This document shows positions 1 to 32,000 of a stretch of 32,000 bases of DNA, piece after piece. The notes under the pieces are model-generated. The model saw only the letters and a list, made by a program, of their open reading frames with translations, was not told the origin of the DNA and did not search any database. Numbering within the stretch: position 1 is the first letter of the stretch; the number at the start of each line of letters is the position of its first letter. The position numbers and the translations under genes are program-made. Source of the stretch: Candidatus Sodalis pierantonii str. SOPE (lineage in GTDB: Bacteria > Pseudomonadota > Gammaproteobacteria > Enterobacterales > Enterobacteriaceae); assembly GCF_000517405.1 (NCBI RefSeq), contig NZ_CP006568.1, positions 1,669,152-1,701,151 on the forward strand. The letters run 5' to 3'.

Positions 1-170
1 TGTTCAACCCGCTCACTTTCGCCGCAGGCCACGACTTCCACGCTGCCGTCATCCTGGTTACGGACATAACCGCTCAGCCCCAATTGCTTTGCCTGATGTA
101 AAGTGGCGAACCGAAAGCCGCCCCCCTGCACTTGCCCATGGATCCAGGCCGCCGTACATATCTTTGTCAT
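1..170 (-). CDS. yccX: acylphosphatase, N-terminal part (gene runs off the left edge)
   Basis: Reverse-strand ATG at 170 is preceded by GGAGGAG. The translation [51 protein letters not shown] carries the acylphosphatase VQG-x-x-FR motif. It is divergent from rlmI, as in E. coli. Confidence 0.85.
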
Positions 171-257
171 CGTCTCCTCCTGCCGAACGGCGTAGGTTGC
201 ATTTAGCCGCGCTTATTCGCAAAATGGCGCTCTTTAGCTAGGGTTTAGCATACTTTT

Positions 258-1451
258 ATGATGACAAAACGTCTATTTTTGGCGCGCGGCCGTGAAAAAT
301 CGCTTATGCGGCGCCATCCCTGGATCTTTTCCGGCGTGGTAGGTCGGCTGGAAGGGAAAGCCCAGCCGGGCGAAACCATCGATATTTTTGACGAGAAAGG
401 CCGTTGGCTGGCGCGTGGCGCGTGGTCGCCGCAATCGCAAATGCGCGCCAGGGTGTGGACCTTCACTCCCGACGAGCAAATTGATGTCGACTTCTTCGTC
501 CGCCGGTTGCAGGTCGCTCAGCGTCTGCGCACGTTTTTGGCGGCGCGGGACGGTCTGGATGGCTATCGCCTGATCGCGGGTGAGTCTGATGGTTTGCCCG
601 ATATCACTATCGATCGCTATGGTGATTTTCTGGTTCTGCAACTGCTGTCCGCCGGCGCCGAATATCAACGCGCCACCCTGTTAGCGGCGCTGAAACACTG
701 CTATCCCGACTGCACCCTTTACGATCGTTCCGATGTCGCGGTGCGGAAAAAAGAGGGGCTCAAAGAAACTCGCGGCGTCATCAGCGGGGCCACCCCACCA
801 GACCTGCTTCCTATCCGTGAACACGATATGGCGTTATTGGTGGATATTGCCCAAGGCCATAAAACCGGTTTCTATCTTGATCAGCGTGATAGCCGCCTGT
901 CCGCCCGTAAATACGCCGCCGGGCGCCGGGTTCTTAACTGTTTTAGCTATACCGGCGCGTTTTCCGTTTCGGTAATGAAAGGGGGGGGCCGAGAAGTAAT
1001 AAGCGTCGACACGTCTCAAAAGGCGTTGGACGTGGCGCAACAAAACCTGGCGCTTAATCAGCTGGATTTAGCGCGTGCGCGTTTCGTCCGGGACGATGTT
1101 TTTCAATTGCTGCGGCGTTATCGCGAGGAGGGTGAACAGTTTGATATGATTATCCTGGACCCGCCCAAGTTTGTTGAAAATAAAAATCAGTTGGCCAGCG
1201 CCTGTCGCGGTTATAAAGATATTAACCTGTTGGCGCTGCAACTGCTGACGCCGGAGGGGGTCCTGCTGAGCTTCTCCTGCTCCGGTCTGATGACCACCGA
1301 TCTGTTCCAGAAGATTCTGGCGGATGCGGCGCTTGATGCCGGCCGCGAGATACAGTTTATTGTGCAGTTTCGCCAGGCCACCGATCACCCGGTTGCCGGC
1401 GCTTATCCCGAAGGGCTGTATCTGAAGGTGTTTGCCTGCCGAGTCGGCTAA
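258..1451 (+). CDS. rlmI: 23S rRNA m5C1962 methyltransferase RlmI
   Basis: 397-aa ORF, collinear end to end with recalled E. coli RlmI (396 aa): ...[19 protein letters not shown]... to ...[15 protein letters not shown]. It contains an in-frame G8 run at 981-988. Confidence 0.95.
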
Positions 1452-1527
1452 ATTATGTTCTGACGCCTTGAATTCCCCGACGCCTCCCCCATATTAAGTG
1501 TAAGGCATACTTTTCACTGGAGGTCTC

Positions 1528-1845
1528 ATGATTGCCAGCAAATTTGGCATAGGGCAGCAGGTCCGGCATAAGCTGCTGGGGTATCTGGGGGTCATTATCG
1601 ATGTGGATCCGGAATACTCCCTGGAGAAGCCTTCGCTGGATGACATTGCGGCTGACGATAGCCTGCGTACGGCCCCTTGGTATCATGTGGTGATGGAAGA
1701 TGAAGAGGGAAAACCGGTGCATACCTATCTGGCGGAAGCGCAGCTGGGATATGAATCGTTTCCAGTCCATCCCGAACAGCCGACGCTGGATGAGTTGGCG
1801 GAATCCATCCGCCAACAACTTCAGGCGCCCCGCTTGAGAAATTAA
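1528..1845 (+). CDS. hspQ: heat-shock protein HspQ (hemimethylated-DNA-binding family)
   Basis: 105-aa ORF running [22 protein letters not shown]...QLQAPRLRN. Length and both termini match E. coli HspQ/YccV. GGAGG lies just upstream of the ATG. Confidence 0.95.
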
Positions 1846-2068
1846 TCTCATGGCTGTGCGAGCACGCGCAGTCTGATTTCTGCCGCCCCGAGGGCCGGTA
1901 AACAAGTCCCAGCCTTGCTCGTGCCAGCAAAGGGCCGTGGCGTGAGCCGGTTTCTCACGCTTTCACTGGCCGGTAACTCAAACTGAGATCATTACGTGCA
2001 CCCTGACCCTTAGCGTAACCCTAGCTTTCGCTCGACCACCCTGACTTGGGGGCAATGCCGACCTTCCC

Positions 2069-2533
2069 TCAACACGCTGGCCATCGGCGCGATTCCGGTT
2101 TTCCGCCACGCCACCGGCAACGCTCGGTGGTCCAGCCCCAGTCGTGGGATTTCAATTTTGGGGCAGCGATCCATGACCACTTTCCGACGTTCTTCGCCAG
2201 CACCGCCGCTTGCTCATTTATGATGCCTAACTGCAGCCACAGCACGTCGGCATCAATGGCAATCGCTTCCTGCGTCAGGTCGTAAACCGTATCAGCGCGG
2301 CGAAAGACATCCACCATGTCGATTTTGGCAGGGATCGCCGCCAAATTGGCGTAAACGGTTTGTCCCAAGAGGGTTTTCCCTGCCAGGGCTGGGTTCACGG
2401 GGTAGACCTGATAGCCATGGGCCAATAAATAAGCCATGACGCCGTGGCTGGGTCGGGCCGGATTATCGCTGGCGCCCACCAGGGCGATGGTCTTCACGGT
2501 CTGCAGAATGTCGCTAATTTCAGCGTCTGTCAT
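2069..2533 (-). pseudogene. yccU: CoA-binding protein YccU, frameshifted near the 3' end
   Basis: Residues 1-116 match YccU (TIALVGASDNPARPSHGVMAYLL...INEQAAVLAKNVG). The conserved C-terminal VVMDRCPKIEIPRLGL is encoded in a different frame starting near 2187-2193, which implies a 1-nt deletion. The ORF-track tail KWSWIAAPKLKSHDWG... is out of frame. Confidence 0.6.
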
Positions 2534-2712
2534 GGCGGTTCTCCGCGAAAAAAAGGTGTGTTAAGTGTACACCCCCCGGTAAAAAACACCTTTCGTCAGC
2601 GGAAATCAATAATATCAAAATAAAAACAAGTGTTACTAAATTCTTCAAAATTATTATTATTGCTATAGAGACATGGTGAATTATTCTGAGTGCGTTCTGA
2701 TAAGGTGAGAGA

Positions 2713-3339
2713 ATGAATTTCCTGCGCGTCCTGGTTATGGGGCTATGCATCTTAACCGGGTTTCCCGTGATGGCGACCACGCTGCAACTCCCTGAAGAAC
2801 TTGAACTATTGATTGTCGATGGTAAAGCGCTGGGGAGCTCCCTGCTGCGCGGCGCCAGCAGCCTGGAGTTGGAACAAGGCCACCATCAGCTTGTTTTTAC
2901 CCTGCTACAACCCTTGGCCGAGGGTAAAACCGTGATGCCGCCGGCCTGCAGCTCCCCCTACATTAATCATCGGCTTTGACACGGGCGAGGCGCGACGGCT
3001 GAAATTTGTGCTGCCGAGGCTCGCAAGCCGCGCCGAAGGCGAACGTTTTTGCCATCAGCCGCTGGTCGGTCTTCAGGATCAGGACCAGAAACCGCTGCCC
3101 GTCAGCGTCAGCCGGCTCGATGCGGACAAGAAGAGTTTACTGCCCGCGTTGGAGCAATATAACCGCCGGCACCTCGCCCGGCGCAGTCCGTTGACGGTTT
3201 GTCCCGCCAAGGTTCTGCGAGCGCAGAGGCGAAGCAAATGCTGCGGTTCTGGTTTTTGCAGGCCGACCTGGCCAGCCGGGAGCGTTTTCTTGCCTGGGTG
3301 CGCCAACGCCAGTCAATCTCTGGCGAGGAGACAAAATAA
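2713..3339 (+). pseudogene. yccT: periplasmic protein YccT, at least two frameshifts
   Basis: The signal peptide and N-terminus ([54 protein letters not shown]) are in frame 1. The middle part ([10 protein letters not shown]...LPRLASRAEGERF...LEQYN) is in another frame. The C-terminus (AEAKQMLRFWFLQADLASRERFLAWVRQRQ...TK*) is back in frame 1 and ends at TAA 3337-3339. Shifts lie at about 2935-2960 and 3185-3235. Confidence 0.85.
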
Positions 3340-3637
3340 ACGGCGCTTTTTTACCGATTTGCCGGTTTGTCTCTTTGCAGTGAAACAGAGTTTCAGTAGT
3401 CTATAGTTAGATCGTCAGACTTAAGGAACTGGACATGGAATCTACCACCCGCACCATTGCCGCGCGCAAACATATCGCGCTGGTGGCGCATGATCATTGT
3501 AAACAGTCTCTGCTCAATTGGGTGGAGACTAACAAAGCGCAACTTTCGGAACATGTGCTGTACGCCACCGGCACCACCGGCAACCTGGTGCAGCTTAAAA
3601 CCGGTTTACCGGTCAACAGCATGCTCAGCGGCCCGAT

Positions 3638-3646
3638 GGGGGGGGG
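3638..3646 (+). repeat. G9 homopolymer carrying the mgsA frameshift
   Basis: Read directly from gcccgatggg ggggggaatc. The reading frame of MgsA changes across this run. Confidence 0.9.
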
Positions 3647-3795
3647 AATCAACAGGTGGGCGTCCTGATTTCCGAAGGCAAAATCGATATGATGATTTTC
3701 TTTTGGGATCCACTAAATGCCGTTCCGCACGACCCGGATGTCAAAGCGCTGCTGCGACTGGCGACGGTGTGGAATATCCCCGTGGCCACCAACCG

Positions 3796-5110
3796 GACCC
3801 TGTACACGATTCTGTGTAAATGCCTTTTCTCAGAAGTGACCGTCCAGGCGGTCACCGAACTCGATAATAAAGCGGCTCATTGCCATGCGCCAGTCCCTCA
3901 AAGGCATTGTCCATTTCTGTGAGGCTGCCTGTATCGCCAGCCACACCACCTTTTTCACTGCGTCGTCGGTCGGGAACACCTTGCGCTTTTTGATGGCATG
4001 CCGGATCACGCTGTTTAACGACTCGATGGCGTTGGTCGTGTAGATCACCTTGCGGATGTCCGTTGGGTAGGCAAAGAACGTGGCCAGATTGGCCCAGTTT
4101 GCCTGCCAGCTTCGACTTATTTGTGGGTAGCGGATGTCCCAGGCACTGAAGAACGCTTCCAGCGCCTGCAAGCCGGCTTCTTCCGTAGGGGCCTGATAGA
4201 TAGCTTTCAGGTCGCGGGTGACGGCCTTGTAGTCCTTCCAGGAGACGAACCGCAGGCTGTTGCGCACCATATGCACGATACACAGCTGGAGCCGCGCCTC
4301 CGGATACACCGCGTTAATAGCGTCAGGGAAACCTTTCAGCCCGTCTACGCAGGCGATAAGGATATCGTTCAGGCCGCGGTTTTTCAGCTCTGTCAGCACG
4401 TTCAGCCAGAACTTTGCGCCTTCATTTTCGGCCAGCCACATACCTAGCAACTCTTTCTGGCCTTCGATGTTGATGCCCAGCGCCAGGAACACAGATTTGT
4501 TGATGATGCGGCTGTCCTGCCGGACTTTTAGAACGATACAGTCAAGATAAACAATGGGATAGACTGCATCCAGAGGCCGGTTTTGCCATTCAACAACCTG
4601 CTCCATGACCGCATCGGTGACCTTTGAGACCAGCGCCGGCGAGACATCGGCGTCATACAGCTCTTTGAACGCGGCGGCGATCTCGCGGGTGGTCATCCCT
4701 TTGGCGTACAACGATAAAATCTGGTTATCCATCCCGGTAATCCGGGTCTGGTTCTTCTTCACCAGTTGCGGTTCAAAGGAACCGTCACGATCGCGCGGAG
4801 TACGCAGCGCCAGCGGGCCATCGCCAGTGGTAACGGTTTTTGTGGAATAGCCGTTGCGGGCGTTGGTCCCCGGTTTAGGCTGATTTTTATCGTAGCCGAG
4901 GTGATGGGTCATTTCGGCATTGAGAGCTGCTTCGACGCTGATTTTTTTCAGCAGCCGATCGAAGTGACTGAGATCTTCAGGGGTTTTGAGATTTTTGGCC
5001 AGTTCGTTAGCCAGAGCCTGCAACTGTTTTTCGTCCATAAATTAACCTGTTTTTGATGTTGGATTGAACATATCAAAATCAGGCAAATACACAAATTTCT
5101 AAACAGGCTC
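3796..5110 (-). mobile_element. IS256-family insertion sequence, copy A (1315 bp) with 8-bp target duplication
   Basis: Imperfect terminal inverted repeats are GAGCCTGTTTAGAAATTTGTGTATTTGC and GACCCTGTACACGATTCTGTGTAAATGC. ACCAACCG is directly repeated at 3788-3795 and 5111-5118. About 99% identical to copy B at 18831-20145. Confidence 0.92.
3830..5038 (-). CDS. IS256-family (Mutator-type) DDE transposase, intact
   Basis: 402-aa ORF with typical IS256-family blocks ([39 protein letters not shown]). It lies 72 nt from one IS end and 34 nt from the other, the same as in copy B. Confidence 0.95.
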
Positions 5111-5292
5111 ACCAACCGCTCTACCGCCGATTTCTTCATTAGCTCCGCTCTTTTCCATCAGGACGTGGCGATCGCCATCCCTGATTATCAACGTTATCTG
5201 GCGGAGCGCCTGTCGTCCTAACGGAGCCCACTCCACATCAGGCGCGCCCGCGCGTGCCTGGCGATGCCGCGCCGTGAAGCGACATGCGCGGT

Positions 5293-7347
5293 TTAGGGTT
5301 TTCTCGCCTGCGGCACCCCCTGACTCAGCAGTTCCTCTATAAATACCGACGGGTTCGCCTTGTCCGTCAGCAGCCATACCTGCTCTTTGGCGCGGGTAAG
5401 CGCCACGTACAGCAGGCGACGCTCTTCCGCGTCCGGGTAGTCCTCCGGTTGGGGAAGGAGAACCTGTTCGATAATCGATTCCCGCACCGCAGCAGGAAAT
5501 CCGTCGCGGCCGTCGTTGACGCCGACAATGATCACATACTCCGCCTGCTGCCCTTTGCTGGCATGAATAGTCATAAAATCAATCGTCAGGTTGGGCCAGC
5601 GCGTCGCCGCTTTTGCCAGCAGCGCCGGACGCAGATGGTGATAACGTGCCAGCACCAGAATACGTTGCGTCGGCGTGACAAAACCGCTGAGTTTGTTTAA
5701 AAGCGCGTCAAGTTGATCTTCAGGCAGGATCAACACCGCTTTTTTGCCGCCGCGCGTCAGGTTGTTAAGCGGCTTTGCCAGTTGAAACGGATTTTGCTGC
5801 ACAAACCGGTTTGCCACTTCGCCAATACGTTGATTAAAGCGGTAGGTGGTATCCAGAGCCAGCGGTTCGCCACCGCCAAAACTCGCGCTGAAGGCGGTGG
5901 TCAACGCCAGCTCCGCGCCGCTGAAGCGGTAAATCGCCTGCCAATCATCCCCAACGGCGAACAATGCGCTGGCGCTGTTTTGTTGGCACAGCGCGGTGAT
6001 AAGCCTGGCGCGCTGGAGTGAGATATCCTGAAACTCATCCACCAGAATATGTTTCCACGGGCTCACGAAGCGGCCTTTTTGCAAAATATCCACCGCCTGA
6101 TGGATAAGACCGTCAAAGTCCACCGCGCCCTCTTCTTTCAATGCCTGTTTCCAGGCTTTCAGCAGCGGCGCCAGCAGCCGGATGCATTTTTGAAACTGCT
6201 CGCGCAGCGCATCGGGCGCCGCGTCTATCATCTCGGCCTGGCTGCCGCCGTGCGAACGCATCAGCCCGACCCAGCGCTCCAGCCGTCCCGCCAGGCGGTT
6301 AGCCAGTTTATCGTTCTGCCAGAAATCGCCGTCCGGCACTTCCCAGTCTAGTTCCTCGCCAATCCACTGCCGCCACCCTTTGGCCTGCGCCTTTTTTTCG
6401 CGGCATTGCTGTCGCCAATGGTCAATCAGCAGCTTACGCCGCGCGGCGCCATCGCTTTCAAGCTGGCTCACGGCCGGCGCCTTTTTGTTGCCTTGACGAA
6501 TAATCATCAGCGCCAAGGCATGAAAAGTACTTGCCTGAATCGTATCCACGTCCAGCCGCTGCCGCAGGCGTTCGTCCATTTCCCGCGCCGCCTGGCGGCC
6601 GAATGCCAGCAGCAAAATCTGATCCGGCGTCGCCAGATTACGCCGCAGCAACCAGCAGGCGCGCGCCACCAGCAGCGAGGTTTTACCGCTACCGGCGCCG
6701 GCCAGCACCAGCAGCGATCGCTCGCCGTTGACCACCGCCCGGCTTTGGGCAAGATTAAGCGGCGAACTTTCCACCGAGCGAAAGAAGTCCTCATGCTCTT
6801 GCAGCATACGCGTCGTCCATTGCTGATTGCGCATCGCCACCCGTTGCACGCCCTCCTCCAGCCACTCCCGGCATTGACGCCAAGGTTCACGGCAATCGTC
6901 AAATGCCCCCAGCCGGGCGACGGGCAGCGGCAGCGCGTCAACAGCCTGCTGGATCCCCGCCTGCAGCCGGGCCAGATCCTGCTGTAGCAGCCAGCTATCC
7001 TTATCGATGATCTGTTGGATTTTCACCACTTGCTCGTTCAGCACCCCGGCGGCAATGGCGCCCATTTCCTCGCTCCAGGTCTGCCACGACTGCTGTAGGT
7101 AACGGTAGAACCGCTGGGTTTCCTGCCATTCGGTGCCGTGCAGGCGCACGACTTTATCTTCCGGCAGCTCAAATTCCAGCTCGCCCCACACGATGCCGCG
7201 GCGGCATTGAATCGCGAGAATTTGATTGAACGGGATCAGATAGTGATATTTATCGCCGCTGACCTCGACGCCGGCATGCAATAGCCGTACGCGGTTATAA
7301 GGATGCTGCGCCAGACGTTTGCCGATTGAGGTGGATTTGAGTTCCAT
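5293..7347 (-). CDS. helD: DNA helicase IV
   Basis: Taking the ATG at 7347 (MELKSTSIGKRLAQHPYNRV...) gives 684 aa, the same length as recalled E. coli HelD. Walker A is present (LAGAGSGKTS), and the C-terminus is ...DAEERRLLYVALTRAKEQVWLL...PQARKP. The 39-codon upstream extension in the ORF track has no homologous counterpart. Confidence 0.93.
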   Translation of the reverse strand: MELKSTSIGKRLAQHPYNRVRLLHAGVEVSGDKYHYLIPFNQILAIQCRRGIVWGELEFELPEDKVVRLHGTEWQETQRFYRYLQQSWQTWSEEMGAIAAGVLNEQVVKIQQIIDKDSWLLQQDLARLQAGIQQAVDALPLPVARLGAFDDCREPWRQCREWLEEGVQRVAMRNQQWTTRMLQEHEDFFRSVESSPLNLAQSRAVVNGERSLLVLAGAGSGKTSLLVARACWLLRRNLATPDQILLLAFGRQAAREMDERLRQRLDVDTIQASTFHALALMIIRQGNKKAPAVSQLESDGAARRKLLIDHWRQQCREKKAQAKGWRQWIGEELDWEVPDGDFWQNDKLANRLAGRLERWVGLMRSHGGSQAEMIDAAPDALREQFQKCIRLLAPLLKAWKQALKEEGAVDFDGLIHQAVDILQKGRFVSPWKHILVDEFQDISLQRARLITALCQQNSASALFAVGDDWQAIYRFSGAELALTTAFSASFGGGEPLALDTTYRFNQRIGEVANRFVQQNPFQLAKPLNNLTRGGKKAVLILPEDQLDALLNKLSGFVTPTQRILVLARYHHLRPALLAKAATRWPNLTIDFMTIHASKGQQAEYVIIVGVNDGRDGFPAAVRESIIEQVLLPQPEDYPDAEERRLLYVALTRAKEQVWLLTDKANPSVFIEELLSQGVPQARKP

Positions 7348-7500
7348 AAGCTTGCAAGGATTCCGGATGGCCATGATGTCTGTCTTTAGTGTACCCGCTT
7401 TGAGTTGTCCTGCTCCAGCCAGAAAAACAGAGTAGAATTCGCAATGGAGATCAGAGACAATCAACGCTAACGATTATCAGCCTTTACTGCCCAGAGCGCT

Positions 7501-7947
7501 ATGCGAACGCTACTCAATATCATCAATTTTATTTTTGGCGGTTTCTTGACCACCCTCGCCTGGCTACTGGCGACACTCCTTAGTATCGTGCTTATTATCA
7601 GCTGGCCTTTTACCCGCGCCTTCTGAGAGATAACCAAGTTGTCACTGGTACCGTTCGGCAATACCGTGCTGCATGTGGATGAGCTTTATCCCGAACGGCG
7701 CAGCGGTTTGCTTAATACCGGCGGCACGCTGCTTAATGTCTTTTGGTTCGTGGTGTTCGGCTGGTGGCTGTGTCTGTCGCACATTCTGACGGGGATTGCC
7801 CAATGCTGCACGCTGATTGGCATCCCCTTTGGTATCGCCAATTTCAAGCTGGCGCTCATCGCGGTTTGACCGGTGGGCCGCCGGGTGGTGTCGGTCGAAG
7901 AGGCCGACAGGCTACGAGCGGGTTTTCGCGGCCCGCATCATGGTTAA
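7501..7947 (+). pseudogene. yccF: inner-membrane protein YccF with two in-frame TGA codons
   Basis: The 149-codon frame is collinear with E. coli YccF (148 aa): MRTLLNIINFIFGGF...TRAF*EITKLSLVPFGN...GIANFKLALIAV*PVGRRVVSVEE. The stops are at 7624-7626 and 7867-7869. Both fall where E. coli has Trp. Confidence 0.88.
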
Positions 7948-8770
7948 GCGACGCGAGGACAGGACGTGCTAACATCCGCCCCGGGCTTGCGTCAGTGGGT
8001 GTTCAACAGTCGCTGACACGATACCCTGAAAATTATCTTCGCCCTTAGCGGGACGGCGGCCGTGCCCTGGTGGCTGGGTTCGCCCACGTTGACGATTCCG
8101 CTGACCTTAGGTGTCGTTGCCGCCGCGCTGGCGAGTCTGGATGACCGGCTCACCGGCCGATTACGTAATTTGCTCATAACGCTGGTAAGTTTTTTCATCG
8201 CCGCCGTTTCCATTGAGCTCCTCTTTCCCTATCCGTGGCTGTTAGCCCTCGGCCTTGCCTGTTCAACCTGCGGTTTTATCTTGCTCGGCGCCCTTGGGCA
8301 GCGCTATGCCACCATCGCTTTTGGCGCTCTGTTAATTGCGGTATACACCATGCTGGGCACCGCGATGTATCAAAGCTGGTATTTGCAGCCGCTACTGCTG
8401 GCAGGCGCTATTTGGTACAATGCGCTCACCCTGCTTGGCCACCTGATGTTTCCCATAAGCCCTTTACAGGATGACCTGGCGCGCGGCTATCGGTCTCTGG
8501 CCCACTATCTTTCCGCCAAGGCCGACTGTTTCGATCCCGACAGCGAGGAAAGCGACGACAGCATCCTGATAACGGTGGCGATGGCCAACGGCCAACTGGT
8601 GGAGGCGCTTAACCAAGTAAAGGCCACCTTGCTTACGCGCCTGCGCGGGGTGCAGATTTCGACGTATCCGATCAGCTGTTCCGGCGACATCCGATTAGTT
8701 ATTCCGATATTTTCCGATCACCCATTCCAGTGATATTCGTTCACGTGTTCGCTCATCTTCTGACTCGGGT

Positions 8771-9520
8771 TTAGTCTATTTTTCCTGTGCTGGCTACTCC
8801 TTGCTCTTTGCGTAGTGATTCGTCTTTAAGTTCCAGCCTATAGCTGGGGTGTACTAACCGATCGAGTAACGCGTCAGCTGTCGTGGAGTTTTCTATCAGT
8901 CCATACCATTTTTTCACCGGCAGTTGACTGATCAGGATGCTGCTGCTTTTGTCGTAGCGATCTTCCATCACCTCCAACAGCATCGTTGCCTGCATCGGAC
9001 TTATTGATTCTAGGCCCACGTCGTCCAAGATCAGTAACTCTATTTTTTCTAACTGCTTAAGCTGTTTTAGATAGGTCCCGTCTACCTGACACTGGTGAAG
9101 ATGGGCCAGCAACCGACCCACTCGCCAGTAACGCACGCTATATTGCTGCCGGCATGCCTGCTCACCAAGCGCACAACTGAGCCAGGTTTTGCCCGTACCT
9201 GTTGGCCCCGTGATGAGTATGCTTTTCTGATATTTCAGATATTGTCCCCCTAGCAGATCTCGCATCTGTTCCGGTGTCACTCCTCGGCTAGGGATATAGC
9301 GGATATCTTCCGGTTTTGCCTGCAAGCGCATTTGCGATTGCCGTCGCATATGGCATATGTGGTTGTTTTTTCTATGCAAATTTTCCGCTTCTACCATCAG
9401 CGACAACCGCTCCTCGAACCCCAGCTCCCCATAACTCCCCGGGAGTTCGCGTTGCGTCTCCAACGCCTGGACCATTGCCGATAACTTCAGCTTTCGCAGA
9501 GCCATTAACAGTGTATCCAT
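8771..9520 (-). CDS. istB: IS21-family helper ATPase IstB, intact
   Basis: 249-aa ORF with Walker A (GPTGTGKT) and Walker B (LLILDDVG). It starts 11 nt after the inferred istA stop. Confidence 0.93.
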   Translation of the reverse strand: MDTLLMALRKLKLSAMVQALETQRELPGSYGELGFEERLSLMVEAENLHRKNNHICHMRRQSQMRLQAKPEDIRYIPSRGVTPEQMRDLLGGQYLKYQKSILITGPTGTGKTWLSCALGEQACRQQYSVRYWRVGRLLAHLHQCQVDGTYLKQLKQLEKIELLILDDVGLESISPMQATMLLEVMEDRYDKSSSILISQLPVKKWYGLIENSTTADALLDRLVHPSYRLELKDESLRKEQGVASTGKID

Positions 9521-9531
9521 ATTTATTCTCC

Positions 9532-11090
9532 TTAGTGATAACTGTCCGGACCTCGGAGGTTTTCGTGAACCAGCATTGATACGCCGGCTCCGTCCTGGGT
9601 GACCTCACTTTCACGACCGTGTTTCAATACGTTGGCTATGAAAGAGCGGTTAATGCACCCTTTCTCCAACGCCAGCGCGCAGGCCTTCTCCAGTCGCGTC
9701 GTCTCATAGCGCCGTTGCAGATTGCAGATTGAGTAGCCCCAGCACGGAGCGGTAAGCCTGCTCCGGATGGGCTTTGCTCTTTTGGATGGACTCGACCACT
9801 TTCAGTGTGCACACACCCACCGACAGCGCCCAACTACACAGCCTTTCCGGCGTCCACTGACTCTGCCCCTTATGGGTTAGCCGGCATGTGCGCCGCCTGA
9901 GTCGTGTGCCTATAGGCGTTATCGCTGCGAGGGTGCGTAGCCACGCAGACGCCCTTATGGTGGATTTGCACCAGCCGTTGGGTGGCGATGACGTCAACGC
10001 GCTCGCCAACCAGCGGATGCGGCACCGAGTACCAGTTTTTGCCGTAGTCTATGTGGTAATCAGGTCCCACTCGGGCAACGAGATACTCACTGTATTCCCA
10101 TTGTGTGGGCGGTAGAGGCCCAAGAGCCGGTTTGTCCAGCTGCTCGAAGCGTTCAAGGCGACTTTGTCCGCCGTAATGACGCATCGGGCGCAAATTCAAC
10201 TCATGATTGAGTTCTCGTATCACCTGGTTGAGTTCGGCCAGCGAGTAGAACCTACGTTTACGCAACCGGGCCAAAACCCAGCGTTCTACCAGCTGCACAG
10301 TTGATTCTGCCTTCGCCTTGTCTTTCGGTTTTCTCGGGCGCGCCGGTAGCACCACTGTCTCATAGTGATTTGCCAGCGCCTGGTAGCTCTGGTTTATGAC
10401 CGGCTCATAGCGGTCAGGGGTGCTGACAGCGCTGCGCAGATTATCAGGTATCATCAGCTCCGGAACCCCACCCATGAAGTGCAGGCAGCGGCTATTGGCG
10501 TTGAGCCACGATGCCATGTCCTGGCCTTCGCAGGCTTCGATATACGCATAGCCTGACACGCCCATGGCAGCGACGAAGATAGCGACCTGGCGTACGTTAC
10601 CGGTCGCAGGGTTGACGATAGGTACGGTGGGGCCACAGAAGTCGATGAAGAGCTTTTCGCCAGCCTTGTGCTCCATGCGCATGGAACGCCGCTGCTTCTT
10701 TTTCCAGTCACGGAACAGTGCACAAAACTGTGAGTAACCGAGGGCATCACCGCCCACGGCGGACTGATATTCCATCCAGAGCAGCTGCTTGGTCATGCCC
10801 TTGAGGCTTAACTCGGTATCGATATCAAGCCAGCTGGGTAAGGTATTGATAACTTTTCCGGATTTGCCGGGATAGAGCAGGCGGTCGAGGTCGACGGGGG
10901 ACAGTTCCGCCGGCAATGGCCAGACCAGGTTAGCTACCGTGAATCGGCCGAGGATATCGTGCACGGTAGTACAGCCTATGCCGAGCGCTGCTGCGATAGT
11001 GCGATTCGAGCGACGCTGCTCGAATTTCATACGTAAGACATTAATATAGATGCACATTTCCGTTCTCGCTTTCTTCTTTTTACGTGCCAT
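9532..11090 (-). pseudogene. istA: IS21-family transposase IstA, two frameshifts
   Basis: A 406-aa N-terminal ORF ends at 9870 (...HMPANP*). It continues in another frame as KGQSQWTPERLCSWALSVGV...AHPEQAYRSVLGLLNLQ. A 7-bp tandem duplication (GCAGATT GCAGATT at 9717-9730) then shifts the frame again before RRYETTRLEKACALALEKGCINRSF...GPDSYH*. The total of 1559 nt minus 8 nt gives 517 codons. Confidence 0.88.
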
Positions 11091-11922
11091 GCCATGCCCC
11101 CGGAAGCTAAAAGTCTCCAGAGTATGGCGGAACAGAAGATGAGCGATCGGACAGAATCGGAATCGCTGATCGGGCGACCGGAATCAGCACGGGGATCGCG
11201 GCCAGCGCAGCACCCGACGCAGCCTGCATTACTATTTCGTCGCCCAGGATATCCATGAACGGGCCAGCTCAGCGCATGCGCGTTATCAGCAACTCCGCGG
11301 AGAGCTGCGTTTCAGCGATGTGCTGTTCCGTTTCCAACGCCTGTTGGAAATGCAGGCCCGCGCCTGCGAAAAACTCTCGCAATCTATTCTGCTGCGCCGT
11401 CGTTATCAGCACGATCCACGTTTCGAGCGCCTTTTTAGCCATCTTGACGCCGCCATCGCCAGCGCCGGTGCGGGGGCGCCCCTCGGCGCGCTGCACCCTT
11501 TGCTGAGCAACCTGCGCTCGATTGATGCCCAACTGGCCACCATCGAATCCGAGCAGGCCATCGCCCGAATGCCCACCGAGGATAATAGCCTGTCCGACGA
11601 TAAGCTTACCGGCTGGCTGGATATCCGCAGCCGTTTGCGGCTGAATCTGACGCCGGAATCCGCCCTGTTCCGTCATGCGGTGCGCATGTCGCTGGTATTG
11701 TGCGCCGGCTACGCGTTTATCCGTTTAAGCGGCATGCATTATGGCTATTGGATAATGCTGACCAGCCTGTTCGTCTGCCAGCCAAACTATCAGGCAACGC
11801 GACGGCGGCTGGCGCTGCGTATTATCGGTACCGTCGCCGGGGTAGTGATTGGCCTGCCGGTGCTGTATTTTATACCGTCCACCGAAGGTCAGCTGGTGCT
11901 TATCGTGTTGAGCGGCACGCTG

Positions 11923-11929
11923 TTTTTTT
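11923..11929 (+). repeat. T7 homopolymer carrying the yccS frameshift
   Basis: ctg ttt ttt tgc ctt tcg caa tag is out of frame. With one fewer T the frame reads LFFAFRNSQYAQATLFITLLVMLCFNL, which matches YccS. Confidence 0.85.
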
Positions 11930-12628
11930 GCCTTTCGCAATAGCCAATATGCCCAGGCCACCCTGTTTATCACCCTGCTGGTGATGCTCTGCTTCAACCT
12001 GGTCGACCAGGGCTTTGAGGTCGCGCTGCCGCGCCTGTTCGATACCCTGGTGGGCTGCGCCATCGCCTGGGCGGCGGTCAGTTTTATCTGGCCCGACTGG
12101 CGCTTTCGGCGCCTGCCCGCCGTGGTGGAAAAAAGCCTGACTGCCAACTGCCGCTACCTGGATGCCATTTTGGTGCAATACCATCAAGGCAAAGATAACC
12201 GCCTCGAGTACCGCGTGGCGCACAGTGATGCCCACAACCGCGATGCGGAACTGGCGTCGGTGGTGTCGAATATGTCCGCCGAACGCCGCGCGGGCGGGGA
12301 GCTCATGGATAACGCCTTCCGCCTGCTGTGTTTGAGCCACACCTTTCTCAGTTATGTTTCCACCTTGGGCGTCCACCGGGGGCTTATCGACAACCCGGCG
12401 GTGCTAGATATTCTTAATGACGCCACCTGTTATGTCGATGCTTTTCAGGCGCGTCTTAGCCAGGAGCGCGAAAAACTGCTGGCGCGTATCGCACAACTGG
12501 AGCCGGAGCCGGGCGCCCGGGAACAGCTGGTGATGCAGCAGGTCGGCCTGTTGCTGGCGCTGCTCCCTGAATTGACCGGCCGCAGCCGGCTGATAGCGCA
12601 GCAGAGTTAGCTTGCGCCCGAAGTGACA

Positions 12629-13228
12629 TCAGGCATGGCGGCGATGCCACTCCATCAGTTCGTTTCGCAAACACGGGGGCAGCGCCGCCAAATGCCGCCC
12701 TGCCAATGCCCCTTCCAGGGCCAACAGAACTTTGACGCTCAAATCCCGTTTGATGTTACGTAATTTCAGATAACTTGCTTTAGCGCCATGATTGCGCAGC
12801 GCATCCACATTTTGGATACCGGCTTTCCATAAAAGCCGCTCAATGCCCTGGCCGATGTTGGGCAGGTCTTTCAGGCGCGGGTGATCCGCCCGCACCTGCC
12901 GTTCGCGGCGCGCCTCCTCCAGCGTTTGTCTCCTGAGTACTATCAGCGTCGCCGGCGCATCCCACAGGGTCTCCGGCAGATGATAATAGTTCAGCGTGAC
13001 AGGGATGCCGCGCTTGGTGTAGATCAGTTTGCGCATCCCCAGCTCGCTATAGCGGTCTTCGTTGCCGCGAATACCGCGCAGCCAGCACTCGCCCTCGAGG
13101 ATTAGCGCGAACATGACCCCTCCTGCCGCCACGCTGTAGCCCCCGAATTGAGAACGGGTCGTTATCTCCCCTAATGGAGAAAACAGCGTCTTTGCCTGTT
13201 GAATACGTAACTTATAGTTAGCGTTCAT
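12629..13228 (-). CDS. sxy: competence regulator TfoX/Sxy, apparently intact
   Basis: 199-aa ORF. The blocks ...LGEITTRSQFGGYSV...VTLNYYHLPETLW...RLKDLPNIG...ALRNHGAKASYLKLR...LLALEGALAG are collinear with E. coli Sxy (209 aa). It is divergent from sulA, as in E. coli. Confidence 0.85.
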   Translation of the reverse strand: MNANYKLRIQQAKTLFSPLGEITTRSQFGGYSVAAGGVMFALILEGECWLRGIRGNEDRYSELGMRKLIYTKRGIPVTLNYYHLPETLWDAPATLIVLRRQTLEEARRERQVRADHPRLKDLPNIGQGIERLLWKAGIQNVDALRNHGAKASYLKLRNIKRDLSVKVLLALEGALAGRHLAALPPCLRNELMEWHRRHA

Positions 13229-13361
13229 GTGTTTTTCCTCTCATTCCTTTCATTGCGTGGCGTGATCCCGCCACTGCTGCATCACGTCCCGCAGGCTATC
13301 AACTTAATTCGCGCTATTTAAATACCTATTCACGGATCTGCGAGGCCGATTGATCTTTTGG

Positions 13362-13398
13362 TTGATTTTAACGCGCATCCCGGATACTGTGTTTTTAT
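13362..13398 (+). promoter_or_regulatory. sulA promoter (-35 TTGATT, 17-nt spacer, -10 TACTGT) plus the left half of the LexA box, now separated from sulA
   Basis: TTGATT lies at 13362-13367 and TACTGT at 13385-13390. GTTTTTAT at 13391-13398 is the left copy of the ISL3 target duplication. The layout resembles the recalled E. coli sulA promoter/SOS box. Confidence 0.7.
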
Positions 13399-13523
13399 GG
13401 GTCTTCCCCTGTTGTGGTGGCTCAATCGACAGTTTTGCATTTTTACTTTACTTATTTCTTTTGGCTGGAACTTGGACTTCTATATGGATGTCAAACGTAT
13501 TTACGTTTAAAGGAATAACGTTC

Positions 13524-13814
13524 ATGTCATGCTTAAAAAAATATGCATATGCCCCATTTATCTTACTGCTTCATGGTGTTGCAGCATCGGCCTCACCAAA
13601 TCTGATGTATAACACTGATAAGAAAGACTATTCACTGTCACCAGAGGTAACGCCAAAATTATCTTGGGAGAAAAGTGAGTCTCAAGTTGATAAAACTCAA
13701 TATTGTCTTACCCCTAGCGATCCGGGATGCAGCAATATGTGGCAAAAGGAAAATGAAAAGGAGAATGACGAGCGAATACAACATCACCAGCAAAAAAATT
13801 TTATAACTCCCTAA
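13524..13814 (+). CDS. hypothetical small secreted protein (96 aa) inside the ISL3 element
   Basis: ATG at 13524 with AAGGA 9 nt upstream. The N-terminus MSCLKKYAYAPFILLLHGVAASA-SPN looks like a Sec signal peptide. The mature part is Lys/Glu/Asn-rich with one Cys pair (CLTPSDPGC). The segment is strongly AT-rich relative to the window. I recognise no homolog. Confidence 0.45.
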   Translation: MSCLKKYAYAPFILLLHGVAASASPNLMYNTDKKDYSLSPEVTPKLSWEKSESQVDKTQYCLTPSDPGCSNMWQKENEKENDERIQHHQQKNFITP

Positions 13815-13823
13815 AATGATTGC

Positions 13824-15046
13824 TCAAAAATTCATATTTAGTTTCCCATAGTGGAACATTACGCCCATCTTGAAACGTTCTTTGTTCCTGAGGCCCCGTG
13901 ACTTGATCCTGAGCAGCCGTATTTTGCTGTTCAGGGACTCCGCATTCCCATTTGATACCCGGTTTTTCATTGCATTCAGAATGCCGTAAAGGCGTTTTGC
14001 CACCATGCGGGCAATGCTGGCCATGAGCGGTATGCCGGTGTCTTTAGCCATCGCTATTCATTCCTGCCACAGCTTACGGCTATGATTGTCATAGCGGCGG
14101 TGCCACAGATCGCGAGCAAGCTCTTTCATTACCCAGCACTGGCTCGTTTGGGGTAACATCAGCCGGGCAACTTCTAACCTCTCTGCCCGGCACCCGAGGC
14201 GATTTTGCTTGCTGTAAAACCATAGATAGCGTGAGCGGTGGGCGTCTTTCCTGTCTGACGACGGGATCTGTTTCATCTCAGCCTGACGGGTTTTATCAAC
14301 GACGGCGCACAACATTTTTGCCACATGGAAGTGATCGAAAGCGATTTTATCGACGGCATTGGGGAGATGGATGCGGGCTGCACTGATATAGGCCATGTTC
14401 ATGTCCATAGACAGCGTTTTTATCTCATCAAGCTGGTGATCTCTCAGCCTGCGCAGATAACTGGCAAGGCTTTCTACACCACGGTCGTCGATCAGTTGCA
14501 AAGCGCGTCCCTGCCTGTCAGAGATAACGGTGACGTACTGGTGTCCTTTTTTGAACCCGACTTCATCCACGCAGAGGTGACGGGCGGATAAGGGTTGTTT
14601 TATCCGGGCCAAGCCTCGTTTGACTGCGCGCATCATGATGCCGTCAACGGCATTCCAACTGAGTTTGAACTGCTTTCTGACAGCATCCACGGTGCTGACT
14701 TTCAGCCATGAAAGAACAAAGGGTTAGAACAACAAGGTGTAGCGGCTGCCTGACCCTGCCCAGGGAACAGGCAGTATCTGGCAACCGTGCTCGGGGCAGT
14801 CAACACGCGGGGGACATCAGCCTCAACCAGCGTGGTGAACTGACAGGTATCGAGGTGACGCCATTTACGACGCCGGTGATCATGTATGGAGCAGGATTTA
14901 CCGCAGGTTGGGCAGGCCAGTTGTGTGTGCTCGGCAATGCCGACAATTACCGTCACTGATCCAGATTTTTCATCAAGAGAAAGGGATTGTACCTGCCACG
15001 GTGCGAACAGGTTAAGGATATCGGCATAGAGGGACTTTTCGTCCAT
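13824..15046 (-). pseudogene. ISL3-family transposase: frameshift, TAA and TGA
   Basis: MDEKSLYADILNLFAPWQVQSLSLDEKSGSVTVIV...CPTCGKSCSIHDHRRRKWRHLDTCQFTTLVEADVPRV is followed by a frameshift at about 14798-14806. The frame continues DCPEHGCQILPVPWAGSGSRYTLLF*(TAA 14724-14726)PFVLSWLKVSTVDAVRKQFKLSWNAV...LWQE*(TGA 14055-14057)IAMAKDTGIP...SNGNAESLNSKIRLLRIKSRGLRN. GAGGAG lies before the ATG at 15046. Confidence 0.88.
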
Positions 15047-15112
15047 GGCAGACTCCTCAAAAATCAAGACTGCCATCATAATGCCCTTAGCCACCACAAC
15101 AGAGGAAGACCC

Positions 15113-15126
15113 GTTTTTATACAGTA
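15113..15126 (+). promoter_or_regulatory. right half of the split sulA LexA box (TSD copy plus ACAGTA)
   Basis: GTTTTTAT ACAGTA lies 19 nt upstream of the sulA ATG. Joined with 13385-13398 it rebuilds TACTGTGTTTTTATACAGTA. Confidence 0.7.
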
Positions 15127-15145
15127 ACACAGGGGCAGACATCCA

Positions 15146-15676
15146 ATGCAAACTCATCCTTATGCCACACCCGTAACCGGCGCACGCCGCCGCCGCGACG
15201 CCCAGCCTGAGGGCGTGAACGCGCCTTTGGCGCAGGGAGGGATCAGCGAAGTGGTTTATATTGAAGATCAGCCGGTGGTCGGACATATTCTGCTGCCGCT
15301 GCCGCTGCCGCTGCCGCTGCCGCTGCTGCGCCAGCTGGGTTTGCAATCCCGGCGGCTGCTGTGGCTGACATCGTCACGGCGGCTGAGCCGTCCCTGGCTG
15401 GCCCAGTCGGGCCTGCCGCTGCAAAAGGTGGTGCAGCTGCGTCAGCCGTCAGCGTTCGATACCGTTGCGGCAATGGAAAAAGCCTTGCTCACCGGCAATT
15501 TCAGCGTCATTCTGAGGTGATTTCCCGCTGAGCTGTCGGAAACGGACAAGCGTCGTTTGCAGAATGCCGCCCAGCAAGGCGGAACTTTCGGTTTCATCAT
15601 GTATCCGCAAAGCGGCTCGAATCGTCATTCTGGACAGTTTTCAGGGTTAAAAATTCACTCAACTTTGTATCATTAA
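15146..15676 (+). pseudogene. sulA: SOS cell-division inhibitor SulA with in-frame TGA, detached from its promoter
   Basis: The 177-codon frame reads ...[45 protein letters not shown]...[19 protein letters not shown]...GTFGFIMYPQS...SGLKIHSTLYH*. TGA at 15518-15520 aligns with the Trp of E. coli VIGWLADD. Confidence 0.85.
15293..15328 (+). repeat. (CTGCCG)5 + CTGCTG hexanucleotide tandem repeat inside sulA
   Basis: Five perfect CTGCCG units at 15293-15322 encode (Leu-Pro)5. E. coli has LLLLPLLQQ in this region. Confidence 0.9.
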
Positions 15677-15697
15677 GTAAAATTAGGATTATTCTCA

Positions 15698-15716
15698 GGT
15701 CGACGGCCCGTCGACC
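15698..15716 (+). other. perfect 9-bp-stem palindrome 22 nt downstream of sulA
   Basis: GGTCGACGG c CCGTCGACC, flanked by TTCT...AGAA. There is no downstream T-run, so a terminator function is uncertain. Confidence 0.35.
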
Positions 15717-16003
15717 AGAATGATCGCCTCCCAAACGGGGGAAATCCAGTGGATATGCGGCTTCGCGACCGTTTTCTTTCCTCACCGCAGCGTTTTTTTT
15801 GGCCCTTTTTTCCCTTCGTCGCTGCCCTGAAACGCTGTTTTTTATTAGCGGCTTACTACATCTTTCTTGTAAGTTTCCTACTTCGTTGTAGACTTTAATT
15901 CGCCGGGGTTGCTCTATAACGCTATTTTAATGGCGATGCACAGAGTCTGAGCACGAACGCCGGCAATGGATTTCTAAAATTAGCTTTAAAAGCTCATTTC
16001 CTA

Positions 16004-16028
16004 TTTGGATGATAACGAGGCGCAAACG
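16004..16028 (+). promoter_or_regulatory. 3' end of the ompA 5' UTR with Shine-Dalgarno
   Basis: TTTGGATGATAACGAGGCGCAAACG followed by ATG closely matches the recalled E. coli ompA leader (TTTGGATGATAACGAGGCGCAAAAAATG). Confidence 0.7.
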
Positions 16029-16039
16029 ATGAAAAAGAC

Positions 16040-17093
16040 GGCTTTGTTGAATAAATCGAACTTTTAGGTGACTGGCGGCTCTGATCACTACATTCGTTTC
16101 AAAATCAGGTCCCCATGGCAAAGCAAAAGTTTAAAATCACCAACTGGCCCGCATACAACAATGCGCTCAGGCAGCGGGGGGACATGACAGTATGGCTTGA
16201 TGAGTCAGCCATTGCTGCATGGACTGAGAGTACACCACCTGAACATCGTGGCCGGCCGCTTCACTACACCGATATGGCCATTACCACGGTTCTGATGATA
16301 AAGCGCGTGTTTAACCTTTCGCTCCGGGCGTTACAGGGTTTCGTTGACGCGATTTTAAACTGATGGGGCTGTCGCTGCGCTGCCCAGATTACTCTCTGGT
16401 CAGCCGGCGAGCAAAAACCGTCGACATCAGCATAAAAACGCCAACCCGCGGCGAAATCTCACACCTGGTCATCGATGGCACCGGCCTGAAAATCTTCGGC
16501 GAAGGCGAATGGAAAGTCAGGCAGCATGGGGCTGAGAGGCGCAGAGTATGGCGCAAGCTTCATCTGGCAGTAGATAGCGCGACACATGAAATTATCTGTG
16601 CCGATTTATCGCTAAGCGGTACGACAGATGCGCAGGCGCTGCCCGGGCTGATTAACCAAACCCACCGGAAAATCAGGGAAGCGTCGGCTGACAGTGCTTA
16701 CGATACGCGTTACTGTCATGATGCTCTGCTGAGGAAAAAAATAAAGCCGCTTATCCCACCGCGAAGTGGTGCGCAATATTGGCCAGCTCGATACCATGAG
16801 CGTAACCATGCGGTGGCAAATCAGCATCTGAGCGGCAATAACGATACCTGGAAAAAGAAAGTAGGTTATCACCGGCGTTCACTGGCTGAAACGGCCATGT
16901 TCCGGTTTAAAACACTTCTGGGTGGTCATCTGAGTCTGCATGACTATGACGCGCAGGTAGGTGAGGCTATGGCAATGGTCAAAGCGCTTAACCGGATCAC
17001 GTTGTTAGGAATGCCAAACAGCGTCCGCATCATGTAACAATCGCCCTGATAGGGAGGAAGTCGTCACAAATTTCGGATTTATTCAACAAAGCG
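16040..17093 (+). mobile_element. IS5-family (IS903-group) insertion sequence (1054 bp) with 9-bp target duplication
   Basis: The left IR GGCTTTGTTGAATAAATCG (16040-16058) is the IS903 terminal repeat as I recall it. The right end, reverse-complemented, is CGCTTTGTTGAATAAATCCG. GAAAAAGAC is duplicated at 16031-16039 and 17094-17102. Confidence 0.92.
16115..17037 (+). pseudogene. IS903-like DDE transposase, one frameshift
   Basis: MAKQKFKITNWPAYNNALRQRGDMTVWLDE...LRALQGFVDAIL (82 aa) is followed, after a 1-nt loss in ATTTTAAAC (about 16353-16360), by LMGLSLRCPDYSLVSRRAKTV...GMPNSVRIM. Together the two parts are collinear with the single 307-aa IS903 transposase. Confidence 0.9.
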
Positions 17094-18177
17094 GAAAAAG
17101 ACAGCTATCGCACTTGCAGTGGCACTGGCAGGTTTCGCAACCGTAGCGCAAGCCGCTCCGAAAGACGACACCTGGTACACTGGCGGCAAACTGGGCTGGT
17201 CCCAGTACCACGACACCGGTTTCTACGGTAACGGTTTCGACAACCGCATCGGCAACGGTCCTACCCGTGATGACCAGTTAGGCGCGGGTGCTTTCGTCGG
17301 CTACCAGGCGAACCAGTACCTTGGTTTCGAGCTGGGCTACGACTGGCTGGGCCGTATGGCGTACAAAGGCAGCGTGAACAACGGCTCGTTCAAAGCGCAG
17401 GGTATTTCCCTGGCCGCCAAGCTGAGCTACCCGCTGACCGACGACCTGGACATCTACACCCGTCTGGGCGGCATGGTATGGCATGCTGATTCCAAAGGTG
17501 CTTACGACAACGGCAATGCAGGCCCGCGTAAGCGACCACGACACCGGCGTTTCCCCGCTGGCCGCTGTGGATCTGGAATATGCCTGGACCAAAAACTGGG
17601 CTACCCGTCTGGACTACCAGTGAGTTAACAACATCGGTGATACCGGTACCGTCGGTATCCGTCCTGATAACTCCATAGCTGAGCGTTGGCGTGTCCTACC
17701 GCTTTGGCCAGGATGAAGTGGCTGCCCCGGCTTCGGCTCCGGTTGTTCAGACCAAGCGCTTCACCCTGAAGTCTGACGTGCTGTTCAACTTCGACAAAGC
17801 CACGCTGAAACCGGAAGGTCAGCAAGCGCTGGATCAGCTGTACTCCCAGCTGAGCTCGATGGATCCGAAAGACGGCTCCGTTATCGTTCTGGGCTACACC
17901 GACCGTATCGGTTCCGACGCCTACAACCAGAAACTGTCTCAGGCGCGCGCACAGAGCGTCGTAAGCTACCTGGTTTCCAAAGGTATCCCTTCCGACAAGA
18001 TTTCCGCACGCGGTATGGGTAAATCCAACCCGGTTACTGGCAACACCTGTAACAGCGTGAAAGGCCGCGCCGCAGTCATCAGCTGCCTGGCCCCTGATCG
18101 TCGCGTAGAGATCGAAGTGAAAGGCATCAAAGACGTGGTAACTCAGCCGCAGGCTTAAGTTATCATATCGTGATAAA

Positions 18178-18198
18178 CCCCGGCGCGGCCGGGTTTTT
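18178..18198 (+). terminator. rho-independent terminator of ompA
   Basis: CCCGGC gcg GCCGGG followed by TTTTT, 20 nt after the ompA stop. This is the same position as the E. coli ompA terminator. Confidence 0.6.
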
Positions 18199-18264
18199 AC
18201 CCCTTGATATTACTAGGCGTTAAGCATATTTTCAATGACTTAAGCCCTCTTTGGGGTCTAGTGA

Positions 18265-18830
18265 TTAACCATCAGAACCCATATGTGTGGATGGAATGTG
18301 GATGTTCCCCCTCAGCGGATTCAGCGCTATGGCATCTTGCAAATAGTCTGGAGCAAGATGTGCATAGGTCATGGTCTGCTGAATATTTGCATGGCCCATT
18401 ATCTTCTGTAGCGTCAAAAGATTACCTCCGTTAATCATGAAATGCGCAGCAAATGTATGGCGGAGTACGTGAGCAGCTTGACCTTTGGGCAAGTCAGGTT
18501 TGACTTCTCGCAACATTTTTCTGTACTCACTATAATTCACGTTGCACAATGTTCCTGATGCTTTCATTTTTACCGCTTTTATCACTTCATCAGAAAGGGG
18601 AACAGTGCGAACCTTACCGTTTTTGGTTTCCGTAAAAGTTGCCCTGTTGTGCTGGATGCGCTCAGCCTTCAGGCTTGTAGCCTCTCCCCATCTCGCACCT
18701 GTACTAAGGCATAAAATAGTGATCCGCTGTGCATCACCTTCCGTAGCTTCTAACAAGCGGGCTATCTCCTCGCTCGTAAGATAGGTCATCTCGGGTGTTT
18801 TTTCTTTAAGCGCTGAAAGTGCCCGTATTG
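18265..18830 (-). pseudogene. phage-type tyrosine integrase, C-terminal catalytic half only (truncated by IS256 copy B)
   Basis: IRALSALKEKTPEMTYLTSEEIARLL...LSTGARWGEATSLK...HVLRHTFAAHFMINGGNLLTLQKIMGHANIQQTMTYAHL carries the R...HxxR...Y catalytic signature. The open frame runs straight into the IS end at 18831. No N-terminal half is found beyond the IS. Confidence 0.85.
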
Positions 18831-20145
18831 GAGCCTGTTTAGAAATTTGTGTATTTGCTTGATTTTGATATGTTCAATCCAACATCAAAAACAGGTTAAT
18901 TTATGGACGAAAAACAGTTGCAGGCTCTGGCTAACGAACTGGCCAAAAATCTCAAAACCCCTGAAGATCTCAGTCACTTCGATCGGCTGCTGAAAAAAAT
19001 CAGCGTCAAAGCAGCTCTCAATGCCGAAATGACCCATCACCTCGGCTACGATAAAAATCAGCCTAAACCGGGGACCAACGCCCGCAACGGCTATTCCACA
19101 AAAACCATTACCACTGGCTATGGCCCGCTGGCGCTGCGTACTCCACGCGATCGTGACGGTTCCTTTGAACCGCAACTGGTGAAGAAGAACCAGCCCCGGA
19201 TTACCGGGATGGATAACCAGATTTTATCGTTGTACGCCAAAGGGATGACCACCCGCGAGATCGCCGCCGCGTTCAAAGAGCTGTATGACGCCGATGTCTC
19301 GCCGGCGCTGGTCTCAAAGGTCACCGATGCGGTCATGGAGCAGGTTGTCGAATGGCAAAACCGGCCTCTGGATGCAGTCTATCCCATTGTTTATCTTGAC
19401 TGTATCGTTCTAAAAGTCCGGCAGGACAGCCGCATCATCAACAAATCTGTGTTCCTGGCGCTGGGCATCAACATCGAAGGCCAGAAAGAGTTGCTAGGTA
19501 TGTGGCTGGCCGAAAATGAAGGCGCAAAGTTCTGGCTGAACGTGCTGACAGAGCTGAAAAACCGCGGCCTGAACGATATCCTTATCGCCTGCGTAGACGG
19601 ACTGAAAGGTTTCCCTGACGCTATTAACGCGGTGTATCCGGAGGCGCGGCTCCAGCTGTGTATCGTGCATATGGTGCGCAACAGCCTGCTGTTCGTCTCC
19701 TGGAAGAACTACAAGGCCGTCACCCGCGACCTGAAAGCTATTCTTCAGGCCCCTACGGAAGAAGCCGGCTTGCAGGCGCTGGAAGCGTTCTCCAGTGCCT
19801 GGGACATCCGCTACCCGCAAATAAGTCGAAGCTGGCAGGCAAACTGGGCCAATCTGGCCACGTTCTTTGCCTACCCAACGGACATCCGCAAGGTGATCTA
19901 CACGACCAACGCCATCGAGTCGTTAAACAGCGTGATCCGGCATGCCATCAAAAAGCGCAAGGTGTTCCCGACCGACGACGCAGTGAAAAAGGTGGTGTGG
20001 CTGGCGATACAGGCGGCCTCACAGAAATGGACAATGCCTTTGAGGGACTGGCGCATGGCAATGAGCCGCTTTATTATCGAGTTCGGTGACCGCCTGGACG
20101 GTCACTTCTGAGAAAAGGCATTTACACAGAATCGTGTACAGGGTC
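18831..20145 (+). mobile_element. IS256-family insertion sequence, copy B (1315 bp), no target duplication
   Basis: Ends and length are the same as copy A. The flanks are CCGTATTG on the left and GTTGTCTA on the right, so they are not duplicated. Confidence 0.92.
18903..20111 (+). CDS. IS256-family transposase, intact ORF, 8 aa differences from copy A
   Basis: 402 aa. Differences from copy A are E36K, V69I, D73Y, T98P, SLRF->SLLF, WKDY->WKNY, AIYQ->AILQ and AFFS->AFSS. Confidence 0.95.
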   Translation: MDEKQLQALANELAKNLKTPEDLSHFDRLLKKISVKAALNAEMTHHLGYDKNQPKPGTNARNGYSTKTITTGYGPLALRTPRDRDGSFEPQLVKKNQPRITGMDNQILSLYAKGMTTREIAAAFKELYDADVSPALVSKVTDAVMEQVVEWQNRPLDAVYPIVYLDCIVLKVRQDSRIINKSVFLALGINIEGQKELLGMWLAENEGAKFWLNVLTELKNRGLNDILIACVDGLKGFPDAINAVYPEARLQLCIVHMVRNSLLFVSWKNYKAVTRDLKAILQAPTEEAGLQALEAFSSAWDIRYPQISRSWQANWANLATFFAYPTDIRKVIYTTNAIESLNSVIRHAIKKRKVFPTDDAVKKVVWLAIQAASQKWTMPLRDWRMAMSRFIIEFGDRLDGHF

Positions 20146-20440
20146 GTTGTCTATAATCCCATTATTTCGCCGTCATCGTTTCCGCATTATTTCGGCCAAG
20201 CTACATCCATTGCGCATTCCAATTAATGATGTCGGACTATGTTGCCCGTCCATGGCGCTATCTCACCGTGATAGTCGCCTCTTCCATGAATAGGGCCGCA
20301 CGGTGCCAATGTGGCCACAAAGTGCCGATGATGGCGCGGCAGTTAATTGCCCCCGCCCTTTTCTCGCAAACGCAGGGCTGGCAAACAGGGGGTGTCCTTT
20401 GCGGCTGGTGACAGGCGTAGGGCATCACCCTTTGCGGCCA

Positions 20441-20899
20441 TCAGTTGGTTTTTTCGCCGAGGATAGCCTTCAGGTCGCTGCGCAACGACGACAGGGTTTT
20501 GTCGACTTTTTCCTTACGTTCCGCATCTTCTAGCAGGTTGATAATGGTCTCTGACAGGGTGTTCCCGCGTCGCTGGGCCAGCGCGGCCAAGCGTTGCCAA
20601 ACCAGGTATTCCAAATCGATGGATTTCTTGCGCGTATGTTGATGTTCAGCGTTAAAGTGCCGCTTACGCCGCGCCCGAATGGTTTGCTTCATGCGGTTTT
20701 CCAGCACGGGATGCATTGACTCGCGAATCCATTTCAGAATTTTTTCCGGCTGGTGCTGATAACTGATAAGCTCCTGAACAGATTCCGCCGCCGCGCTGTT
20801 CTCTTCGTGACGGGAGATGCGCTCCCCTTCACGGTGTTTTTTAATCAGGTATTTCCACTTCCAACCGGTTTCCAAATTTTCAAGCTACTGGTATTTCAT
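20441..20899 (-). pseudogene. matP: Ter macrodomain organiser MatP with TAG at codon 5
   Basis: ATG AAA TAC CAG TAG CTT GAA AAT TTG GAA ACC GGT TGG reads [25 protein letters not shown]..., versus recalled E. coli [26 protein letters not shown]. The remaining 144 codons are open and conserved ([30 protein letters not shown]). Confidence 0.75.
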
Positions 20900-21061
20900 A
20901 GGAGCGCACCTGTGACCGTGTAACCTGTGCCTGATGATAGCATTGTTGGTTGTTAATTCACTAATATTTGTCCGTACCGATCATTTGACGCCCGCACCGG
21001 GGCATTCAGGCAATGATGCGTCAGGGAGCAAAACAGGCCGAGACGAAGCAATGTCTCTTCT

Positions 21062-21069
21062 TGTATAAT
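21062..21069 (+). promoter_or_regulatory. candidate extended -10 promoter element (TGTATAAT) for ycbZ
   Basis: TGnTATAAT-type hexamer 36 nt upstream of the ycbZ start. There is no good -35. Confidence 0.3.
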
Positions 21070-21104
21070 CAGCGTTTCCCTGAACAGCGACGTTATTTAT
21101 CATT

Positions 21105-22856
21105 TTGACCAATAAAAAATTAGAATGGAAATATTTACTGCCCGATCTGGCCGGTTTCGCGGCGGTATTTGACCAACCCTGCCCGCCTCTGTCCGCCCCT
21201 TTGGCAACGCTTCAGGCCCGTCTCACGGACGGGTTGACGCAATTTTGCCATTCACGCTCGCCCAGCCGTTTTATGCTGCTGACGGCGCAGGAGGAGGAGG
21301 AATATTTTCAGCTAATTGCCGAGACGGTGAAACAGATCCTGCCAGCGTCGGGTCACCCCGTCGGCAGCCGCTATGTCGTGACTGGTATGGGCGTAAGCGA
21401 ACAGCCGGCGACCAAGGTGGATGATAACTTCGCCGCGCGCGACGCCTGCGTCTGGCAGTCCTGGGTGGAGTATGAGCCGCTGTTTGGCGCGCTGCGCTGC
21501 TATCGGGATGTAATCGATCTACAGCCGGGCCTAGTGCACCACGCCAACGGCGGTGTCCTTATCGTCGGCGTACGCGCGCTGGTGAGCCAGCCTTTGCTCT
21601 GGCTGCGGCTCAAGCAGATGATTTTACAGCAGCGCTTTGATTGGCTGCCGGCGGACGACCGCCGGCCATTGCCGGTGTCCGTACCGTCAATGCCGCTGAA
21701 CTTGCGGCTTATTGTGGTCGGCGATCGCGAAGGATTGGCCGACCTTAACGATTTGGAGCCCGAGCTTACCCGTTTGGCGCTGTATGGCGAATTTGAGTCC
21801 GAATTGCGCATTGCCGGCGCGGAGGAGATGAGCCAGTGGTGCGCCTGGGTAAACACGCTCGCGCAGCGCCAGGGATTACCGCTGCTGAGCGCCGATGCCT
21901 GGCCGGTGCTGGTGCGGCAGTCGGTCCGCTACAGCGGCGATCAGTGCCAACTGCCTTTATGTCCGCAATGGCTTATCCGCCGGTTAAAAGAGGCGGCGCT
22001 GTACGGCTCGCAGCAGGCGCTGACCGCCGCGGCGTTTACCGACAGTGAGCGCACCCGTGTCTGGCGCGAAAGTTATCTCAGCGAGCGTATGCAAGACGAG
22101 ATCGCCGAAGGCCAGGTTATGGTGGAAACCGAGGGACAGGTGGTCGGCCAGGTCAATGCCCTTTCGGTGCTGGATTTTCCGGGCCACCCGCTGCCGTTCG
22201 GCGAGCCGTCGCGCATTAGCTGCGTGGTTCATTTGGGCGATGGCGAAATTAACGACGTGGAGCGTAAGGCGGAACTGGGCGGCAATCTTCACGCTAAGGG
22301 CATGATGATTATGCAGGCGTTTTTGATGTCGGCGCTGGAACTCGACCAACAGCTGCCCTTCTCCGCCTCGCTGGTCTTCGAGCAGTCCTATGGCGAGGTC
22401 GACGGAGATAGCGCCTCGCTGGCGGAAGGGGTGGCGCTAATTAGCGCCCTGGCGGATAGACCCATCAATCAGCAAATCGCCGTTACCGGCTCGGTGGATC
22501 AATTCGGCCACGTACAGCCCATCGGCGGCGTCAATGAGAAAATAGAAGGCTTCTTTGCCCTGTGCCGGTCGCGCGAGCTGACCGGCGCTCAAGGGGTAAT
22601 TATTCCTACCGCCAATGTGCGCTACCTTTGCCTCAATGACGATGTCATCGATGCGGTGCGCGAGGGGCAATTTTCCCTTTGGGCGGTGGATACTATCGAT
22701 GAAGCGTTGGAAATCCTGACCGCGATGCCGTTTGACCACGACAAGGGTCCAAGTCTTCTTGCGTCGATACGCGAACGTATCGCCAATGTTAATCTGCACG
22801 AACGGCAACGTTTGCCCTGGGGCTTCCGCTGGCTAAACTGGTTTAACCAGAGCTAA
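21105..22856 (+). CDS. ycbZ: Lon-like peptidase YcbZ (LonH)
   Basis: 583 aa, collinear with recalled E. coli YcbZ (586 aa): ...LQPGLVHHANGGVLIV..., ...GEPSRISCVVHLGDGEINDVERKAELGGNLHAKGMMIMQAFL..., ...SYGEVDGDSASLAE..., ...RWLNWFNQS*. The start appears to be TTG, without an obvious SD. Confidence 0.88.
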   Translation: MTNKKLEWKYLLPDLAGFAAVFDQPCPPLSAPLATLQARLTDGLTQFCHSRSPSRFMLLTAQEEEEYFQLIAETVKQILPASGHPVGSRYVVTGMGVSEQPATKVDDNFAARDACVWQSWVEYEPLFGALRCYRDVIDLQPGLVHHANGGVLIVGVRALVSQPLLWLRLKQMILQQRFDWLPADDRRPLPVSVPSMPLNLRLIVVGDREGLADLNDLEPELTRLALYGEFESELRIAGAEEMSQWCAWVNTLAQRQGLPLLSADAWPVLVRQSVRYSGDQCQLPLCPQWLIRRLKEAALYGSQQALTAAAFTDSERTRVWRESYLSERMQDEIAEGQVMVETEGQVVGQVNALSVLDFPGHPLPFGEPSRISCVVHLGDGEINDVERKAELGGNLHAKGMMIMQAFLMSALELDQQLPFSASLVFEQSYGEVDGDSASLAEGVALISALADRPINQQIAVTGSVDQFGHVQPIGGVNEKIEGFFALCRSRELTGAQGVIIPTANVRYLCLNDDVIDAVREGQFSLWAVDTIDEALEILTAMPFDHDKGPSLLASIRERIANVNLHERQRLPWGFRWLNWFNQS

Positions 22857-22921
22857 GGGAATTGTCAGCAGCCTGCATGTCGGGTAATGTGCGAGACTCA
22901 ATAATTAGGGTTTAGAGAAAT

Positions 22922-23440
22922 ATGGTAGATAAACGCGTATACTATACCAAAGAAGATCTGCTGGCGTCCAGCCGCGGCGAACTGTTCGGCAAAGAGGGCC
23001 CGCAGTTGCCGGCACCGAATATGCTGATGATGGACCGGGTGGTCAAAATGACCGAAGACGGCGGTAATTACAATAAAGGTTTCGTGGAAGCGGAACTGGA
23101 TATTCACCCGGATATGTGGTTCTTCGGCTGCCATTTTATCGGCGATCCGGTGATGCCCGGCTGTTTGGGTCTGGACGCCATGTGGCAATTGGTGGGTTTC
23201 TATCTGGGCTGGCTGGGCGGCGAAGGCAAAGGCCGCGCGCTTGGCGTCGGCGAAGTGAAATTCACCGGGCAAATCTTGCCGAGCGCGAAAAAAGTGACTT
23301 ATCGCATTCATTTCCGCCGCGTGATTAACCGCAAGCTAGTAATGGGCATGGCTGACGGCGAAGTACTGTGCGACGGTACCGTGATTTATACCGCGAGCGA
23401 TTTGAAAGTCGGCCTGTTCAAAGATACCGCGGCTTTCTGA
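22922..23440 (+). CDS. fabA: 3-hydroxydecanoyl-ACP dehydratase/isomerase
   Basis: 172 aa, near-identical to E. coli FabA ([40 protein letters not shown]...[31 protein letters not shown]...LKVGLF.DT.AF*). Confidence 0.97.
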
Positions 23441-23494
23441 TGTTTATGGCCGGCATGACGACGCTTTCTGCCGGCGCGCGCCGACGACGTCCGT

Positions 23495-23521
23495 AAAAAA
23501 AACCTCCGCGCCAGGCGGAGG
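23495..23521 (-). terminator. rho-independent terminator of rmf (hairpin shared with the convergent fabA)
   Basis: On the minus strand, CCTCCGC ctggc GCGGAGG is followed by T8 (plus-strand A8 at 23495-23502). It lies 19 nt after the rmf stop. Confidence 0.65.
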
Positions 23522-23539
23522 TCGTTCTTGGGCGACAAA

Positions 23540-23704
23540 TCAGATTACCGACCTGTCTTCCATGGCTTTGCGCCAGCCTCCCAACCAGTGAGAGCGTGCG
23601 TCAAGTGATTGATATGGACAAAGTTCACGGGGACGCCCTGACAGACCCGCTTGATAGCCGCGTGAATGAGCACGTTCAAGGCGATCTCGTTTTTGTCTTT
23701 TCAT
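23540..23704 (-). CDS. rmf: ribosome modulation factor
   Basis: From the ATG at 23704 the frame reads MKRQKRDRLERAHSRGYQAGLSGRPRELCPYQSLDARSHWLGGWRKAMEDRSVI (54 aa), matching E. coli Rmf (55 aa). GAGGGA lies upstream. The 6 extra N-terminal residues in the ORF track are not conserved. Confidence 0.92.
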   Translation of the reverse strand: MKRQKRDRLERAHSRGYQAGLSGRPRELCPYQSLDARSHWLGGWRKAMEDRSVI

Positions 23705-23973
23705 AGGTTTATCCCTCATCATCTTGGCTGGTTGAAAGAAAACGGTAAGCTCTAGCGGCGAGGTTACACCTAATCTTTAATGAGAAAAGCGGCGAAGATC
23801 AAACCACCACGTCATCGATTTGTCATCTCGGCAGGGCAAAATTGACAAATCTCTCGGCCCTAAAAAAGACGCCGGTCGGGATAAACCGCTGAATTACCTC
23901 TTGTGTCGGCAACCTCCGCGAACGCCGGCCGCGACAGCCGGCGGCTTATGTAAATGCCTATAACAAATAATTA

Positions 23974-24420
23974 TTAGTTTATAGCTATAAATTCTTTCGC
24001 CACCTGCTGCCCGACAGTTTCCCAGCCCTGCGCCAGCGTACGCACCAGCGCATCGTAGCCATCCTTTTTCTGGGGCAGCGTCAAATTAAACGGCTGGCGG
24101 ATGACGCGTCCGTCGTGGGTCAAAAGCCACACCCCCTGTACGACTGCGCGCCCATCGTAACGGCCGTGGAAACCGGTGATGGTGACCGCCAACTGGTCGC
24201 TATCACCGCTGCTACCGATGGGTTGCGTGGATACCAGCGTCCCCGGTAGCGCGGCGCTTAAATTCGCCACCAGCGATTGCTGTAACTGCTGTTCCAGCGG
24301 ACTGGCCCACAGATTGCTGCGGGCCGTGATGTACTGCACGTCGCTGGTTTGATAGACCAGTCCGTTGCCGGCCAGAAAATCCGCCACCGATACCTGCGCT
24401 AAAAGTCTCCCTTTTTGCAT
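23974..24420 (-). pseudogene. pqiC: PqiC (YmbA) lipoprotein lacking signal peptide and lipobox (in-frame N-terminal deletion)
   Basis: MQK-GRLLAQVSVADFLAGNGLVYQTSDV... joins codons 1-3 directly to the region aligning with E. coli residues from about 42 (GNRLLWVEQVTVPDYLAGNGVVYQTSDV). That gives 148 aa versus 187 aa. The LAGC lipobox is absent. The start overlaps the pqiB stop (TAATG). Confidence 0.72.
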
Positions 24421-26061
24421 TATTTCGCCCTCTTCGGCTGTGGATCTTTACCTTTATCCGCTTCAAAAACCAGCGCGTTGCTCTTGCTGTTCAGCGTCCG
24501 CAACACTGGTTGCAGCTCGCGCAGCACCTGATCGAGGCGCTGCATGTCCACCACCATTTTATTGTAGGCGGGGGCGCCGGGCTGGAACCCTTTCATACTG
24601 CGGTTCAGCTCTTTCAGAGTCTGCTGCATATCTTGGGGCAATTGCTGCATCGACGCGCTTTCGGTGATCTTATTCACGACCTTCAGCGTGCGCTGTAGCT
24701 CTTGTAGCATGCTCCAACTTTGCGCCAGCGTACTGGTGGCTTGATTGAGCATCGGATCGAGCGGTAGCGCATTAATTTTATCCAGCGTTGCGGTCAGTTT
24801 TTGCTGTATCTGCGCCAGACCGGCGCTGGTGGTCGGCAGGACCGGGTAACCCTTGACGGTCGAGGGCCTCGGCCAGGCTTTGGCCTGCGGATAGAAATCC
24901 AAATCGACATTATAGCGCGCCGGTCAGCAAGTTGGCGCTCTTGAGCGCCGCGCGGAAGCCCTGCCCTTCGACCTCGGTCAGGCGCTTATTAATATCAAAG
25001 TTTTTACCTACCTTGCTGATAAAGCGATCCGGCTCAATGCGAATGAGCACCGGTACGCGATAGTCGCCGTTCATTTCCTGATCGGCGCTAACGGTGGCGA
25101 ACGGCACCTCCGCCACGGTCCCCAGGCGGATGCCGCGGAATTCTACCGGCGCCCCCGGTTGCAGGCCGCGAATCGAATCGTCAAAGAACAGGACATAGTC
25201 CTGATGTTGGGTGTAAAGGGAATCGGCGATGTCGTTCTTATTATCGAACAGCTGATAACGCTGCTGTTCTTTGGCCGACTGTCCCAGTTCCCAGCCGGTC
25301 GGCACATCGAAACTGACCCCGCCGGCAAACAGCGTGGTCAGCGAGCCCATTTCCACGCGCATGCCGGAGGCCGACAAATTGAGCGCCACGCCGCTGTCCT
25401 TCCAGAAACGGACATTGGTGGTCACCAGGGTATCATAAGGCGCGTTGATAAAGAGCTGATAATTCATCATGCGCTTAAGCGGATCGAAGTGGCTGGTTTC
25501 CACCGTACCGACGCGGAAGCCGCGAAACAGCACCGGATCGCAGGCGCTCAACTGGCCAGAACGATCGCTGTCCAGCTGGATTCGGATTCCGCGCGCATCG
25601 GGAGAAGCCAGCGGCGGCGCGTCCAACAATTTGAATTCCCGCGAGGTCTCTTCGCTGGATCCGGGTTGCAGTTGAATATAGGCGCCGGATAATAGGGTCC
25701 CTAATCCCGACACCCCTTCCTTGCCGATCTGCGGCTTCACCACCCAAAACGCCGAGTCTTTATTCAGCATTTTTTCCATGCCGTTATAGATGCGCGCTTT
25801 GATTTCCACCTGGCGTAAATCGTCACTCAGCATCACGCTCTCGACGGTGCCGACATCCACGCTGCGGCTTTTGATGGCGGTTTTTCCGGCTTCAATACCC
25901 TCAGCGCTGCTGGTGGTCAGGGTGATCACTTTGCCCTGATGGCTGAAATGGTAAAACAGGATCCAGGCGCCAATGAGGACGGTGACAATGGGAACGATCC
26001 ACACCGGCGACCAGCGTTTGATCTTCTCCACTCGGGCTTTCTGATAATTATTTTCCGTCAA
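24420..26061 (-). pseudogene. pqiB: MCE-domain protein PqiB with a single 1-nt frameshift
   Basis: 383 aa (MTENNYQKARVEKIKRWSPVWIVPIV...SANLLTGAL*) are followed in another frame by (Y)NVDLDFYPQAKAW...LRELQPVLRTLNSKSNALVFEADKGKDPQPKRAK*. The junction CTATAATGTCGAT at about 24906-24915 has one extra A relative to GAL-Y-VDLDFYP. Confidence 0.88.
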
Positions 26062-27330
26062 CGGTCGACTCCTTTAGCGTGGTATGCGAAGCCCTGTCCC
26101 ACAAAAGACGGGGGTCAAAAGTTTTGGCGGCGATCATGGTCAAGATGACCACCGCGGCAAACAGCAGCACGCCGATGCCGGGGCTAATGCTCATCAGCCT
26201 ACCCATGCGCACCAGGCCAGACAGCACGGCAATAACAAAAACATCTATCATCGACCAGCGGCCGACGAATTCCACCACCTCGTAGAGCAGGTGCATCCGT
26301 TCGCTGTCGGCCGCGTTTCGCTCGCCGCGGCCGGCGGCGTCCCAGCACAGCCAGCCCAGCGCAATCATCTTCAGGCTGGGGACCATGATACTGGCGATAA
26401 AAATTACCGCCGCCACCGGTATCGGGCCGTCCTCCCACAGCAGGATAACGCCGGCCATGATGGTGGAATTAAGTCGATTACCCAGCCCGTCGGTAATCAT
26501 AATCGGCAGCAGATTGGCCGGCACATAGAGCATCAATGAGGTGAGTAACAGCGCCAGCGTCCATTGCAGGCTATGGATACGTCGCGCGTGCTCGCGGGTA
26601 CGGCAGCGCGGACAAATGGCGGCGTCCGCGGGCAGGATCAGCGTACAACAGCTGCAAGCGCGTATGCCCTGCGCCAGGAGGCCGCCCTCACCGGGCCGCA
26701 ATCGCGTTACCGGCGACGTGAACGGCATGATGACGTTCCATAACCAGCAGGGGTCAACGCATTGTAACGCCCTCAGTTGCAGCAAGCAGAAGAAACAGAA
26801 TGGAATAAAACTGTTGCCGATGCCTATCTGGCTGTAAGCCATCAATTTGACAAAACTGACCAGCACCCCAACCAAGAAAATCTCCGCCATGCCCCAACTG
26901 CGCAGGGCGAATAATAACTTGGCCAGAAACGCCTTCAGGCGAAACGGCAGCGGTACATCTAGACACAATAAGATGATCAAAATCATGCAAAGCGCGGGGA
27001 TAGCCTGCACGCACAGCAAAAACACGCCCGCCAGGCTGGAAAAATGATCGCTAACCATCACCAGCGGAATTTGCGGCAGCGTTATTTGCCGCTTTATGCC
27101 GGAGACTTCCATATTGACAAAGGGGAAGAGATTGGCCAGCCCCTGCATCACCAGCGCGCTGATGGCGCCCCCCCCCCCGGCTGGCGTTTGGGATCGTGCC
27201 AATAGCTCTGCAAGGTGTTACGGCACCGCGGGCAGATCCCCATCTGGCCGGGCGTCAGCGGCGGCAGCGCCACCAATAAATCACAGTGCGGGCAAAGCAC
27301 GTGATGTTGATGTCGGGGATAATCGCACAC
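26048..27330 (-). pseudogene. pqiA: paraquat-inducible membrane protein PqiA, frameshifted in an 11-nt G run
   Basis: GTG at 27330 is preceded by AGGAGG. MCDYPRHQHHVLCPHCDLLVALPPLTPGQMGICPRCRNTLQSYWHDPKRQP runs into G11 (plus-strand C11 at 27168-27178). The rest (AISALVMQGLANLFPFVNM...FDPRLLWDR...) is in another frame. Confidence 0.88.
27168..27178 (-). repeat. G11 (C11 on plus strand) homopolymer carrying the pqiA frameshift
   Basis: Read directly from gatggcgccc ccccccccgg. Adding 1 nt or removing 2 nt would fuse the two PqiA ORFs. Confidence 0.9.
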
Positions 27331-27398
27331 GCCTACCTCCTATGGTGCTTTCCGTTTGCGCGGGTAATCGGCGGGCGGCATAGACCGCCCGCCAGGGC

Positions 27399-29321
27399 CT
27401 ATTCCGCCGCGCCGTTCCTTTGCGCTTCCAGCGTTTCCCAGCGGCTGAACGCCTGCTCAAGCGCGTCCTCCGCCTGCGCAATCGCCGTCAGCACCGGCTG
27501 CGTTGTCTCGTGGGGTTGACTGAAAAAGTCCGGCGCCGCCACTTGCGCCTGCAATTGGCCTATTTCCTGCTCCAATCGCTCGATCTGCCCCGGGAGGGTT
27601 TCCAGCTCCCGTTGCAGGTTATAACTGAGTTTCCCCCCGCCGCGTTTGGCAGAAGATGGGGTAGCCCCAGGCGCGGGCGCCGGGGGCTTCTGCACCGGCG
27701 CCGGCTGCGCCCTTAGCGCGCGCCGATTGCTGCGCTGGCGCTGCGCGTCAAAATAACCGCCCACGTAACACTCGATGCGCCCTTCCCCTTCAAAAATCCA
27801 GCATTCGGTCACCGAGTTATCCACAAACTGGCGATCGTGGCTGACCAGCAGTACGGTGCCCTGATAGCTGTCGAGGAGCTCTTCCAGCAATTCCAGGGTT
27901 TCGACATCAAGATCGTTGGTGGGTTCGTCAAGAATCAGCAGGTTGCTGGGATTAAGAAACAGCCGCGCCAATAACAACCGATTACGCTCGCCGCCTGAAA
28001 GCGCTTTTACCGGCGTCATTGCCCGTTTCGGATGAAACAGAAAGTCCTGTAGGTAGCCCAACACGTGACGCGAGCGACCGTTGACCATCACCTCCTGCTT
28101 ACCCTCGGCCAGGTTGTCCATCACGGTACGCTCCGGATCGAGCACCGCGCGATACTGGTCGAAATAGGCGACTTCCAGCTTGGTGCCGCAGTGTATGCGG
28201 CCGCTATCGGCGCCAAGTTGACCCAGCATCAGCTTCAGCAGCGTGGTTTTACCACAGCCGTTGGGGCCGATAAGAGCAATTTTATCCTCGCGCTGCACCT
28301 GCGCGCTGAAGTGGCTAATCAGCGTTTTCCCTTCTAGGCCATAGCTGACGTCTTCCAGTTCAAAGACGATTTTGCCCGACCGCGCCGCCTCTTCCACCTG
28401 GATTTTCGCGCTGCCCATCACTTCACGACGCTCGGAACGCTCTTGACGCAGCGCCTTCAACGCGCGCATCCGCCCTGCATTCCGCGTGCGCCGGGCTTTA
28501 ATCCCCTGGCGGATCCACACCTCTTCCAGAGCCAGTTTGCGATCGAACTCGGCGTTCTGCAGCTCCTGCACCCGCAGCTCTTCCTCTTTTCCTTTCAGGT
28601 ATTTGTCATAATTACCCGGCCAGGAGACCAGCTTGCCGCGGTCCAAATCGACGATGCGGGTCGCCATCGCGCGGATAAACGAGCGGTCATGGGAGATGAA
28701 AATAATGCTGCCGGGAAAGGTCTTCAGGAAAGCTTCCAGCCAGTCAATGGTTTCAATATCCAGATGGTTGGTCGGTTCATCCAGCAGCAGCACCTGTGGT
28801 TCGCACACCAGCGCGCGGCCCAGCGCCGCCTTGCGCAGCCAGCCGCCGGACAGCGATGACAGTTGGCTGTCTGCGCCCAGGCCTATCTGCGCAATTACCT
28901 CATGGATGCGCTTTTCCAAATGCCACAAATTTTGATGGTCGAGAATTTCCATCAGCCGGCCCATTTCCGCCAGATTTTTTTCGCTCGGGTCCTGTTCTAC
29001 CCGCTGAGAAATCCCGTGATAGGCTTTCAGTATCTGTGCCTGCGCCTCGACACCTTCGGCAACGAAATCGAAAACGCTGCCAGTAACGTCCCGTGGCGGA
29101 TCTTGCTGCAGCCGGGCGACGATGACATCCTGCTCGAAAATCAGTTGACCATCGTCGAGGGGCACCTCGCGGCTCAAGATTTTCATCAAGGTGGATTTGC
29201 CGGCGCCGTTGCGCCCCACCAGGCAGACGCGCTCGTTGCGCTCAATATGTAGCTCGGTGTTATCCAGCAGCGGCGCATCACTGAACGACAACCAGGCGCC
29301 GGAAAGACTGATTAATGACAT
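27399..29321 (-). CDS. uup: ABC-F family ATPase Uup
   Basis: 640 aa, collinear with E. coli Uup (635 aa). It has two ABC cassettes (GRNGAGKST / LSGGW...LLLDEPTNHLD and GPNGCGKTT / LSGGERNRL...LILDEPTNDLD) and a C-terminal coiled-coil tail. Confidence 0.95.
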   Translation of the reverse strand: MSLISLSGAWLSFSDAPLLDNTELHIERNERVCLVGRNGAGKSTLMKILSREVPLDDGQLIFEQDVIVARLQQDPPRDVTGSVFDFVAEGVEAQAQILKAYHGISQRVEQDPSEKNLAEMGRLMEILDHQNLWHLEKRIHEVIAQIGLGADSQLSSLSGGWLRKAALGRALVCEPQVLLLDEPTNHLDIETIDWLEAFLKTFPGSIIFISHDRSFIRAMATRIVDLDRGKLVSWPGNYDKYLKGKEEELRVQELQNAEFDRKLALEEVWIRQGIKARRTRNAGRMRALKALRQERSERREVMGSAKIQVEEAARSGKIVFELEDVSYGLEGKTLISHFSAQVQREDKIALIGPNGCGKTTLLKLMLGQLGADSGRIHCGTKLEVAYFDQYRAVLDPERTVMDNLAEGKQEVMVNGRSRHVLGYLQDFLFHPKRAMTPVKALSGGERNRLLLARLFLNPSNLLILDEPTNDLDVETLELLEELLDSYQGTVLLVSHDRQFVDNSVTECWIFEGEGRIECYVGGYFDAQRQRSNRRALRAQPAPVQKPPAPAPGATPSSAKRGGGKLSYNLQRELETLPGQIERLEQEIGQLQAQVAAPDFFSQPHETTQPVLTAIAQAEDALEQAFSRWETLEAQRNGAAE

Positions 29322-29324
29322 GGC

Positions 29325-31451
29325 TTAGAGATCCTTGTCCGCATGGCTTATCAGCCAGCAGTGATGAATTTGTCGGTTGCGGGCGAAGTCCGGCGAGCGG
29401 GTACGATCGGTTATCGGCTGCGCCCTCAGGCCCAGCGCGGTCAGCCCCGCATCATCCAGTTGGAAACCGCGTCTGTTGTTGGAGAACATGATGGTACCGC
29501 CGGTGCGCAACAGCCGTTTGAGCTCGGCCATCAGCGCCACATGGTCGCGCTGAACGTCAAAGGTATCGGCCATCCGCTTGGAATTGGAGAAGGTGGGCGG
29601 GTCGATGAATATCACATCGAACGTTTCCTGCACCATCGATAGCCACGCCCGGCAATCCGCCTGTATCAGCCGGTGCTGACGGCCCACCAGGTCGTTGCTG
29701 CGCAGATTTTTTTCCGCCCACTCCAAATAGGTGCGCGACATATCCACCGAGGTGGTGCTGCGCGCGCCGCCAATACCGGCATGGACGCTGCCGCTGCCGG
29801 TGTAGGCGAACAAATTGAGGAAGTCTTTGCCGCGGCTCATTTCCCCCAGCATCCTGCGCGCAATGCGGTGATCGAGGAATAGCCCGGTATCCAAGTAGTC
29901 GGTCAAGTTGACCCACAATTTGGCGCCGTACTCCTCCACCAGCAAGAATTCGCCCTTCTGCGCCAGTTTTTCATATTGATTCTTGCCTTTCTGCCGCTCG
30001 CGCGCTTTGACCACCAGACGGCTGGCCTGTATCGCCAGCACCGCCAGGGTGGCATTAATCACATCGTACAGCCGCTGCCGCGCACGCTCGGGTTCCACGC
30101 TTTTCGGCGCCACATACTCCTGAATCACCACCCAGCTGCTGTAGCGATCGATAGCGACATTGTAATCCGGCAGATCGGCGTCATACAGCCTGTAGCAATC
30201 CAGCTTTTCCCGCTCGACCCATTTTTGCAGCGAGCGCACATTTTTGCGCAGGCGGTTGGCGAAATCGGCGGCAATTTGCCCTTTCCCCTGGCCGGGCGGA
30301 ACGGCGGTTTCCGCCAGCAGGTAGTTCTTCTGCTCGCAGTCCAGCGGGCCGTTTTTGGCTTTAAAACTGCGTTCTGCGCGCAGCATCAACGCGCCGAGCA
30401 GCGCCGGCGAGGCGCTGAACAACGACAGCCGCCAGCCGCCGAACCGGCTTTTCATGACCCGCCCGAGCTGGTTGTGCAGGGCGATAAGCGCCGGTTCACT
30501 CTCTAGGCGCTCACCGTAAGGGGGATTGCTTACAACCGTCCCGCGCGGCCCCTCCGGCAGCGGATTTACCCGCTGCGCCACTTCGCCGGCCTGGAAGGTT
30601 ATCAGCGCAGACACGCCGGCGCGGCGCGCGTTTTGGCGCGCCTTCTCCAGCACCCGGCTGTCGACATCGGAGCCGTAAAAGCGCGACGGCGTTTGTGCCA
30701 GCCCCGCTCGGGCACGCTCGCGCGCTTCGCGCACCGTCTCTTGCCATAGCGCCTCATCATGCCCGGACCAGGCGGAAAATCCCCAAAACGGACGCGTAAG
30801 CCCGGGGGCGCAATCGGCCGCGATCAGCGCCGCTTCAATCAGCAGCGTACCGGAGCCGCACATCGGATCCAGCAGCGGCGTACCGGGTTGCCAGCCGGAG
30901 CGCAGCACGATGGCGGCGGCGAGATTCTCCTTTAACGGCGCCTGACCCTGCGCATCGCGATAGCCACGCTGGTGCAGGCTGCTGCCTCTCAGATCAAGCG
31001 ACAGCATCACCCGGTCGCGGTGCAGATAGGCCTGAATGCGGATATCGGGCTGCTGGCGGTCGACATCGGGTCGACGCGCGCCGTGGCGGGTAAAACTGTC
31101 GACGATGGCGTCCTTAACCTTCAGCGCGCCATACTGGCTGTTGCGGATTGCCGCGTTGGTGCCGCTGAAATGTACGGCGAAACGTTTATCCACCGTGAAC
31201 AGCGACGGCCAGTTCACCGCCTGCACACCGCGATACAGGTCGCCATCGCTGCCGACGCTGAAATCGTTCAGCGGCAGGACGATGCGCGACGCCAGACGAC
31301 TCCACAACAGCGCGCGGTAAAGCAGCCGGCTATCGGCCTGGAAGTGCACGCCGCCCAGCGCAACTTTACACGAGGCGGCCCCCAGGGTTTCCAGCTCGCT
31401 TTTCAACAGTTCTTCCAAGCCTTGTGCCGTGGTGGCAAACAGAGAATTCAT
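29325..31451 (-). CDS. rlmL: bifunctional 23S rRNA m2G2445/m7G2069 methyltransferase RlmL (RlmKL)
   Basis: 708 aa. [25 protein letters not shown]..., ...[16 protein letters not shown]..., ...NPPYGERL..., ...[11 protein letters not shown]... to ...[13 protein letters not shown] are collinear with E. coli RlmL (702 aa). The stop is 3 nt before the uup start. Confidence 0.95.
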
Positions 31452-31554
31452 CTGGTCTCTTATTATTAATTAAAAAGAAAATCGTTGCGCATTATAGCCA
31501 ATCCTGCCCCATTGTCATAAAGTTGACCGTCATCACAAACGGCACGGAGGCAGA

Positions 31555-32000
31555 ATGAGTATTTTATCGCGTTTATATGTGCATCCGGTGAAATCAATGC
31601 GCGGGTTGCAGCTATCGCACGCCCTGGCCGGCGCCGAAGGGTTGGCGTTTGATCGCGTTTTTATGCTCACCGACGCCGACGGCGCCTTTATCACCGCCCG
31701 TCAGTATCCGCAGATGTTATTATTCACCCCGGTAATGCTGCCGGGCGGGCTGCACCTTACCGCCCCCGACGGGCAAAGCCGCCACGTGCGTTTTACCGAT
31801 TTTTCCGCGCCGGCGCAGCCGGTTGAGATCTGGGGGAATCATTTTACCGCTCATCCGGCGCCGGAGACCATCAATACCGGGCTTTCCGGCTATCTTGAAC
31901 AGCCGGTTACCCTCTGCTGGACGGGCGAGCATAGCCACAGGCGGGTGAAACGCTTCCTGGCCGTCCCGCTGTCGTTCGCCGACGGCTATCCCTATATTCT
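31555..32000 (+). CDS. ycbX: MOSC-domain 2Fe-2S protein YcbX, N-terminal part (runs off the right edge)
   Basis: This ORF is not in the ORF track because it has no stop in the window. ATG at 31555 follows [59 protein letters not shown]...[13 protein letters not shown] matches recalled E. coli YcbX (..[11 protein letters not shown]...GLAFDRIFM...FITARQFPQM...[13 protein letters not shown]). Confidence 0.88.

Follow-up and report, generated by a model that had tools for sequence, protein, structure and literature searches.

The sulA locus of the 32,000-nt stretch analyzed here (the window) carries an ISL3-family insertion sequence in the spacer of its LexA operator, and we consider it very probable that this element is a copy of ISSoEn4 representing one case of a clade-wide, SOS-operator-specific mode of insertion. 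The operator rule is established for the clade and for the window copy; of the two further ISSoEn4-like copies covered, one fits it in register. The window belongs to the chromosome of Candidatus Sodalis pierantonius SOPE, the rice-weevil symbiont, and three of its proteins match SOPE accessions exactly.

The gene order sxy-sulA-ompA is common to the window, E. coli K-12 and the free-living S. praecaptivus HS (CP006569.1). We anchored the comparison on tfoX/sxy (12629–13228, minus strand), the divergent neighbor of sulA, which was recognized by Pfam and by the E. coli K-12 annotation and matches WP_025245027.1 of Ca. S. pierantonius exactly. Upstream of sulA, direct reading gave a −35 hexamer TTGATT (13362–13367, plus strand), a 17-nt spacer and TACTGT (13385–13390, plus strand), the left half-site of the LexA box, which doubles as the −10 box. 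The TTGAT(T/C)-17 nt-TACTGT layout is kept in S. praecaptivus HS, other Sodalis, Acerihabitans and E. coli K-12, and from its homology to E. coli sulA we take the region 13362–13390 to be the sulA promoter. Next come the 8-bp operator spacer GTTTTTAT (13391–13398), the element (13399–15112, 1714 bp, minus strand), a second copy of GTTTTTAT (15113–15120), the right half-site ACAGTA (15121–15126, plus strand), 19 nt and the ATG of sulA at 15146. The element begins with GGGTCTTCC and ends with GGAAGACCC. Its left terminal inverted repeat, GGGTCTTCCCCTGTTGTGGTGGCT (13399–13422, plus strand), and its right one (15089–15112, minus strand) are 24 bp long and match at 23/24 positions, with one mismatch; within the window they were found only at the two element ends (chance expectation 0), and the identical 24-mer ends a Rahnella element and many metagenome elements. 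The bases adjoining the direct repeat differ on each side, which fixes its length at exactly 8 bp. The inverted repeats and the flanking duplications uphold the boundaries, 13399 and 15112, given in the preliminary description. A Logan contig from run SRR29904084 has this tfoX as well and breaks off within the IS inverted repeat, consistent with the same insertion.

Deletion of the element and one duplication rebuilds TACTGTGTTTTTATACAGTA, a CTGT-N8-ACAG palindrome corresponding to the gammaproteobacterial SOS-box consensus TACTGTATATATATACAGTA. An IS-free relative had been proposed as a test that could refute this reading; HS and five other relatives carry the uninterrupted box. In HS the tfoX-sulA spacer is unbroken (195 bp), its last ~70 bp, including TACTGTGTTTTTATACAGTA, are identical to the window without the IS and one duplication, and aligning HS to the window gives blocks whose overlap is exactly 8 bp. 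That overlap supports the earlier statement that the duplication is the operator spacer and that each junction keeps one half-site. The same 19–20-mer lies at the same distance from sulA in Sodalis sp. Tcar, Acerihabitans arboris, Acerihabitans sp. TG2, Sodalis sp. RH13 and an Enterobacterales metagenome-assembled genome (L009), and E. coli K-12 has TACTGTACATCCATACAGTA at the operator position. Over the −10 box and 19–22 nt before the sulA ATG, the operator keeps its place in Sodalis, Acerihabitans and E. coli K-12 amid diverging surroundings. The reconstructed 20-mer thus has the sequence and the position of a LexA operator and is predicted to bind LexA; lexA (SOPEG_3653, 609 bp) is listed among the intact SOPE orthologs in the supplement of PMC3914690.

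The insertion would have destroyed the LexA operator of sulA. As described before, a −35/−10 pair stands intact at the left junction (TTGATT-17 nt-TACTGT), and the coordinates place the IS between the sulA promoter and sulA. The promoter would be expected to read into the left end of the IS, and sulA would now lie 1.7 kb away from it. A consensus scan predicted no outward plus-strand sigma-70-like promoter at the right IS end; the same scan also misses the sulA promoter, whose TACTGT matches TATAAT at 3/6 positions and fails the −10 rule, and is no guide to actual transcription. A junction that re-creates the operator was also considered and ruled out: the half-site position is taken by GGGT instead of ACAG at the left junction and by ACCC instead of CTGT at the right one. 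The sulA gene (15146–15676, plus strand; SulA domain PF03846, E = 4.4e-30) is a pseudogene. Alignment to the 168-aa HS SulA revealed a TGA at 15518–15520 where HS has Trp, with loss of the last 44 codons, and an expansion of a CTGCCG repeat from one to five copies at 15293–15322, which adds 24 bp (8 aa). The reading frame is not intact, and sulA is dead independently of the IS. With sulA inactivated three times over in SOPE, the filamentous cell shape of this symbiont cannot be due to SulA.

On its minus strand, the element matches PF14690 (Zn_ribbon_ISL3, E = 6.6e-11) and, in two pieces, PF01610 (DDE_Tnp_ISL3; profile positions 1–171 and 178–238). ISL3 elements, as the family is described in ISfinder, have inverted repeats of about 15–39 bp and produce 8-bp target duplications. 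The window element fits this family in its DDE transposase with an N-terminal zinc ribbon, its inverted repeats and its 8-bp duplication. All sequence statements behind the original reading of an ISL3 element in the spacer of the sulA LexA operator were confirmed, with Pfam supporting the family. The transposase pseudogene (13824–15046, minus strand), outlined by tblastn against an intact Rahnella transposase and by nucleotide alignment, has three lesions: a 2-bp insertion at 14805–14806, a TAA at 14724–14726 and a TGA at 14058–14060. Once repaired, its product is 96% identical in amino acids to the SOPE protein "transposase ISSoEn4, ISL3 family" and 93% identical to the intact 406-aa Rahnella transposase. 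This identity and its residence in SOPE point to the window copy being ISSoEn4. Because the frame is broken by the 2-bp insertion and two stops, the element is non-autonomous and could move only with transposase supplied in trans. Both sulA and the transposase gene are dead, and the locus reads as a decayed relic. Between the left inverted repeat and the 3′ end of the transposase gene lies an AT-rich 400-bp segment (13423–13823), which holds a passenger ORF (13524–13814, plus strand); its 96-aa translation has a signal-peptide-like N-terminus and no Pfam or NCBIfam match. Metagenome contig L069 has an ISSoEn4-like element that carries the segment at 91% identity (82% for the protein), which marks the segment as part of the IS. 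An SOS box within the IS that would regulate the transposase was ruled out, there being 0 CTGT-N8-ACAG sequences in the 32-kb window.

ISSoEn4, formerly ISsope4, is present in SOPE in 19 copies, 10 of them disrupted, and the other three IS families in 117–311 copies each (PMC3914690). The window copy counts among the disrupted ones. According to the same paper the SOPE IS elements cluster in intergenic DNA; the term "target site" occurs 0 times in it and no target choice of ISSoEn4 is reported (PMC3914690). In SOPE, the neighboring genes are hit by the other three IS families.

We defined the targeting clade by GGGTCTTCC termini and by flanks of the form CTGT/N8 ... N8/ACAG in which N8 is duplicated (slashes mark the edges of N8). 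Its members are ISSoEn4, ISKox3, ISCfr12, ISEc53 and further Rahnella and Enterobacter elements, and the transposases of the relatives are 62–100% identical to that of ISKox3. A CTGT/N8/ACAG box whose N8 is the duplication was found at 23 of the 26 independent annotated sites. Boxes of known SOS genes are occupied in E. coli, Enterobacter, Citrobacter and Rahnella as well as on plasmids. The Rahnella aceris plasmid site reads TACTGT/GAATACAC/ACAGTA. Among the E. coli sites, sampled from a total of about 3,265 E. coli copies, the occupied boxes are those of sbmC (in both orientations), dinD, umuDC, tisB and hokE, six more chromosomal or prophage boxes and an ISCfr12 plasmid site, and Enterobacter bugandensis has its umuDC and tisB boxes and one more occupied. 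On plasmids, ISEc53 sits at dinI-umuD of an IncF plasmid, ISCfr12 and ISKox3 at umuD, and the site next to humD on an IncX3 NDM-5 plasmid reads .../ATATGCAT/ACAGCT on its one available flank, the other being cut off where the record starts. The duplication is likewise the box spacer on one JGI metagenome contig found by protein look-up. As for the two ISSoEn4-like copies, one (L016) reads TACTGT/ACGTATAT/ACAGTA and the other, the truncated copy on L069, has its CTGT 2 bp out of register. One ISL3 copy is interrupted by an IS3 element, and its flanks were used. The exceptions, in which the boxes are only partial (TGT or CA remnants), are ISEc53 in fimB of an ST131-type E. coli, another E. coli site (L027-29) and a decayed Klebsiella plasmid copy (L171). 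Junction queries in both orientations found ISKox3 in E. coli's own sulA operator in 0/5,426 complete genomes. The best partial match of these queries (H44) is another box, beside a recombinase gene.

An unbiased sample was obtained by scanning metagenome contigs for the IS terminus alone, which yielded 109 unique 20-nt flanks. CTGT occupied positions −12 to −9 in 66 of the 80 unique target-clade flanks, against a background of 0.65% per position (binomial P about 1e-129), and the flank profile from −14 to −1, T/A-A-C-T-G-T-A-T-A-T-A-T-A-T, is the LexA consensus. CTG-N10-CAG spanned both flanks in 14/15 complete metagenome elements. The genes adjoining the split boxes encode DinI, SbmC-like and UmuD-like proteins, DinB, DinD, a pore-forming colicin and TfoX. 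Beside TfoX, a sulA operator has been hit a second time, independently (TTGATT-17-TACTGT/ATACACAT/IS). As a control we used an ISL3 clade with the terminus ...CCAATCATGGTGGGT and a transposase identity of about 41–43%. CTGT was present in 0/14 of its flanks (Fisher P = 2e-9), and the AT content of its duplications was 0.87 vs 0.88 in the target clade. Judged from these flanks, target choice in the clade is strongly, but not absolutely, biased to CTGT-N8-ACAG with an AT-rich spacer.

The window element integrated by an 8-bp staggered cut exactly at both edges of the spacer (TACTGT/GTTTTTAT/ACAGTA), which duplicated the spacer and left one half-site at each junction. Minimal members of the clade such as ISKox3 (1316 bp) encode a transposase alone, and specificity tracks the transposase phylogeny; we infer from this that the CTGT half-sites flanking the 8-bp stagger are recognized by a transposase complex that is itself symmetric. 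LexA of the host might gate access to the site or help.

A larger role for LexA is possible, although we regard it as doubtful: the transposase could be recruited by operator-bound LexA or need a DNA shape that LexA imposes or, in the mirror version, LexA could occlude the site so that insertion follows its cleavage in the SOS response. The flank profile agrees with the LexA consensus beyond the CTGT core, with A at −13 in 75% and T/A at −14, and ~10% of the flanks carry the fourth-base variants CTGG, CTGA or CTGC, a variation resembling what LexA tolerates. Every host seen, including all plasmid hosts, belongs to the Enterobacterales and has this LexA motif. In Ty3, Ty5, HIV and MLV it is established that integrases are tethered to host factors bound to DNA. 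Nearly all the identified sites are moreover true SOS-gene operators and not arbitrary CTGT-N8-ACAG sequences, but selection against intragenic insertions would likewise enrich real operators. Natural insertions have already been filtered by selection, so survivorship may account for part of the excess of real SOS boxes over CTGT-N8-ACAG sequences of other kinds. Also against a LexA-dependent choice, the targeting and non-targeting clades have no distinguishing domain or gene, both having transposases of about 406 aa that share their three Pfam domains. The recognition helices of LexA, in its crystal structure with DNA, lie on the CTGT half-sites, beside the phosphates that would be attacked, and co-occupancy by LexA and the transposase looks sterically difficult. 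Only tentatively, then, would we cast the clade as a specialized "SOS-operator hunter" that integrates in step with the LexA state, whether LexA recruits or shapes the target or its cleavage upon DNA damage unmasks the sites.

It is very improbable that survivorship explains the whole pattern, that is, that the elements insert at many AT-rich sites and persist only in the operators of dispensable SOS genes. SOS genes are indeed non-essential in unstressed growth, and boxes of essential functions are absent among the sites seen. ISKox3 also enters capsule genes when this is selected: under selection for capsule loss it hit wzy, wzc and wza with AT-rich duplications, the flanks not being reported (PMC12057282). 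Selection, however, cannot set a base-pair register, and at each box site the duplicated octamer is N8 itself; other neutral AT-rich DNA between genes is plentiful and seldom used, the control clade is under like selection without such a pattern, and at sbmC both orientations occur. The cause proposed in the preliminary description for its striking operator hit, a generic ISL3 taste for AT-rich 8-bp targets to which the sulA spacer was merely one more AT-rich octamer, can be practically dismissed: GTTTTTAT is 7/8 AT and both clades sampled make AT-rich duplications, but the equally AT-rich control clade lacks the CTGT flanks that the target clade has always in the same register, SOS boxes recur at the annotated sites, a second sulA operator was hit independently, and the sequences beyond the boxes differ, which excludes copies of a few ancestral insertions.

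Operator-specific insertion, the reading that we prefer, turns a single IS in a decaying symbiont into a testable rule, namely that a widespread IS clade lands in LexA boxes. We found no earlier description of SOS-box or LexA-box targeting by ISL3 or any other IS in the searchable literature, and a large-scale study of IS neighbors does not mention SOS; as far as we could find, the behavior appears undescribed. Sequence-specific targeting by IS elements is rare, and the targeting of a regulator's operator is apparently new. As a genome has only a few dozen SOS boxes, an element confined to them would have no room for further expansion, and we offer this as an explanation for the 19 copies of ISSoEn4 against 117–311 of the other families. 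ISKox3 is the element of IncX3 blaNDM plasmids and is common on NDM carbapenemase plasmids. We counted it in 1,676 PLSDB plasmids, and it has been reported in 3,867 genomes (PMC12057282). It has moved into the chromosomal operators of umuDC (error-prone polymerase), tisB (persistence toxin), sbmC (gyrase inhibitor), hokE and dinD, so acquisition of such a plasmid may alter mutagenesis and drug tolerance. Should integration be coupled to LexA, this would be the first bacterial IS known to find its targets through the operator of a global regulator of its host. The clade would then be a natural agent rewiring the SOS regulon gene by gene (among others umuDC, tisB, sbmC, dinD and sulA) in clinical strains that gain ISKox3 on NDM plasmids, and if LexA cleavage unmasks the sites, transposition into SOS promoters would be favored in stressed cells. 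The flanks of these elements also form a natural catalog of LexA boxes in uncultured Enterobacterales.

Papers on ISKox3-type elements present them as markers of resistance plasmids or as mutagens of capsule genes (the latter in PMC12057282), not as operator-specific elements. ISKox3, ISCfr12 and ISEc53 resemble the window element in their GGGTCTTCC termini, 8-bp duplications and CTGT/N8/ACAG sites, and their 406-aa transposases are about 69% identical to that of the window. They differ in gene content: ISKox3 has one gene in its 1316 bp, ISEc53 has a ClbS/DfsB gene upstream of the transposase gene, and the 1714-bp window element has its passenger ORF downstream of it. Among other site-specific elements, Tn7 (attTn7 via TnsD), the "res hunters" Tn5053/Tn402, IS1397/ISKpn1 in REP/BIME palindromes and IS30 with its palindromic hot spot are likewise DDE elements that choose short recurrent signals over random DNA, often palindromic and protein-bound signals, which offer limited, low-cost sites on plasmids as well. 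Unlike Tn7 and Tn5053, the targeting clade encodes no accessory targeting protein, and unlike all of these elements it uses the operator of a global stress repressor and destroys by insertion the very signal that it uses. LexA-regulated mobile elements, such as integron integrase promoters, CTX phage, SXT, GIL01 and colicin operons, carry SOS boxes for their own regulation, whereas the window element carries none and uses the boxes of its host as integration sites.

Direct reading of the sequence placed TTGATT at 13362-13367, 17 nt before the left half-site TACTGT (13385-13390), which is followed by a first copy of the duplication GTTTTTAT (13391-13398) and by the insertion sequence itself, starting with GGGTCTTCC at 13399. 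The element ends with GGAAGACCC at 15112, and the right copy of GTTTTTAT (15113-15120) leads into ACAGTA (15121-15126), 19 nt before the ATG at 15146. The termini are 24-bp inverted repeats with one mismatch, which do not occur again in the window (0 expected by chance). Pfam identified an ISL3 zinc ribbon and an ISL3 DDE domain on the minus strand of the element, SulA in the ORF starting at 15146 and TfoX/Sxy in the divergent ORF at 12629-13228, and the gene order sxy-sulA-ompA is that of E. coli K-12. TfoX, Uup and the ISSoEn2 transposase of the window matched the Candidatus Sodalis pierantonius str. SOPE accessions WP_025245027.1, AHF73736.1 and AHF73729.1 exactly. All the coordinates and motifs of the preliminary description were reproduced in this reading.

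We then looked at the locus in relatives. In Sodalis praecaptivus HS (CP006569.1), the closest free-living relative of SOPE, the tfoX-sulA spacer measures 195 bp and holds no insertion. Removal of the element and one copy of the duplication makes the window identical to HS from the promoter through the box to the leader, and the two HS-window alignment blocks share exactly 8 bp. At the same place TACTGTGTTTTTATACAGT is found in Sodalis sp. Tcar, Acerihabitans arboris, Acerihabitans sp. TG2, Sodalis sp. RH13 and an Enterobacterales MAG (L009), near variants of it in four further genomes, and TACTGTACATCCATACAGTA in E. coli K-12. The claim that the insertion had split an intact 20-mer therefore survived the comparison, the uninterrupted box being present in HS and other relatives. 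The boundaries of the element were confirmed by a 92%-identical Rahnella plasmid element that ends in the same 24-mer.

Both as an ISL3 element and as a copy of ISSoEn4, the window element shows all the testable defining features except autonomy. Its transposase gene, 93% identical to the intact one of Rahnella (406 aa), has three lesions: a 2-bp insertion (14805-14806), a TAA (14724-14726) and a TGA (14058-14060). The repaired product is 96% identical to the SOPE protein annotated as "transposase ISSoEn4, ISL3 family", and in the published SOPE genome ISSoEn4 is counted 19 times, with 10 of the copies disrupted (PMC3914690). The 400-bp segment that separates the left repeat from the 3' end of the transposase gene (13423-13823) is AT-rich (~38% GC) and contains a plus-strand passenger ORF of 96 aa (13524-13814), which has a signal-peptide-like N-terminus and no protein family match in Pfam or NCBIfam. 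A truncated ISSoEn4-like element on a soil metagenome contig (L069) carries this segment with 91% identity (82% for the protein). Passenger genes are common among the enterobacterial ISL3 elements that share these termini: a ClbS/DfsB colibactin-resistance-type protein in ISEc53 (L025, L160 and L169), an SH3-domain protein in the Rahnella element (L015) and a 146-aa ORF in an Enterobacter element (L030). For elements that insert into SOS promoters, carrying a passenger related to DNA damage may be no coincidence.

The flanks of the Rahnella copy read TACTGT-GAATACAC-IS-GAATACAC-ACAGTA. This insertion is unrelated to that of the window, and what it duplicated is the spacer between the arms of a perfect palindrome resembling an SOS box. 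Since the Rahnella flanks also formed a split palindrome of this kind, we collected relatives of the element. Related elements (ISKox3, ISCfr12 and ISEc53) occupy 3,265 places in 1,771 of 5,426 complete E. coli genomes, and the E. coli ISKox3 and ISCfr12 copies that we opened sit in CTGT-N8-ACAG with the N8 duplicated, except for one decayed copy (L158) whose ends were not found. The boxes split in E. coli are those of sbmC (in both orientations), dinD, umuDC, tisB and hokE, together with six more chromosomal or prophage sites, a plasmid site of ISCfr12 and a site beside humD on the IncX3 NDM-5 plasmid (one flank only, the record start cutting the other); the box sequences of umuDC, dinD, tisB and hokE are reportedly those given for the LexA regulon of E. 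coli (Fernandez de Henestrosa et al. 2000). Split boxes were likewise found in other genomes and plasmids, at umuDC, tisB and one further box in Enterobacter bugandensis, at dinI-umuD on an IncF plasmid (ISEc53), at umuD on a Citrobacter plasmid (ISCfr12) and on an Enterobacter plasmid (ISKox3), and as TACTGT-ACGTATAT-ACAGTA on a JGI contig. Altogether, 23 of the 26 independent sites in annotated genomes, plasmids and this one JGI contig are SOS boxes. The three exceptions (ISEc53 in fimB, an E. coli site with TTGT and a decayed Klebsiella plasmid copy) all lie in AT-rich, partly box-like sequence. E. coli's own sulA operator (spacer ACATCCAT) held ISKox3 in none of the 5,426 genomes; sbmC, dinD, umuDC, tisB and hokE were all used. 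Either a less AT-rich spacer, making it a poorer target, or counter-selection could account for this.

As an unbiased test, metagenome contigs were scanned for the terminus alone with the flank unconstrained, and the 120 contigs obtained supplied 109 unique flanks of 20 nt. When the flanks were sorted according to the inner portion of the inverted repeat and 24 nt of flank were required, 81 unique flanks belonged to three repeat types common to ISKox3 and ISSoEn4. Positions -12 to -9 of these flanks are C in 94%, T in 96%, G in 98% and T in 85%, with A in 75% at -13, and the duplication consensus is ATATATAT; this profile is the LexA consensus TACTGTATATATAT. With a stricter cut of 60 nt, 80 flanks remained and CTGT began at -12 in 66 of them, the background at the other positions of these flanks being 0.65% each (binomial P ~1e-129). 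Both flanks together gave CTG-N10-CAG in 14 of 15 complete metagenome elements, eight of the 14 having identical 8-bp duplications. Two different half-boxes with non-matching 8-mers bordered six of the 15 (seen among contigs L065, L079, L091, L104, L110, L141 and L154), which suggests recombination between copies in different operators, with chimeric assembly across the repeat as the alternative; such recombination would cause chromosomal rearrangements from one SOS gene to another. The genes starting beside the split boxes include those for DinI, GyrI-like SbmC, UmuD-like peptidases, DinB, DinD, a pore-forming colicin and TfoX. On the TfoX contig the junction reads TTGATT-17-TACTGT-ATACACAT-IS, which makes it an independent second insertion into a sulA operator.

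As a control, the same scan recovered a remoter ISL3 clade (terminus ...CCAATCATGGTGGGT) whose transposase is ~41-43% identical to that of ISKox3. The AT content of the duplications is 0.87 in this clade and 0.88 in the clade of ISKox3 and ISSoEn4, yet none of 14 control flanks contains CTGT (Fisher P = 2e-9). While the anatomy of the preliminary description holds, its attribution of the operator hit to the AT-rich target preference of ISL3 elements does not, because the control clade is equally AT-rich and never hits CTGT. An AT-rich duplication is a general ISL3 trait, and SOS-box specificity is an extra property of one clade, spanning transposase identities from 100% down to ~62%. It is thus very probable that insertion into SOS operators is the rule of this enterobacterial clade.

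The targeting clade places its staggered cuts in a fixed register, exactly at the CTGT/N8 and N8/ACAG edges. Target preference tracks the phylogeny of the transposase, the transposase is the only gene of the shortest members (1316 bp), and targeting and non-targeting clades have transposases of equal length with the same Pfam domains. We lean towards direct DNA recognition, in which a symmetric transposase complex would read the two half-sites flanking its own 8-bp stagger; weaker symmetric target preferences are known for IS10, IS903 and IS30. That LexA itself takes part in target choice is a less likely, tentative alternative. The match to the LexA consensus reaches beyond the core and the sites used are almost all real operators, but both observations also fit selection against intragenic insertions. 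LexA bound to DNA sets its recognition helices on the half-sites, beside the phosphates to be attacked, which speaks for bound LexA as an obstacle to insertion and not as an aid; in that case the sites would become accessible only in the course of the SOS response. Direct recognition is put first, although our confidence in any particular mechanism is low.

A LexA dimer requires both half-sites. At neither junction is the missing half-site restored, GGGT and ACCC filling those positions, and constitutive activity is therefore expected of the promoter at 13362-13390. Transcription from the derepressed promoter would enter the passenger ORF directly and run antisense to the inactivated transposase gene. 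It now lies 1,722 bp from sulA, and a crude promoter scan predicted no sigma-70-like plus-strand promoter at the right end of the element. As lexA is given as intact in SOPE (PMC3914690 supplement), the loss of the operator would be a real regulatory loss. Relative to the 168-aa HS gene, sulA has gone from one to five copies of CTGCCG at 15293-15322, adding LPLPLPLP in frame, and a Trp codon at 15518-15520 has become TGA (GGG TGG, Gly-Trp, to AGG TGA), with loss of the last 44 codons. Both changes disable sulA, making it a pseudogene with three lesions, the insertion included. The cells of SOPE are filamentous, and dif has been lost (PMC3914690); with sulA dead this morphology could not depend on SulA. 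Decay of sulA is recurrent in Sodalis-allied symbionts: the start codon is ATC in Sodalis sp. Tcar (L003), the box has degenerated to ATTATCTTTTTATATAG in the Proechinophthirus louse symbiont (L013), and SulA residues 87-123 alone are left, beside unrelated sequence, in the Sodalis MAG C12_2 (L012).

All four SOPE IS families are present in the window. ISSoEn3 (IS21; istA 9870-11090, istB 8771-9520, minus strand) truncates yccS, in which homology to HS starts only at 11187, inside the gene, and whose remnant (11320-12610) consists of two ORFs. ISSoEn1 (IS5/IS903-type, 16044-17093) follows ATGAAAAAGAC within the first four ompA codons; the rest of ompA (17094-18198) has two frame changes relative to HS OmpA, near 17522 and 17678, and this copy looks dead. 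The SOPE genome paper regards OmpA as present (PMC3914690). Two ISSoEn2 (IS256) transposase genes, at 3830-5038 (minus) and 18903-20111 (plus), form an inverted pair that brackets the helD-yccS-tfoX-sulA-ompA block and could invert these ~14 kb. The other families of the window hit genes; ISSoEn4 hit an operator. Its 19 copies in SOPE compare with 117-311 for the other families (PMC3914690), a low number such as would be expected of an element restricted to SOS boxes.

Finally, we searched the literature. ISKox3 appears there as a landmark of plasmids or as a mutagen of capsule genes, searches combining ISL3 with LexA returned nothing relevant to the target rule, and a large IS-neighbour survey did not mention SOS. 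SOS or LexA box combined with insertion sequence, transposase or target site gave no relevant description within a scope that stopped short of subscription journals and ISfinder notes, where prior knowledge is possible. The window copy is one decayed instance of this apparently undescribed behaviour. Tn7, the res hunters and the REP-targeting IS1397 are alike in being site-specific elements. Unlike them, the clade described here takes the operator of a global repressor as its signal, encodes no targeting protein, and destroys by its insertion the site that it uses.
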